Assembly (NCBI GenBank): GCA_963708025.1
Contig: CAVPSB010000034.1
Location: forward strand, 64,001 to 128,000
Source: an uncultured Candidatus Rokubacteria bacterium
Lineage (GTDB): Bacteria; Methylomirabilota; Methylomirabilia; Rokubacteriales; DASRDR01
Direction: 5' to 3'
DNA length: 64,000 bases
In this document: in pieces, positions 1-64,000 of the stretch
Layout: every line of letters starts with the position of its first letter
How positions within the stretch are numbered: position 1 is the stretch's first letter
The notes under the pieces: model-generated
Database searches by the model: none
Seen by the model: only the letters and a program-made list of their open reading frames with translations
Told to the model about the DNA's origin: nothing
Position numbers and translations under genes: made by a program

Positions 1-2
1 CC

Positions 3-275
3 CGGCTGCGCCTGCCGGTCGGCGAGCGCACGGTGAAGGGGCACGGCGCCGACGTCGTTGGGGCGTTCGCGGACGCCCTGCGCCGGGACGGCGACCTGGC
101 GGTGGAAGTGCTCGACTACCACCAGCACGCGGTGGGCGAGGGCGTCGACGCCGCGGCCGCCGTCTACGTCGAGACCCGGGTCGGCGGCGGGCAGGTCCGC
201 TGGGGTGTCGGGCTCGATCCGGACGGTGTCATGGCCTCGCTCCGCGCGGTGGTGAGCGCCGTGAACCGTTGCTGA
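3..275 (+). CDS. LeuA-type allosteric (C-terminal regulatory) domain, 5'-partial
   Basis: VEVLDYHQHAVGEGVDAAAAVYVE...WGVGLDPDGVMASLRAVVSAVNR matches the 2-isopropylmalate synthase C-terminal domain; frame is open to the window start. Confidence 0.75.
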   Translation, partial: RLRLPVGERTVKGHGADVVGAFADALRRDGDLAVEVLDYHQHAVGEGVDAAAAVYVETRVGGGQVRWGVGLDPDGVMASLRAVVSAVNRC

Positions 276-330
276 GCGCGCGGACTCCTCGGGGCTGTCG
301 GCCGATGACGCCGGCTCCCTTTTCCTCCAC

Positions 331-474
331 CCGTCGGCTTCTCGCAACCCTCTAGCTCGGGCCGCGCGGCCACGGTGTTCCGCTTCGAGCCGCGGCCCAC
401 AGGCCGAAGGCCGTCCAACAGTCGCGGCCTCCGAGGGGGGGGCATCGGGGGGGTCTTCCGAGACCCCCCCAGGA
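331..474 (-). repeat. Dispersed REP/MITE-like element, copy A
   Basis: Contains GGGGGGG-TCTTCCGAGA-CCCCCC and GGCCGAAGGCC hairpins; near-identical to 41115-41260 (reverse) and similar to 33121-33245. Confidence 0.8.
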
Positions 475-1989
475 TCACACCACCGAGACGGCGGCGGCCG
501 GCCGGCGCGCCGACCCGTCGAGGCGACGCCGGGCGGCCTGGAGGGCCTGGCCGAGCCGCCGGATGCCCTCCGCGATCGTGCGGGGCTCGAGCGAGGCGAA
601 GCAGAGCCGGATGTGATCGTGTCCGCCGCCCCCCGGGGTGAACTGCGGTCCCGGCCGGATCGCGACCCCGTGTTCGCCGGCCTCCGGGAGCAGCTCGGCC
701 GTGGTCAACGGGGCCGGGAGCTGGGCCCAGAGGTAGTAGCCGCCCGAGGGGATCCGGTAGCGGAGCTCGGGGCAGTGCTCGTGCAGTGAGGCGACGAGCT
801 GGTCGCGACGGGTGCGGCACTCGGCGCGGAGCACCGAGAGGTGTCGCTCGAGGTGCGGTCCTTCCATGAAGGCCGCCGCGAGCCGCTGGGTCAGCGCCGG
901 CGAGTGGAGGTCGAGGAACTCCTTGGCAGCCGTGAGTGCCCCCATCGCGTCGGGCGGTGCCACCAGCCAGCCGACCCGGAGCCCCGGGACCGCGATCTTC
1001 GAGAAGCTGCCCATGTACACCACGACCTCGCCGGCATCGAGCGCCTTCAGGCGTGGCGGCGGCGGCTCCTCGAAGAAGATCTCGCCGTAGAGGTCGCTCT
1101 CGACGACCGGGACCCGGTACCGGGCGGCCAGCTCGAGGACCCGGCGGCGCCGCTCACGGCCGAGGACGGCGCCGGTCGGGTTGTGGAACGTCGGGATCAG
1201 GTAGACGAGCTTCGGGCGGTAGCGCTCGATGGCCTCTTCCAGCGCGTCGGGCTGGATGCCCTCGTGATCGATCGGCACCCCGACGACCTCCGCGCCCGCC
1301 CACCGGAACGCGACCAGCGCGCACTGGAAGGTGGTGCTCTCGGTCAGCACCACGTCCCCCGGTGCCACGAAGGCCCGGGCCAATACGTTGATCCCCTGCT
1401 GGGCGCCGGACGTGATCACCACCTGGTCCGGCTCCGTCCGGATCCCGCGCGACCCGAGCCAGCCGGCCAGTGCTTCCCGCAGGTGCGGGTCGCCGGACGG
1501 GGGCGCGGAGAGGTAGAGCTCGGCGCTGCCGCGGCCGGGCAGCCGGTCGAGGAGCCCGTCGAGCGCCTCGACGGGGTAGAGCGTCGGATCCGGCCAGCCG
1601 CTGTCGAAGGCGATGACGTCGGCCCGGGGCCGGGGGATCCCGAACGACAGCGGTGCCGCCCGGAGGGCGAGCGCCGAGGCGCGCTGGGCCCAGGGCAGCG
1701 CCGTTCTGCGCGATCCCGTGGGGGCGCCGACGACCACCGTTCCCCGGCCCACGTGGCCGCGCAGGAGTCCGCGGGCCTCCAGCTCCTGGTAGGCTCCGGT
1801 CACGGTGGTGCGGCTCACTCCCAGGTCCGCCGCCAGGGTCCGCTCGGCCGGAAGCCGCTCGCCGACGCGCAGCCGCCCGGCCCGGATCCCGTCCTCGATG
1901 GCGTGGACCACCTGGAGATAAAGGGCTTCTGGGGCGCGGGGATCGGGGCGGGGGATGGGCGGCTCGTCCGGGTGGAGGCGTCGAGGCAT
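475..1989 (-). CDS. MocR/GabR-family regulator (GntR wHTH + PLP aminotransferase domain)
   Basis: LYLQVVHAIEDGIRAGRLRVGERLPAERTLAADLGVSRTTV; SFSKIAVPGLRVGW PLP-lysine motif. Confidence 0.95.
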   Translation of the reverse strand: MPRRLHPDEPPIPRPDPRAPEALYLQVVHAIEDGIRAGRLRVGERLPAERTLAADLGVSRTTVTGAYQELEARGLLRGHVGRGTVVVGAPTGSRRTALPWAQRASALALRAAPLSFGIPRPRADVIAFDSGWPDPTLYPVEALDGLLDRLPGRGSAELYLSAPPSGDPHLREALAGWLGSRGIRTEPDQVVITSGAQQGINVLARAFVAPGDVVLTESTTFQCALVAFRWAGAEVVGVPIDHEGIQPDALEEAIERYRPKLVYLIPTFHNPTGAVLGRERRRRVLELAARYRVPVVESDLYGEIFFEEPPPPRLKALDAGEVVVYMGSFSKIAVPGLRVGWLVAPPDAMGALTAAKEFLDLHSPALTQRLAAAFMEGPHLERHLSVLRAECRTRRDQLVASLHEHCPELRYRIPSGGYYLWAQLPAPLTTAELLPEAGEHGVAIRPGPQFTPGGGGHDHIRLCFASLEPRTIAEGIRRLGQALQAARRRLDGSARRPAAAVSVV

Positions 1990-2004
1990 GGCGGCTCTCC
2001 TATT

Positions 2005-2046
2005 AAGGCCAATTGGCTAGATTGGATATTGCCACTGAAGGCCACG
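2005..2046. promoter_or_regulatory. Putative MocR operator in divergent intergenic region
   Basis: AT-rich island with ATTGG direct repeat (AATTGGCTAGATTGG) and GCCAC repeats between the regulator and the divergent genes. Confidence 0.45.
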
Positions 2047-2097
2047 ATACCATAACCTGACGCCAGAGTCAGTCGGGGACTCCAGGAGGAACGAGCC

Positions 2098-2301
2098 ATG
2101 AACGAGTACCTGACCATGTACCTGGCCCGGGAGCGCTACGAGCGGGTGCGCGAGTTCGCCGCCCGGCAAGCCCTGCTGCGGGACATCGCGCCGCCCCGCC
2201 GGCCACTCCGGATCCGGCTCGGCGAGGGTCTGATCCGGGCGGGCCACTTTCTTCTGCGCCGGGCGCCGGAGTGGGCGACCGAGCCACGACATTCCAGCTG
2301 A
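2098..2301 (+). CDS. Small hypothetical protein
   Basis: AGGAGG SD before ATG; divergent from mocR. Confidence 0.7.
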   Translation: MNEYLTMYLARERYERVREFAARQALLRDIAPPRRPLRIRLGEGLIRAGHFLLRRAPEWATEPRHSS

Positions 2302-2313
2302 AAGGGGGCGTCG

Positions 2314-2724
2314 ATGGACCAGGCGCTGCGCGACGTCGCCATCCTGGTCGCGATCCTGACCGTCGGTGTGGGGCCGGTCGCCGTTCTGATCGGTCTCCTC
2401 AACTGGCGTGATCGGCGGGAGGCCGCGCTGTTCAGGGCCGCCTGTGCCGCGTTCTCGGCCCAGGCGCTGCGGAGCGACGTCGCGGTGCGGGTCCGCTGCG
2501 GGCTCGTGGCCCGCCGGAGCGTGGTCAGCGTCAACCTGCGGGCTTGCACGCCGGCCGAGTTCTGGGAGGCCATGACGCGGCTCCGCCAGAAGCTGCCGCC
2601 CTCGGCGCGCCTGCGGCTGGACGGGACGATGGGGCGCGCCTTCCGCACGCGGCTGACCGTGGAGCGCATGGACGCCCCCGCCGAGCTGGTCCGGGCGTCG
2701 GTCGGCGGCATCGCCGCCTACTGA
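2314..2724 (+). CDS. Hypothetical protein with N-terminal TM helix
   Basis: GGGGG SD; hydrophobic VAILVAILTVGVGPVAVLIGLL. Confidence 0.7.
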   Translation: MDQALRDVAILVAILTVGVGPVAVLIGLLNWRDRREAALFRAACAAFSAQALRSDVAVRVRCGLVARRSVVSVNLRACTPAEFWEAMTRLRQKLPPSARLRLDGTMGRAFRTRLTVERMDAPAELVRASVGGIAAY

Positions 2725-2739
2725 GAGCGTGTGAAGGGA

Positions 2740-2806
2740 TGGGGGTCCTCCGGCTCCCCCCTCCCCCGGTGGGTGGGGGAGGGGGGTTGGGGGGGTGGGC
2801 GGGAGG
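2740..2806. repeat. REP-like C/G-run palindrome between convergent genes
   Basis: CTCCCCCCTCCCCC...GGGGGAGGGGGG inverted repeat; a related element lies near 37178-37215. Confidence 0.45.
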
Positions 2807-2924
2807 TCCCGAACTGAGAACATCGGGGGAGAACGCGTCCGCCCGTTCAACCGCGCGCTCCGGGTTCCCTCGCAGCAGCTCTGGCGCCGCTGAGGCGCTG
2901 ATCGAGCCGACTGCCGGGACGGGC

Positions 2925-3814
2925 TCAGAGACCGGCGGTGGCGGTAGCGCGGCTGAGGTAGTCGAAGCCCATCCGGGCGTAGGTCAGGGGATGGGCGACG
3001 GCCGGGTCCTGCTCGGCCTCGACCACCAGCCAGCCGGAGTACGCCGGCGGCTTTCAGGATCGAGAGCAGGGCGGGGTAGTCCACGCAGCCGTCGCCCGGC
3101 ACCGTGAAGACGCCGGCGACCACCGCGTCGAGAAAGCTCTGATCCCGCCGCCGCGCGTCCGCGAGGACGGCGGGCCGGACGTCCTTGCAGTGGACGTGGA
3201 CGATGCGCCGGGCGTGCCGGCGCGCGACCGCGGCCACGTCCGCGCCGGCGTAGGTCAGGTGCCCGGTGTCGAGGAGGAGGCCGACGGCCTCGCCGGTCGC
3301 CGCCATCAGCCGGTCGATCTCCTCCGCGGTCTCCACCACGGTGCCCATGTGGTGGTGGTACGCGAGGCGGACGCCGCGCGCGACGAGACGCTCCGCGACC
3401 TCGGTGAGCGCCTCGCCGAACTGGCGCCACCCGGCGTCGGCCAGCCGGGGCCGCCCCGAGAGCGGGACGTCCCGGGCGCCCTGGACGCTGTCGCTGGTCT
3501 CGGCGAAGACCATCACCGGCGAGCCCATCTCGGCCAGCAGGGTCAGGTGATCCTCGACCGCGGCCAGCTCCTCCTTCGCCGAGCGCCGCGCGCAGCTCGG
3601 CCCCGTACCAGCCGGAGACGAGCGCCAGGCCGTGGCGGGCGAGGATCGGCCGCAGCTCCCCGGCGCGCCGGGGGAACTTCCGGCCCAGCTCGATCCCCGC
3701 ATACCCTGCCGACCGCGCCTCGGCGAGGCAGACCTCGAGCGGCGTCTCCTCCCCCAGCTCGAGGAGGTCATCGTTGGTCCAGCCGATCGGGTTGACGCCG
3801 ATCCGCACCGCCAC
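2925..3814 (-). CDS. iolE: Myo-inosose-2 dehydratase (2 frameshifts, ~3590 and ~3045)
   Basis: [44 protein letters not shown] and [10 protein letters not shown] spread over three frames; follows iolD. Confidence 0.9.
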
Positions 3815-3815
3815 G

Positions 3816-5657
3816 CTATCCTCCCAGCCGCTGGCGGCGCCGTCCCTCGACCCAGCGCGCGTGCGCGTCGCGGACCTCGGCACGCGCCGAGACCTCCGGC
3901 ACCGGCACGTCCCACCAGGCGCCGCCGGCCTGCGTCGGCGTGGTCGGGTCGGTCTCGATCACGACGACCGTCGTCCGGTCGGCGCGCTTCGCGCGGGCCA
4001 GGGCCGCCTCGAGATCGGCGATCGACTTCACCTGCTCGGCGGCGGCGCCCAGGCTCCGCGCGTGGCCGGCGAAGTCGATGGCCGGCGGCGGGCCATCCTC
4101 GCCGAGGAGGTTGTTGAACGCCGCCCCCCCGGATGCCTGCTGGAGCCGGTGGATGCAGCCGTAGCCGTGGTTGTCGAGGACGACGACGACGAGCTTCGAT
4201 CCCGTCGCGACCGACGTCGCGAGCTCCGAGTTCAGCATCAGGTAGCTGCCGTCCCCGACCATGACGAAGACCTCGCGCTCCGGCAGCGCCAGCTTCACCC
4301 CGAGCCCGCCCGCGATCTCGTAGCCCATGCAGGAGTAGCCGTACTCGAGGTGGTAGCCCTTCGGGTCCCGGGTCCGCCACAGCTTGTGCAGCTCGCCCGG
4401 CAGCCCGCCGGCCGCGCACACCACGACGTCGCGGGGGCCGGCCGCGCGGTTGACGGCGCCGATCACCTGGCCCTCGGTGGGCGGCACCCGGTCGCTGGCC
4501 GCGGTGGCGGCGTCCACCGCGCGGGTCCAGTCGGCGGTCAGGCGCCGCGCGGAGGCGATCCACGCCTCGGGCGCGCGCCAGCCGCCGAGGGCCGCGGTCA
4601 GGTCGCCGAGCCCGCGCCGGCCGTCGCCGACCAGCGGGAGGGCCCCGTGCTTTCGCGCGTCGAAGGCCGCGACGTTCAGGCCGATCAGGGCGACGTCCGG
4701 ATGCTGGAAGAGCGCCCGGGAGCCGGTCGCGAAGTCGCCGAGCCGCGTCCCGACCGCGAGGACGACGTCGGCCTCGACGGCGAGCGCGTTGGCGGCGCTC
4801 GAGCCGGTCACGCCGATCGAGCCGACCGCGCAGGGGTGGTCCCAGGGGAGCGCGCCCTTGCCCGCCTGGGTCTCGGCGACCGGGATGGCGTGGCGCTCGG
4901 CGAACTCGCGGAGCGCGTCCCAGGCGAAGGAGTAGTGGACGCCGCCGCCCGCCACGACGAGGGGCCGGCTCGCGCGGCGCAGCCGCTCGGCCGCCGCCGC
5001 CAGCTGCCCCGGATCCGGGCCGGGCCGGCGGGACCGGTGGACGCGCGGCTCGAAGAAGGCCAGCGGGTAGTCGAACGCCTCGGCCTGGACGTCCTGGGGA
5101 AGCGCCAGCGTCACCGGGCCGCACGCCGCGGGATCCACGAGCGTGTCGATGGCGGCGGGGAGGCTCGCCAGGAGCTGCTCGGGGCGGGTGATCCGGTCCC
5201 AGTAGCGCGAGACCGGGCGGAGGCAGTCGTTGGCGCTCACCGTCGGGTCCCCGAAATTCTCTACCTGTTGCAGGACCGGGTCGGGGCGGCGGGAGGCGAA
5301 GATGTCGCCGGGCAGGAGCAGGACCGGCAGGCGGTTCACGTGGGCGACGGCGGCGGCGGTGACCAGGTTGGTGGCGCCGGGGCCGATCGAGGTCGTGCAC
5401 GCCATGACGCGCCGGCGCGCGTGGGCCTTGGCGAAGGCGATGGCAGCGAGGGCCATCGCTTGCTCGTTGTGGGCGCGCAGCGTCGGCAGCTCGGCTCGCG
5501 CACCCCACAGCGCCTCGCCGAGCCCCGCCACGTTGCCGTGGCCGAAGATGGCCCACACCCCGGCGAAGAGTGGGACCTTGCGGCCGTCGACCTCGCTCCG
5601 CTGAGCGGCGAGATGGCGGACCAGCGCCTGGGCCATCGTGAGCCGAACGGTGCTCAT
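3816..5657 (-). CDS. iolD: 3D-(3,5/4)-trihydroxycyclohexane-1,2-dione acylhydrolase (TPP-dependent)
   Basis: TVRLTMAQAL, IFGHGNVAG, HLEYGYSCMGYE, GDGSYLMLNSE, WWDVPVPEVS. Confidence 0.97.
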   Translation of the reverse strand: MSTVRLTMAQALVRHLAAQRSEVDGRKVPLFAGVWAIFGHGNVAGLGEALWGARAELPTLRAHNEQAMALAAIAFAKAHARRRVMACTTSIGPGATNLVTAAAVAHVNRLPVLLLPGDIFASRRPDPVLQQVENFGDPTVSANDCLRPVSRYWDRITRPEQLLASLPAAIDTLVDPAACGPVTLALPQDVQAEAFDYPLAFFEPRVHRSRRPGPDPGQLAAAAERLRRASRPLVVAGGGVHYSFAWDALREFAERHAIPVAETQAGKGALPWDHPCAVGSIGVTGSSAANALAVEADVVLAVGTRLGDFATGSRALFQHPDVALIGLNVAAFDARKHGALPLVGDGRRGLGDLTAALGGWRAPEAWIASARRLTADWTRAVDAATAASDRVPPTEGQVIGAVNRAAGPRDVVVCAAGGLPGELHKLWRTRDPKGYHLEYGYSCMGYEIAGGLGVKLALPEREVFVMVGDGSYLMLNSELATSVATGSKLVVVVLDNHGYGCIHRLQQASGGAAFNNLLGEDGPPPAIDFAGHARSLGAAAEQVKSIADLEAALARAKRADRTTVVVIETDPTTPTQAGGAWWDVPVPEVSARAEVRDAHARWVEGRRRQRLGG

Positions 5658-5704
5658 CGCCTGCACTCCTTCACGTCCGATATGGTGCCGGCCTCGGGTC
5701 CGGC

Positions 5705-5768
5705 TTGACCGCTCCCGTGCGCGGTGCTAGCGTCGCCGATGCTAAATGGTTATCGCAGAGCGCGTCAA
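5705..5768. promoter_or_regulatory. Overlapping sigma70-type promoters (+ toward IMPase; - toward iolD)
   Basis: +: TTGACC(5705)-17-TAGCGT(5728); -: TTGACG(5768)-18-TAGCAT(5744). Confidence 0.5.
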
Positions 5769-5801
5769 GCGCCCGTCTCGAAGGGGCTTCATCCGAGCTG
5801 A

Positions 5802-5868
5802 ATCACCGAGGGGGACGTCGAGGACGTCGTGGCGGCGGTGGGTAAGGTCGCGGGTGCGATCCTGTAGC
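5802..5868 (+). pseudogene. C-terminal remnant resembling a DegT/DnrJ aminotransferase
   Basis: ITEGDVEDVVAAVGKVAGAIL* with no upstream gene body. Confidence 0.3.
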
Positions 5869-5934
5869 AGGATGGCATGACGGAGCGCGACCGAAGCAGG
5901 GTGCCGGAGATCGGGGTCGACGCCGCGGATTGAT

Positions 5935-6786
5935 ATGATGGCGGACTGGATGCGAGGGCTCGGGCGCGAGACGGTGGCGGCGGTGCAGGCGGCGCGGACC
6001 GCCGGGCGGATCCTGCTGGCCGAGTTCGGGCACGTGCGTCGGGTCTGGCGCAAGAGCCCGCGCGACCTGGTGACGTCGGCCGACCTGGCGTCCGAGCGGT
6101 GCATCGAGGGTCTGCTGTCCGCACGGTTCCCGGCCATCGGCTTCCTCGGCGAGGAAGGCGGCCGGCGAGGCGCGGCCGGGGCGGACCACTGGATCGTCGA
6201 TCCGCTCGACGGCACCACGAGCTTCGTCGCCGGGCTGCCGACGTTCGCCGTGTGCATCGCGCTGGCTCGAGGCGGACGCATCGAGAGCGGCGTGACCTTC
6301 CTGCCACGGCTCGGGGAGCTCCTGGTGGCCCAGCGGGGGCGGGGCGCGTTCCTGAACGGCCGCCGGCTCCGCGTGTCGCGGACGGCGCGGCTGGGCGACG
6401 CCGTGCTCTCGCTCTGGCACGACCCTTCGGTGTGGACGGACCGCCCGCTGCGCGACCGGCTGGCCGGGCTCGGGGAGCGCGCCCGGAGCGTCCGCAGCGA
6501 GGGCGCCGGCTTCTCCCTGGCGTACGTGGCGGCCGGTCGGCTCGACGCCTACTGGGAGCAGGATGCCTGGCCGTGGGACCTGGCGGCCGGCGCGCTCCTC
6601 GTCGCCGAGGCGGGGGGGCGGGTGACGGACGACGCGGGACGGCCGCTCGACCTCGGGCAGCGCACGATCCTCGCCACCAACGGCCGACTCCATCGCGCCA
6701 TCCTGGGCCATCTCGCGCGGAAGGAGGTGCGCGGCAGGTCGGCCAGTCGGGCGCGAATTTCCAGGCCTACTGGCAGAAGTACGTGA
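5935..6786 (+). CDS. Inositol monophosphatase family protein
   Basis: [20 protein letters not shown] motifs; the C-terminal tail probably runs into the next fragment. Confidence 0.92.
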
Positions 6787-7467
6787 TCCCGTCCGTGAAG
6801 CAGGCGCTGGGCGTGAACCTCCGGTACTTGGTGACGAGCGACGCCGAGCAGATCCAGAAGGCGAAGGCGTGGGGGTCCGGTCAGGGCGACGTCCACGTCC
6901 TGTTCCTCAAGTCGGTCGCCGGAGGTGATGAAGAACACGCTGATCATCGGCCTCCTCGCGGTCCTCCTGAGCACGGCCATCGGCATCGGCGCCGGCTGGG
7001 CCTTCGGGCGGCGGCGGATCCCGGGCAAGGAGCCGGTGCTGGCGATGCTCCTCCTGCCCCAGAGTCCCGTCCATCACCTACGCCCTCGGGGTGGCCAAGA
7101 CGTTCTACGCGCTGCGGCTCGTCGACACCCACGTCGCGGTGGTGCTGGCCCACGTCTCGGTGTGCGCCCCCTACGCGATCGTGGTGCTGGCCGCGACCTT
7201 CGAGCGGCTCGACGAGCGGGTGCTGGAGGCGGCCAGCGTCTGCGGGGCGAGCGCGCTGCGGAGCTTCGAGTTCACGCTGACCGTGCTGACCTACGGGCCG
7301 CACACCGTGATGCTGCCGGTGCGGACCTACCTGGCGGTCGGCGACGGCTACTGGGAGATCACCAGCGCGATGGCGGTGCTGATGGTCGTCCCCTCGCTGG
7401 CCATCCTGGCCGTCATCCAGCGCCGGACCCAGCCGGAGCGGCTGATCGGCGGCTCAAGGGCGTGTGA
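6735..7467 (+). pseudogene. Fused remnants of an ABC substrate-binding protein and a PotC-like permease
   Basis: [14 protein letters not shown]... SBP-like fragment directly joined to permease pieces with EAA loop ([15 protein letters not shown]), with internal deletions and frameshift. Confidence 0.65.
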
Positions 7468-7479
7468 GGGGCGGCTGGC

Positions 7480-7725
7480 TCAGTCGGAGTAGAAGAAGGG
7501 GCGCAGGATGTCCTCGGCGATGAAGCGAGAGGCCTGCCGGAGGATCGTCCGGCACGTACCCGTGTCCAGCTCGGAGTGTGTGGGTATGGTCAGGGTCTGG
7601 GTCGTGCCGTCCGGGAGCTGCCGCCGCAGCTTGGCGTGGCTCCCGCGCTGGGAGTGTGTCGTGAAGCCAAAGCGGCCGAGAATCGCGATGATCTCCGCGC
7701 CCGAAAGGCGGCGGAGCCTAGGCAT
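7480..7725 (-). CDS. hicA: HicA-family toxin (type II TA)
   Basis: LSGAEIIAILGRFGF...QRGSHAKL...TIPTHSELDTGT. Confidence 0.92.
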   Translation of the reverse strand: MPRLRRLSGAEIIAILGRFGFTTHSQRGSHAKLRRQLPDGTTQTLTIPTHSELDTGTCRTILRQASRFIAEDILRPFFYSD

Positions 7726-7948
7726 GCGAAGGAATCAACTCCAGCGTGACGAGGATGGTGGGATCGGGAGCGAGGCCCAGTGCCCCGAGATCCTCGCCCG
7801 AGAGATGCAGCTCGACAGCCTCCCTCAGGTTCCGGGTCACCTCGTCGAGCGTGGCGCCCTGGGTGACAACGGCTATCTCGAGGCACTCCGCGACGTATCC
7901 CGATTGGTTTCCGGGTCGGATCACGGCCTTGATCGTTCGCTGGAGCAT
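7718..7948 (-). CDS. hicB: HicB-family antitoxin (short form, no DNA-binding domain)
   Basis: GYVAECLEIAVVTQGATLDEVTRNLREAVELHL; overlaps the hicA start. Confidence 0.9.
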   Translation of the reverse strand: MLQRTIKAVIRPGNQSGYVAECLEIAVVTQGATLDEVTRNLREAVELHLSGEDLGALGLAPDPTILVTLELIPSHA

Positions 7949-8032
7949 CGTCGCCTCCACATCGTCGGACATCGGTTCGTATCGTACCGGGGACGGCCAG
8001 AGGTCTGCAAGCATTCCCGGCCGCGGTCGGCG

Positions 8033-8401
8033 ATGGCCTGCGTCGAGGCGTACATGATGAAGCCGGCGTTCCTGTACCCGACCGCGACCGCCCTCCGGCC
8101 GGTGTTCGAGCGGGCCCTCGGGATCCTGCCGAACGGCGGGCCGGGGGGGTTCGTCAACGTGGCCGTCGGGCGGGTCAACGTCTACCTGGCCTGGCAGGAA
8201 GCCCTGACCGAGGTGTTCTCCGGCGTCTACATCGCGGAGCGCGCGGGCTGTGTCGTCAGCGGCTGGGACGGCGCCCCCGTGCGGTTCTGCCCGGACATCC
8301 ACGCGCTGCACAGCCTGGTGTGCAGCGCCAACCCCCGCCTGCACGGCGAAGTGCTCCGGGCGCTCCGGGGCATTCCGCCGCCGAAAGGATCGTTGCCATG
8401 A
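8033..8401 (+). pseudogene. C-terminal half of a second inositol monophosphatase-like protein
   Basis: NVAVGRVNVYL...SGVYIAERAGCVVSGWDG...LHGEVL; lacks the N-terminal DPLDGT motif. Confidence 0.55.
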
Positions 8402-9165
8402 GGCTCGGCTGCATCTGCGGCTGCTTCAACCGCTCGTTCGACGCCGGCCGGATGGATCAGTTCCGGTTCCTCGAGCGCTGCGCGCGTGACTTCGAGGTGA
8501 AGGGGGCAGAGCTGCAGGATATCCACTTCCCGCAGACGCGCCCGGCCTACCTGAAACGCCTCCGCCAGGCGGCGACTGACCTCGGCCTGGCGCTCATCGG
8601 CATCGGCGTCCACAACGACTTCGGCCACGCCGACAGCACGTGGCGCCAGAGCGAGATCGTGAAGGTCAAGCAGTGGGTCGAGGTGGCCGGCGAGATCGGC
8701 GCCGGCCACGTCCGCGTCTTCGCCGGCCACCCCCAGGGGCCGGTGAGCGAGCGGTGGCCGGCCATGATCGCGGCGCTCCAGGAGGTGGCCGGCTACGCGG
8801 CGGAGTCCGGCATCCGGCTGGCGCTCGAGAACGAGGCCGGCTTCACGCCGTCCGCCGCCGAGCACCTCCGCATCGTGGAGGAGGTCGGCTCGCCGGCCCT
8901 GCGCCCCCTGCTCGACACCGGCAACTACCGGGACGGCTGGCCCTCGGTGGAGCGGGCGGCGCCGCACGCCGCCCACGTCCACGCCAAGTTCTGGCAGGTG
9001 GACCCGTCCGGCGCCGAGCCGACGATGGACTACCCCGCGCTCCTGGCCGGACTGCGGCGGCGCGGCTACGACGGCTGGATCAGCTTCGAGTACGAGGCGG
9101 CCGAGGACGAGGCGACCGGCATCCCGCGCGCCTTCGCGTACCTGCGGCGGCTCGTCGCCGCCTGA
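8398..9165 (+). CDS. Sugar phosphate isomerase/epimerase (AP endonuclease 2 TIM barrel)
   Basis: LALENE, LLDTGN, HVHAK, GWISFEYE. Confidence 0.9.
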   Translation: MRLGCICGCFNRSFDAGRMDQFRFLERCARDFEVKGAELQDIHFPQTRPAYLKRLRQAATDLGLALIGIGVHNDFGHADSTWRQSEIVKVKQWVEVAGEIGAGHVRVFAGHPQGPVSERWPAMIAALQEVAGYAAESGIRLALENEAGFTPSAAEHLRIVEEVGSPALRPLLDTGNYRDGWPSVERAAPHAAHVHAKFWQVDPSGAEPTMDYPALLAGLRRRGYDGWISFEYEAAEDEATGIPRAFAYLRRLVAA

Positions 9166-9177
9166 GGAAGGAGAGTC

Positions 9178-10284
9178 ATGACACGGATCCGGATCGGCGT
9201 CGTCGGCTGCGGGCTGATCGCCCAGATGATGCACATCCCGCACCTGGCGGAGCTGGACGACCTCTACGAGATCACCGCCCTCTGCGACGTCTCACCGGGC
9301 GCGCTGGCCTTCGTCGGCGACCGCTACCGGGTGGCCCGGCGTCACGGCGACTGGCGGACCCTGGTCCGCGAGCCGCTCGATGCCGTGCTGATCGCCACCG
9401 CCGGGTCGCATGCCCCCATCGCCCTGGCCGCCCTCCGTGCCGGCAAGCACGTGCTCACCGAGAAGCCGATGTGTTACACGCTGCGGGAGGCCGACGAGAT
9501 CGTCGAGACGGTTGGCGCCACCGGGCTCACCTTCATGGTGGCGTACATGAAGCGCTACGACCCGGGTTACCGGGCGGCGATCGCGGCGCTCCCGGCGGTC
9601 GTTCCCGATCTGCGCTACGTCCAGGTCACCGTCTTGCATCCGTCGGAGAAGGCCCAGATCGACCATCACGACATCCGCCGGTTCCGGGACGTGCCGGCCG
9701 ACGTGCTCGCGCGGCTGCGGGCGGAGGAGGACGAGGTCATCCGGGAGGCGATCGGAGAGTTTACGTCCCGGGAGCGGGTGGCGTTCAGCGAGGCCCTGCT
9801 GTCCACGCTCGTACACGACGTCAACGCGGTGAGGGGCCTCGTCGGCGATCCAGCCGAGGTGGTGGCCACGGAGTTCTGGGCGGGAGCCGAGTCGGTGGTG
9901 AGCTTGCTCCGGTACCCGCAGGGCTTTCGCGTCTTCGTGAGCCTCCAGTACCTCTGGGACCTCGCCGACTACCGCGAGGAGATCGGCCTCTACGCCCCCG
10001 GCGCCCGCCTGCGGCTCTGCTTCCCCTCCCCGTTCTTCCGGAACGAGCCCACGCCGGTCCTCCTGTCCGGGATGGAGGGCGAGGTGGCCTGGGAGAAGCG
10101 CATCGTGGTCTCCCACCGGGAGGCGTTCAAGGAGGAGTTGCTCCACTTCGCCGAGTGTGTCCGGCAGGGGCGCAAGCCCCTCACGTCGGCGGAAGACGGG
10201 CGTGGCGACATCCAGTGGCTCCACCGGATGTGGCAGGCGCGCACGCTGCGGTCGATGCAGGAGCTGCGCGAGACAGTGTCCTGA
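9178..10284 (+). CDS. Gfo/Idh/MocA-family oxidoreductase
   Basis: RIGVVGCGLIA, GKHVLTEKP. Confidence 0.93.
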   Translation: MTRIRIGVVGCGLIAQMMHIPHLAELDDLYEITALCDVSPGALAFVGDRYRVARRHGDWRTLVREPLDAVLIATAGSHAPIALAALRAGKHVLTEKPMCYTLREADEIVETVGATGLTFMVAYMKRYDPGYRAAIAALPAVVPDLRYVQVTVLHPSEKAQIDHHDIRRFRDVPADVLARLRAEEDEVIREAIGEFTSRERVAFSEALLSTLVHDVNAVRGLVGDPAEVVATEFWAGAESVVSLLRYPQGFRVFVSLQYLWDLADYREEIGLYAPGARLRLCFPSPFFRNEPTPVLLSGMEGEVAWEKRIVVSHREAFKEELLHFAECVRQGRKPLTSAEDGRGDIQWLHRMWQARTLRSMQELRETVS

Positions 10285-10327
10285 CGGGCGGCGCCGCCGC
10301 CGCCCGGCGGAGTGAGGGCTCGCTGCT

Positions 10328-10356
10328 TTGACACACTCCGCGAATCTCCGTAGAGT
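10328..10356 (+). promoter_or_regulatory. Sigma70 promoter, likely leaderless transcript
   Basis: TTGACA-17-TAGAGT, 6 nt before GTG 10363; no SD. Confidence 0.7.
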
Positions 10357-10362
10357 GGCGGT

Positions 10363-11226
10363 GTGTCGGTTGGAGGGTCGGGAGCGCCGCCGGACTTCGT
10401 CGCCGTCGGCCATCTGACGGTTGACGAGCTGCCGGGGGGTCTCAGGCCGGGCGGCTCGGTGCTGTACGCCGGGCTGATGGCGCATCGCCAGGGGCTGCGC
10501 GTGGGGCTGGTGACGAGCTACGGCCCGGACTTCCCACGCGACGTCCTGCCGCCCGAGATCGAGGTGGTGACGGTCCCGGCGCCGGCCACGACGCGCTTCG
10601 CGCTGCACTACGGGCCGGCAGGCCGGACGCTCACGCTGCGTGCCCGCGCCACCACGCTGGCGCCCCTCTACCTCCCCGAGCACTTCGCCGAAGCCGGGCT
10701 CGCGTACCTGGCGCCGGTCGCCGACGAGGTCTCCCCCGACTTCGCCGGCGCGTTCCCGAATGCGGCCGTCGGCGTCGGGGCCCAGGGCTGGTGCCGCCGC
10801 TTCGGCCGCGACGGGACGGTCAGCATGCGTCCCTGGCCCGATCCGGACCCGGTGCTCGGCCACGCCCAGGCGTTGTTCCTCTCGGAGGACGACGTCGCCG
10901 GCTGGGCGGCGCAGGCCCTCACGCTCTACCAGCGGGTCCCGGTCGGCGCGCTCACGCTCGCCGCCCGGGGCGCGATCCTGTTCGTCAACGGCGAGCGGTA
11001 TCCGGTCGCCCCGGCGCCGGCCACCGAGGTGGAGCCGACCGGCGCCGGGGACGTCTTCGCCGCGGCGTTTCTCATCCGCTACAACAGCAGCGGCGATCCC
11101 TTCGAGGCGGCCGCGTTCGCCGCCGTGGCCGGCGCCCTCACCGTAGAGGCCGAAGGCACCGCCGGGGTGCCGACGCGCGAGCAGCTGGCGCAGCGCTGGC
11201 GCCGGTTCCAGTCCGCCGGGCGCTAG
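10363..11226 (+). CDS. PfkB-family carbohydrate kinase
   Basis: PGGSVLY; EPTGAGDVFAAAFL. Confidence 0.92.
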   Translation: MSVGGSGAPPDFVAVGHLTVDELPGGLRPGGSVLYAGLMAHRQGLRVGLVTSYGPDFPRDVLPPEIEVVTVPAPATTRFALHYGPAGRTLTLRARATTLAPLYLPEHFAEAGLAYLAPVADEVSPDFAGAFPNAAVGVGAQGWCRRFGRDGTVSMRPWPDPDPVLGHAQALFLSEDDVAGWAAQALTLYQRVPVGALTLAARGAILFVNGERYPVAPAPATEVEPTGAGDVFAAAFLIRYNSSGDPFEAAAFAAVAGALTVEAEGTAGVPTREQLAQRWRRFQSAGR

Positions 11227-11227
11227 A

Positions 11228-11320
11228 ACTTCGGGGGGTTTCGGAAGCCCCCCCGGATGAGTCTCAGGGGCGGAGCCGAGGAGCGATCAGCGCCCACAGG
11301 CCGAAGGCCGTCCGAACGAC
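11228..11320 (+). repeat. Dispersed element, partial copy D
   Basis: G-run-TTTCGGAAG-C-run hairpin immediately after the pfkB stop, plus CCCACAGGCCGAAGGCCGTCC. Confidence 0.6.
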
Positions 11321-11426
11321 GACCATAGGTCGGGACGGACGCCCCCAGCCCGAAGGCCATCCGATCGACGTAGGCCGAGCGCGTCACGACCGAGATGAAC
11401 GTTGCAACGCTCATCGGCCCCGCCCG

Positions 11427-12221
11427 TCAGACGCCGCGGGAGCGGGCGTCTCGCAGCATGTCGATCAGGACCTGCCGGCTCTCCTCGGCGGTGGTGACCT
11501 GGCGGGGGAACGGAATGCGCGCGGCGTGGACGCGGTCGCCGTGCTTGATGCGGAGCTTGAAGCCGAGGCGATCCACGCCGACCATCGATGCCTCGTCGGC
11601 CTCGGCGCCGGCCAGGACGCGGGCGAAGGTGACCAGCGCGTCGGCGTGGTCCTGGTTCATGTGGCTCATGATGCCGGCGGCGACGTCGGCGAGCGGATCG
11701 GGGCCGGCGGTGCGGTATCCCTCGGCATCCACCCAGTCCATCGCCGCGAACCCCCCGACGACGTAGACGTCCTCGACCGCGAGGTGGTAGAAGGCGAAGT
11801 CCCGGAAGTCCATCCAGTAGGCGGCGTTCGGGTGGCGGGCCAGGTATGCGGCCCGGACGGCCTCGTCGCCGTCGATCCGCGTGGCCCGCCCCATCAGCGT
11901 GACCCGTCCGACGGCCAGCGGATCGCCGGGGCCGTCGGTCTCCGTCACCAGCAGGCTCGCCCGCGGGTCCGCGTGGAGGTTCTGGGTGTGCATGGCCAGC
12001 GTGCTGATCAGGAACAGCGGCTGGCCGGCCGCGTCGATCGCGTAGGGCATGACCGAGGCGAACGGATGCCCGGGGTGCTTGCGGGACAGGGTGGCCAGGG
12101 CGCCCGTTCGCCCCCGATGGACCAGCGTCCGGGCTCGCTCCGCGTAGCTCGGCTCCGGGACCGGCGGGGTCGCCGGCTCCGGCTCACCGGGCGGCCCGGC
12201 GTGGCGGTCCGGGCGGCTCAC
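11427..12221 (-). CDS. HugZ-like pyridoxamine 5'-phosphate oxidase-family protein (+DUF2470-type domain)
   Basis: GHPFASVMPY...ISTLAMHTQNL...DPRASLLV; IMSHMNQDHADAL. Confidence 0.88.
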   Translation of the reverse strand: MSRPDRHAGPPGEPEPATPPVPEPSYAERARTLVHRGRTGALATLSRKHPGHPFASVMPYAIDAAGQPLFLISTLAMHTQNLHADPRASLLVTETDGPGDPLAVGRVTLMGRATRIDGDEAVRAAYLARHPNAAYWMDFRDFAFYHLAVEDVYVVGGFAAMDWVDAEGYRTAGPDPLADVAAGIMSHMNQDHADALVTFARVLAGAEADEASMVGVDRLGFKLRIKHGDRVHAARIPFPRQVTTAEESRQVLIDMLRDARSRGV

Positions 12222-13210
12222 CGCGCTGGCCTCGCCACGAAGCCCATCCGCTCGTACATCTGCCGCAGCGTGGGCGCCGAGACCGCCCGCGCCCGCTCGG
12301 CGCCGCGCGCGAGGAGGCGCCCGAGCTCCGCGGGGTCGTCCCGGAGCGCCTCGTAGCGCTTCCGGATCGGCTCCAGCAGCGCGATCACCGCCTCGCCCAC
12401 CTCCGCCTTGAACGTCCCGTAGCCCTGCCCCGCATAGCGGGTCTCGATCGCCTCGGGCGACTCGCCGGTCGCCACCGACAGGATCTCGATGAGGTTCGAG
12501 ATCCCCGCCTTGTCCGGGGCGCGCCGGACCTCACGGCCGGAGTCGGTCACCGCGCTCTTGAACTTCGCCCGGATGGTCTCCGGCGGGTCCAGGACCTGGA
12601 CGGTGCCCGCCGGCGTTCCGCCCGTCGTCAACATCTTCCGCGTGGGGTCCTGGAGGTCCATGACCCGGGCCCCCACCGCCGGGTACACGCCCTCGGGGAG
12701 GACGAACGTCTCGCCGAAGCGCGCGTTGAAGCGCGCCGCCACGTCGCGGGCCAGCTCGAGGTGCTGGCGCTGGTCGTCACCGATCGGGACGCGGTGGGTC
12801 TGGTAGAGGAGGATGTCGGCCGCCATCAGGACGGGGTAGGTGAAGAGCCCGACGGAGACGACTTCCTGCCGCTCGGCCTTGTCCTTGAACTGCGTCATCC
12901 GCCGCAGCTCGCCGAAGCTCGCGACGGCGCCGAGCAGCCAGGCGGCCTCGGCGTGGGCGGGGACGTGGCTCTGGGCGAAGACCGTGGAGCGCTCGGGATC
13001 GAGCCCGATGGCGAAGAGCATGGCGGCGAGGTCCAGCGTGCGGGTCCGGAGGTCTTCCGGGTCGTAGCCGACCGTGATCGAGTGGAGATCCACGATGCAG
13101 AAGAAGGCCTCCCCCTGCTCCTGCATCGCCGCGTACTGTCGAAAGCCGCCGGAGTAGTTGCCGAGGTGCTTTGCCCCGGTCGGCTGGATGCCCGAAAAGA
13201 TGCGCATCAC
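12218..13210 (-). CDS. trpS: Tryptophan--tRNA ligase
   Basis: FSGIQPTG, HLGN, YPVLMAADIL, GDDQRQHLE. Confidence 0.96.
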   Translation of the reverse strand: MMRIFSGIQPTGAKHLGNYSGGFRQYAAMQEQGEAFFCIVDLHSITVGYDPEDLRTRTLDLAAMLFAIGLDPERSTVFAQSHVPAHAEAAWLLGAVASFGELRRMTQFKDKAERQEVVSVGLFTYPVLMAADILLYQTHRVPIGDDQRQHLELARDVAARFNARFGETFVLPEGVYPAVGARVMDLQDPTRKMLTTGGTPAGTVQVLDPPETIRAKFKSAVTDSGREVRRAPDKAGISNLIEILSVATGESPEAIETRYAGQGYGTFKAEVGEAVIALLEPIRKRYEALRDDPAELGRLLARGAERARAVSAPTLRQMYERMGFVARPAR

Positions 13211-14331
13211 GACGGTTTCGTCTCCACGGCCTGGCCGGCCCGGATGGCGCCGGCCGGGACCAGGCGTCGGGTGGCGGTCACCTTCTCCCCCTGGGCGTCC
13301 TCCAGATCGAATCGACCCTCCTCGAGGGCGAGCAGCGTCACGTCGGCGACCGAGCCCGGCCGGAGCGTCCCCAGCGCGGCCGCGCCCCGCAGCGCCCGGG
13401 CCGGCGCCGCCGTCGTCATCGCGATCACCTCGTCCAGCGGGAAACCCAGGTGGAGGAACTTCGACATGGTGGTGGCGAGGTCGAAGACGGGACCGGCAAG
13501 GTTGTAGACGTGCAGGTCGCTCGAGATGGTCCCGGGCCGGAAGCCCTGGGCCAGCGCCTGTCGGGCGACCGCGAACGCGAAGGAGCCCTTGCCGTGCCCG
13601 ACGTCGAAGTGGACCCCGCGGCCGTCCGCCCGCCGGGCCTCGCCCAGCACCTGGCCCCGGTCGTCGAGGATGCCTTGCCCGCGGCCGTGGAAGCAGTGGG
13701 TCACGATGTCCCCGGACCGCAGCTCGACCAGGATCTCGCCGAGCGGCATGGGGGTGTCGCCGACGTGGACCATGATCGGCAGCCGCGTGGCCTCCGAGGT
13801 CTCCAGCGCGGTCTTCAGCGCGAGCCGGCCGTTCTGGCCCACCAGGTCGCGTGAGAGCCGGACCTTGATCCCCTGGATCAGGTCGCGGTGGGTCTCGATC
13901 GCGCGAAGGGCCGCCGCCTTGTCGATGAACTCGACCAGGGCCAGCTCGCCCACGTCGGGGGAGAGCATGCCGGTGGCGCCGATGTTGAGGAAGGGCAGGA
14001 TCCGCGTCCGGGCGACCTCGATGACGTACCGGCGGAAGACCGGGAAGGTGAGGGCTCCCGCCGAGCCGGCGTCGGCGACGGTCGTCGTCCCGCTGGCCAG
14101 GCAGTGAGGGTCCGGGTCGATCCCGTAGTGCGAGCCGCCCCAGAAGACGTGGACGTGGAGGTCGATCAGGCCGGGGACGACCAGCCGGCCGCGCGCGTCC
14201 ACGACCTCCTCGCCGGGCCGCGGCGCCAGCCCGTCGCCCAGCTCGGCCACCCGCCCGTCGGCAAGCCGCACGTCGCGCAGGGCGTGCAGGCCCTGGCTGG
14301 GGTCGATGACGGTGCCGCCCCGGATGAGCAC
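13207..14331 (-). CDS. Amidohydrolase/dihydroorotase-like metallohydrolase
   Basis: PGLIDLHVH, GIKVRL, THCFH, FDVGHG, ISSDLH. Confidence 0.92.
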   Translation of the reverse strand: MLIRGGTVIDPSQGLHALRDVRLADGRVAELGDGLAPRPGEEVVDARGRLVVPGLIDLHVHVFWGGSHYGIDPDPHCLASGTTTVADAGSAGALTFPVFRRYVIEVARTRILPFLNIGATGMLSPDVGELALVEFIDKAAALRAIETHRDLIQGIKVRLSRDLVGQNGRLALKTALETSEATRLPIMVHVGDTPMPLGEILVELRSGDIVTHCFHGRGQGILDDRGQVLGEARRADGRGVHFDVGHGKGSFAFAVARQALAQGFRPGTISSDLHVYNLAGPVFDLATTMSKFLHLGFPLDEVIAMTTAAPARALRGAAALGTLRPGSVADVTLLALEEGRFDLEDAQGEKVTATRRLVPAGAIRAGQAVETKPS

Positions 14332-14335
14332 CGGG

Positions 14336-15480
14336 CTACCGCCGTCCGAACGCCGGCATGACGTCCTTCGCGAACCACCGGAGCTGCTCCTTGAACTCGG
14401 CCGGCGGCACGCCCTCGGGCCAGTGGAGCATGAGCTGCTCGAGCCCGGGATACTTCGCCTCGTACTCCCGGATGAGCGCGATGCAGTCGGCCGGCGGGCC
14501 GACCATCCAGGCCTTCTGCTCGACGCCCTCCTGGATGGTCGGCGACCCGGGCCGGGGCGCCCGGGGTGCCCCACGGCCGGCCCTCGGGGTCGGCGTAGCG
14601 CACGAAGCCGAACGGCGCGAACCACTTGTAGCGCTCGTCGTGGGCCGGCTCGACCTGCCGGATGGCCGCCTCCCGGCTCTCGGCCATGTAGAAGCCGAGC
14701 CCGAGACAGAGGTTCTCCCCCAAGTCGAGCTGCCGGCCGTACTTCGCGCACGCATCCCGGTAGGCCCGGAACACCTGGTCGGTGATCCGCTCGCCGTTCA
14801 GGGTCACCATGCCCTTGATCCCGTGCCGGGCCATGAAGTCGATGCTCTTGCCGCTCGCGATCGGCTGCCAGATCTCGACCGGCCGGTGGATCGGCCGGGG
14901 GACCAGGGTCACCTCGGTCAGCTCGTAGCCCCGGTACGGGATCGGCGGCGGCACCGTGTAGTGCTTGCCCTTGTGGGAGAAGGCCTCCTCGTTCCAGGCC
15001 TTCAGCATCAGCTCGAACTGCTCCTCGAACAGCGCCTGGTTGGCCGCCTGGTCGAGCACGGGCGCCCCGAACGACTCGACCTCTCGGGAGTGGTAGCCGC
15101 GGCCGATCCCCATGACCACCCGGCCGTTCGTCAGGATGTCGGCCACCGCGTAGTCCTCGGCGAGGCGGATCGGGTGCCACATCGGCAGGATGTTGAAGGC
15201 GCAGCCCGTGCTTGAGCCGCCGGGTCACGGCGGCCAGGTAGGTCCCGAGCAGGATCAGGTTCGGGAAGACCTCGTAGCCCTCGCGCTGGAAGTGGTGCTC
15301 CGCCGTCCACAGGGTGTGGTAGCCCAGCTCGTCCATGAGCTGCGCCACGTCGACCACGGTGCGGTAGGCCTCGACGAGGCGCTCGTTCGGGTAGCGCCGC
15401 GCGTCGGCGGGCGTGCCGGCCTTGCCGATGTCGTCGAGCTCGATCTGGCCGACGTAGAGCACGGAGAACTGGTGGATCAT
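14336..15480 (-). CDS. LLM-class flavin-dependent oxidoreductase (frameshifts ~15205 and ~14545)
   Basis: WTAEHHFQREGYE, MWHPIRLAEDYA...GRGYHSRE across frames. Confidence 0.88.
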
Positions 15481-15649
15481 CGGGCCTCCATCGCGCGTCG
15501 GGTGTGGGAGCCGCTCACGCGATTCTAGCCCGAGTCGGGGAACAAGTCAGGTGGGGGCCGGTGACCGCCGGTGATGGGCCCGGTCCGGCTCGGGCCCGAG
15601 CCCGGCTCAGGGGCTCCGCCGGTCACCGGATCCAGGGTCGCCGGCGGCC

Positions 15650-15840
15650 GGCTGTTCCACCCCGGGCGCGAAGCGCCGGGGCGGCTCGTTCGCCCGGCGA
15701 TGGGATCCGGGGATGGTGCTCGGGTTGCCATCCCGGAGCGAGGTGAAGTGGGGCGACATGATCTCCACCCCGGCCGCGTTGAACGCGTCCTGGATGTGCT
15801 GGTGGAGCTCCCCGTAGATGCGATAGAGGCCGTGTCGGCT
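15650..15840 (-). pseudogene. MscS mechanosensitive channel C-terminal remnant
   Basis: IYGELHQHIQDAFNAAGVEIMSPHFTSLRDGN with no TM domain upstream. Confidence 0.65.
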
Positions 15841-16043
15841 GGACGCCGGCCCGGGGCCGGGGCGAGAATCCGGGGCTACCCCCTGAGCCCGGAGCCCCCT
15901 GGGCCGGGCGTCGGTGGCCTCGTGCCCGTCGGGATCATCCGTTGGATGGCGAAGGCGCGGCCCCGGCCAGACGACCGAAGGACCTCGGGGCGAGCCCGCC
16001 CCCACCGCTGACGCACATCGGGTAGGTCCCGGATGGACGCGGG

Positions 16044-16535
16044 CTACGCCACCTCGCGGAGGCGGCCCGACTTCACGTCGTAGACGAAGCCCCGCACGTG
16101 CTCCCGGTGGGGGACGAAGGGGCTGGCCTTGACGCGCGCGATGGACTGCCGCACGTCCTCGTCCAGGTCGGCGAAGCTCTCCAGGGCGAACGGCGGGCGG
16201 ATCCCCACCTCGGCCTGGATCTGCGCTTTCAACTCGCTGTCGGTGAACGTCAGCATGCCGCAGTCGGTGTGATGGATGAGCACGATCTCGCGAGTCCCCA
16301 GCAGCCGTTGCGAGATCGCCAGCGAGCGCACCGCGTCGTCGGTGACGGCGCCCCCGGCGTTCCGGATCACGTGGGCATCGCCCTCGTCGAGCCCGAGCAG
16401 GTCGTGGACGTCGAGCCGGGCGTCCATGCAGGCCACGACGGCGACGTGCCGGGCCGGCGGCAGCGGCAGGTGGCCCTTGTCGAACGCCGCCGCGTACCGC
16501 TCGTTGTTGTCGAGAAGCTGATCGGTCACGCTCAT
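16044..16535 (-). CDS. Beta-class carbonic anhydrase (clade D-like)
   Basis: CMDAR, RNAGG, HHTDCGM zinc ligands; AGGAGG SD. Confidence 0.93.
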   Translation of the reverse strand: MSVTDQLLDNNERYAAAFDKGHLPLPPARHVAVVACMDARLDVHDLLGLDEGDAHVIRNAGGAVTDDAVRSLAISQRLLGTREIVLIHHTDCGMLTFTDSELKAQIQAEVGIRPPFALESFADLDEDVRQSIARVKASPFVPHREHVRGFVYDVKSGRLREVA

Positions 16536-16569
16536 GGTTGTCTCCTCCTGTCTCCTGGTTGCGTTGCGG

Positions 16570-17016
16570 TCACCGGACGCTGGCCTCGAGCTCGAGCCGT
16601 CCCACCGCCCACTCCTCCTCGAGGGGGATCCCCGCGTAGGCGGGGACCGCCACGGCGGCGCTGACGCCGGGTACGACCTCCCACGGGATCCCGGCCGCCG
16701 CCAGCGCCTCGGCCTCCTCGCCGCCCCGGCCGAAGACGAACGGGTCGCCGCCTTTCAGCCGGACCACGCGCCGGCCGCGGCGCGCGTGGGCGACGAGGAG
16801 GGCGTTGATCTCCGTCTGGGGCAGACAGTGGGCGCCGGCCGCCTTGCCGGCGAAGACCCGGAGCGCCGCGGGTGACGCTTCGTCGAGCAGGGCCGGGTTG
16901 ACCAGACGGTCGTAGACGATCACGTCTGCGGTCCGCAGCAGCTCCAGCCCGCGGACGGTGAGGAGCCCGGGATCGCCCGGGCCCGCGCCGACCAGGTAGA
17001 CCGCGCCTACCGGCAT
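16570..17016 (-). pseudogene. cobA: Uroporphyrinogen-III C-methyltransferase, C-terminally truncated
   Basis: [31 protein letters not shown]; similarity ends abruptly after YAGIP. Confidence 0.8.
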
Positions 17017-17019
17017 GCC

Positions 17020-17400
17020 GGCGCTCCGAGCCGCTCGAGGAGCCGCGCCCTGGCCTCGCCGTGGCGGCCCTCCGCCAGGAGCCGGCGGAGATCGCCGCTC
17101 AGGGCGCGCTGCCAGGCGTCCGCGCCGGCCCGGTAGCGACGGGCGCCCAGCTCCCGCCGGACGTCGGCGGCGAGGCGGCTCAGCGCCGCGTAGTCGTCGG
17201 TGAAGTAGCCTTCCAGCTCCTCCCGGATGGCGCGGGAGAGCGCGGGGCTCGTCCCCCCGTCGCCACCGCGACCTGCAGATCCCGCCGCAGGACGGAGGGG
17301 AGGATGAAGGCGCAGTGCGCGGGATCGTCCGCGGCGTTGACCCAGACGCCCCGCCGGTACCCCTCCCGGGCGACGGCCGCGTTGACTGCGCCATCGTCGG
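17020..17400 (-). pseudogene. Precorrin-2 dehydrogenase/ferrochelatase (CysG N-terminal/SirC type), N-truncated
   Basis: [10 protein letters not shown]...[18 protein letters not shown]...VAVATGG...[13 protein letters not shown]; lacks the Rossmann start. Confidence 0.75.
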
Positions 17401-18984
17401 TGGGAAGTTCTCGCCGAGGCGGCGCTCGGCGAGGTAGGCGCGGAGCAGGCGCTCGATCGCGCCCGGCACCTCGGTGGCGGGGAAGCGGTAGCCGATGGGC
17501 CGCGCCTTCGCCTGGTGCTCGCCGACGGCGCCGCCGACGCAGAAGTAGTAGGCGTCCACCAGCTGGCCGTCCACCTTGATCTTCTTGCCCTCGATGCCGA
17601 TGTCGGCGATCCAGTGCTGGCCGCAGCTGTTGGGGCAGCCGGTGACGTGGAGCTTCAGGTGCTGGTCGAAGCCCGGCAGCCGGTCCTCGAGTTCCTCCAC
17701 CAGCCAGCGCGCGAAACCCTTGGTCTCGGTAAGCGCCAGCTTGCAGAACTCGGTGCCGGTGCAGGCGACGGCGCCCCGCCAGAACGGCGAGGCGGTGAGC
17801 CGGAAGTCGGCCCGCCTCGGCTTCGGCGACCAGCGCGTCGGCGCGCTCGCGCGGGACGTTCAGGATCAGCAGGTTCTGCATGTTGGTGGTGCGCAGCTCG
17901 CCGGTCCCGTACCGGTCGGCCAGCTCGGCGGCCGCGCGCAGCTCCGCCGGCGTGAGTCCGGCCCCGCAGGACCGCCAGGCCGGCAGAGCAGTAGCCGGCC
18001 TGCTTCTGCGGGTGGATCCCGACGTGGTCGCGGTAGACGTCTTCGGGCGGCTCCTCCGGCACGGCCCGGTCCAGCGCGAAGCCGAGGCGCTGCTCGAGCT
18101 CGGCCTGGAAGCGCTCGGCGGTCCAGCCGTGGCTCAGGAAGAGGAACTTGAGCCGCGCCTTCTCGCGGTTCTGGCGCAGGACCTCGCTGTCGCGGAAGAT
18201 CTCGGAGACGCCCCGGACGACCGGGACCACCTGGCTCCAGCGGACGAAGGCGTCGAGCCGGACCGCGAGGTGCGGCATCGGTCGAGAGCCCGCCGCCGAC
18301 GCGCAGCGAGAAGCCGACCTCGCCGGTGTCCGGGTGGGGCACGGCGGTGAGCCCGACGTCGTTGATCTCGGGATACGAGCACCAGACCCGGCAGCCGGTG
18401 ATGGAGATCTTGTACTTGCGCGGGCAGGTTGTAGAAGTCGGCGTTGCCGTTGAGCAGGGCCGGTCGCCGCCTGGACCAGCGGCGAGGCATCGCGACCTCG
18501 TCGGCGTCCACGCCGGCCAGCGGGCAGCCGGTGATGTTGCGCGTGACGTCGCCGCACGCGCCCATGCTGGTGAGCCCGCGCTCCGCGAGGCGCTCGAGCA
18601 CCTCGGGCAGGTCCTCGATCGGGACCCAGTGGAGCTGGATGTTCTGGCGGACGGTGAGGTCGGCGACGCCCGCGGGCGTGACGCTCGGCGAGGTCGGCGA
18701 TGGTGCGGAGCTGGCGGGAGCGAAGGATGCCGTTGGGGATGCGGATGCGCACCATGAAGTAGGGGACGGCCTTGCCCTCGCCGCCCTTGCCGCCGACCGC
18801 GCCGACGCCGTCGCCCTGGGTGTAGACGCCCCACCACCGGAAGTACGTCCCCCACTCCGGGCGGAATGGCGCCGTGGCCCTCGCGGGCGAAGCGCTCGAT
18901 CTCCGCGCGGGCCTCCCAGGGGTTGAGGGCCCGCTTCAGGCGCTCGACCTTCTGGGCCTTGGTCTCCTTCACCGGCTCGGTCAT
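17400..18984 (-). CDS. Ferredoxin-dependent sulfite/nitrite reductase (several frameshifts; C-terminus cut)
   Basis: [45 protein letters not shown] siroheme/4Fe-4S ligands. Confidence 0.85.
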
Positions 18985-19004
18985 CCCGTGCTCCTCTCGA
19001 GACG

Positions 19005-19050
19005 CAAAAAAGCCGAGCGGTGGGCTCCTCGCCCGGCCGCTCGGCTTTCC
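19005..19050 (-). terminator. Intrinsic terminator between small Cys ORF and sulfite reductase
   Basis: Minus strand AAAGCCGAGCGG...CCGCTCGGCTTT running into a U-tract, just before the GAGGAG SD. Confidence 0.75.
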
Positions 19051-19088
19051 GTCGTTCGCTCGACTTTCGCCTTTTCGCCGGCTCTACG

Positions 19089-19277
19089 CTACGCGCTGTA
19101 CTTCAGGGGCACCTCCACCCAGGCCTTGCAGCGGGGACACTTCGCACGGGCGGACCCCGTGAGGCTGCTCACCCGCAGGATGGCGTTCCGGACCACGAGC
19201 CCCTCGTCGTCGGGCACGACGATCTTGGTCCGGCACACCGGGCACCGCCGGGGGAGCTGGGCTGCGGGCGCCTCCAT
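19089..19277 (-). CDS. 62-aa zinc-ribbon-like protein (CPVC...CPRC)
   Basis: ORF with two CxxC motifs; ATG 8 nt below a -10 box. Confidence 0.7.
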   Translation of the reverse strand: MEAPAAQLPRRCPVCRTKIVVPDDEGLVVRNAILRVSSLTGSARAKCPRCKAWVEVPLKYSA

Positions 19278-19285
19278 GTGCGGCA

Positions 19286-19310
19286 AAGCTACAGTTGTCT
19301 ATCGGGAAAG

Positions 19311-19314
<4 letters not shown>
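19286..19314 (-). promoter_or_regulatory. Sigma70 promoter with overlapping 20-bp imperfect palindrome
   Basis: TTGACT-17-TAGCTT; TTGACTTTCCCGATAGACAA is 14/20 self-complementary. Confidence 0.65.
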
Positions 19315-19869
<555 letters not shown>

Positions 19870-19889
<20 letters not shown>

Positions 19890-21361
19890 GACCCTCTCCC
19901 GCGTGCTCCAGGGCGCGGACGAGGCCCCGCGCCTTGGCGACGCACTCCTGGTGTTCCTGCTCAGGAATCGAATCCGCGACGATCCCGGCGCCGGCCTGGA
20001 CGTAGGCGGTGCCCCGATGGACGAGGACGGTCCGGATGGTGATCGCGGTGTTCAGCGAGCCGTCGAGCCCGATGTACCCGACCGTGCCGGCGTAGGGACC
20101 GCGGGCGACCGGCTCCAGCTCGTCGATGATCTCCATCGCCCGGACCTTGGGGGCCCCGGAGACCGTGCCGTGCGGGAAGACCGCCTGAAGGACGTCCCAC
20201 GGACCGCGGCCGGGCTGGATCTCGCCCCTCGACGTGCGAGACGAGGTGCATGACGTGGGAGTAGCGCTCGATGGCCATCAGCTCGGTCACCCGGACGCTG
20301 CCGTAGCGCGACACGCGCCCGACGTCGTTCCGGGTGAGGTCGACGAGCATGACGTGCTCGGCCCGCTCCTTGGGGTCGGCGGACAGCTCGGCGGCCAGCG
20401 TCGCGTCCTCGGCTTCGGTTGCGCCCCGGCGTCGGGTGCCGGCCAGGGGGCGCATGTCGACGCGCCCGTGCTCGAGGCGGACCAGCCGCTCGGGGGAGGC
20501 GCCCGCGAGCCACGCCCCGCCGGCGTCGAGCAGGAACATGTAGGGCGACGGGTTCAGCATCCGGAGCGCGCGGTAGATGGCCAGCGGGTCGAGGCCGGGC
20601 ACCGGCGTGGCGAAGCGCTGGGAGAGGATGACCTGGTAGATGTCGCCGGCCCGGATGTGCTCCTGCGCCCGCTCGACGGCCGCGCAGTAGGTCTCGGGCG
20701 TCGTGTGGGCCTGCGGGGCGATCGGGATCGCCGGGCTGGCCGGGATCGCCGGCCGCGGCCCATCCAGGCGCTCGAGCCAGGCGGCGATCCGCTCGCGGGC
20801 CCGCCGGTAGGCGGCTTCGGCGCCGTCGTCCAGGAAGGCGTTGGCGACGATCCGCAGCGTGTGGTGGCGGTGATCGAAGACGACGACCGTGTCCATCAGC
20901 GACAGCCGGAAGACGGGGAGTCCCAGGTCGTCCGGTGGGCGCCGGGGCAGACGCTCCCACAGGCGGATGGCGTCGTAGCCGAGGTAGCCGACGAAGCCGC
21001 CGACCATCGGCGGGAGCCCCGGCCGTCCGAGCGCGCGGTAGCGGGCGAGCTGGCCGTGGACCACCGCCAGGGGCGCGCCCGCATCCATCACCCGGCCGCC
21101 CGGATCGAGCACGCGAGCCGTCTGGCCGTCGCTCTCGATGGTGAGGCGCGGGTCGCCGCCGAGCACCGAAAAGCGCGCCACCTGGGCGCCCCCCTCGACG
21201 CTCTCGAAGAGGAAGCTCGACGGCAGATCCCGCAGCTTGAGGTAAGCCGAGATCGGGGTCTCCAGATCGGCGGAGACCTCGCAGGAGACCGGGACGACGT
21301 TGGCGTCCCCCCGGAGCCTGAGGAACTCGCTCTGCGTCGGCTCCAGCGTCAGACCGTGCAT
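19870..21361 (-). CDS. trpE: Anthranilate synthase component I (frameshifts ~20185-20225)
   Basis: [42 protein letters not shown]; Trp leader upstream. Confidence 0.92.
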
Positions 21362-21394
21362 CGGATTCTCCTTCCCGATCGGTGCCCGCCGTGG

Positions 21395-21448
21395 CGGCGA
21401 AACGAAAACGCCGGGGCTCGCGGGACCGTCCCGCTTGCCTCGGCGCGT
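21395..21448 (-). terminator. Attenuator terminator of the trp leader
   Basis: CGCCGAGGC-AA-GCGGGA-CGG-TCCCGC-GA-GCCCCGGCG followed by TTTTCGTTTC. Confidence 0.75.
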
Positions 21449-21480
21449 TGTCCAGCTCGATGACTCGGTCGCGTTCGGCG

Positions 21481-21564
21481 TTACACGGAGACGGCCCCCT
21501 CGCCCCACCGGGCGCACCACCAGCGCCACGACCATCGCCACGAGCGTCCGGAGGCCTGTCTCAT
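21481..21564 (-). CDS. trpL: Trp leader peptide MRQASGRSWRWSWRWWCARWGEGAVSV
   Basis: 27 codons, 6 Trp; lies between promoter and terminator upstream of trpE; absent from the ORF track. Confidence 0.88.
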   Translation of the reverse strand: MRQASGRSWRWSWRWWCARWGEGAVSV

Positions 21565-21573
21565 GAGGGCCCC

Positions 21574-21602
21574 ACGGTAGGGGCTGGGCCGGGCCTTGTC
21601 AA
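21574..21602 (-). promoter_or_regulatory. Sigma70 promoter of the trp leader
   Basis: TTGACA-17-TACCGT, 9 nt before the leader ATG. Confidence 0.7.
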
Positions 21603-21605
21603 GGG

Positions 21606-23051
21606 CTACGACAGGTCCACCCAGACGCTCTTGACCTCGGTGTAGAGGTCCAGGCCGGCCTGGCCCAGCTCGCGGCCGAAGCCCGACTCCTTGAAGCCGC
21701 CGAAGGGCAAGGCGGCGTCGTAGAGGTTGTAGGCGTTGACCCAGACGGTCCCGGCCCGGATCGCCCGCGCGGCCCGGAGCGCCTTGGCCACGTCCCGCGT
21801 CCAGACCGCGGCGGCCAGACCATAGAAGGTCTCGTTACCCCGGGCGATGCCGTCCTCGACGTCCTTGAAGGGGATCACCGACAGCACGGGGCCGAAGATC
21901 TCCTCGCGGGCGATCCGCATCGAGTTGCTCACGCCGGCGAAGACGGTGGGCTGGATGAAGTAGCCCTTGCCGTTCCCGACCTCCGCCCGCTGGCCGCCGG
22001 CCACCAGCCGCGCGCCCTCCTTCTTGCCGGCCTCGACGTAGCCGAGGACGGCGTCGTACTGCTGTCGGGAGACGACCGGCCCCATCCGGGTCGTCTTGTC
22101 GAGGGGGTCGCCGACCTTCAGGCCCCGGGCTCCCTCGGCGAGCTTCTCGACGAACTCGTCGTGGACCTGCTGCTCGACGAGAAGCCGGGACCCCGCCGCG
22201 CAGACCTCGCCCTTGTTGTAGAAGATCCCGGTCAGCGCCCCCCGCACCGCCGCCTTCAGGTCGGCGTCGGCGAAGACGATGTTGGGCGACTTTCCGCCGA
22301 GCTCGAGCGACACGCGCTTGAGCGACCCCGCCGCCTCCCGCATGATCGACTTCCCGACCTCGGTGGAGCCGGTGAAGGCGATCTTGTCCACGCCCGGGTG
22401 GCGGACCAGCGCCATGCCCACCTGGCCCCCCGGCCCGGGGACCACGTTGAAGACGCCCTCGGGGAGCCCGGCCTCGGCGGTCAGCTCGGCGAACCTCAGC
22501 GCGGTGAGGGGGGTGAGCGAGGCGGGCTTGAGGACCATCGTATTGCCGGCGGCGAGGGCCGGCGCGATCTTCCAGGAGGACAGCAGGAACGGGAAGTTCC
22601 ACGGCACGATGGCGCCGACGACGCCGACCGGCTGCCGCAGGGTGAAGGTGAAGGCGCCGTCGCGCAGGTTCAGCGTCTCGCCGTGGATCTTCGTGGTCCA
22701 CCCGGCGTAGTAGCGGAAGACCTCGGCCGCGAACGGCAGCTCGACCTTCCCCGAGTCGAAGAGCGTCTTGCCGGTGTTGATGCTCTCCAGCCGCGCCATC
22801 TCGTCGAGATTCGCCGTGATGAGGTCGGCCAGCTTCCACAGCACGCGGGCCCGCTCGGCCGCCGCCATCTTCGGCCACGGTCCCTGGTCGAAGGCCCGTC
22901 GCGCCGCCTGGACGGCGAGGTCGATGTCGCGCTCGTCGCCCCGGGCGACGCGCGCGCTCTCCTCCTCGGTCGCGGGGTTGATGGTCGCGTAGGTCTGGCC
23001 CGACGACGGCGGGCGCCACTGGCCTCCGATGAAGACCTGCTCGGTGTTCAT
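21606..23051 (-). CDS. Aldehyde dehydrogenase
   Basis: IVPWNFP, FTGSTEVG, LELGGKSP, GEVCAAG, EEIFGP. Confidence 0.97.
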   Translation of the reverse strand: MNTEQVFIGGQWRPPSSGQTYATINPATEEESARVARGDERDIDLAVQAARRAFDQGPWPKMAAAERARVLWKLADLITANLDEMARLESINTGKTLFDSGKVELPFAAEVFRYYAGWTTKIHGETLNLRDGAFTFTLRQPVGVVGAIVPWNFPFLLSSWKIAPALAAGNTMVLKPASLTPLTALRFAELTAEAGLPEGVFNVVPGPGGQVGMALVRHPGVDKIAFTGSTEVGKSIMREAAGSLKRVSLELGGKSPNIVFADADLKAAVRGALTGIFYNKGEVCAAGSRLLVEQQVHDEFVEKLAEGARGLKVGDPLDKTTRMGPVVSRQQYDAVLGYVEAGKKEGARLVAGGQRAEVGNGKGYFIQPTVFAGVSNSMRIAREEIFGPVLSVIPFKDVEDGIARGNETFYGLAAAVWTRDVAKALRAARAIRAGTVWVNAYNLYDAALPFGGFKESGFGRELGQAGLDLYTEVKSVWVDLS

Positions 23052-23317
23052 GACGTCTCCTCTTCTCGCTTCTTCGCCACCAGGAGCAATCGCTGGTCAA
23101 CCCCGGAGACCGTGTAGCCTCGTGCCGTCAGCTCCAGGGCGTGCCGGCCGCCACCGCACGTGACGTCGAGGACTCGGGCCGCCGGCGGCAACGCCGGGGT
23201 CGTCTCGATGAAGTCGGCCTCCGCCCGGGTCAGGTCGTCGGTCGTGAAGCCCCGCCCGACGCCGAGCGCGACCCCCGTGAAAAAGCTCCGCCACCAGTCG
23301 GCGGGGATCCGTCCCAC
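23048..23317 (-). pseudogene. Class I SAM methyltransferase N-terminal fragment
   Basis: RVLDVTCGGGRHALELTARGYTVSGVD then ends. Confidence 0.6.
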
Positions 23318-23688
23318 TTCAGCCTCGCCGGGTGGCGTTCACGGGTACCCGGCTGGAGCCCGTGCTCGGCAGCTCGCATCGCCGCCTCGGCCAGGCCGAC
23401 GACACGGTTCTCGGAGGTCGCGAAGCGGGCGGCATCGGAGTGGTAGCCGGCCCAGTATAGCGCATCCGCCGTGGCGGGATGCGCTTGGTGGCCCACCGCT
23501 TCCTGCAGTAAGATCGGACGGCGCGGCATCTATGGAGGGTCACTGGATTCCCGAATGGTCAACGTATCGTCCGGCGGCCCGGCGCTCGCCGCGGTCGTGG
23601 TGAGGGCCGTGCGCATCGACGCGAGCGGCCGACGCCCGGCCTGCCGGCGCCAGACGCTGGCGCTCGACGGTTTCCCCGGCGGCGACCG

Positions 23689-25401
23689 ATGAACCTCCTC
23701 ACCGCCGTCAGCCTGAGCCTCATCGCCGCCGCCGTGCTGGCTCTGGTCGCCCGCCGGCTCGGCCAGCCGCTGATCCTCGGCTACGTCGTGGCCGGTGCGC
23801 TGCTCGGCGGGCACGTGGGGCTGGGGGCGGTCACCGACGAGGAGGCGATCGAGCTGATCGCCGAGATCGGCCTCATCCTGCTCCTCTTCATCATCGGCCT
23901 GGAGATCAGCATCCCGCGGCTGATGCAGGCGGGCCGGAGCATCGTGGTCAGCGGGCTGCTCCAGTTCCCGGTGTGCGCGGCGCTGGCCTGGATCGCCTTC
24001 GGCGGGGTCGCGGCCGGCACCGGGGGGGCCTTCGACCGGCTCTACCTGGCGGTGGCGGTGAGCCTGTCGTCCACCCTCATCGTGGTCAAGCTGCTCTCCG
24101 ACAAGTTCGAGATGGGCACCTTCGGCGGCCGGGTGACCCTCGGCATCCTGGTCTTCCAGGATCTCTGGGCCATCGCCTTCCTCGCCCTCCAGCCCAACCT
24201 CCAGGATCTCCGGCCGGCGCTGCTGCTCCGGTCGGCGGCGGCCGGCATCGGGCTGGTGCTCGTCGCGGTCGTGCTGGCCCGGTACGTCCTGCCGCGACTG
24301 TTCCGGGCCATCGCCATGTCGCCGGAGCTGCTGCTCATCACCGCGATGGCCTGGTGCTTCCTCATGTCGGGGGCGGCCGGCTGGAGCGGGCTGTCCCGCG
24401 AGATGGGCGCGCTGGTGGCCGGGATGGCGATCGCGGCCTTCCCGTACGGGACCGAGGTGGTGGCCCGCCTGTCCGGTGTCCGGGACTTCTTCGTGACGCT
24501 GTTCTTCGTGGCGCTGGGTCTGAAGATCCCCGAGCCCTCCGGGCGGCTCCTGCTCCTCGCCGCCGCGATGGCGGCCTTCGTGGTGGTCAGTCGCTTCCTC
24601 GCCATCTTCCCGATCTTCGCGTTCCTCCGGCTGGACAGCCGGACGGCCGGCGTCGTCGCCATCAACATCGCGCAGATCAGCGAGTTCTCGCTCGTCATCG
24701 TCACGCTGGGGATCGGCTACGGGCACGTGAGCGCCGATGTCTCCTCCCTGGTGCTCTACTCGCTGCTCCTGACCGCGGTGCTGTCGACCTACGGCATCCT
24801 CTTCAATCACGCCCTGGCCACCGCCATCGCGCGCGGCCTGGCCGCGGTGGGCCTGTTCGCGGACCGGGCGGCCAGCGGGGCCGAGCCGGGCGGGGAGCAC
24901 GAACCCGAGGAGCGCGATCTCTTCCTCCTCGGCGTCTCCCGCGAAGGGCTGGCCTTTCTCGAGCACCTGGAGCGGCAGCATCCGGCCATGAAAGAGCGGA
25001 TCGTCGCCATCGACTTCAATCCCGAGACGCTCGAGCGGCTCCGGGCCGACGGCGTCGAGGGGCACTACGGCGACATCTCCAACGCCGAGACGCTTCGCCA
25101 TGCCGGCATCGCGAACGCCGCCGTCGTGGTGTCCGGCATCTCCGACTGGTTTCTCAAGGGGACCGACAACGTGCGCCTGCTCCGCCAGGCGCGGAGCCTG
25201 GCCCCGCGGGCGCTCGTGGTGGTGACCGCCGACACGCTGGACCGGGCCCGCCGTCTGTACGCCGAGGGCGCGGACTACGTGCTGATCCCGCCGGCACTGG
25301 CCGCCGGGCACCTCTACGAGCTGCTCCGTGACGCCTCGCCGGAAGCGCTCGCGGAGGCCCGTGTGCGGCAGGCGACAGAGCTGTTCCGCTCGCAAGGATA
25401 G
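23689..25401 (+). CDS. CPA2 (Kef-type) cation:proton antiporter with TrkA-N domain
   Basis: LSSTLIVVK, GILVFQD, AQISEFS; C-terminal HYGDISNAETLRHAG. Confidence 0.93.
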   Translation: MNLLTAVSLSLIAAAVLALVARRLGQPLILGYVVAGALLGGHVGLGAVTDEEAIELIAEIGLILLLFIIGLEISIPRLMQAGRSIVVSGLLQFPVCAALAWIAFGGVAAGTGGAFDRLYLAVAVSLSSTLIVVKLLSDKFEMGTFGGRVTLGILVFQDLWAIAFLALQPNLQDLRPALLLRSAAAGIGLVLVAVVLARYVLPRLFRAIAMSPELLLITAMAWCFLMSGAAGWSGLSREMGALVAGMAIAAFPYGTEVVARLSGVRDFFVTLFFVALGLKIPEPSGRLLLLAAAMAAFVVVSRFLAIFPIFAFLRLDSRTAGVVAINIAQISEFSLVIVTLGIGYGHVSADVSSLVLYSLLLTAVLSTYGILFNHALATAIARGLAAVGLFADRAASGAEPGGEHEPEERDLFLLGVSREGLAFLEHLERQHPAMKERIVAIDFNPETLERLRADGVEGHYGDISNAETLRHAGIANAAVVVSGISDWFLKGTDNVRLLRQARSLAPRALVVVTADTLDRARRLYAEGADYVLIPPALAAGHLYELLRDASPEALAEARVRQATELFRSQG

Positions 25402-25412
25402 GAGGCGACGTC

Positions 25413-25721
25413 ATGGTCAAGCTCTCGGTGATCTACCAGGGGCAGCCGCAGGACGCGGCGGCCTTCGACGACTACTACTGGTCGACGCACCTGCCGGGGG
25501 TGGCCCGCTGGCCGCGCATCCGGCGGATCACGCTGGCGACGGGGGAGCCGGGCGAGGAGATCTACCAGATCTGTGACCTGTACTTCGACTCGGTGGAAGA
25601 CTTGCAGGCGGCGCTCACCTCGCCGGAGCGAAAGGTCTCCCTCGACGACACCAAGCGCTTCCCGGCCTTCGAGGGGCACATCAAGCGCCAGGTCTTCGAG
25701 CTCAAAGACTTCAAGGTCTGA
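25413..25721 (+). CDS. EthD-family protein
   Basis: PQDAAAFDDYYWSTHLP...LYFDSVEDLQAALTSPE. Confidence 0.88.
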   Translation: MVKLSVIYQGQPQDAAAFDDYYWSTHLPGVARWPRIRRITLATGEPGEEIYQICDLYFDSVEDLQAALTSPERKVSLDDTKRFPAFEGHIKRQVFELKDFKV

Positions 25722-25911
25722 TTTCGGCCGGAGCGAGAACCGGTCGGCCGAAGGCCGGCGACCCACGGCGCCGCCCACCGAGGCGTGCACCCGGTAGGGC
25801 GACAGGATCCGCGCGTGAATCGGGCTAGGGTACCGTCGGAGTGTGCCGTATCGCGTTCAGTGCGAGGCGCGCCACGAAGAGCGTCCGAGCGGCGGCTTCG
25901 CCGCCACCACG

Positions 25912-25955
25912 ACGGGGGGGCATCGCGGGGATCTTCCGGGACCCCCGAATGATCT
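25912..25955 (-). repeat. Dispersed element, degenerate copy E
   Basis: GGGGGGGCATCGCGGGGATCTTCCGGGACCCCCGAATGA core. Confidence 0.55.
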
Positions 25956-25988
25956 AGTGCGCATTGGCTGGAACAAGTTGGAACGGCA

Positions 25989-26543
25989 CTAGGGTGGCTC
26001 GATCAGGATGATCCGGACGTCGAACACCAGCGTCCGGCCAGCCAGCGGGTGATTGAGGTCGAGGACGACGCTCGCCTCCTTGATTTCCCGAACCCGCACC
26101 GGCACCTCGCGACCGTTCCGCGTCTGACCGACGAGCCGCGCGCCAACCACCCGCGACTCCGGCGGCACCCGGTCCGTCGGCACCTCGGTGATGGCGCCCG
26201 GGTCCACCGCCCCGTAGCCCTCCTCCGGCGGGACCGTGATCCGACGCTGCTCGCCGACCTTCATCCCGGCCAGGGCCCGCTCCAGCCCCGGGATGACCTG
26301 GCCGCTGCCGAACGTGAAGACGAGGGGCGGGCGCCCGCGGTTGTCATCCAGCACGGTCCCGCTCGCGTCGCGCAGCGTGAACTCGAGATGGACCACCGCG
26401 CCTGGCTGCACGTCCTGAGCGTCGGCGACGGGTCCGATCTCGGATGGCGCTCGTGGGTCCGGCTCGTCGGCCGCGCGGCTCACCCAGGCGGCGAGCGTCA
26501 CCGCCAGGCCGAGACCGCACGCGAGAAGCCGCATCGTCCTCAC
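25989..26543 (-). CDS. SlyD-like FKBP peptidyl-prolyl isomerase with signal peptide
   Basis: IPGLERALAGMKVGE, PEEGYG, LDLNHPLAG; hydrophobic N-terminus ending in A-A. Confidence 0.9.
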   Translation of the reverse strand: MRTMRLLACGLGLAVTLAAWVSRAADEPDPRAPSEIGPVADAQDVQPGAVVHLEFTLRDASGTVLDDNRGRPPLVFTFGSGQVIPGLERALAGMKVGEQRRITVPPEEGYGAVDPGAITEVPTDRVPPESRVVGARLVGQTRNGREVPVRVREIKEASVVLDLNHPLAGRTLVFDVRIILIEPP

Positions 26544-26763
26544 GGGGCCATGCTACACCGCGACCCCTCGCTCGCCGAAAGACGGCGAGCCCGCGTCGAG
26601 CGGGCCGGACGACGACTGTCGGGGATTGGAACAGGCCTGGCGGCGAATCTCATCTGAATCGAGCCGGCGAGGTGGGCGGGACCAGTCCCGGCCGCGCCCG
26701 CGCACCGGCCGGTCACGGCGCCAGCCTCGCCCCTGGATTCGGGGGCTCGAAGGCTCTCGTGCT

Positions 26764-28497
26764 TCAGGGTCGGGGCTGACCGACGGGCCGTCGGCCGGCA
26801 TGGGCCCAGTCGAGCAGGCCGGCCAGCGGTCGCGTGTTCACCACCTGCTCCGGGCCGATCCAGGCCCGCCGGGCGGTCGCGATCCCGAGCTCGATGTGGT
26901 CCAGCTCCGACAGGTAGTGGGTGTCGGTGTCGATCGCGAGCGCGAGGCCGAGATCGCGGGCGCGGCGGGCGTGGGTGTCCTTGAGGTCCAGGCGCCACGG
27001 CGACGCGTTGATCTCGACCGCCTTCCCGTAGCGCCGGGCGGCGGCGAAGACCTGCTCGAGGTCCACGTCGTAGGGATCCCGGGAGCCGAGGAGCCGCCCG
27101 GTCGGATGGACGAGGATGCGGACGTGCGGGTTCTCGAGCGCGCGGCAGATCCGGGCGGTCATCTCGGGGCCGGGCTGCTTGAACCGGGAGTGAACGGCGG
27201 CCAGCACCACGTCCAGCTCGGCCAGCAGGTCGTCCGGGAAGTCGAGCGAGCCGTCGGCCAGGATGTCGCACTCGGAGCCGCTCAGGATGCGGATGCGGTG
27301 GCGCGGCTGGAGGGCACGGATCCGTCCGATCTGGTCGCGGAGCTGCTCGGGAGTGAGCCCGCGAGCGATGGTGGCCGAGCGGGAGTGGTCGGACACGATG
27401 ATGTACTCGTAGCCCCGCGCCTCGGCCGCCTCCACCAGCGCCTCGAGCGGGTGGTGGCCGTCCGACCACTCGGTGTGGGCGTGGAGGTCGCCGCGGATGT
27501 GGGCCACCTCGACCAGCGGGGGCAAGGCGCCGGCCAGCGCGGCCTCGATCTCGCCGGTGTCCTCGCGCAGCTCGGGCGGGATCCACGGCAGCCCCACCGC
27601 CGCGTAGACCTCCTCCTCGGTGCGCCCGGCGACGCGGCGGCCGGCGTCGTCGTAGACGCCGTACTCGCTGATCTTGAGCTTCCTCCGGACGGCCAGCTCC
27701 CGGAGCTTCACGTTGTGGTTCTTGGAGCCGGTGAAGTACTGGAGGGCGGCACCGAACGCCTCCGGCTCGACGACCCGCAGGTCGACCTGCAGGTTCTCAC
27801 GATGGCGGATCGAGGACTTGGTCTCGCCGCGGGCCAGCACCGAGGCCACCTGGGGCAGCCCCACGAACCGGTCGAGGACGGCGGCGGGCCGGTCGGAGGT
27901 GACCAGGATGTCGATGTCTCCCACGGTCTCGACCCGCCGGCGGAGCGAGCCGGCGATCTCGATCGCCCGGACCGGCGCCGACTCGCGTAGCGCGCGCACC
28001 AGGGCCTCGGCCAGGGGCAGCGCCCTGGCCAGCGGCATCCGCGCCTGCCCCAGCCGCCACGTCTCGATCCCGCGCAGGATGTTCTCGCAGGTCTTCTGGC
28101 GGATGCCGGGGACCTCCAGGATCGTTCCGGAGCGGCAGGCTTCCTCGAGCCCCTCGACCGAGTCGATGCCGAGGCGCTCGTGGAGGAGCTTCGCCGTCTT
28201 CGGCCCGACGCCCGGCAGGCTCATGAGCTGGCGGACACCGCGGGGCAGGCCCCGGCGCAGCTCCTCCAGGTAGCCCATGCTCCCGGTGTCGGCCCACTCG
28301 CGGATTTTGGCCGCCAGGTCGGCGCCGATGCCGGGGATCTTCTTCTTCGCCCGGAGCGCCTCGACGACGTCCTCGGCCAGGTTCTCGAGCTGGTCGGCGG
28401 CCCGGCGATAGGCGCGCACGCGGAAGACGTTGTCCTCGCGGATCTCCAGGAGGTCCGCGATCTCGTGGAAACACTCGGCCAGCTCGCGGTTGCGCAT
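26764..28497 (-). CDS. polX: DNA polymerase X with PHP 3'-5' exonuclease domain
   Basis: GSLRR..GDIDILV, YFTGSKNHN, GDLHAHTEWSDG, HPTGRLL. Confidence 0.96.
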   Translation of the reverse strand: MRNRELAECFHEIADLLEIREDNVFRVRAYRRAADQLENLAEDVVEALRAKKKIPGIGADLAAKIREWADTGSMGYLEELRRGLPRGVRQLMSLPGVGPKTAKLLHERLGIDSVEGLEEACRSGTILEVPGIRQKTCENILRGIETWRLGQARMPLARALPLAEALVRALRESAPVRAIEIAGSLRRRVETVGDIDILVTSDRPAAVLDRFVGLPQVASVLARGETKSSIRHRENLQVDLRVVEPEAFGAALQYFTGSKNHNVKLRELAVRRKLKISEYGVYDDAGRRVAGRTEEEVYAAVGLPWIPPELREDTGEIEAALAGALPPLVEVAHIRGDLHAHTEWSDGHHPLEALVEAAEARGYEYIIVSDHSRSATIARGLTPEQLRDQIGRIRALQPRHRIRILSGSECDILADGSLDFPDDLLAELDVVLAAVHSRFKQPGPEMTARICRALENPHVRILVHPTGRLLGSRDPYDVDLEQVFAAARRYGKAVEINASPWRLDLKDTHARRARDLGLALAIDTDTHYLSELDHIELGIATARRAWIGPEQVVNTRPLAGLLDWAHAGRRPVGQPRP

Positions 28498-28544
28498 CGC
28501 CCGTCGGTCCTCGCCCATGATACGCTGCGTCCCGGAGCTTCGCC

Positions 28545-28934
28545 GTGCCTCGTGACACCGATCCGCTGATCCCCGCCTGGGCCTGGGTCCTGCTCGAGCC
28601 GTACGTGGACAAGCGTCTCGAGGAACGGGGGAACCAGGCTCCCACCCCGCCGGAGATCCTGGACGAGGTGGCCCGCCTGTGGCCCGATCTGTCCTGCACG
28701 CTGATGGTGCAGGAGCCGTGGCAGGGGACGATCCGCTTCAAGCGGCTGTTGCGGCTTCAGGCCGACGCGATGCGCCCCTTCCTGGAGGGGCCCGAGGCCT
28801 TCCTGCGCGAGCGGTTCGGCGGCGGCAAGTTCAAGGTGAACTTCCATCACGGGATGAACTTCGTCAGCACCAAGAACTTCAAGCCCACCGGGGAGCCGCT
28901 GTGGATGCAGGTTCCCGAGCTGCCCGAGGACTAG
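28545..28934 (+). CDS. Hypothetical protein
   Basis: Protein-like composition, GC3-biased codons. Confidence 0.7.
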   Translation: MPRDTDPLIPAWAWVLLEPYVDKRLEERGNQAPTPPEILDEVARLWPDLSCTLMVQEPWQGTIRFKRLLRLQADAMRPFLEGPEAFLRERFGGGKFKVNFHHGMNFVSTKNFKPTGEPLWMQVPELPED

Positions 28935-29028
28935 CGTCTGTCGCCGCTCTCGCGGCAGGGGACTGCGATACAGTAGGAAGTTGGAGAGGGACGCCGCACT
29001 CCAGTCGACGAGCCGAGAGGGGAGCGCA

Positions 29029-29298
29029 ATGCCGGAGGATTCGACCCGCAAGCTCTTGAGGGTGTTCGGGGTGTCGATGACCCAGTGCGAGGATGCGCTG
29101 GCCGTGTTGACTCAGGCCCTTGCCACGCCGCCGACCGGGACGGAGGATCCGACGGCCGCACTGGAGGCGTACGGCAAGACGGCGCGCGAGCTGGCCGAGC
29201 GATGGGCCGAGGTGAGCCGGCTGGTCCTCGACTACCAGGTGCGCGCCCAGCAGGCCGTCGAGACATTCGTCCGCAGCCGCGGCGCGTCCCATCCATGA
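29029..29298 (+). CDS. Hypothetical helical protein
   Basis: GGGAG SD; stop overlaps next start. Confidence 0.65.
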   Translation: MPEDSTRKLLRVFGVSMTQCEDALAVLTQALATPPTGTEDPTAALEAYGKTARELAERWAEVSRLVLDYQVRAQQAVETFVRSRGASHP

Positions 29299-29771
29299 CC
29301 GCGCGAGGCTCCCGCGGGGCGCTGGCCCTCGGACTCTTCCTCGCCGCGGGGTGCGCCGCCGCGCCCCCTCCGCCTCCGGCTCAGCCGACCGTGACCACGC
29401 CACCGCCCGCGGCCCCTCCGCCGGCGCCGGCCGCGCCGGTCGCCACGCCGCCGCCCCCAGCCGCGCTCCCCCCGACCGCCCCACCGCCAGCGCCGCCGCC
29501 GAGCGTGGTCGCACCGCCCCCGCCGCCCCCCCTTCCGGCGCCGGATGCGGAACAGCTGGCCAACGAGCAGCTGGCCGCGCGGGTCGAGCAAGCGCTGGCG
29601 GCCGATCCCGCCCTGCGGAGCGCCGTCATCGAGGCGGAGGCCCATGCCGGCCAGGTGACGCTGAAAGGCGTCGTGCCCACGTTCCGGGAGCGCGCCCGGG
29701 CGATCGAGCTGGCGCTCCAGGTTCCCGGGGTCAAGAGCGTGCGGCCTCGACTCGTCCTCCAGGCGCCGTGA
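29295..29771 (+). CDS. BON-domain lipoprotein with Pro-rich linker
   Basis: Lipobox LAAGC; VEQALAADPAL...GQVTLKG...VPGVKSV. Confidence 0.88.
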   Translation: MTARGSRGALALGLFLAAGCAAAPPPPPAQPTVTTPPPAAPPPAPAAPVATPPPPAALPPTAPPPAPPPSVVAPPPPPPLPAPDAEQLANEQLAARVEQALAADPALRSAVIEAEAHAGQVTLKGVVPTFRERARAIELALQVPGVKSVRPRLVLQAP

Positions 29772-30589
29772 CCCGCGATCCTCTCGCGCGCCGGGATGCC
29801 AGCGGCGTCGAGGTCGCGCTCCCGCCGCGTCCCGCCCGGATCGTCTCCCTCGTCCCCAGCATCACCGAGTTGCTCTTCGACCTCGGGCTCGACGCGCGCA
29901 TCGTCGGCATCACGCGCTTCTGAATCGAGCCACGGGGCCGGGTGGCCTCGAAGGCGAAGGTCGGGAGGGAGAAGGACCCGGATGTCGCGAAGATCTGCGC
30001 GCTGTCGCCCGACCTCGTGGTTGCCAACATCGAGGAGAACCGACGCGACGTGGTCGAGCAGCTCCGCGGCGCGGGCATCCCGGTCTGGGTGACGTTCCCC
30101 CGCACCGTGCGCGACGGGATCCGGCTCATCCGCGAGCTGGGGGAGGTGGCCGGCGCCCGAGCCGAGGCGGAGGCGCTGGCGACCCCGCTCGAGGAGCGCT
30201 ACCAGGCGACGGTCTCGGCCACTGGCGGCCGGCCGGCCGCCCGCGTCTTCTGCCCGATCTGGCGCGGCCCGTACATGACCATCGGCCGCGACACGTACGT
30301 CCACGACATGCTCGCCGTCTGCGGGGGCGCCAGCGTCTTCGCCGATCGGCCGGAGCGTTACCCGACGGTGACCCTCGAGGAGGTGGCGGCGGCCGCCCCC
30401 GAGGTCATCCTGCTGCCCGACGAGCCGTTTCGGTTCCGGCCTCCGCACCGGGCGGACTTCGAGGCCTTCCCCGGGATGCCCGCGGTCGCGGCCGGCCGGA
30501 TCCGCTTCGTGGACGGGAAGCTGCTGTCCTGGTACGGCCGCCGGATCGGCGAGGCGCTGGAGCGCCTCCCGCCGCTACTCCGCGCCTAG
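29768..30589 (+). CDS. BtuF/TroA-like helical-backbone metal receptor with in-frame UGA (29921-29923)
   Basis: RIVSLVPSITELL...GITRF*IEP...PDLVVANIEEN...LLPDEPF...VDGKLLSWYG, all in one frame. Confidence 0.85.
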
Positions 30590-31107
30590 CGCAGCTCCAG
30601 GATCAGCTCCACCTCGACCGGCATGTTGCCCGCGAGGCCGCGGGCCGGGCGGAGCCAGACGACCGGCGGCGAGGTGGGGCCGAAGGCCCGACCGACCAGC
30701 GCGAGCGCGTCGCGGCAGAGATCGAGGCCGGGAGCGCCGTCCGCGGCATCGACGAAGCAGGTGAGCGCGACGCAGCGACGGGCGCCGGCCAGCGAGCCCA
30801 GGGCCGCCTGGGCGACGGCGAGGGCGTTGAGGGTGGCCAGGCGGAGGGCGGCGCGAGCCTGGCGTCGCGACACCTCGCGGCCGACCCGGCCGCGGTAGAC
30901 CAGGCGGCCGCCGGCTTCCGGGTCCTGGCCGGAGACGAACAGCAGGCCGCCCGCCGCCACGGCGGGGACGTACTGCGCCGTGGGGACGGGCGGCCGGGGC
31001 AGCCGGAGACGCGCGCGGCTAGCGGCGCCGGCGCGCGGCCGGTCGCTTCGGGCGGCTCGCCGCCTTGCGCGCGGGCGCTGTCTTGCGGGCAGCGGCCGCC
31101 GCGCCAT
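30586..31107 (-). CDS. RidA-family protein (divergent; start uncertain)
   Basis: YVPAVAAGGLLFVSGQ...GNMPVEVELILE. Confidence 0.75.
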   Translation of the reverse strand: MARRPLPARQRPRARRRAARSDRPRAGAASRARLRLPRPPVPTAQYVPAVAAGGLLFVSGQDPEAGGRLVYRGRVGREVSRRQARAALRLATLNALAVAQAALGSLAGARRCVALTCFVDAADGAPGLDLCRDALALVGRAFGPTSPPVVWLRPARGLAGNMPVEVELILELR

Positions 31108-31564
31108 CGCTGACCTCCAGGATCATCTCGATCTCCACCGAGATGCCCATCGGCAGCTCGGCCATCCCGACCGCCGAGCGGGCGTGGCGGCCCGCCTCGC
31201 CGAACACATCCACCATCAGGTCGGAGAAGCCGTTGACGACCTTGGGCTGATCGCCGAACCCGCTGGCCGAGTTCACCATGCCGAGCACCTTCACCACCCG
31301 CTTCACGCGGTCGAGGCTCCCCAGGGCTTCCCGGGCGGAGGAGAGCAGGTTCAGCCCGACCAGCCGCGCCGATTGCGCTCCCTCCTCGACCGAGAGCTGG
31401 CTGCCGACCTTGCCGATGAAGCTCAGCTTGCCGTCCTTGTGGGGGCCGTGGCCGGAGAGGAAGAGCAGGTTGCCGACCCGCACCGCGCGAACGTAGTTCG
31501 CCATCGCCGGCGGTGCCGCGGGAAGCTCGATTCCGAGTTGCTTCAGCTTGGCCTCTGCGCCCAT
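31019..31564 (-). CDS. RidA-family protein with basic tail
   Basis: ANYVRAVRVGNLLFLSGHGP, GRHARSAVGMAELP; promoter TTGACA-17-TAGGAT at 31654-31626. Confidence 0.92.
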   Translation of the reverse strand: MGAEAKLKQLGIELPAAPPAMANYVRAVRVGNLLFLSGHGPHKDGKLSFIGKVGSQLSVEEGAQSARLVGLNLLSSAREALGSLDRVKRVVKVLGMVNSASGFGDQPKVVNGFSDLMVDVFGEAGRHARSAVGMAELPMGISVEIEMILEVSDGAAAAARKTAPARKAASRPKRPAARRRR

Positions 31565-31734
31565 GATCTCGCCTCCTGGCTCGTGGGACTCGGTCGGATG
31601 GTAGGATGGCCGCGACAGCGGACCCATCCTAGGGGGGCGCTCAGGACGTGTCAAGCGGCGGGCCGTCCGCAGCGGGCCGTCCGTGAGGAGGCGCACACGA
31701 GCCAGGCGCAAGGCGGGCAGCGAGGGGAGCGAGG

Positions 31735-32544
31735 TGGTCAGCCGGGCGGAAAGCCGCCGGTCGTCGCGCGCGAGGCGGCGACGGTCGTGCTGGCCCGTGA
31801 CGGCGCGGCCGGCGTCGAGGTGCTGCTGCTCGAGCGGCACCCGGGCAATCGCATGGCGCCGGGCGCCCACGCGTTTCCCGGGGGGCGCGTCGAGGCGAGC
31901 GACGCGCCGCCCGACGCCGACCGGCTCTGCCGGGGGCTGACCACCGCGGCCGCCGCCGCCAGCCTCCGGACCGTGACGCCCCCGGAGCGGGCCATCGGCT
32001 TCTGGATCGCGGCCATCCGGGAAGCGTTCGAGGAAGCGGGACTCCTCCTCGCCTACGACCGGAGCGGCGCCCCGCTTCGCGCCCGAGGCGTGGACGGCCG
32101 AGCGGTTCGTCGAGCACCGCCGGCGTTGCCGGGCCGACAGCCGCGCGTTCCGGGCAATGGTCATCGAGGAGCAGCTCGCGCTGGCCACCGATCGCATGGC
32201 GTACTGGGCCCACTGGATCACGCCGGAGGAGCGGCCGGTGCGCTACGACACCCGCTTCTTCGTCGCCGCCGCCTTTCCGGCATGGAACGCCCGATCCGGA
32301 CGGCATGGAGGTGATCGGGTTCCGGTGGCTCACCACCGGAGACGCCGTCGCCCGCCACCGGGCCGGCGATCTCGTGCTGCCCGCGGTGACCCAGCAGATC
32401 CTGGCGACCGTGGAGCCCTATCCGACGGTAGCGGCGCTGCTCGCGGCGGCGCCGACGCGCGAGATCCGGCCGATCCGCCCCCGCATCGTGCTACGGGACG
32501 GCAAGGAGCGCATCCTGCTGCCCGACGATCCCGACTGGTTCTAG
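31735..32544 (+). CDS. NUDIX hydrolase (frameshifts ~32080 and ~32290; start uncertain)
   Basis: AATVVLAR, FPGGRVE, AIREAFEEAG, HWITPEE..RYDTRFF. Confidence 0.85.
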
Positions 32545-32547
32545 CCC

Positions 32548-33096
32548 TTACAGGAGCGCGTCCGGGTCGGGGTAGGTGAGGGTCAGGCCCTCGACCCGGG
32601 CGAAGGGCGTGAGGGCGTGACCGCGGGTCGTGCCCGGGCTCATGAGGTGCCGTACCTCGACGCCCCGGATCGTCAGCGCGTCGGCGATCAGCGACCGGTG
32701 GCAGCGCCAGGGCTCGGCCTCGGTGCACGCGATCGCCGTCGCCGTGTCGCGAGCCAGCCCGAGCAGCTCCGTCAGGCCCGCCGCGAAGTCGGCCGTCTCC
32801 ATGTAGTCGGCGTAGCCGCGGAAGGAGAGGTTGCGCCAGCCGGTGTTGGACGAGTCGGGCCGCGGCTTCCGGAAGCCACCGAGCGCGGGCAGGTGGCGAT
32901 ACCGGATGCCGTGGGGGCCGAGGGCGCCGGCGGCGTACTCACGGTTCCACTGCGGCGTGTGGCGCGAGCGGGGCACCGTCCGCACGTCCACCAGCAGCTC
33001 CACCCCCGCGGCGCGGAGCAGCTCGACCCCGCGCTCGACGGTCCGCGTCGAGAACCCCAGCGTCCAGACACAGAGCGCGGCGACGCCGTCGCTCAC
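32548..33096 (-). CDS. DUF488-family protein
   Basis: LVDVRTVPRSR, SFRGYADYM, CTEAEPWRCHRSLIAD. Confidence 0.9.
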   Translation of the reverse strand: MSDGVAALCVWTLGFSTRTVERGVELLRAAGVELLVDVRTVPRSRHTPQWNREYAAGALGPHGIRYRHLPALGGFRKPRPDSSNTGWRNLSFRGYADYMETADFAAGLTELLGLARDTATAIACTEAEPWRCHRSLIADALTIRGVEVRHLMSPGTTRGHALTPFARVEGLTLTYPDPDALL

Positions 33097-33120
33097 GGCC
33101 CCTGAACCCCGGTCCGGTGC

Positions 33121-33245
33121 CTGTCGGTTTCTCGCAACGCTCTGATTCTGCCCACGCGGTCGTGGCGTTCCGCTTCGAGCCGCGGCTTGCCGCGGCCTCC
33201 GCGGGGGGGCATCGGGGGGGTCTTCCGAGACCCCCCCGAAGCAAC
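33121..33245 (-). repeat. Dispersed element, copy B (internal deletion)
   Basis: Shares TTCTCGCAAC, TTCCGCTTCGAGCCGCGG and G7-TCTTCCGAGA-C7 with copy A. Confidence 0.8.
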
Positions 33246-34277
33246 TCAGGGGACCGTGATCACGAGCTTGCCGAACTGCTCCCCCTTCTGGAGGAGAGAC
33301 AGGGCGGCCGCCGTCTCGGCGAGCGGGAACGTCCGGTCGACGATCGCCTTGAGGCGTCCGGAAAAGAGTTGCCCCATCACCTCCCGGAACTCCCTCCGGT
33401 TGGCCATGGTGGAGCCGATGATCCGGAGCTGACGCCAGAAGACGATCCGGATATCCGTCTCGACGATGGGGCCGCTCGTGCCGCCGCAGGTCACCAGCCG
33501 GCCACCGCTGGCGAGCGACCGGATCGACCCCGCCCAGGTGGCCGTCCCGACGTCGTCGAGGACGACGTTGACGCCCCGCTTGCCGGTCCAGTCCCGCACG
33601 GCCTTGGTCCAGTCCCCCTGCGTGTAGTTGAACCCCTCGTCGGCGCCGAGGGCCTTGGCCCGGCGGAGCTTCTCGTCCGAGCTGGACGTGACGAAGACCC
33701 GGGCGCCGCAGAGTTTCCCGATCTGGACCGCGGTCGAGGCGACGCCGCCGCCGACCCCGAGGACGAGCAGGTCCTCGGCCGGCCGGAGCGCGGCCTGGGT
33801 GACCAGCATGCGCCAGGCGGTCATGTTGACCAGGACGAACGCCGCCGCCTCCTCGAAGCCGACGTGGGAGGGGAGCGGCAGCAGGTTCGCGGCCGCCGCC
33901 ACCACGTACTCCGCGAGGCCGCCCCGGATGTGCTCACCGAGAATGCCGTATCGCACGCACATCGAGTCCTCGCCGCGGACGCACCATTCGCAGACGCCGC
34001 ACGAGAGGCTCGGGTTCACCGCGACGCGCGTCCCGACCGGGGGACCGCTGACGCCGGCGCCCAGCGCCGCCACCTCGCCGGCGATGTCGCAGCCGGTCCA
34101 GAACGGAAGCGGCGTCTTGAGGGCGGGCAGTCCGCCGAGGACCCAGAGGTCCAGGTGGTTCAGCGCGCACGCGCGGACGCGGATGAGCGCCTCGCCCGCG
34201 CCGGGGGTGGGCGTCGGCACCTCCTCGACATGGACCCGCTCGGGCCCGCCGAACTCCTGGAAGACGGCTGCCTTCAT
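33246..34277 (-). CDS. Zinc-binding MDR alcohol dehydrogenase
   Basis: CGVCEWC...C structural Zn site; GVGGGVAS; GKLVITVP. Confidence 0.93.
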   Translation of the reverse strand: MKAAVFQEFGGPERVHVEEVPTPTPGAGEALIRVRACALNHLDLWVLGGLPALKTPLPFWTGCDIAGEVAALGAGVSGPPVGTRVAVNPSLSCGVCEWCVRGEDSMCVRYGILGEHIRGGLAEYVVAAAANLLPLPSHVGFEEAAAFVLVNMTAWRMLVTQAALRPAEDLLVLGVGGGVASTAVQIGKLCGARVFVTSSSDEKLRRAKALGADEGFNYTQGDWTKAVRDWTGKRGVNVVLDDVGTATWAGSIRSLASGGRLVTCGGTSGPIVETDIRIVFWRQLRIIGSTMANRREFREVMGQLFSGRLKAIVDRTFPLAETAAALSLLQKGEQFGKLVITVP

Positions 34278-34384
34278 CCTTCGCTCCTCCGTGCTGCGAG
34301 ACGCAATCGAACGGTGGGTCGAAACGAACGGGCCTGCCGTGTGCCCACGGCAGGCCCCATTCTAGCGAAGTGGATCGGCTTGGA

Positions 34385-34819
34385 CTAGTAGCGGTAGCCG
34401 GGGACCCAGACCCATCCCCACCCGTTCCACACCCACTGGCCCGGGCGATAGTAAGGACCGGGCGCCCACCCCGCGTGGCCGTGACCCCACCCGGGCCGGC
34501 CGCTCCAGTAGTACCCGCCGCGATGACCCCATCCGTCGTGCCTGCCGCCGTCATGACCCCAGTCCCGGTCCCGGCCGCCACCGCGGCCATGGTCGGGGAC
34601 GCTGCCGTACCACTGCCCCCGGGGACCGCCCTGTCCCTGGGCCGGGACCGGGCTGATCGACCAGACGCCGCTCACCCCGGGCCGGGACGGCTGGATCTGC
34701 AGACTGCCGGCCGCCGCTAACACCGGCCACCCCGTCCCGGCGACCAGGAGCCCGAGGGCCAGCCCCAGGCCCATTGCCGCCTTCACACCGCCCCGCTTGC
34801 CTCGCATCGTCTCCATCAT
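34385..34819 (-). CDS. Secreted Gly/Trp-rich low-complexity protein
   Basis: AAGGAGG SD; signal peptide; [17 protein letters not shown] tail. Confidence 0.7.
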
Positions 34820-34919
34820 GCCCTCCTTCGTCTGGCCGGTTAGACGCCCGGGGTGGCGGCGGGTATTCGGAACCCGTGACCGGGAGTGCCGGCCGTACAA
34901 TGGACACGGGCGGTTCCGT

Positions 34920-37067
<2,148 letters not shown>

Positions 37068-37289
37068 TCGCCTCGGGGGGCCGCCGGGGTTCTTGACAAG
37101 CTTCCGGCCCGTCTGTTTAGATACCGGACAGACTCAGCCCTCGATCTGCAAGTGCGCGAGGCGGATCGCACCCTGTCCACCCTCACCCAACCTCTCCTCG
37201 AAGGGAGAAGGACTGGAGTGGGAGGGCCCCGAGTTTCCGAGCCTGATCTCCGGCCCGCCCCGGGCGGGCTGGACCTCCGGAGGCCAACG

Positions 37290-38480
37290 ATGACACGTCG
37301 AATCGGCATCGCGTCCCTCCTCCTGGTCGTCGTGGCGGCGGGCATCGTGCTCCTCGCCGGACCCGGGCTGGCCCAGGGCCCCGTCAAGATCGGCGCCTCC
37401 TTGTCCCTGACCGGGACCTATGCGGCGCCCGGCCAGAACCACCAGCGGGGCTACCAGCTCTGCGCCAAGCACGTGAACGAGAAGGGCGGCGTGCTGGGGC
37501 GGAAGCTCGAGTTCGTGCTCTACGACGACCAGTCCATGCCGGCCACCGCGGTGCGGCTGTACGAGCGGCTGGTCTCCCAGGACCGGGTCGACCTCCTGAT
37601 GGGGCCGTACTCGTCGCCCGTCAGCGAGGCGGTCGCCAGCGTCAACGAGAAGTACAAGATGCCCATGGTGGCGCCGATGGCGTCCACCACCTCGATCTTC
37701 AAGAAGGGACGCAAGTTCATCTTCATGGTCCAGTCGCCCGCCGAGGTGTACCTCGAGGGCGTCATCGAGCTGGCCGCCAAGAAGGGCTTGAAGACGGTGG
37801 CCCTGATCAACGAGGACACGCTCTTCCCCAAGGCCACGGTGCAGGGGACCATCGAGCTGGCCAAGAAGAAGGGACTCCAGGTCGTCTTCGTGGAGGCCTA
37901 CCCGAAGGGCCACACCGATTTCTCGGGGATCCTGACCAAGGTGAAGGCGACCAACCCCGACGTCCTGGGGGCCTCCACCTACTTCGACGACGCGGTGGCC
38001 ATCACCCGGCAGATGAAGGAGCTGAACGTCAACCCGAAGATGTACGCGGTGACGGTCGGCGGGGACCTGCCCAAGTTCTACGAGCTGCTCGGGAAGAACG
38101 CCGAGTTCGTGTATGGCGCGAGCCAGTGGGAGCCGGAGCTGCCCTACCCGGGCGCCGCCGAGTTCACCGAGGCGTACAAGAAGGAGTTCCCGGGAGCCGA
38201 TCTCTCCTACCACTCGGCCGGCGGGTACGGCGGCTGTCAGATCCTGGTCGAGGCCGTCAAGCGGGCCGGCTCGCTGGACGCGGAGAAGATCCGCGCCGAG
38301 ATCCTGAAGCTCGACACCAACACGGTCTACGGCGCGTTCAAGGTTGACGCCGACGGCTTCCAGCTCACGCACAAGATGGTCATGTTCCAGTGGCAGGACG
38401 GCAAGAAGGCCATCGTGTGGCCGGACGAGCTGGCGACCGGCCAGCTCCGGTACCCGACACCGCCCTGGAACGCGCGCTAG
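37290..38480 (+). CDS. Branched-chain amino acid-type ABC substrate-binding protein
   Basis: Signal peptide; KIGASLSLTG...VNEKGGVLGRKLE. Confidence 0.93.
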   Translation: MTRRIGIASLLLVVVAAGIVLLAGPGLAQGPVKIGASLSLTGTYAAPGQNHQRGYQLCAKHVNEKGGVLGRKLEFVLYDDQSMPATAVRLYERLVSQDRVDLLMGPYSSPVSEAVASVNEKYKMPMVAPMASTTSIFKKGRKFIFMVQSPAEVYLEGVIELAAKKGLKTVALINEDTLFPKATVQGTIELAKKKGLQVVFVEAYPKGHTDFSGILTKVKATNPDVLGASTYFDDAVAITRQMKELNVNPKMYAVTVGGDLPKFYELLGKNAEFVYGASQWEPELPYPGAAEFTEAYKKEFPGADLSYHSAGGYGGCQILVEAVKRAGSLDAEKIRAEILKLDTNTVYGAFKVDADGFQLTHKMVMFQWQDGKKAIVWPDELATGQLRYPTPPWNAR

Positions 38481-38558
38481 GGCGAGGGAGCCGCTGACCT
38501 CCGACGGCCGCGACGCCCGCCGGAAGACCGGCGGGCGTCCGTGCGTCAGGATCTCGCG

Positions 38559-39437
38559 ATGAACGTCCCGATCACCCCGGAGATGGTGGCCCAGGTGGTC
38601 GTCTCCGGTCTCCTGTCCGGCTCGCTGTACGCGATGGTCGCGCTCGGCCTGGCGCTCATCTACGGCGTGATGCGCGTCATCAACATCGCCCACGGGACCC
38701 TCCTCACGGTCGGCGCCTACACGACCTTCTGGTGGTTCAACCTGCTCGGGCTCAACCCGTACCTCTCGCTGGTGCTCTCGATGCCGCTCACCTTCGTGCT
38801 CGGGATGGGGCTCCAGCGCGTCATGGTGCGCCGGGTGGTCCGGGCCCCCGAGCTGTCCTCGCTCCTCCTGACCTTCGGCATCTCCATCGCGCTGGTGAAT
38901 GTCCTCCAGCTCTTCTTCAAATCGGACCTCCGCTCGGTCGAGTTCCTGACCGGCGCCTTCGTCGTCGGCCAGGTGGCCTTCTCGAAGTCCCGGGTGGTGG
39001 CCTTCGCCTTCGCGGTGGTGATCACGGCCCTGGCCTACTGGTTCCTCCAGCGGACGCGCTTCGGCAAGGCCATCCGCGCCACCTCCCAGAATCAGGAGGT
39101 GGCGATGGTCTGCGGCGTGAACGTGGAGCGCGTCCACATGTACACCTTCGGCATCGCCTCCGCGCTGGCGGCGGCCGGCGGCAGCCTGGTCGCGGTGATG
39201 ATCGCCATCCAGCCCGAGATGGGGCAGGTCTACACCTTCAAGTCCTTCCTGGTGATCGTGCTGGGCGGGGCCGGCAACTATCCGGGGGCCCTGCTGGGCG
39301 GGATGCTCCTGGGTCTCGTCGAGCAGCTCTCCTCGCTGTTCCTGACCACGCAGCTCAACGAGGCCGTCGCCTACACCCTGCTCGTGCTCGTCCTGCTGCT
39401 GCGCCCCACCGGGCTCCTGGGGGGCCGGGCGACGTGA
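38559..39437 (+). CDS. livH: Liv-type ABC permease
   Basis: ALGLALIYGVMRVINIAHG, FGKAIRATSQN. Confidence 0.9.
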   Translation: MNVPITPEMVAQVVVSGLLSGSLYAMVALGLALIYGVMRVINIAHGTLLTVGAYTTFWWFNLLGLNPYLSLVLSMPLTFVLGMGLQRVMVRRVVRAPELSSLLLTFGISIALVNVLQLFFKSDLRSVEFLTGAFVVGQVAFSKSRVVAFAFAVVITALAYWFLQRTRFGKAIRATSQNQEVAMVCGVNVERVHMYTFGIASALAAAGGSLVAVMIAIQPEMGQVYTFKSFLVIVLGGAGNYPGALLGGMLLGLVEQLSSLFLTTQLNEAVAYTLLVLVLLLRPTGLLGGRAT

Positions 39438-40354
39438 GGCGGGGCCTGCTGCTCGCCGGCGCCGCCGGTCTGGTCGCGCTCGGGCTCTACCCGCTGATCG
39501 GCAGCGGGTACGGCGTCCGCTTCATGCTCCAGCTCTTCATGTGGATCGCGCTCGCCCAGAGCTGGAACCTGATCTCCGGCCTGACCGGCTACGTCTCGTT
39601 CGGCCACGTCGCCTTCTTCGGCACCGGGGCCTACGCCACCGCGATCCTGGCCACCACCCACGGCTGGCACTGGGCGCCGGCGGCCCTGGGCGGCGGGGTG
39701 GCGGCGGTGGTGCTGGCGCTGGTCATCGGCTACCCGTGCCTGCGCCTGAAGGGCCCCTACTTCGCGATCTCGATGCTGGGGCTCAACGAGGTCATGCGGG
39801 TGCTCGTCTCGTACTTCGAGGGCCTGACCGGCGGCGGGCTGGGGCTGTCGCTCCCGGCCCTCTACGCCAGTGTCCCGATCTACTACGCCATGGGCCTGTC
39901 GGCGCTGGTGGTGACGGCGGCCGCCCACCTCATCATCACCTCGCGCTTCGGCCTCCGGCTCATGACCGTGCGCGAAGACGAGATCGCGGCGGAGGCGATG
40001 GGGATCGACACCGCCCGCCACAAGCTGTACGCGTTCCTGCTCTCGGCGTTCGTCCCCGGCGTCGTGGGCGGCCTCTTCGCCCGGGACCAGGGGTACATCG
40101 AGCCGGTCTCGGTGTTCCCGCTCGCCTTCACGATCACGATGGTGGTGATGGCGCTGTTCGGAGGGAAGGGGACGGTGTGGGGGCCGGTCCTGGGCGCGGT
40201 GTGCCTCTTCGTCTTCCAGGAGCTGGTGTGGGCGAACTTCATGTACCTGCACCAGCTCTTCTTCGGCGCGATCATCATCGTGGTGGTGCTGTTCCTGCCG
40301 CGCGGCATTCTCGGCGTGCTGCAGCAGCGCTATCGCCTCCCGCGGTATGTCTGA
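39434..40354 (+). CDS. livM: Liv-type ABC permease
   Basis: SWNLISGLTGYVSFGH, LRLKGPYFAI, REDEIAAE. Confidence 0.9.
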   Translation: MRRGLLLAGAAGLVALGLYPLIGSGYGVRFMLQLFMWIALAQSWNLISGLTGYVSFGHVAFFGTGAYATAILATTHGWHWAPAALGGGVAAVVLALVIGYPCLRLKGPYFAISMLGLNEVMRVLVSYFEGLTGGGLGLSLPALYASVPIYYAMGLSALVVTAAAHLIITSRFGLRLMTVREDEIAAEAMGIDTARHKLYAFLLSAFVPGVVGGLFARDQGYIEPVSVFPLAFTITMVVMALFGGKGTVWGPVLGAVCLFVFQELVWANFMYLHQLFFGAIIIVVVLFLPRGILGVLQQRYRLPRYV

Positions 40355-41114
40355 TCCGCCCGGGATCCGCGAGGCGAGACCGCCGGGGCCGCCGGGCGGG
40401 AACGGGGGGGCCGGCCCGATCCTCGAGGTGTCGGAGCTGACCAAGCGCTTCGGGGGCGTCACCGCCGTCAACCGCTGCTCTCTCACGCTGCCGCCCGGCC
40501 GCATCTACGGGCTCATCGGCCCGAACGGCTCGGGCAAGACCACGCTCTTCAACTGCATCACCGGCCTGGCCCTGCGGGACGCCGGGGCCATCCACTTCCG
40601 GGGTCGGCGGATCGACGGGCTCCCCGCCCACCGGATCGCCCGGCTCGGCATCGGGCGGACGTTCCAGGTCATCCGCGTCTTCCCCGAGCTCACGGCGCTG
40701 GAGAACCTCCTGGTCGTCTCCAGGGGCGACCGCGACGTGGCCATCGGGCGGGCCCGGAGCCTCCTGGTCTTCGTCCGGCTCGACCGGCTGGAGTCCGAGT
40801 TCGCCGGGAACCTCTCCTACGGCCAGCAGAAGCTTTTGGAGCTGATGCGGGTCCTGATGCTCGACCCGACGCTGATCCTGCTCGACGAGCCGGCGGCTGG
40901 CGTGAACCGGACGCTGCTCAACGAGCTGATCGAGGCGATCCGGCGGCTGCGGGACGAGGGGCGGACGATCCTGATCGTCGAGCACGACATGAAGGTCGTG
41001 ATGGGGCTCTGCGAGCGCGTCTTCGTCCTGGACTACGGGGAGAAGATCGCCGAGGGTCCGCCGGAGGCGATCCAGGCCGACGAGCGGGTCATCGAGGCGT
41101 ACTTTGGACGCTAA
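40347..41114 (+). CDS. livG: Liv-type ABC ATPase
   Basis: GPNGSGKTT, LSYGQQK, LLDEPAAG. Confidence 0.92.
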   Translation: MSDPPGIREARPPGPPGGNGGAGPILEVSELTKRFGGVTAVNRCSLTLPPGRIYGLIGPNGSGKTTLFNCITGLALRDAGAIHFRGRRIDGLPAHRIARLGIGRTFQVIRVFPELTALENLLVVSRGDRDVAIGRARSLLVFVRLDRLESEFAGNLSYGQQKLLELMRVLMLDPTLILLDEPAAGVNRTLLNELIEAIRRLRDEGRTILIVEHDMKVVMGLCERVFVLDYGEKIAEGPPEAIQADERVIEAYFGR

Positions 41115-41260
41115 GTCATTCGGGGGGGTCTCGGAAGACCCCCCCGATGCCCCCCTCGGAGGCCGCGACTGTGGGACGGCCTTCGGCCTTTGGCCGCGGC
41201 TCGAAGTGGAACGTCATGGCCGCGAGGCCTGAAGCGGGAGGGTGGCGAGAAGCCAGCGGG
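41115..41260 (+). repeat. Dispersed element, copy C
   Basis: Reverse complement of copy A over ~145 nt; starts right after the livG stop. Confidence 0.8.
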
Positions 41261-41324
41261 CGGCGGGAATGGGAGCCGCTGGGGCTCTTTCACGGATGCT
41301 CGCGCGGCGGCACTGGCCCCTCCG

Positions 41325-42821
41325 GTGGGGACCCACCGCGAGGCGCGGCTGGGCATTGCGACGCTGGCCGGAGTGGCGATCGGCGCCACCGGACTCCTCG
41401 CCGGGTACCTCACGATCAGGTCGCTGGGCTGGCCGCTCGTCCACGACGCGCCGCTGATGCACTACATCGCGGCGCGGCTGCTGGAGGGCGCGGTCCCCTA
41501 CCGGGACCTCTTCGACATGAACTTCCCCGGCGTCTACCTCGTGCACGCGCTGGGCCTCGCCCTCTTCGGACGGGGTGATCTCGCCTTCCGGGCCCTCGAC
41601 CTCCTCGTGCTGGCGGGAACGGTCGTGGGACTCGGCGTCGGGCTGGCGGGATTCGGGCGCCGGGCGGTGCTCGCCGCAGGCGTGCTCTTCTGGCTGTATC
41701 ACCTCGCCGGGGGCGCCTGGCGGGCCGGGCAGCGGGACTTCATCCTGTGCCTGCCCCTCGCCTGGTTCGCGGCCGCCGCCCTGGCCGACGTCGAGCGGCC
41801 GCGCCAGCGCACCCTCGGGCTGGCCGGGGTCGCGCTCGGTGCCGCTCTCTGGATGAAGCCGCACGCGATCTTCTTCCTCCCGCTGCTCGGCTGGCTCGCC
41901 GGGCGGCGGCCTCCCGGCGCTCGGGCTCGCGCCCTGGCGCAGGCCGCGCTGGGCGTGGCCCTGCCGGCGATCCCGGTGCTGGTCTGGCTGGCGGGGGCCG
42001 GGGCGCTGTCCGCGTTCGCCGACATCGTGGTTGGCTACCTCGTGCCGCTCTACAGCCGTCTCGGGCGCGAGTCGCTCGTCGCCGCCGTTCGGGGCCACGA
42101 TCTCGGCCCCCTGGTCCTCACCGGGCTCGGGCTGTGGGCGCTGGCGGGATGGCTGGCGCTCGGCGGCGCCCGGGTGCGCGACGGGCGGGCCGTGGTGCTG
42201 GCGGCCGGCGTTGCCTACGGCGTGCTCCACTTCGCGGTGCAGGGCAAGGGGTGGGAGTACCAGCTCTATCCGCTGGCCCTCTTCCTGGTGGCCTGCGGGG
42301 CGGCCGGCTTTGCCGTCGCGCTCGAGCGCGGTCGCCCCGCGCTGGCGGGGCTGCTGGTCGCCGGTCTGGTCGTCTCGGCCGGGGCCCTCGGCGTGAAGGG
42401 AGCCCGCAACCTGGATCCGGCCTGGATCGCCGCGAAGCGGGCTCGGGTGGCGGCGGTGACGGCCGCGCTGGCGCCGCTGGTCCCGGCCGGGGCCACCGTC
42501 CAGGTCCTCGACACGACGGACGGCGGCGTCCACGCGCTCTATCTCCTGCGGCTTCGCCAGCCCACCCGCTTCCTCTACGACTTCCACTTCTACCACGACG
42601 TCGAGCATCCGTTCGTCCGACGCCTCCGGGCCGAGCTGCTGGCGGGGCTGCGCGCGCGGCCGCCGGCGGCCGTGGTGCTCTTCGAGCGCGGCTGGCCCGG
42701 CGGCGACTACGGGCGACTCCGGCAATTCCCGGAGCTGGCCACGTGGCTCGAGGCCGGCTACCGGGTCGCGAGGGACGGCGACGGGTTCCGGGTCTATGCG
42801 GCGCGAGGGGCCGGGAGCTGA
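41325..42821 (+). CDS. Polytopic membrane protein, GT-C/ArnT-like glycosyltransferase (start uncertain)
   Basis: HDAPLMHY...PYRDLFDMNFPG loop after the first TM helix; many TM helices; WMKP. Confidence 0.7.
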   Translation: MGTHREARLGIATLAGVAIGATGLLAGYLTIRSLGWPLVHDAPLMHYIAARLLEGAVPYRDLFDMNFPGVYLVHALGLALFGRGDLAFRALDLLVLAGTVVGLGVGLAGFGRRAVLAAGVLFWLYHLAGGAWRAGQRDFILCLPLAWFAAAALADVERPRQRTLGLAGVALGAALWMKPHAIFFLPLLGWLAGRRPPGARARALAQAALGVALPAIPVLVWLAGAGALSAFADIVVGYLVPLYSRLGRESLVAAVRGHDLGPLVLTGLGLWALAGWLALGGARVRDGRAVVLAAGVAYGVLHFAVQGKGWEYQLYPLALFLVACGAAGFAVALERGRPALAGLLVAGLVVSAGALGVKGARNLDPAWIAAKRARVAAVTAALAPLVPAGATVQVLDTTDGGVHALYLLRLRQPTRFLYDFHFYHDVEHPFVRRLRAELLAGLRARPPAAVVLFERGWPGGDYGRLRQFPELATWLEAGYRVARDGDGFRVYAARGAGS

Positions 42822-43476
42822 ATGCGACGCGAGGCGATCGCGCGCGTGGTCGCGGCCTACGACGACCCGATCATCCGGGCCTACTCGTGGGGACGGTTCC
42901 TGATCCTGCGCCAGCGCTTCCTCGACGAGATCGGCCAGTACCTGCCGGACGAGGGGACGGTGCTCGACATCGGCTGCGGCTTCGGCCTCTTCTCGCTCTA
43001 CTACGCGCAGCTCCTCCCGCGGCGCTTCCTTCCAGGGGGTCAACCTGAACGCCCGCCGGATCGCCCTGGCCACCGCGGCCGCACGGCGACTCGGGCTCGC
43101 CAACGTCGCCTACGCGGTGGATGACGCCCGCGGCTACCGGGTGGCGGGGACGCTGGCGGCCGCCTACATGCTCGACATCGTCCACCACGTCCCGCCGGAG
43201 ACGGTCGGGCCGCTGCTCTCGGAGCTGCACAAGGCGATCCGGCCGGGCGGGCGGCTCATCGTCAAGGACGTGGATACCCGGCCCACCTACAAGCGCTGGT
43301 TCACCCACGCGCTCGACCTCCTGATGAGCCCCCGGGGCGTCATCCACTACTGGCCGGCCGCCGAGCTGCAGCTCCTCCTCGAGCGCATCGGCTTCCGCGT
43401 GTACCGTCACCTCATGGTCAACGTCCTGCCGTACCCGCACGTGCTCTTCGTCTGCCACCGGGACCGAGATGGCTGA
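42822..43476 (+). CDS. Class I SAM methyltransferase (frameshift ~43030)
   Basis: VLDIGCGFG...DIVHHV...IRPGGRLIVKD. Confidence 0.85.
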
Positions 43477-44188
43477 CGCGCCCCTGCTGGTCGTCGAGGA
43501 CGTCCACGCCGGCTACGGCCGGATCCCCGTCCTCCACGGGGTCACGCTCCGGGTGGGCGCCCGCGAGGTCGTCTCCATCATCGGCCCCAACGGCGCGGGG
43601 AAGTCAACGACCTTCAAGGTGATGGTCGGCCTCCTGACCCCCCGGCAGGGGCGCGTGCGCTTCGACGGCGAAGACGTCACCGGGCGCCGCCCCGACGAGG
43701 TGCTGCGCCGCGGGCTGGCCTACGTGCCGCAGGGCCGGCTCGTCTTTCCCCAGATGACCGTGCTGGAGAACCTGGAGATGGGGGCGTACATCGAGCGCGA
43801 CCGCCGCCGGTCGGCCGACGCCCTCGCCCGCGTCTACCAGCTCTTCCCGGTGCTGCAGGAGCGGTCCCGGCAGGCGGCGGGGACGCTCTCCGGGGGCGAG
43901 CAGCAGATGCTGGCCATCGGTCGGGCTCTCATGACCCAGCCACGGCTCCTCCTGCTCGACGAGCCATCGCTCGGCCTCTCCCCCAAGTTTCTCGCGATCA
44001 TCTTCGAGAAGATCGCCGAGCTGAAGGCGGCCGGGATGACGATGATGATCGTCGAGCAGAACGCGGTCAAGGCGCTGGCGGTGGCGGACCGCGCGTACGT
44101 CCTGGAGCTGGGCCGGAACCGGTTCGAAGGTCCTGGCCCCGCGCTCCTGGCCGATCCCGACGTCAAGCGCCTCTACCTCGGCGGGTAG
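43469..44188 (+). CDS. livF: Liv-type ABC ATPase
   Basis: GPNGAGKST, LSGGEQQM, DEPSLGLSP, VEQNA. Confidence 0.93.
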   Translation: MADAPLLVVEDVHAGYGRIPVLHGVTLRVGAREVVSIIGPNGAGKSTTFKVMVGLLTPRQGRVRFDGEDVTGRRPDEVLRRGLAYVPQGRLVFPQMTVLENLEMGAYIERDRRRSADALARVYQLFPVLQERSRQAAGTLSGGEQQMLAIGRALMTQPRLLLLDEPSLGLSPKFLAIIFEKIAELKAAGMTMMIVEQNAVKALAVADRAYVLELGRNRFEGPGPALLADPDVKRLYLGG

Positions 44189-44234
44189 TGCGACCGTTCT
44201 CGGCCCGGTCGCCGACCCATGAGATGATTGCCCC

Positions 44235-45905
44235 GTGATCGAGCTCGAGACCCTCCTCCGCGCGGTCATGTCGCGGAAACCCTCCGACATCCACCTTCGC
44301 GTCGGGCTCCAGCCGATCCTCCGGATATCCAACAAGCTGGTCTCCTTCGAGGAGTTGCCCCCCCTGTCGGTGGACGATCTCGAGGACATGGCGCGGCGGC
44401 TGGTCTCCCCGGAGCGCTTCGCCCGGCTGGCCGCGATCGGGGGCGTCAACGTGCCGCTGACGTACCCCGAGCTGGGCCGGTTCCGACTGACCCTGCTGCA
44501 GGCCCGCGGCTACCCGTGCATCGCCATCCGCGCCCTGGCCCACCACGTCCCGACGCTGGAAACCCTGAACCTGCCGCCGGTGGTCGGCCGCTTCGCCACC
44601 GAGCGACGCGGGCTCGTCCTGGTGACCGGACCGGCTGGCTCGGGCAAGTCCACCACGCTGGCCGCCATGGTCGGCCTGATGAACCAGGAGCGGAACGACC
44701 ACGTCGTCACCATCGAGGACCCGATCGAGTACGTCCTCGAGAACGGCACGTGCTACATCACCCAGCGGGAGATCGGGGTGGACGTCCCGAACTACGACGC
44801 CGCGCTCCGGCTCGCTCTCCGCCAGGACCCGAACGTGGTGGTGGTCGGCGAGATGCGGGACGCCGAGACGTTCCGGGCGGTCCTGACGCTGGCCCAGACC
44901 GGCCACCTGGTTCTCTCCACGCTCCACACGGGCGGGGCGGTGGATACCGTGAACCGGATCATCACCGCCTTCCCCCACGCCCGTGAGACGTCGATCCGCG
45001 CCCAGCTCGCCCACGTGCTCAAGGGGGTGATCGGGCAGCGCCTCATCGAGCGGGCCGACGGCTCCGGGCTGCTGCCGGCGACCGAGATCCTCGTGATGAC
45101 CGGGAGCATCTTCCGGGCCATCATGGAGCCACACCTCACCGGGACGATCCCGACGATCATGTCCCGGAGCCGGGACCTCTTCGAGATGCAGACCTTCGAT
45201 CAGTGCGCCCTGGACCTCTTCCTCCGGGGCCTGATCACCGAGGACACCGCGATCCGCACCGCCAACTCGCCGATGGACTTCGAGGTCGCGCTGCGGCGCT
45301 CCCGCCAGTACACGCGCTTCGAGGCGCTGGCCAGCCAGGAGGGCCGGGCGGCCGGCTCCCGGATGGAGGCCATCGTGGTCCTGGAGGTCGTGGGCATGAC
45401 CGACCTCCTCATCACGCACGGCGACGACACCTTCCGCAAGTTCAGCGAGCGGGTGGCGGCCCAGCTCAGCCGCATGGCCAAGGAGTACCGGGCGCGGGCG
45501 ATCGAGCGCCACCTCGATGGCTTCCTCATGACCTTCCCGAACGTGGACTGGGCGGTCCTCACCCTCCGCTCCGTCTTCAACCGCCTCTCCGAGTTCAACG
45601 AGCTGACGGAGATGGAGGTTGCGTTCCGCGGCGCCCTCCACTACGGGAGCACCTGGGTGGACCCCCACTCGAACCGGGTCGGCGCCGCCGTCCACAAGGC
45701 CTTCCGGGTCTGCGCGGCCGTCGGGACCCCGGACGTCTGGGGGCCGGGCCGGCCGAGGGACAAGAACGTGGTGGTGGCGACCGAGGAGACCCGGGAGATG
45801 CTCTTCCCCTACAACGTCTCCTCGCGCCCGCTCGGCTCCATCCCCCTCAAGGGGTTCGAGGGCCTCCACCCCATCTACGAGCTGACCCTCGGACCCGGCA
45901 CGTGA
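44235..45905 (+). CDS. PilT/PilU-family ATPase fused to a class III nucleotide cyclase-like domain
   Basis: SDIHL, GPAGSGKST, TIEDPIE, GEMRD, TGHLVLSTLHT; C-terminal IVVLEVVGMT...DGF...RGALHYG...GAAVHKAFR...LKG. Confidence 0.88.
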   Translation: MIELETLLRAVMSRKPSDIHLRVGLQPILRISNKLVSFEELPPLSVDDLEDMARRLVSPERFARLAAIGGVNVPLTYPELGRFRLTLLQARGYPCIAIRALAHHVPTLETLNLPPVVGRFATERRGLVLVTGPAGSGKSTTLAAMVGLMNQERNDHVVTIEDPIEYVLENGTCYITQREIGVDVPNYDAALRLALRQDPNVVVVGEMRDAETFRAVLTLAQTGHLVLSTLHTGGAVDTVNRIITAFPHARETSIRAQLAHVLKGVIGQRLIERADGSGLLPATEILVMTGSIFRAIMEPHLTGTIPTIMSRSRDLFEMQTFDQCALDLFLRGLITEDTAIRTANSPMDFEVALRRSRQYTRFEALASQEGRAAGSRMEAIVVLEVVGMTDLLITHGDDTFRKFSERVAAQLSRMAKEYRARAIERHLDGFLMTFPNVDWAVLTLRSVFNRLSEFNELTEMEVAFRGALHYGSTWVDPHSNRVGAAVHKAFRVCAAVGTPDVWGPGRPRDKNVVVATEETREMLFPYNVSSRPLGSIPLKGFEGLHPIYELTLGPGT

Positions 45906-46666
45906 CGATCCGGGCCATCACCGTCAACTTCTGGGGCACCCTCCTCTTCGAGCCACCCGCGAGCGACGATCGCCACAAGCCGCGACGGCTCGCCGATTTC
46001 GAGACGATCCTGGGGGGAGCGGGAGTGACGGCCGGTCCCGCCGCGCTGGAGCGCGCCTACCGGGACTCGGCGGCGTTCCTGGGCCAGCTCTGGCAGCAGA
46101 ACCGGGACGTGCCGGTCGAGGACCACGTTCGGGCCATCCTGGTCGGCCTCGATCCCGAGCTCCCGCGCCGTCTCGCGGCCGAGGTCTTCCGCGATCTCGT
46201 GGAGGCCTACGCGCGGCCGGCTCTGCTGGCGCCGCCCGCCGTCAACACCGGCGCCCGGGAGGCGCTGACCGCGCTGGCCGAGCAGGGCTACCGGCTGGCC
46301 CTGGTGTCGAACACGATGCGGACGCCGGGGCGGATCCTGCGCGAGCTGCTCCGGCACTATGGCCTCCTGCCCTGCTTCGCCCACCTCACCTTCTCGGACG
46401 AGTGCGGGGTCCGGAAGCCCGAGCCGGCGATCTTCCACCGGACCCTGCGCGCGGTCGGCGCCGAGCCGGCCGAGGCGATCCACGTCGGCGACGATCCGGT
46501 TCTCGACGTCGAGGGTGCCCGGTCGGCCGGGATGCGGGTCATCCAGGTCACGACGACCCGCCCGCCGTGGCTGGGGCGCCACCGGCCCCACGCGACCATC
46601 CCGGACCTGGCGGGGCTCCCCGACGCGGTGGCCCGGCTCGACCGCCGCCGGCGCCGCCGGGACTGA
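45902..46666 (+). CDS. HAD-family hydrolase
   Basis: AITVNFWGTL (nucleophile position N rather than D), VSNT, RKPEPAIF, HVGDDPVLDVEGA. Confidence 0.88.
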   Translation: MTIRAITVNFWGTLLFEPPASDDRHKPRRLADFETILGGAGVTAGPAALERAYRDSAAFLGQLWQQNRDVPVEDHVRAILVGLDPELPRRLAAEVFRDLVEAYARPALLAPPAVNTGAREALTALAEQGYRLALVSNTMRTPGRILRELLRHYGLLPCFAHLTFSDECGVRKPEPAIFHRTLRAVGAEPAEAIHVGDDPVLDVEGARSAGMRVIQVTTTRPPWLGRHRPHATIPDLAGLPDAVARLDRRRRRRD

Positions 46667-46747
46667 ACCTCCCGGTGTCGGGAGTTCATCGTTGACGAGG
46701 TAGCGAGGACCGGCCCCTGCTTGCTACCCCAGGTTCGCGGAGAGGGC

Positions 46748-47344
46748 CTACCAGATGAACAGGATCACGGACGCGGCGAGGAGCGCTCCCATGGCGCCAT
46801 TGAAGATGCGCCGGGCGCGCTCGGAGCGCAGCCAGCGCTGCAAGACGGCGCCGAAGGCGAGCCAGGGGAAACAGCTGGGGAGGGACGCCAGCACGAAGAC
46901 GAGCCCGAAGGCGGCGGACTGACCCAGGGCGCTGCCCGCGCGGGCATCGAGGAAGGTCGCCGTCGCGCTGGCACAGACGAGCCATGACTTCGGGTTGATC
47001 CACTGAAAGGCCGCGGCGCCGGCGAATCCGACCGGCTTGCCGCCCGCGGTGGCACCGGCGCGGCCAGCCGTCGCGATCTTCCAGGCGAGCCAGCCCAGAA
47101 CCCCGGCCCCGCACCACTTGACGACCTCCAGGACGACGGGATTGCCGAGGATCACGCTCCCGAGACCGAAGGCCACGACGAACATCATCACCCCCATGCC
47201 GACGCTGACCCCGAGCAGGCAGGGCAGGCCGCGCAGCACGCCCACGTTCGCCCCTGTGGCCGTCAGCAGCGCGTTGCTGGGGCCCGGCGTGCCGGCCGCG
47301 GCGACCGAGAAGACGAAGAAGGCGAGGGCCTGCTCCAGCGTCAT
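46748..47344 (-). CDS. LysE-family translocator
   Basis: AGTPGPSN, FQWINPKSW. Confidence 0.92.
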   Translation of the reverse strand: MTLEQALAFFVFSVAAAGTPGPSNALLTATGANVGVLRGLPCLLGVSVGMGVMMFVVAFGLGSVILGNPVVLEVVKWCGAGVLGWLAWKIATAGRAGATAGGKPVGFAGAAAFQWINPKSWLVCASATATFLDARAGSALGQSAAFGLVFVLASLPSCFPWLAFGAVLQRWLRSERARRIFNGAMGALLAASVILFIW

Positions 47345-47380
47345 TCCGGTCACCCCACCCGTCTCTGGTAGACTCGCCGC

Positions 47381-48298
47381 ATGGCGCCGATGATGGGCCG
47401 ATCGGGCGGGGAGGGTCTTGAACGTTCGTGCGGAGGGGACGACTGGGTGCAGGGTCGCGAGCCGATCGGGGGCGTCGAGCTGCTCCGGGCCTGGTTCGGC
47501 GGGCGCGCCTACGCCAGGCATCGCCACGACACCTACGCGATCGGCGTGACCGAGGCCGGTGTCCAGATGTTCGACTATCGCGGCCGGGTCGAGCGCAGCA
47601 CGCCGGGCCAGGTCGTCGTGCTCCACCCCGACGAAGCGCACGACGGCCGCGCCGGCGCGAAGGGCGGGTTCGGCTACCGGATCGTCTATGTCGACCCGGC
47701 GCGCATCGCCGCCGCCGTCCGCGCGATCACCGGTCGCCCGACGCCGCTGCCCTTCGTCGGCGCGCCCGTTTCGCGCAACCCGACGCTGGCGGGCGCCGTC
47801 ACGGCCGCATTCCGGTCGGCGCCGGAGCCCCTGGCGCTGGACGCTCTCGTTCTGCGATTGGCCGAAGGCCTGATCGAAGGGGGTCCGGACGGCCCATCCG
47901 CTGGCGCCCCCCGCCGTCTCGACCACGCGGCGCTCGCGCGGGGCCGTGCTTTCCTGGACAGCCGCCGCGCCATCGTGCGGTCGGCCGAGCTGGAGGCGGT
48001 CACCGGGCTGAGCCGCTACGAGCTCGCCCGCCAGTTCCGGGCATGGTACGGGACGAGCCCCTACCGCTATTCGCTCATGCGGCGGCTCGATTTCGCGCGG
48101 AGCCAGCTGTGCGGCGGGAGACCGCTGGCCGAGCTGGCGCTGACGGCGGGCTTTGCCGACCAGGCGCACTTCACGCGCATGTTCAGATCGGCCTACGGCG
48201 TCACGCCGGGACGCTACGCGAGGCTTCACGCCGCGGGAGCCGCCTGGACCGCCAGGATGGGCCCGATGCCCACCTTTTCGGCCACCGGGCGGGCCTAG
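47381..48298 (+). CDS. AraC-family transcriptional regulator
   Basis: RHRHDTYAIG cupin domain; GFADQAHFTRMFRSAYGVTPG. Confidence 0.93.
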   Translation: MAPMMGRSGGEGLERSCGGDDWVQGREPIGGVELLRAWFGGRAYARHRHDTYAIGVTEAGVQMFDYRGRVERSTPGQVVVLHPDEAHDGRAGAKGGFGYRIVYVDPARIAAAVRAITGRPTPLPFVGAPVSRNPTLAGAVTAAFRSAPEPLALDALVLRLAEGLIEGGPDGPSAGAPRRLDHAALARGRAFLDSRRAIVRSAELEAVTGLSRYELARQFRAWYGTSPYRYSLMRRLDFARSQLCGGRPLAELALTAGFADQAHFTRMFRSAYGVTPGRYARLHAAGAAWTARMGPMPTFSATGRA

Positions 48299-48397
48299 AG
48301 CGGCCGGCGCCGCCCGAAGGAGAGGAGGGCGAACTCGCGTGGCTCGAGGTTCTGCTGGACCGACACCGCGCGGATGCCGCTCACCATGTCGGCGACC
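48296..48397 (-). pseudogene. Hydantoinase/oxoprolinase A remnant
   Basis: VADMVSGIRAVSVQQNLEPREFALLSFG resembles the family motif M..AIR.VS...G.DPR.F.L..FGG. Confidence 0.5.
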
Positions 48398-48405
48398 CGG
48401 GAACC

Positions 48406-49179
48406 TCAGGGCCGCACGGCGGGCGCCTCGAACGCCATCCCGCGCGCGCGCCACATGAGGTAGAGCTCGAGATCGACGAGCTCGGGGGCGCCGTATTCGT
48501 ACGGTTCCGCGCGGATCCCGACGAGACAGTTGCGCAGCCGGCGCTGGAGCGAGCCGAGCCCCTGCCACTCCAGCCGGTAGAGCGGGTACCCGGTCGGGTG
48601 CGCCTGCGGGATGACGTTGCCCGCGAGCCGCCGCCCCCAGTGGTCGTCGTGACACTGGCTGCAGGCAAGATTGAGCTGGCCCTGGCGCCGATGGAAGGTC
48701 GCGCGGCCGGCGTCGAGGAACGGCTGCGTCCGTGCGTCGATCGCGAGGTCGATCGGCAGGCCGCGCGACTGGCGCGCGACGTAGGCGGTCAGCATCAGGA
48801 GATCCCGGCTCTCGTAGGCGAGCGGCGGCGCCTTCTGCCGGTCGGCGCGGCAGAGGTTGATGCGCTGCTCGAGGTTGACCGGCCGGCCCTGCGCGGCGTC
48901 GAACGACGGGTGGCGCGCGGCCACGCCCTTCATGCTGGTGCGGGCATCGCCGTGACAATCGGCGCAGGCGCGGCCGGCGGCGCCGGTCTTCCGGTTCCAC
49001 AGGGATTCGCCCTCGAGCACCCAGAGCATCCCGGGGTTCGCGGTGTCGTCGTCCTGCATCGCGCGCGTCTCACGGCTCATGAAGTCGTAGCCGGAGCGGC
49101 GGTCGGCGGGCGGGATCTCGCCGGCGAATGCCGCCGCCGCCAGCGCCATCGCGCCCACCGCGGCGCCGAATCGCCGCAC
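48406..49179 (-). CDS. soxA: SoxA diheme cytochrome c
   Basis: CADCH, CSQCH, YPLYRLEWQ, RRLRNC active-site Cys, PAVRP. Confidence 0.93.
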   Translation of the reverse strand: MRRFGAAVGAMALAAAAFAGEIPPADRRSGYDFMSRETRAMQDDDTANPGMLWVLEGESLWNRKTGAAGRACADCHGDARTSMKGVAARHPSFDAAQGRPVNLEQRINLCRADRQKAPPLAYESRDLLMLTAYVARQSRGLPIDLAIDARTQPFLDAGRATFHRRQGQLNLACSQCHDDHWGRRLAGNVIPQAHPTGYPLYRLEWQGLGSLQRRLRNCLVGIRAEPYEYGAPELVDLELYLMWRARGMAFEAPAVRP

Positions 49180-49499
49180 TACTCGACGGTGATGGCGACC
49201 GACTCCGTCACCGAGAAGCCGTTGTCGCCCGTCCAGTGGAACGCGAGCGTTCCGCTCTCCGTGGCGACCGTCGAGAACACGATGAACGGATTCGCGGCGA
49301 TCGCGGGGTGGAGCTCGGCGCGGAAGACTTCGGTGCCGTTGTAGGTGCACACGAACGACCTGATGATGTCGCGCGGGATCGGCGCGCCGAACTGGGTGCG
49401 GCGATACCCGGTCTCCATCGGGTGCGAGATCAGCGTCTTGATCTCGATGACCTCGCCGCGCTTCGCCCGGGCCGGGACGTTGATGAGCGCGCTCGCCAC
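49179..49499 (-). CDS. soxZ: SoxZ
   Basis: IEIKTLISHPMETGYRR, IAANP. Confidence 0.92.
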   Translation of the reverse strand: MASALINVPARAKRGEVIEIKTLISHPMETGYRRTQFGAPIPRDIIRSFVCTYNGTEVFRAELHPAIAANPFIVFSTVATESGTLAFHWTGDNGFSVTESVAITVE

Positions 49500-49501
49500 G
49501 G

Positions 49502-49975
49502 CTACGCGTCCTCCAGACACGCGGCGAGCGTCACCACGACGTCGACGCTCGCGGACCAGAACGAGCCGTCGCTCAGCTCCGAGATCGCGACCACGGTCTG
49601 GGTGTCGGCGAGGCGGATGCGGGTCGCCACGCGCGCTCGCCCGGCGCGCGGCCCGAGGCGGAAGCTCACGACCTCGGGCTGCGGGTTCTTCTCGGTGAAG
49701 ACGTGGATGGCCCGCACGTGGTCGGCCTCGGTCATCGGGCTCTCGACGCTGACCGCGAGCGGCACGGTGTTGCCGTTCTCGACCAGCGGCGGCAGCTCGA
49801 GCTTCACCTTGCCCGCGGTGAGGCGAGCCGTGCCCACCACCTTGGCGATCGCCTCCTGCATCGCCGCGGGCGTGGCGCGCGCGGGCGCGACCGTCATCAC
49901 GGACGCGAGCCCGACACCCGCCGCGGCGCCGCCGGCGGCCACGAGAAATTCGCGACGCGAGGTGCGACGGCTCAT
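49502..49975 (-). CDS. soxY: SoxY-like carrier with AACLE C-terminus, Tat signal
   Basis: SRREFL; PPLVENGNTVP; EKNPQP; TRIRL; VTLAACLEDA. Confidence 0.88.
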   Translation of the reverse strand: MSRRTSRREFLVAAGGAAAGVGLASVMTVAPARATPAAMQEAIAKVVGTARLTAGKVKLELPPLVENGNTVPLAVSVESPMTEADHVRAIHVFTEKNPQPEVVSFRLGPRAGRARVATRIRLADTQTVVAISELSDGSFWSASVDVVVTLAACLEDA

Positions 49976-50389
49976 TCAGTCCTTCAACGTCATCAAGAAG
50001 GCCACGACGTCCTCGATCTGCTCCGCGCTCAAGACGGGTTTGCCGCGCCAGGCCGGCGCCACCCGCGCCAGCCCCTCGGTCCGATGATACGCCGGCATGA
50101 TCGTCGCGGGGTTGATCCGGCCCGAATCGACGATCCGGAGCCGCAGCTGGCCTTCGGACCAGCGCGCGCCGGCTCCCCTGAGATCGGGCGCAAGATCGCC
50201 CTGGAACCGCTCCTCCGGGAACGGCCCGCTGTGACAGAGCAGGCACAGGCCGACCTGGCGGTTCGTGACGATCGCGCGGCCACGCGCCGGATCGCCCTTG
50301 GCGCCGGTGAGCGAAGCCGGCATCGCATCCTGGCCACTCGCCACGCCCGCCATGCAGCAGACCGCGACGATCGCGGCCGCCGATCTCAC
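49976..50389 (-). CDS. soxX: SoxX monoheme cytochrome c
   Basis: GDPARGR, CLLCH, GDLAPDL, TIMPAY. Confidence 0.92.
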   Translation of the reverse strand: MRSAAAIVAVCCMAGVASGQDAMPASLTGAKGDPARGRAIVTNRQVGLCLLCHSGPFPEERFQGDLAPDLRGAGARWSEGQLRLRIVDSGRINPATIMPAYHRTEGLARVAPAWRGKPVLSAEQIEDVVAFLMTLKD

Positions 50390-51660
50390 CCGAACACCTC
50401 GCCGGTGATCGTGCGGAACCAGGCCTCGGCCAGCACGGCCTCGGCCGCCCGCGTCGCGCGCGGCGCGTCCAGGGGGCTGACGCCGCCGGAGCCGGGGACC
50501 TCGGCGAGCTGTCCGCCCGAAGGCGCGTAGACGCCGGCGACCGAGATCCCGTAGTCGGGCGCGACGAGGCTGTAGCAGGTGTTGATGAGCTTGGGCGCGG
50601 ACGGCGCGGCGCCGGTGAGGAGCCGCGCCACCGCCGCCGCGCACGTCTTGGCCTGCGCGTTCGCGGCGAAGGCCGATTTCGGCATCGCGCCGGCGATCGC
50701 GGCGTCGCCGATGACGTGAATGCGCGCCTGCAGCTTCGACTCGAACGTCACCGGATCGATCGGGCACCAGCCGCTGCGGTCGGCGACGCCGGCGGCGTCC
50801 GCGATGCGGCCCGCCTTCTGCGGCGGGATGACGTTGGCCACTTTCGCCTGGTGCCGGCCGAAATCGGTCACCAGCGTGCGGGTCGCGGCGTCCACCGAGG
50901 TGACGTTGCCGCCCTTGGACAGCGGCACCCACTCGAGCAGGCCCGGGTACAGCTCGGCCCAGGCGGCCTGGAACAGCCGCTGCTTGGAGAACGCGTCCTT
51001 GGCGTCGAGGACGATCAGCTTGGAGCGCGGCTTGCTCGTCTTGAGGTAGTGCGCGATCAGGCTGGCGCGCTCGTAGGGCCCGGGCGGGCAGCGGAACGGG
51101 TTCGCCGGCGCCGAGATGACGACGAGCCCGCCATCGTCCATGGCCTCGAGCTGGCGGCGCAGGAGCAGCGTCTGCTCGCCCGCGCGCCAGGCGTGCGGCA
51201 TGTGGGCGGCCGCCGCCTCGTCGTAGCCGGGAAGCGCGCCCCAGCGGATGTCGATGCCGGGCGCCAGCACCAGCCGGTCGTACGGCAGGCGCGTGCCCTC
51301 GGCGAGCGTGACCGACCGCGCCTGGGCGTCGACCGCGGTCGCCGTCGCGCGGACGACGGCGATGCCGTCGGCGGCGACGCGCTCGTACGTGAACTGCTGC
51401 GCGGAGAGCTCTCGCCGGCCGCCGATCACGACGTTGCTGAACGGGCAGGCGGTGAACGTCGCGTTCGCCTCGACCAGCGTCACGGCGATGCGCGGGTCGG
51501 CCTGCCGGAGCGCGCGGGCGCAGCTCGCGCCGGCGAACCCTCCACCCACCACGACGACGCGCGGCGCGGCTCCTTGGGCGAAGGCGGGAGCGGGGAACAG
51601 GGCGGCCGAGGCGGTGGCCGCCACACCGAGCCTCAGGAACTCGCGGCGACCCGGCTTCAC
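50386..51660 (-). CDS. fccB: Flavocytochrome c sulfide dehydrogenase flavoprotein (SoxF/FccB)
   Basis: Tat GRREFL; VVGGGFAG; CPFSN; RCPPGPYERAS; NTCYSL. Confidence 0.92.
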   Translation of the reverse strand: MKPGRREFLRLGVAATASAALFPAPAFAQGAAPRVVVVGGGFAGASCARALRQADPRIAVTLVEANATFTACPFSNVVIGGRRELSAQQFTYERVAADGIAVVRATATAVDAQARSVTLAEGTRLPYDRLVLAPGIDIRWGALPGYDEAAAAHMPHAWRAGEQTLLLRRQLEAMDDGGLVVISAPANPFRCPPGPYERASLIAHYLKTSKPRSKLIVLDAKDAFSKQRLFQAAWAELYPGLLEWVPLSKGGNVTSVDAATRTLVTDFGRHQAKVANVIPPQKAGRIADAAGVADRSGWCPIDPVTFESKLQARIHVIGDAAIAGAMPKSAFAANAQAKTCAAAVARLLTGAAPSAPKLINTCYSLVAPDYGISVAGVYAPSGGQLAEVPGSGGVSPLDAPRATRAAEAVLAEAWFRTITGEVFG

Positions 51661-51949
51661 GGCTGCGCGGCGTACCAGGCGGCGATCGCCTGGATCTCCT
51701 CGTCGGTGAAGCCCTTGGCGATCCGGTCCATGACCGTCGCCGCCCGCGCCCCCGAGCGGAAGTCCTGCAGGGCCTTGACGATCGCGGCCCGATCGAGCCC
51801 GGCCAGCCGCGGCACCGGCGACGTCACGCGTGCCGACGCGGGATGACAGCCGGAGCACGCCGCGGCGCCGGCGGGCGGCTCCGCCGACGCCGCCAGCGGC
51901 CGCGGCGATCGAGAGGAGCCCGATCGCAGCGGCCACGAGCCTTCGACAT
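51657..51949 (-). CDS. Monoheme cytochrome c (FccA-like; frameshift in signal region)
   Basis: AAACSGCH...PRLAG...VMDRIAKGFTDEEIQAIAAWY. Confidence 0.8.
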
Positions 51950-51954
51950 CCGCC

Positions 51955-54136
51955 TCACACCATCTGGATACCGTGGTTCTTCAGCGGGAACGTGCGGATG
52001 CGCCGGCCGGTCGCGTCGAAGTACGCGTTCAGGACCGCCGGCGCCGCCACGCAGATCGTCGGCTCCCCGACCCCGCCCCAGAACCCGCCGGACGGCATGA
52101 TGATCGACTCGACCTTCGGCATCTGCGCGATCCGCATCGAGTCGTAGCTGTGGAAGTTCTCCTGCTCGATGCGGCCGGCCTTGACCGTGCACTCCTCCAT
52201 GAACAGCGCGGACAGGCCGTAGACGAACGACCCGGAGATCTGCCGCTCGATCTGCGCCGGGTTGACGGCATACCCGGAATCGGTCGCGGCGACGATGCGC
52301 CGGACCTTCACCTTGGTGCCGTCGCTGACGGAGATCTCCGCGCACGCCGCCACGTAGCTGCCGAACGCCATCATCTGCGCCAGACCGCGATGCACGCCCT
52401 GCGGCGCCGGCTTGCCCCAGCCCGCGCGATCGGCCACCGCGTTCAGCACGGCCAGGTGCTTGGGATGCTTGCTCATCAGCTTGCGCCGGAACTCGAGCGC
52501 ATCCTGGCCGGCGGCATGCGCCAGCTCGTCCATGAAGCATTCCATGAAGATGGCGTTCTGGTTGATGTTCACGCCGCGCCAGAACCCCGGCGGGACGTGC
52601 GTGTTGCGCATCGCATGGTCGATCAAGAGATTGGGGACGCTGTACCCGAACGCGAAATCACCGCTCGGGTCGAGCCCCTGGAAGGCCAGATTGTCCCTCC
52701 CGTCCTGGAGGTTCTGCGGGAACACGGCCGCGATGATGGACTGGCCGGACAGGCGGCAGTGCAGCCCCGTCAGATTCCCGGCCGCGTCCAGCGCCCCGGT
52801 CAGCTTCGCCTGCATGACCGGGTGATACCGGCCGTGGGTCATGTCCTCCTCGCGCGACCACAGGAGCTTCACGTGCGTGCCCGGAATCTGCTTGGCGATC
52901 AGGACGGCCTGGGTCACGTAGTCGTGGAAGGCCCCCCGCCGGCCGAAGCCGCCACCGAGATTGAGCTTGTAGACCTCGCACTTGTCGGCCGGCAGACCGG
53001 ACGCGGCCAGCGTCGCCGCGAATGCGGCCTCGCCATTCTGCGTCGGGACCCAGACCTCGCAGCGATCCGCCGTGTACTTCGCCGTCGCGTTCATCGGCTC
53101 CATCGGCGCGTGGTTCTGGAACGGATAGGCGTACACCGCCTCGACCTTCTTCGACCGCGCCCGCGATGGCTGCCTTCACGTCGCCGCTCTGGTTGCGCAC
53201 GAAGGCCTGATCGGCATCGAGGCCGGCCTTCAGCATCTCGGCGATCGTCGCGCTCGACACCGCGGCGTTCGGGCCCTCGTCCCAGACGATGGGCAGCGCG
53301 TCGAGCGCGGTCTTCGCCTGCCACCACGTGTCGGCCACGACGGCGACCGCGGAATCGCCGACCGGCACCACGTGCCGGACGCCGGGCATGCCCGTCACCT
53401 TGGCGGCCTCGAAGCTCTTCACCTTGCCGCCGAACACCGGACAGTCCTTGATCGCGGCATTGAGCATCCCGGGGAACCTCAGGTCGAAGCCGTAGACCTG
53501 CGCCCCGGTCACCTTCGGCAGCGTGTCGAGGCGCTTCACCGACTTGCCGATGAGCTTCCAGTCCTTCGGGTCCTTGAGCGCCACGCTCGCCGGCGGGGTC
53601 AGCTTCGCGGCGGCCTCCGCGACCTTGCCGTACGTGGTCGTGCGGCCGGTGGGCTTGTGCGTGATCACGCTGTTGGCGGCGCTGCACTCCGAGGCCGGCA
53701 CCCCCCAGGCGTCGGCCGCGGCCTGGACCAGCATCACCCGCGCGGTGGCGCCGCCCTGGCGGACGTACTCGTGCGACGTCCGGATGCCGCGGCTGCCGCC
53801 CGTGGAGAAATCGCCCCACACGCGCTTGCGCGCGACGCTCTGGCCGGGCGTCGGGTACTCGGTCGTCACCTTCGACCAGTCGCACTCGAGCTCCTCGGCC
53901 ACCATCTGCGCGAGGCCGGTGAGCGTGCCCTGCCCCATCTCGGACCGCGCGATCCGGATCACGACCGTGTCGTCCGGGCGGATGACCACCCAGGCGGTGA
54001 TCTCGGGCGAGCCGTCCTGGGCGCGGACCACGCTCGTGCCGAACGGGATCTTCAGGCCCAGGGCGAGCCCGGCGCCGACGGCGGTGGTGCCCACGATGAA
54101 GGAGCGGCGATCGATCCTCGCAGTCTTGGTGATCAT
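51955..54136 (-). CDS. Xanthine-dehydrogenase-family molybdopterin subunit (IorB-like, Tat; frameshift ~53150)
   Basis: [28 protein letters not shown]. Confidence 0.92.
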
Positions 54137-54149
54137 GGCCCGTTCCCCC

Positions 54150-54600
54150 TTATGCCTTCGCCGCGGCGTGGATCGCTTCGCGCACCTGCTGGAACGTGCC
54201 GCACCGGCAGATGTTCGTGATCGAGGCGTCGATGTCGGCATCGGTCGGCATCGGCTTGTCCTTCAGGAGCGCGGCCACCGCCATGATCATCCCGGACTGG
54301 CAATAGCCGCACTGCGGCACGTCGTGCTCGACCCAGGCCTTCTGCACCTTGTGCAGGACGCCACCGGTGGCGAGGCCTTCGATGGTGGTGATCTGCTTGC
54401 CCTCCACCGCGCCGACGGGCATCACGCAGGAGCGGACCGGCCTGGCCGTCGATGTGCACCGTGCACGCGCCGCACTGCGCCACGCCGCAGCCGTACTTGG
54501 TGCCCGTCAGGCCGACCTGCTCCCGGATGGCCCACAGCAGGGGTGTGCTGGGATCGACGTTGACCTCGCTGGTTCTGCCGTTGATCGTCAGGCGTGCCAT
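54150..54600 (-). CDS. (2Fe-2S) subunit, IorA-like (frameshift ~54440)
   Basis: [28 protein letters not shown]. Confidence 0.92.
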
Positions 54601-54903
54601 GGCTGCTCCTCCCTCAAATCGCGGTTCGGCAAACGTGAACGGCAAGCGATCTCGCGTCGGGGGGTGTCGCGTCGGGACGCGCGCGTGACGCGCGGCGTCG
54701 GCCGGAGCACTCAGGCGTTCGCGCCGACGCCCGATGCTCCGCGCCTCCGAACATACGCCGTCCAACGCACCTGTCGGATCCTCCTGCCGGCGGCCGCGGT
54801 CACCCCGGGCCGTCACCCCGGTGGCCGTCCCCGGGGTGGGATGGAGTGTAGCGCGCCCGGGCCGGACTCCGCAACGCCCCCGTAGGGCGACCCTCCCGGG
54901 GGA

Positions 54904-55965
54904 CTACTCCAGGCCGGTCACCGTGACGTCGAGCATGCGCGTCTGGCGGGGGGCCCGCTGCCACTGCACGAGGATCGGGCTCTGGTAGATGCCCTCGACG
55001 GGCGCGAGGCGGCCGCTCCCCGCTTCGGCCACCAGCAGGCTGATGGACCGCCGCATGCGGAAGAACCGGGCGGCGGGCACGGCCAGCGTGCGCGCCAGCA
55101 CCTTCTCGACGATCGAGCCTTGCAGGCCCAGGGTGTCGAGGCCCGAGTTCAGCACGCGGACGAGGTCGTGCTTCGCGTACCCCAGCGCCTTGCCCGGAAC
55201 GGCTCGCGGGTTCGCGACCGCGTGTCGATAGCCCTCCGCCATGAACCGCACGGGATTCCGGAGGACCGCCGCCAGGTCGTGCTTCATGAGAAGCGTCTCG
55301 AACTCGTTGACCGTGAGCGCCGCGTGCCGCTCGGCCGGATCGAGCGCGATGTGCAGCCGGCCCTTGACGGCCCCGGCCCGGGCCACCAGCTCGCAGAGCT
55401 GGTCGTAGATCCCCAGCCTGGCGTCCTTGATGTTGACCGAATCGATGGGATGCGTGGACACCGGCACGCTGATCCGCGTCTGCTGGATGACGACCTCACG
55501 ATGGAACCCGATCACGCGGGCGAGCCGACGGCGCGAGCGCCCCTCGTTGATGCCGTCCAGATCGACGAAGCAGACGGCCTGGTCGGGGCGGTTCGGATGC
55601 GTCACGCACGGCCGGAGGCCCCCCGCCATGAAGGCGAGGTGGGAGTCGGCATTGCGCGGCTCGACCGCGCGCTGGGCGGCGTCCAGATCCCGCCGCCGCT
55701 CCAGGCGGTCGTGGGCGTACCCGGCCCCCTCCGGGAAGATCCGGCGCAGTGTCTCGACGTAGGTCGGGACGTGCGTCGCGCTGAGCCGCGCCGTGAGGCT
55801 GCGATCGAGGAACCCGGCCGTCGTGTGGGCCGACCAGTACAGGCAGTGTGGGTAGGGCGCCAGGACGTCGTGGTGCTCGCTCGGGAAGCGTGACCGCAGC
55901 TCCACCACGTCGAACCGGGAGCGCGGCGCGATCTCCAGGGTCAGCTCGAGCAGCCCCATCGGCAT
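54904..55965 (-). CDS. Hypothetical protein with two YjbQ-like domains
   Basis: HTTAG...P...YAHD...NADSHL; second half HAALTVNE...GIYQSPIL...RMLDVTVTG. Confidence 0.65.
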   Translation of the reverse strand: MPMGLLELTLEIAPRSRFDVVELRSRFPSEHHDVLAPYPHCLYWSAHTTAGFLDRSLTARLSATHVPTYVETLRRIFPEGAGYAHDRLERRRDLDAAQRAVEPRNADSHLAFMAGGLRPCVTHPNRPDQAVCFVDLDGINEGRSRRRLARVIGFHREVVIQQTRISVPVSTHPIDSVNIKDARLGIYDQLCELVARAGAVKGRLHIALDPAERHAALTVNEFETLLMKHDLAAVLRNPVRFMAEGYRHAVANPRAVPGKALGYAKHDLVRVLNSGLDTLGLQGSIVEKVLARTLAVPAARFFRMRRSISLLVAEAGSGRLAPVEGIYQSPILVQWQRAPRQTRMLDVTVTGLE

Positions 55966-55985
55966 CCGTCCTCTTGGCGGCGCGG

Positions 55986-56738
55986 TCAGGCCCCGGCCCG
56001 GCGCGTCGGCGGCGCCTCGAGGCGTGTGCCCACGACCGCGACCAGCCTGGCGGCCGCCAGCAGCCGGATGACGAGCCACGACGGGTCCAGCTCCGAGCGC
56101 CGGAGGGCGAACTTCGGCGCGCGCGGAAAGGCATGGTGGTTGTTGTGCAGGCTCTCCCCGCCGGTGAGCCAGGCGAGCACGCGGGAATTGTAGGCGGTGT
56201 TCCCGAAGTTCTGGGCGCCCGCCCAGTGTCCCAGGCCGTTGATCAGCGGCCCGATCACGAAGACGAAGAGGATCCCGTGCCCGAGCATGGCCGCCACGCC
56301 CTGCCACCAGCCGAGAGCCAGGCTCACGACCGTCATGCCGATCGCCAGACCGGTCCAGCCCCAGGCGAACAGGCGCCGGTCCCACGCATCCGGGGCGAGG
56401 TCCGGGGCGAACCGCTGCACCGTCTCCGGGTTCCGGGCCTCCCGGACGTAGTAGTACACGTTGCCCAGCTGGACCTTCCAGAAGCCCAGCAGCTGCGGGC
56501 TGTGGGGATCGCCCTCGCGGTCCGTGAACGTGTGGTGCTTCCGGTGGACCGCGACCCATTGCTGTCGGTCCTGGCCGGTCAGTAGCCACAGGACCAGGCG
56601 GAACAGCAAGTCCATGCCCGGTCGCAGCTTGAGCGACCGGTGCGCGAGCGCCCGGTGGAGGTAGATCGAGGTGGCGAAGGTCGCGAGCTGGGACAGCAGG
56701 ATCGCGGTGATCGCGATGATCAGGATCTGACGAGTCAC
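55986..56738 (-). CDS. Membrane fatty acid desaturase (delta-9-like)
   Basis: His boxes HRALAH, HRKHH, HNNHH; GDPHSP. Confidence 0.93.
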   Translation of the reverse strand: MTRQILIIAITAILLSQLATFATSIYLHRALAHRSLKLRPGMDLLFRLVLWLLTGQDRQQWVAVHRKHHTFTDREGDPHSPQLLGFWKVQLGNVYYYVREARNPETVQRFAPDLAPDAWDRRLFAWGWTGLAIGMTVVSLALGWWQGVAAMLGHGILFVFVIGPLINGLGHWAGAQNFGNTAYNSRVLAWLTGGESLHNNHHAFPRAPKFALRRSELDPSWLVIRLLAAARLVAVVGTRLEAPPTRRAGA

Positions 56739-56762
56739 GCTCGTTCCTTTCCGGACCGGCCC

Positions 56763-57670
56763 TCAGACCGAGGGGCTGCCATAGAGGTGCTCCCGGGTGC
56801 GCGGCGCGTGGCCACCCGTCGGGTCACGGTGCTTCCGCATCAGCATCTGGTAGAGGCCGATCGAGCCGCCCTCGAAGGCGACGGCCGAGCACGTCAGGTA
56901 CAGGAGCCACGTCCGGTACGTGCGCTCCCCGACCAGGGCGCGGGCCTCGTCGGCTCTCGCGCGCAGCCGCTCCACCCACTGCCGGCACGTCCGCGCGTAG
57001 TGGAGCCGCAGCCCCTCGACGTCCAGGATCTCCCAATTCGCGCGCTCGGCCTCGGTCAGCGTCTCGCTGAGCCCCGCCAGGTCGCCGTTCGGGAAGACGT
57101 GCCGGTACAGGAACTCGGTCTGGCTGGTGGGCTTCCAGTGGAACTCGTGCACGATCCCGTGGTTGAGGTACAGGCCGCCATCCTTCAGTCGGCTGCGCAC
57201 GCCGCCGAAGAACGCCGGGTAGTTCGGGATCCCCACGTGCTCGATCAGCCCGACCGCGGCGATCTTGTCGTAGGTGACGTCCGGAGCCAGGTCCCGGTAG
57301 TCCCGGTGCTCGACGCGGCAGCGCGCCTGCAGCCCTTCCCTCCGGATGCGGTCGGTGGCGTACGCGGCCTGCTCTCTGCGACAGCGTCACGCCGTGCGCG
57401 TGCACGCCGTAGTGCTGGGCCGCCCAGATCGCCAGGCTGCCCCAGCCGCACCCGATGTCGAGCAGCGTCTCGCCGGGCCGGAGCGCCAGCTTGCGACACA
57501 CCAGGTCGAGCTTGTCCTGCTGCGCCTGGTCGAGCTTGCCGTCCGGATCGCGGTAGTACGCGCACGTGTAGACCATCAGCGGGTCGAGGAAGAGCGCGTA
57601 GAACTCGTTCGAGACGTCGTAGTGGTGGGCGATCGCCTCCTGGTCCCGCTCCCGGCTCGCGCGGCTTCAT
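56763..57670 (-). CDS. Cyclopropane-fatty-acyl synthase-family methyltransferase, catalytic domain only (frameshifts)
   Basis: [12 protein letters not shown]...MVYTCAY...LDIGCGWG...IEHVG...FPNG...HYARTC...WLLYL. Confidence 0.9.
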
Positions 57671-58795
57671 GACGGCACCTCCCGCATCCCGAAGACCGCC
57701 CCCAGGACCACGTGGCGGCGGGTGACCTGCACGCCCAGCATGGTCTGCACCAGCGCCCGGACCATGGCGTCCGGCAGCCGGCCGAGCTGGCGGCCCAGCC
57801 AGCCGGCCTCACCGGTCCCGTAGGCGGCGCACGATCTCCCGCGCGTACGCCTCCAGCGCCACGCCCCGCCGGAGCCGGGCCTCGACGGCCCGGGCGGCGA
57901 GGATGCCGCTCCGGATGGCCGGTCCGATGCCCTCGCCGCTGAGGTCTCGCGCGAGCCCCGCGGCGTCGCCCACGAGGCAGAACCGCTCCCCGGCGAGCCG
58001 CCGCGGCGCTCGGCGCCGGACGACGTAGGCGTGGCCCCGGAACGGCTCGATCGGGAGGTCCGCGGGAAGCCGGCCCGAGGCCCGCAGGGCCTCGACGAGC
58101 CGGCTCCGGCGCTGTCGCAGATCCACGCCGGGTCCCGCGACGCAGCCGATCCCGATGTTGAGGACGTCCTGCTTGGGGAAGAACCAGCCGTAGCCCTTGA
58201 GGTCCGGCTCCACGTAGAGCTCCGGCACCCGGGAGGCCTCCTCGAGAGCCGTCCCCGGGGTCGGCGGCAGCCGCGTCTCGCTCTCCTGGGCGATCACGAC
58301 CTCTTCCTGCTCGGACACCTCGCCGAGCGCGCGGGCCACCGGGCAGAAATGGCCGCCGGCCCCGATGACCACGGACGCCGTGAAGACACCGTCGCCGGTG
58401 ACGAGCTCGATCCGGTCCCCGGCCGGCCTGACCGCGGTCACGCGCGCTCCGTCCTGCACGTCGGCGCCGGCGCCGCGGGCGCGCTCCAGGAGATAGTGGT
58501 CGAACTCCCGCCGGACGATCCCGTAGCTGGCCGGCCGGCGCCAGCGAGTCTCGTGGCGCGCCCCGTCGAACTCGAACCGGCAGGCGGAGAAGGCCTGGAT
58601 GGTGTGCGGATACGTCTCCGGGTCGACCTCGACGTCGGCCAGCGCCTGGGGGGTCACCCAGCCGGCGCAGACCTTCACCCGCGGGAACCGGGCGGCGTCG
58701 AGGACCAGCGGCCGAAGGCCGGCCCGGGCCAGCTGCCAGGCGGCGGAGCTGCCCCCCGGTCCGCCGCCAACGACGACGACCTCGCGATGATCCAC
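57667..58795 (-). CDS. Geranylgeranyl-reductase-family FAD oxidoreductase (frameshift ~57830)
   Basis: VVGGGPGG, FPRVKVCAG, YGWFFPK, VGDAAGL...GEGI; ATGA overlap with the methyltransferase. Confidence 0.9.
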
Positions 58796-58796
58796 G

Positions 58797-59142
58797 TCAG
58801 CCCCGCCACATCGCGAGCAGGATCCGTACGCGGTCGGTCAGCGACACCCGGATCCCCTCGATGCTGTCCGCGATCTTCATCGCCTCGAACAGGTCCCCCT
58901 CGATGTCGAGCGCGCCCTCCACGTAGGCCTCGGCGAAGTTCAGCGGGGTCGGATCGCGGATCAGGCGGACGAACGTCTCGGGCTGGTGCATGACGGCCGT
59001 GCACACCGGCGGGCTCGCTCCCAGGGTCACCAGGGTTCCGTCCCAGAGACGGAAGGCGAACCCGACCGGGACGCCGTCGAACACCCGGTGCAGGATGTCC
59101 GCCGCCCGCCGGGAGGCTGAGTCGCCGCGACAGCCGGGTCAC
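58797..59142 (-). CDS. Stand-alone N-terminal (lipid-binding) domain of a CFA synthase
   Basis: FAFRLWDG...P.PLNFAEAYVEGALDIEGDL; probable frameshift near the start. Confidence 0.75.
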
Positions 59143-59332
59143 CTCTCGGGGATCTCCTCGCGCCGAGTGCTCACCGTTCCACACCCGGCGGGGCCGCCCG
59201 GCACCGTGACCGGACCCCGGAGACCAAGGCGGGCCGGGGCGTCACGCGGACAGGACTCGAAGGTGCGGACTCGACGAAACCGACTGCGGCACCCGGGCCT
59301 CCCCTCGAAGACCGGTCAGAAAAACTCGAGTC

Positions 59333-59512
59333 CCGGGCAGGTTTCCTGACTCTCGGATCACCCTACTCGCCGCCGTCTTCCCGGCACCGCCTGTCCGACG
59401 CCAGTGACTCGATGGCAGCTTTCGTCCCCGATCACAGTGACGGGGTCGTGGCGGATTCGCGCCGCCTTCCCTCTTCGCCCCACAGGGAGCGCACCCGGGA
59501 CCCCTGACAACG
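59333..59512 (-). ncRNA. Cobalamin riboswitch
   Basis: Minus strand AAGAGGGAA-GGCGGCGCGAATCCGCC-ACGACCCCGTCACTGTGA...GGGAAG...GAGAGTCAGGAAACCTGCC (B12 box). Confidence 0.92.
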
Positions 59513-59518
59513 TCGGCG

Positions 59519-59547
59519 ACACTAGCAGACGCCTCCGGCGCGGTCAA
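59519..59547 (-). promoter_or_regulatory. Sigma70 promoter for the riboswitch operon
   Basis: TTGACC-17-TAGTGT with extended TG. Confidence 0.65.
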
Positions 59548-59774
59548 GGGCCGGCGGCGAGGGCCGGCGGTGAGGGTCCGCGGCGCCACCGCCCCCGGAA
59601 GGCGGCGCGAGGACGACCGGATCGGAGGGGTCCCGATCTGCTGCCGTCGTTTCGCCGCAATTCGCCCTCATCTTTCCGCGCGCGGGCCACCACGCCGGCA
59701 CGACGCCGATGCCGCGAACGGAAAAGTTTGAGGCTCGATGACCGTGTGCTAGCCTCGACGAGCCGAGAGAGTAT

Positions 59775-60599
59775 ATGGCCGTTCACGCGGGCACCGCCGA
59801 TGTTGACCTCGGACACCCGGCCCGGAGCCGCCCGGCTCGGGACGTCTCCCACCGGTTCCGGCGCCAGCCGGCTGGCAAGGGGGCTTGGCTGTTCCTGGCC
59901 ATCGGCGTCGCGGTCCTTCTCGCGGTGGCCCTGCGCCCGGTGGTCGGGCCGCGGCGCGATCTCGCCCGTGGTGCCCATCCCGAGCCGGCGCCGTCGACGA
60001 CCCGTCAGCTGATCGCGACCCCGCCGATCCTCGCCGACCCACCGGCGATCTCGGACGGCCCAGCGGTGATCCCGGCCGACGCACCGCCGATCCTCGCCGA
60101 CCCGGGGCCGATCTCCACCGAGCCGCCCGCCGCATCGGGTCTCGTGTTCCGGGTCCAGGTCGGGTCGTTCCTCGATCTTCGGAACGCGCTGCGCATGGTC
60201 GAGCGACTACGAGGCGAGGGCCTCCCGGCCGATCTCCGGGTCGCCCAGGGCCATCAGGTGCGGTACCGTGTCCTCGTGACACCTGGGACGGGCGAGACCG
60301 ACGAGAAGCTGCTCGCCCGCCTCAGCGTGCTGGGCGTCTCGGCGACGGCCGTAAACGGGGAATTCGCCGTCACGGGCTTCGTGCCGACCGAGGACGCCGA
60401 CGCGATCGCCAGTCGCCTGGAAGACGAAGCGATCGCGGTGCGCGTCGAGGGGGAGCAGCGGGTGGTCTCCTACCACGCGGTGCGCGTGGGCACCTATCGC
60501 GCGGCTCAGGACGCTGATCGGGCCCGGGTCGAGCTGACCGCTCGCGGGCTGGCGGGGCTCGTCGTGCGGGAATCGGACGACGGCTCCGGAGGCGAGTAA
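59775..60599 (+). CDS. SPOR-domain membrane-anchored protein
   Basis: TM helix; PPILADP repeats; FRVQVGSFLDLRNA...; YHAVRVGTY. Confidence 0.8.
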   Translation: MAVHAGTADVDLGHPARSRPARDVSHRFRRQPAGKGAWLFLAIGVAVLLAVALRPVVGPRRDLARGAHPEPAPSTTRQLIATPPILADPPAISDGPAVIPADAPPILADPGPISTEPPAASGLVFRVQVGSFLDLRNALRMVERLRGEGLPADLRVAQGHQVRYRVLVTPGTGETDEKLLARLSVLGVSATAVNGEFAVTGFVPTEDADAIASRLEDEAIAVRVEGEQRVVSYHAVRVGTYRAAQDADRARVELTARGLAGLVVRESDDGSGGE

Positions 60600-60601
60600 G
60601 C

Positions 60602-61543
60602 TCAGTCCGCGCCGGCCACGGCCTGGGAGAGACGACGCGCCAGCTCGCGATGCCGCGTGAAGTAGTACGCGAGCATGGCCCCCGCCGCGCACAGGTTGGC
60701 GACCGCGACCGCCCAGCCCGCCAGGTGGTCGAACACCCACCGCGCCAGCACGAGAACGACGGCGAAGAATAGCACCTCGAAGCCGAGGTAGAGGACGACC
60801 AGCAGGAAGAAGAACATGGGGTCCCGCTCGGCGCCCGCGACCAGGAGAGCTCCGACGATGCCGAGCACGACGAAGGCGCCCACGTGGACCAGCGTGTACG
60901 AGAGCACCCCGCCGAGCGGATCCGCCTGCCCGAGGAGCGCCTTGGCGAGGATCCGGGGCGTCGTGAGCGGCTCGCCGGCCACCGCGTCGAGGACGAGGAA
61001 CCAGGCCATCACCACGGCCGCGCCGATGAGCCCCGCGACCACGCCCTCGCGCAGCACGGGCCCCGACGCGCCCACGAGGGGCGCCGCCGCCCCCGGGTGG
61101 GCGCGGAGGAAGAACCAGAGCATGCCCACCGCCGCCAGGAGGTTCGCCCCGAGGATGCGCCACCAGACCAGCGCGCCGAGCAGCGAAGGGCCCAGTCGCT
61201 CCAGGACGAGGAAGAACGAGACTTCGAACGCCGCGAACAGGACGACGAAGGCGACGAACATCGCGGGCTCCCGCTCGCTGGTGGCGAGCAGGCTGGCCGC
61301 CACGATGCCGAAGCCCACGAACGCGGCGACGTGGATGAGGGTGTAGCCCAGCACCGGGCCGAGGGCGATCTGGACGGTCGCCGGATCGGCGGCGCCCCGG
61401 AACACGGCCGCGCCGAGGAGGCCCGGGGTCAGGAGCGGCTGCCCGCGGCCCACGTCGAGCACGAGAAACCACAGGGCGACGATGGCGGCGCCGACGACGC
61501 CGGCCAGCACGCCCTCCCGCAGCACCGAGCTCCGCGCGTTCAT
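60602..61543 (-). CDS. Internally duplicated polytopic membrane protein
   Basis: Two copies of VLREGV.AG..GAA.V..WFLVLD...G.PL.TP..L...YTL.H. Confidence 0.8.
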   Translation of the reverse strand: MNARSSVLREGVLAGVVGAAIVALWFLVLDVGRGQPLLTPGLLGAAVFRGAADPATVQIALGPVLGYTLIHVAAFVGFGIVAASLLATSEREPAMFVAFVVLFAAFEVSFFLVLERLGPSLLGALVWWRILGANLLAAVGMLWFFLRAHPGAAAPLVGASGPVLREGVVAGLIGAAVVMAWFLVLDAVAGEPLTTPRILAKALLGQADPLGGVLSYTLVHVGAFVVLGIVGALLVAGAERDPMFFFLLVVLYLGFEVLFFAVVLVLARWVFDHLAGWAVAVANLCAAGAMLAYYFTRHRELARRLSQAVAGAD

Positions 61544-61588
61544 GGGCCCCTCCCCCGGCCGCTGTCCGGGCGCCCACGCCCCGGCCGG

Positions 61589-61870
61589 TCAGGCACTCCC
61601 GCCGCTCCCGGAATCGAACGCCGAGCCCGGGCCGGAGCGTCGCCCGGCCGCCGACAGGTGCCGGCGGAGCCAGGCGCCCGCGACGACCACCGCCACGAAC
61701 GGGAGCACCGTGAGAACGACGGCACTCCAGTAGAACCCGGGGTTCAGGCCCGTTCCCTCGCGCCCCCCGCCGATGCAGACCGCGCAGGCCTCCGCCGCGA
61801 CGGGACCGAGCAGGGGTACGACCGCGAGGACGGCTCGGGCCGTCTCCCGGGTCCAGCGGCGTGCGCGCAT
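61589..61870 (-). CDS. Small membrane protein with AEACAVC motif (oxidase-associated)
   Basis: Signal-like N-terminus, CxxC, one TM helix; follows cox genes. Confidence 0.6.
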   Translation of the reverse strand: MRARRWTRETARAVLAVVPLLGPVAAEACAVCIGGGREGTGLNPGFYWSAVVLTVLPFVAVVVAGAWLRRHLSAAGRRSGPGSAFDSGSGGSA

Positions 61871-61881
61871 CGCTGATTCCC

Positions 61882-62619
61882 TCACCAGAGGTAGACGAGA
61901 CCCCACAGGACCGGCCAGAGCAAGACGACGAAGGTCCAGTAGAGGCCCGCGGCCGCCAGCGGGCCCGGCGCGGGCCGATTCCCCCGAGCTCTCCCTGCCT
62001 GGGCGCGGAGCAGGACGAGCCAGCCGAGCGCCGCCGCCACGTGGGCCGCGTGGGCGCCGACCAGCACGTAGAAGGTCGCCCCGTACACGCCCGACGGCGC
62101 GGTGAAGCCGAACCTCACGAGGCGCGCCCACTCGAACCCCTGCATGAAGAGGAAGATCGCCCCGCCCAGCGCGGCCTGCTCGAGCCGCAGGCACAGCGAG
62201 CGGCGGTCCGCTGCCCCGACCGCCCGGCGCATGGCGTGCCCGCTCCACAGGAGCACGGCCGTGCCGAGCGCGGTGATCCCGACCGGGAGGCGCGGCTCCC
62301 CCTGCGGAGGCCAGGCCGGGGAGCCGAGCCGGAACACGAGGAACGCCGCGACGAGGCCGCCGAAAAGCATCGTCTCGGCCACGAGCAGCACCACGATCCC
62401 CACGCGGACAGCGTCGGCGCGCTGCTCGGCGCCCCCGTCCCACCCCGGCCATCGGCCCTCCTCGACCGGCCCGACGGGCGGCGGCGGCCGCCCCGCGGCC
62501 CCCGCCGGACGGCCCACGACCGGCTCGGTCTCGAGCAGCCGGGACGCCGGCATCTCGGCGCGCCTCACCCCGTCCGGTCCGACACGGGGGAGTCCGGCGA
62601 CGGCCCTCGACGTCTGCAC
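61882..62619 (-). CDS. Cytochrome c oxidase subunit III-like
   Basis: AETMLFGGL, QGFEW, FYVLVGAHAAHV, LYWTFV. Confidence 0.88.
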   Translation of the reverse strand: MQTSRAVAGLPRVGPDGVRRAEMPASRLLETEPVVGRPAGAAGRPPPPVGPVEEGRWPGWDGGAEQRADAVRVGIVVLLVAETMLFGGLVAAFLVFRLGSPAWPPQGEPRLPVGITALGTAVLLWSGHAMRRAVGAADRRSLCLRLEQAALGGAIFLFMQGFEWARLVRFGFTAPSGVYGATFYVLVGAHAAHVAAALGWLVLLRAQAGRARGNRPAPGPLAAAGLYWTFVVLLWPVLWGLVYLW

Positions 62620-62631
62620 GCGTCGGTCACC

Positions 62632-62913
62632 TCAGCGGTGGAACACGAAGTCCGGGAAGAGCGCGATCAGGAGGCCCAGGACGAACAGGACGGGGAGGAT
62701 CGCCAGGGCATAGAGGAAGCGCGGCTCCCAGCGCAGGTGCATGAAGTTCCCGGCGACCAGCACCGCCTTGACCACCGCCGTCGCGAAGATGAGCAGGAGC
62801 GCGACCGTGCGTCCTCCGGGCAGGTAGTTCGCGAAGAGGCTCACGACCAGGAGAGCCACGAGCCAGCCCCAGATCACCACGTAGCTGGGCCGTGCCGCAC
62901 CGGATGCCATCAC
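62632..62913 (-). CDS. Cytochrome c oxidase subunit IV family
   Basis: KAVLVAGNFMHLRWE. Confidence 0.88.
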   Translation of the reverse strand: MMASGAARPSYVVIWGWLVALLVVSLFANYLPGGRTVALLLIFATAVVKAVLVAGNFMHLRWEPRFLYALAILPVLFVLGLLIALFPDFVFHR

Positions 62914-62944
62914 CGTCCTCCGGGGCCCCCCGCCGCCCGCCGCC

Positions 62945-63523
62945 TCAGGAGAGATAGACGAGCGGGAAGAGGAAGATCCACACGATGTTCACGAAGTGCC
63001 AGTAGAGCCCTGCCAGCTCCACGCGATCCGGGCGCTCCGTCCCGGCTACCGCGAACAGGAGCCCGTTCAGGATCAGACCGGCCAGCACATGGAGCGCGTG
63101 GAGTCCCGTCAGCGTGTAGTAGAAGGACCAGAAGATCCCGGCCCCGGGCGTGTACCCGGCCTGGATCTTGCCCGTGTACTCGAAGGCCTTGATGGCGAGG
63201 AACGCCAGCCCCAGCGCGATCGTCGCCAGCAGGTACCAGCGAAACCCGCCCGCATCGCCCCGCTCGGCCGCGCCGTACGCCTGCACCACGGTCAGGCTGC
63301 TCGTCAGGAGCACCAGGGTGTTGAGCGCCGCCAGCGGCACCGAGAGGTGGGCGGACTCCTCGTGCCACCCGCCGGCCCCGACGCGGAAGACGACGAACGC
63401 CGCCAGGAGGCCGCCGAACACCATGATCTCGGAGGCCAGGAACCACCACATCGCGAGCTTGCCGGCCGGCACGCCGGCAAAGGCCGGGCGCTCGGCTGCG
63501 GGGGCGTGGACGCCGACGGCCAT
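62945..63523 (-). CDS. Cytochrome c oxidase subunit III
   Basis: WFLASEIMVFG, LTSS, YYTLTGLHALHV, YWHFV. Confidence 0.92.
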   Translation of the reverse strand: MAVGVHAPAAERPAFAGVPAGKLAMWWFLASEIMVFGGLLAAFVVFRVGAGGWHEESAHLSVPLAALNTLVLLTSSLTVVQAYGAAERGDAGGFRWYLLATIALGLAFLAIKAFEYTGKIQAGYTPGAGIFWSFYYTLTGLHALHVLAGLILNGLLFAVAGTERPDRVELAGLYWHFVNIVWIFLFPLVYLS

Positions 63524-63540
63524 CAGCGCGACTCCTCGGG

Positions 63541-64000
63541 TCAGCGGGACAAAGCGAGGGCCTGGTCCTGGGGGACCCAGTCCTGCCGCGCCGCGGGGTG
63601 GCTGTACTCGTAGGGTCCGTGGTGGACCACCGGCACCCGCTCACCCCAGTTGCCGTGCGGCGGCGGGGACGGCGCCGACCAGTCGAGCGTGTTCGCCTCC
63701 CACGGGTTCGCCGGCGCGCGGCGGCCGGCCGCCAGGCTCCAGGCCACGTTGGCGACCAGCACGACCTGCGATGCCATGAGCCCGAACGCCCCGTACGAGA
63801 TCAGCACGTTCAGCCACTGGTGGGGGACCAGCGCGTCGTACTGGAGCGGGTTCGCGATCCGCCGGACCATGCCGGCGAGCCCGATGTTGTGCATCGGGAA
63901 GAAGGTGAGGTTGAAGAACACGACCGTCAGCCAGAAGTGGAGCTTCCCGAGGCCCTCGGACAGCATCCGGCCGCTCATCTTCGGGAACCAGAAGTAGAGG
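63541..64000 (-). CDS. Cytochrome c oxidase subunit I, C-terminal part (5'-partial)
   Basis: YFWFPKMSG...HFW...TFFPMH..GLAGM.RR...NPWEANTLDW...PPPHGN. Confidence 0.93.
   Translation of the reverse strand, partial: LYFWFPKMSGRMLSEGLGKLHFWLTVVFFNLTFFPMHNIGLAGMVRRIANPLQYDALVPHQWLNVLISYGAFGLMASQVVLVANVAWSLAAGRRAPANPWEANTLDWSAPSPPPHGNWGERVPVVHHGPYEYSHPAARQDWVPQDQALALSR

Follow-up and report, generated by a model that had tools for sequence, protein, structure and literature searches.

Why should a putative membrane-lipid operon be preceded by an RNA that senses vitamin B12? The question is raised by a locus in a 64 kb stretch of DNA (the window, meaning the whole stretch that was analysed) from an uncultured soil Rokubacterium of the phylum Methylomirabilota, the closest relatives of whose GGR-family flavoprotein are found in Rokubacteria/Methylomirabilota MAGs (68–80% identity). 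Downstream of a cobalamin riboswitch, five genes on one strand encode an N-domain of CFA-synthase type, a GGR-family flavoprotein, a methyltransferase, a desaturase and a tandem YjbQ-fold protein (Table 1). The reading that is favoured here, with moderate confidence, is a cobalamin-repressed operon that modifies membrane acyl chains by the steps set out below. The operon probably makes methyl-branched membrane fatty acids, and the linkage of riboswitch and operon would tie B12 supply to membrane composition.

Riboswitch and operon genes

An earlier note on this DNA, made by a model from the letters alone, had described a promoter, a clear cobalamin riboswitch and five tightly coupled genes. 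The riboswitch is borne out by the Rfam cobalamin model, as the RF00174 match covers its full length, scores 106.1 bits (gathering score 31.5 bits) and is the sole Rfam match within the window; among 14 lipid-leader aptamers the core is near-invariant, and compensatory changes occur at six of the 46 pairs. The promoter was upheld in part: in the alignment, a block TTGcgG/TTGACG ... TGCTAGTGT is kept at the equivalent leader position in desaturase-type relatives, with the riboswitch present or absent, but a consensus scan returned 0 sites, the TTGACC-17-TAGTGT block included, and the promoter is thus predicted from conservation.

Table 1. Features of the leader and operon, in the order of transcription
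Feature	Coordinates	Strand	Evidence
Predicted sigma-70-type promoter	59519..59547	(-)	-35 TTGACC 59547..59542, 17-nt spacer, -10 TAGTGT 59524..59519
Cobalamin riboswitch aptamer	59319..59513	(-)	RF00174, 106.1 bits, E 1.5e-25, model 1-189 of 189
Expression platform, predicted SD-holding hairpin	59296..59313	(-)	7-bp GGUCUUC / GGAGGCC
Leader uORF	59242..59292	(-)	GTG start 5 nt past SD; 16 codons + TGA
CFA-synthase N-domain, separate ORF	58797..59142	(-)	PF25371 DUF7884, 32.3 bits; frame break near 59112-59116
GGR-family FAD flavoprotein (TmpA-like, putative methylene reductase)	57667..58795	(-)	FAD_binding_3 51 bits; weak GGR_cat
CFA/CMAS-type SAM methyltransferase, catalytic domain only (TmpB-like)	56763..57670	(-)	PF02353, 145 bits on 3' piece
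Membrane fatty-acid desaturase, DesA-like, 250 aa, intact	55986..56738	(-)	PF00487, 73.8 bits
Tandem YjbQ/UPF0047-fold protein, 353 aa, intact	54904..55965	(-)	AlphaFold model, pLDDT 85

For the five genes, the families, the order and the tight junctions all stand (in order, a 1-nt gap, an ATGA overlap of the methyltransferase start with the GGR stop, 24 nt and 20 nt), but the first three are frame-broken in the assembly, with four breaks in total. The N-domain, whose GTG start at 59142 was set by alignment with relatives, has an extra C compared with them, and residues 10–112 of the clean protein from the homologous locus L013 match 59111..58803 (tblastn). In the GGR gene the frame changes near 57823, where residues 5–324 (58783..57824) give way to residues 325–375 (57822..57670), and the methyltransferase breaks near 57650 and 57376, with HSPs in two frames. 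The orthologues of these genes in L013 and L118 are uninterrupted, and the four breaks are therefore probably assembly errors. The clean orthologues also give firmer family matches, the GGR of L013 (5956-7080) scoring 180.4 bits with TIGR02032 (cut-off 158.8) and the clean methyltransferase 308 bits with PF02353.

The methyltransferase aligns with the CFA synthase structures 7QOS (residues 110–378, 235 bits) and 6BQC (residues 118–371). As its alignment begins only at residue 110–118, the split from the N-domain falls at the interdomain linker, with the reductase gene occupying the gap. In the published account of E. coli CFA synthase, residues 100–120 form a disordered linker, and the N and C domains remain associated when they are expressed separately (PMC9851988). 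The desaturase translation shows the histidine boxes HRALAH, HRKHH and HNNHH, and its orthologue matches positions 8–239 of 385 of NF049918 ('DesA family') with 196 bits, under the cut-off of 400. For the last protein, PF01894 falls short of its cut-off of 27 with 20.8 bits and is matched by 16 of the 32 family members at E<=0.1. When its model was compared using Foldseek, all 17 matches at E<=0.001 were chains of YjbQ-family entries, and VIA-align to the YjbQ fold gave Z 11.7–12.9 for residues 2–156 and Z 11.2 on 2P6H for residues 160–352; both halves of the protein are thus predicted to adopt the YjbQ/UPF0047 fold.

The leader, its recurrence and its origin

The motif ACCGGTCTTCGAGG(G/A)GG.. 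is conserved 3' of every full lipid-leader aptamer and also 3' of the cobU aptamer, and the pairing of the predicted hairpin is maintained via U-A/U-G exchanges in the window, L013, L045 and L176. The whole-leader fold is no better than that of shuffles (z 0.65) and lends the hairpin no thermodynamic support, so that the hairpin is proposed from conservation; a scan for terminators found none. A short uORF follows the aptamer, ahead of the first gene, and a script search located uORFs of 8–22 codons with an equivalent start in nine of the ten other leaders that carry the platform motif. In L013, L118, L119, L123, L131 and L136 the stop of the uORF and the start of the N-domain gene share an ATGA, and in L122 the leader frame continues straight into the N-domain gene. 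Such coupling is not evident in the window, as its uORF stops 100 nt upstream of the first gene. The window uORF is homologous to that of the cobU leader, the stop of which overlaps the cobU start, and platform and uORF are common to lipid-operon and cobU leaders. Control would be exerted at translation: the hairpin behind the aptamer would bury the SD of the leader ORF, which in relatives would be translationally coupled to the first gene. By analogy with the cobU-cobT leader, which has the same SD-sequestering hairpin and uORF platform, B12 should repress the operon, its binding switching expression off. In five relatives, the remaining riboswitches lie upstream of cobU-cobT, CbiA-type, TonB-receptor and similar genes.

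The expectation that the riboswitch would recur at homologous loci holds for a part of them. Among 134 such loci, 15 carry full riboswitches, in three others a contig end cuts through the riboswitch, and 18 retain remnants; 20 metagenome loci contributed 12 of the full Rfam matches (92–115 bits) and the three cut ones, and further full aptamers are present in L013 and L045. The 15 full aptamers form 13 clusters at 97% identity. Every riboswitch-bearing locus of known gene content is of the desaturase type, and a riboswitch or remnant is present at 23 of 50 assessable desaturase-type loci versus none of 33 desaturase-less loci (Fisher p 6.5e-7, with loci that are not independent). However, the riboswitch is absent or truncated at 42 of the 50 desaturase-type loci, 27 of which show no trace of it, and full and lost states stand side by side on a quick GGR tree. 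B12 control of the operon is therefore dispensable.

The window aptamer is 82–84% identical to the cobU-cobT aptamer of its own genome and merely 64–74% identical to the other lipid aptamers; it groups with its own cobU aptamer with a tree support of 0.999, and the identity between the two leaders persists to the end of the uORF and falls off beyond it. Over the stretch between the -10 box and the uORF, both included, the window leader is thus a copy of the cobU leader of its own genome. It displaced an earlier riboswitch of the lipid operon, of a different sequence type, which was already at that position in the clade.

Proposed lipid chemistry and possible reasons for B12 control

In the favoured reading, the DesA-like desaturase would make, or further modify, a cis double bond, to which the CFA-type methyltransferase would add a SAM-derived methylene, its separately encoded N-domain and catalytic domain associating in trans. 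A methyl branch in mid-chain would result once the GGR-type flavoprotein has reduced this methylene, in line with the tmpBA pathway for 10-methyl-16:0, and the tandem YjbQ-fold protein would be a conserved accessory. The pairing of a CFA-type methyltransferase with a flavin reductase, to which the earlier note had pointed, agrees with the tmp-type arrangement as described by Blitzblau et al. 2021 (PMC7791843), and the two genes adjoin in 50 of 53 split-type loci (L004–L056), the other three of which end at the GGR gene, and in 25 of 27 loci (L057–L083). Within the phylum there is a precedent, as 10MeC16:0 is given as a typical lipid of Ca. Methylomirabilis (PMC6581649, citing Kool 2012). Other chemistry would be conceivable, in which the methyltransferase yields a cyclopropane or methyl-alkene with the GGR acting on another double bond, or in which the desaturase acts after methylation; the latter would suit 10MeC16:1 delta-7, a 10-methyl-16:1 also reported from Ca. 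Methylomirabilis (PMC6581649). The methyltransferase keeps the general CFAS catalytic domain, which can be aligned over its whole length with true cyclopropane synthases, so that a cyclopropane may be its product, and the desaturase looks like an add-on and not an obligatory first step at a family of loci of which 33 lack it. TmpA, moreover, was inactive in the sole test in the account of Blitzblau et al., where its activity is never demonstrated (PMC7791843). Such chemistry is nevertheless doubtful, as the strict pairing of methyltransferase and reductase families across phyla is hard to explain without reduction of the product, and TmpB in E. coli is described as yielding 10-methylene-16:0 and not cyclopropane (PMC7791843). 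That three of the five genes are frame-broken could also mean that the operon is dead, a pseudogene cluster in the host genome. This is highly improbable: the unrelated neighbouring genes for aldehyde-oxidoreductase subunits (51955-54816) are broken in like manner, the genome of 8.17 Mb in only 49 contigs would suggest a long-read assembly, and the pieces stay 61–84% identical to the intact L013 proteins up to each break in tblastn, similarity not being lost early.

In the classical view, the members of B12 regulons that are not cob genes, such as metE and nrd, encode B12-independent isozymes. By this logic, the operon would be a B12-independent substitute, on at B12 scarcity, for a B12-dependent enzyme giving an equivalent lipid modification, such as a lipid methylase of the B12-binding radical-SAM kind, an enzyme that modifies hopanoids or an acyl-CoA mutase supplying branched primers. 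The earlier note knew of no description of a lipid pathway of this kind under B12 regulation, but there is a precedent: the metagenome study of Kazanov et al. 2007 describes a B12 riboswitch upstream of an ole1/COG1398 desaturase and proposes isozyme logic for it (PMC2211319). B12 scarcity would be a real state for the host, since no CbiC was found in its genome, rated 99.67% complete; it likely salvages corrinoids, B12 thus being an external variable. In the six genomes examined, the lipid operon is the sole riboswitch target other than B12 salvage or transport, and the host genome holds at least seven B12-binding radical-SAM genes, including HpnJ (770.6 bits using hmmscan, 773.4 bits in the genome search), and two acyl-CoA mutase large subunits. 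Substitution is unlikely all the same. The B12-dependent radical-SAM lipid methylase that the earlier note implied did not emerge, as hmmscan of the host genome brought none of the unassigned B12-binding radical-SAM proteins to a lipid-methylase cut-off. Nor does co-occurrence favour a counterpart: the lineage-matched orthologue of C19, one such protein with non-lipid neighbours, is missing from two of three full-riboswitch genomes, and HpnJ is near-universal, occurring in 26 of 31 genomes irrespective of operon type. That the riboswitch is so often lost also speaks against an essential coupling. This loss, together with the paralogy of the window leader to the cobU leader, would suit a non-adaptive passenger copied in by recombination and decaying as in most relatives; remnants and trace-free loci are numerous, and the sister loci L122, where the riboswitch is full, and L127, where it has an internal deletion, are set apart by branch lengths of only 0.013 each. 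A passenger is very unlikely, as the full aptamers retain 92–115 bits and their near-invariant core, the window copy took the place of an older type, riboswitch for riboswitch, and the platform and uORF are intact.

Comparison with known systems

As in the metE, nrd and ole1/COG1398 cases (PMC2211319), RF00174 precedes a gene outside B12 synthesis and transport. Unlike metE and nrd, the operon has no known B12-dependent counterpart; the ole1/COG1398 case, compared by its description, likewise places a fatty-acid desaturase under B12 control, whereas the desaturase here comes fourth among the five genes of a probable lipid-methylation operon. E. coli CFA synthase consists of these two domains as well, with the catalytic domain of the window aligning over residues 118–371, but is a single chain, whereas the window encodes two polypeptides apart, with a split matching linker 100–120 (PMC9851988), and its product is probably not a cyclopropane. 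With bfaAB/tms of actinomycetes, which make 10-methyl-stearate, the operon would have in common the two-step logic of CFA-type methylenation followed by reduction; BfaA, however, is of the FAD oxidase type and is described as not homologous to TmpA, which is similar to archaeal geranylgeranyl reductases (PMC7791843), and the window reductase is of the GGR type. The closest likeness, by description, is to tmpBA of Desulfobacteraceae and gamma-proteobacteria (PMC7791843), in which a CFA-family SAM methyltransferase likewise adjoins a geranylgeranyl-reductase-family flavoprotein, and the expected product is likewise a 10-methylene and then a 10-methyl fatty acid on a cis-unsaturated acyl chain. 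Compared with tmpBA, the methyltransferase of the window is divided into two ORFs, the order is N-domain, GGR and methyltransferase instead of tmpB followed by tmpA, and a desaturase, a tandem YjbQ-fold gene and an upstream cobalamin riboswitch are added.

Operon layout and gene products

The cobalamin riboswitch that the earlier note had called clear was borne out by the Rfam search, in which RF00174, the sole Rfam family in the 64-kb window, was matched with 106.1 bits (gathering score 31.5) over model positions 1-189 of 189. The five tightly coupled genes claimed downstream of it were also recovered on the same strand, with junctions, in order, of a 1-nt gap, an ATGA overlap, 24 nt and 20 nt, and they are treated as one unit because the next gene on that strand lies ~300 nt away and a convergent gene comes after the operon in L013, an uninterrupted orthologous operon. 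As for the proposed promoter, its sequence block is kept in the leaders of related loci with or without a riboswitch, and in the leader alignment it is common to all desaturase-type loci, but a consensus scan for promoters returned 0 sites, so that the promoter is placed by conservation. The consensus scan for terminators likewise returned 0 sites.

Features of the lipid operon and its surroundings in the window
Feature	Coordinates	Strand	Remark
Putative promoter, TTGACC and TAGTGT, 17 nt apart	59547..59542, 59524..59519	-	from conservation across relatives' leaders only
Cobalamin riboswitch (RF00174)	59513..59319	-	
Leader uORF	59292..59242	-	
CFA-synthase N-domain ORF (DUF7884)	59142..58797	-	first gene of operon
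GGR-family flavoprotein	58795..57667	-	second gene of operon
CMAS-type methyltransferase domain	57670..56763	-	third gene of operon
Fatty-acid desaturase	56738..55986	-	fourth gene of operon
353-aa tandem YjbQ-fold protein (predicted fold)	55965..54904	-	fifth gene of operon
Aldehyde oxidoreductase/xanthine dehydrogenase-type genes	51955..54816	-	2Fe-2S and molybdopterin subunits
Protein with two SPOR repeats (61 bits)	59775..60599	+	divergent from the riboswitch promoter
313-aa multi-pass membrane protein	60602..61543	-	beside the SPOR protein; internal duplication; no Pfam family

In this copy of the operon the reading frame is broken once in the N-domain gene, once in the gene of the geranylgeranyl-reductase-family flavoprotein (GGR) and twice in that of the CFA/CMAS-type methyltransferase catalytic domain (MT). 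Three of the four breaks are single extra bases relative to related loci, and the pieces of the broken genes remain 61-84% identical to the intact L013 proteins right up to the breaks. The neighbouring aldehyde oxidoreductase/xanthine dehydrogenase-type genes are each likewise split between frames, and 1-nt indels seem to be frequent in this assembly (8.17 Mb in 49 contigs). From the similarly broken neighbours, the state of the assembly and the retained identity, we infer that the four breaks are assembly indels; that they are real and that the operon is dead in this genome is considered very improbable. Clean gene models were taken from L013, with an N-domain of 113 aa, a GGR of 375 aa, an MT of ~300 aa starting at a GTGA overlap, a desaturase of ~250 aa and a YjbQ-like protein of 353 aa.

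The clean GGR orthologue exceeded the cut-off of TIGR02032, 'geranylgeranyl reductase family' (180.4 against 158.8 bits), and the clean MT orthologue matched PF02353 with 308 bits, above the cut-off. Since the alignment of the MT starts at residue 110 of the CFA synthase 7QOS (residues 110-378) and at residue 118 of Escherichia coli CFAS 6BQC (residues 118-371), this ORF holds the catalytic domain only, while the N-domain ORF matches DUF7884 and the first ~80 residues of a CfaB model. The two domains are thus encoded by separate ORFs (113 and ~300 aa) with the 375-aa gene between them, whereas cyclopropane fatty-acid synthase proper carries both in one chain. In E. coli CFAS, residues 100-120 are described as a disordered linker (PMC9851988), and the N and C domains are described as remaining together when expressed separately (PMC9851988, citing Hari 2018). 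By analogy, a natural split exactly at the CFAS linker makes it plausible that the N-domain and MT ORFs assemble in trans as one enzyme.

The desaturase matches PF00487 (73.8 bits) and carries the histidine boxes HRALAH, HRKHH and HNNHH in translation; against the DesA family model NF049918 its 196 bits fall short of the cut-off of 400, with coverage restricted to profile positions 8-239 of 385, and its delta-9 specificity is presumed. For the last protein no family rose above threshold in profile searches, PF01894 giving 20.8 bits, below its gathering score of 27, although the same profile was matched by 16 of 32 relatives at E<=0.1 (best E 3.2e-5), and a phmmer search of the PDB gave a chance match only (E 1). 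An AlphaFold model from a shallow alignment (27 sequences, >=70% identical) had a pLDDT of 49 and was discarded; a deeper alignment raised this to 85. With the latter model, Foldseek returned 17 significant PDB matches, all of them chains of YjbQ/UPF0047 entries, with residues 2-156 aligned to eight YjbQ entries (Z 11.7-12.9) and residues 160-352 to 2P6H (Z 11.2, rmsd 2.7 over 123 residues). In the predicted structure the YjbQ fold is present twice, and the description of a tandem YjbQ-like protein was therefore right at the level of fold.

Linkage, decay and replacement of the riboswitch

The riboswitch state was scored by one nhmmer rule at 134 loci, comprising the window, 53 genome loci and the best 80 of 102 confirmed metagenome loci found by an N-domain search, with remnants below E 1e-5 counted as 'none'; some MAG loci occur a second time among the metagenome contigs, as shown by identical GGR rows.

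Riboswitch state by nhmmer at loci with different downstream genes
Loci	Number	Full	Cut by contig end	Partial	None	Not assessable
All	134	15	3	18	92	6
Desaturase-type	51	6	2	15	27	1
No desaturase downstream	34	0	0	0	33	1
Downstream unknown	49	9	1	3	32	4

The synteny of riboswitch, desaturase, CFA-type and GGR genes, for which the earlier note had proposed a search, recurs: a riboswitch or a remnant of one is present at 23 of the 50 assessable desaturase-type loci and at 0 of the 33 without a desaturase (Fisher p 6.5e-7, a value that overstates independence as the loci are related). Of 11 genome loci searched with Rfam, two carry a full riboswitch, L013 at 106.8 bits and L045 at 101.4 bits, and L008 was matched weakly (32.1 bits). 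Applied to 20 of the 80 metagenome loci, picked for having nhmmer matches, Rfam returned 12 uncut matches of 92-115 bits, three of 70-98 bits cut by the contig end and four weak ones of 32-40 bits with internal deletions, with no match in L167. The 15 full aptamers fall into 13 clusters at 97% identity, and their core is almost invariant, with compensatory change in 6 of 46 pairs. No match was obtained with Rfam at 11 loci of Binatia, Acidobacteria and Proteobacteria, nor at loci of these groups with an nhmmer model built from Rokubacteria, which is insensitive to distant riboswitches.

At several desaturase-type loci the aptamer is reduced to its 5' half or to still smaller pieces. On the GGR tree, which was built with a quick search only, full, partial and absent states are interleaved within the desaturase clade, the starred branches require at least four changes for the 'full' state, and sister pairs such as L122, with a full riboswitch, and L127, with an internally deleted one, are found. 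On the simplest reading, the riboswitch is ancestral to the desaturase-type operon and has decayed many times. Thirteen loci (L017, L142, L146, L148, L150, L151, L160 and L169-L174), nine of which form one clade on the GGR tree, have kept one and the same 5' stretch of the aptamer (HMM positions 4/5 to 124/128), which ends ~10 nt before the N-domain start; this may go back to a single inherited deletion, or the leader may have been retained for a different role. Where the riboswitch would be, L015 has a different leader of ~200 nt (~5430-5630), for which Rfam returned nothing even at E<=1.

The genome from which the window comes contains two strong riboswitches, before the lipid operon and before cobU-cobT, and one weak match. 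The two strong leaders share 84% identity across a stretch of 247 nt in which the -10 region is included, and their aptamers, 82% identical in the multiple alignment, are sisters with a support of 0.999. Towards the other lipid-leader aptamers, which are 80-99% identical among themselves, the window aptamer shows an identity of no more than 64-74%, and the identity to the cobU leader runs through the Shine-Dalgarno sequence and the uORF to the GTGA, where it drops. By the sister relationship, the low identity to other lipid aptamers and the extent of the identity, the leader of the lipid operon in this genome is a copy of the cobU leader that replaced a riboswitch of the older type, through recombination or gene conversion. 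Such a leader swap argues that this lineage has held on to B12 control, which others have lost.

Sign of regulation and the B12 biology of the host

On sequence grounds, the lipid leader is predicted to function as a riboswitch that binds cobalamin and alters expression. A conserved stretch follows every full lipid-leader aptamer as well as the cobU aptamer of the same genome, and this platform is conserved in the cobU leader and in the 14 other lipid leaders examined. It comprises a 7-bp hairpin (GGUCUUC / GGAGGCC in the window) that contains a Shine-Dalgarno sequence, with a start codon 5-6 nt downstream. From this start a uORF of 8-22 codons extends in nine of the ten other leaders with a script-found motif, and its stop overlaps the N-domain start (ATGA) in L013, L118, L119, L123, L131 and L136; L122 lacks the uORF, and there this Shine-Dalgarno sequence directly serves the start of the N-domain gene. 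In the window the coupling is less clear, since the uORF ends 100 nt before the first gene. The cobU-cobT genes are preceded by the same platform and by a homologous 16-codon uORF with a GTGA overlap with cobU, and by analogy with this shared arrangement B12 would repress the lipid operon at translation initiation. When the 206 nt of leader after the aptamer were folded thermodynamically, the result did not surpass that of shuffled sequences (z 0.65), and a possible loop-loop contact between the GCGAA loop of the aptamer and the UUCG of the platform is only suggested by inspection of the alignments.

CbiC was not found in the host genome, which is rated 99.67% complete with 8.18% contamination, and de novo corrin synthesis is therefore probably lacking; the genome does encode cobU and cobT. 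The other riboswitches of five relatives precede cobU-cobT, a CbiA-type gene and TonB-dependent receptors, and one further riboswitch precedes a locus read by eye as BtuF-like; none was found in these relatives before metE or nrd among the 137-150 candidates scored of several hundred, where weak sites may be missed. At the corrinoid salvage locus of the host, two riboswitches (contig C3, 42113-42306 and 47264-47348) stand ~4.5-5 kb apart, as they do in the relatives G001, G002, G003 and G005, one before cobU-cobT and one before a TonB-dependent receptor, the second being weak in the genome of the window (26 bits). This genome encodes a full-length MetE (474.7 bits), and ~19 further Meth_synt_2-domain matches were noted; no full-length MetH was found in it, and adjacent, separate homocysteine-methyltransferase and corrinoid-binding pieces lie on contig C13 (13741-15476). 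Its B12-dependent proteins include two acyl-CoA mutase large subunits with small subunits and a corrinoid protein, and they further include HpnJ, a CUAEP-tail radical-SAM protein, a TIGR03960 protein and four unassigned B12-binding radical-SAM proteins.

B12 riboswitches serve to reveal B12-dependent functions of the cell, and to our knowledge their accepted targets beyond B12 synthesis and uptake are B12-independent isozymes. It is by analogy with such isozymes that the operon may be read as a B12-independent substitute, switched on when B12 is scarce, for a B12-dependent lipid function, and the same idea was voiced in 2007 for a riboswitch-controlled ole1 desaturase (PMC2211319), a case already in print when the earlier note knew of no described B12 regulation of such a lipid pathway. 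In these corrinoid-salvaging soil Rokubacteria, B12 scarcity would then turn on O2-dependent desaturation and SAM-dependent mid-chain methylation in place of a hypothetical B12-dependent function in membrane lipids, for which an unassigned B12-binding radical-SAM protein, HpnJ-dependent hopanoid tailoring or mutase-fed branched primers would be the candidates.

The radical-SAM lipid methylase that the note expected elsewhere in the genome did not appear, however, as none of the B12-binding radical-SAM proteins of the host reaches a lipid-methylase cut-off. One of them, C19, has orthologues in 12 of the 16 genomes with a desaturase-type operon and in 3 of the other 15, a comparison limited by the incompleteness of the MAGs; although it follows the desaturase clade, it is absent from G001 and G002 (incomplete MAGs) despite their full riboswitches, and its gene neighbours include no lipid genes. 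HpnJ is near-universal (26 of 31 genomes, incomplete MAGs among them). The proposed co-occurrence consequently failed to emerge: neither C19 nor HpnJ separates the riboswitch states, although only three genomes have full riboswitches and the MAGs are incomplete. By reasoning alone, SAM should also become more costly at low B12, which runs against an operon that would be active in just that state. A substitute for a B12-dependent lipid function is held to be unlikely; if it were true, it would, together with the 2007 ole1 case, mean that the modification of acyl chains is a recurring part of B12 regulons that has been overlooked.

Relation to known lipid-methylation systems

Published work already covers the riboswitch family, the tmp-type pair and the notion that B12 controls desaturases. 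In the literature searched, outside which many subscription papers lie, we found no cobalamin riboswitch before a tmp-type methylation operon, no restriction of a riboswitch to a variant with desaturase and YjbQ genes, no repeated riboswitch decay at such an operon, no leader swap from cobU to a lipid operon and no naturally split CFA-type enzyme. Searches joining cobalamin riboswitch with cyclopropane and desaturase, or 10-methylhexadecanoic acid with Methylomirabilis and methyltransferase, returned nothing, those on Rokubacteria fatty acids and cobalamin nothing relevant, and those on tmpA/tmpB nothing beyond PMC7791843. The linkage of riboswitch and lipid operon recurs in 13 or more separate lineages of a soil phylum that is abundant and uncultured, is confined to the desaturase-bearing variant and was renewed in this genome by the leader swap. 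It indicates that the supply of B12 and the composition of the membrane are connected in a way for which no known enzyme accounts; were this connection regulatory noise, the repeated decay would still clearly illustrate the turnover of riboswitches.

Two routes to 10-methyl fatty acids, bfaAB and tmpBA, are described by Blitzblau et al. (2021; PMC7791843), who report that bfaAB encodes a methyltransferase and an FAD oxidase-type reductase, that tmpBA is known from Desulfobacteraceae and gamma-proteobacteria, that TmpB yielded 10-methylene-16:0 in E. coli and that BfaA is not homologous to TmpA. The earlier note had named tms/bfa- and tmp-type systems together; the GGR-type reductase beside a CFA-type methyltransferase agrees with the tmp type and not with BfaA, which is of the FAD oxidase type. 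Among the genome loci, which are the best 80 of 442 confirmed GGR relatives, MT and GGR adjoin in 75 of 80. In L004-L056, from Rokubacteria, Binatia and some Thermodesulfobacteriota or delta-proteobacteria, the order is N-domain, GGR, MT in 53 of 53, with the MT present in 50 and the contig ending at the GGR in the other three. In the more distant L057-L083, from Acidobacteria and Proteobacteria, the MT is one gene and lies directly upstream of the GGR in 25 of 27, i.e. in tmpB-then-tmpA order. L011 has the YjbQ-like gene directly after the MT and no detectable desaturase, so that these two additions are not strictly inseparable.

10MeC16:0 and 10MeC16:1 delta-7 are given as typical lipids of Ca. 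Methylomirabilis (PMC6581649, citing Kool 2012), which by analogy would provide a precedent within the phylum for the predicted 10-methyl product, and the operon offers candidates for the genes behind the 10-methyl fatty acids that serve as biomarkers of this phylum. The arrangement of L004-L056 reflects fission of, or insertion into, a gene at precisely the interdomain linker of CFAS, and it provides a naturally linker-split CFA-type enzyme whose partner reductase is encoded in the gap. Like tmpBA, the window pairs a CFA-family methyltransferase with an adjoining GGR-family flavoprotein; unlike tmpBA, in which a single-chain TmpB is followed by TmpA, it has the order N-domain, GGR, MT and a split enzyme. 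From the two gene-order groups among the 80 best GGR loci, the operon would be a split, re-ordered variant of tmpBA with a predicted 10-methyl product.
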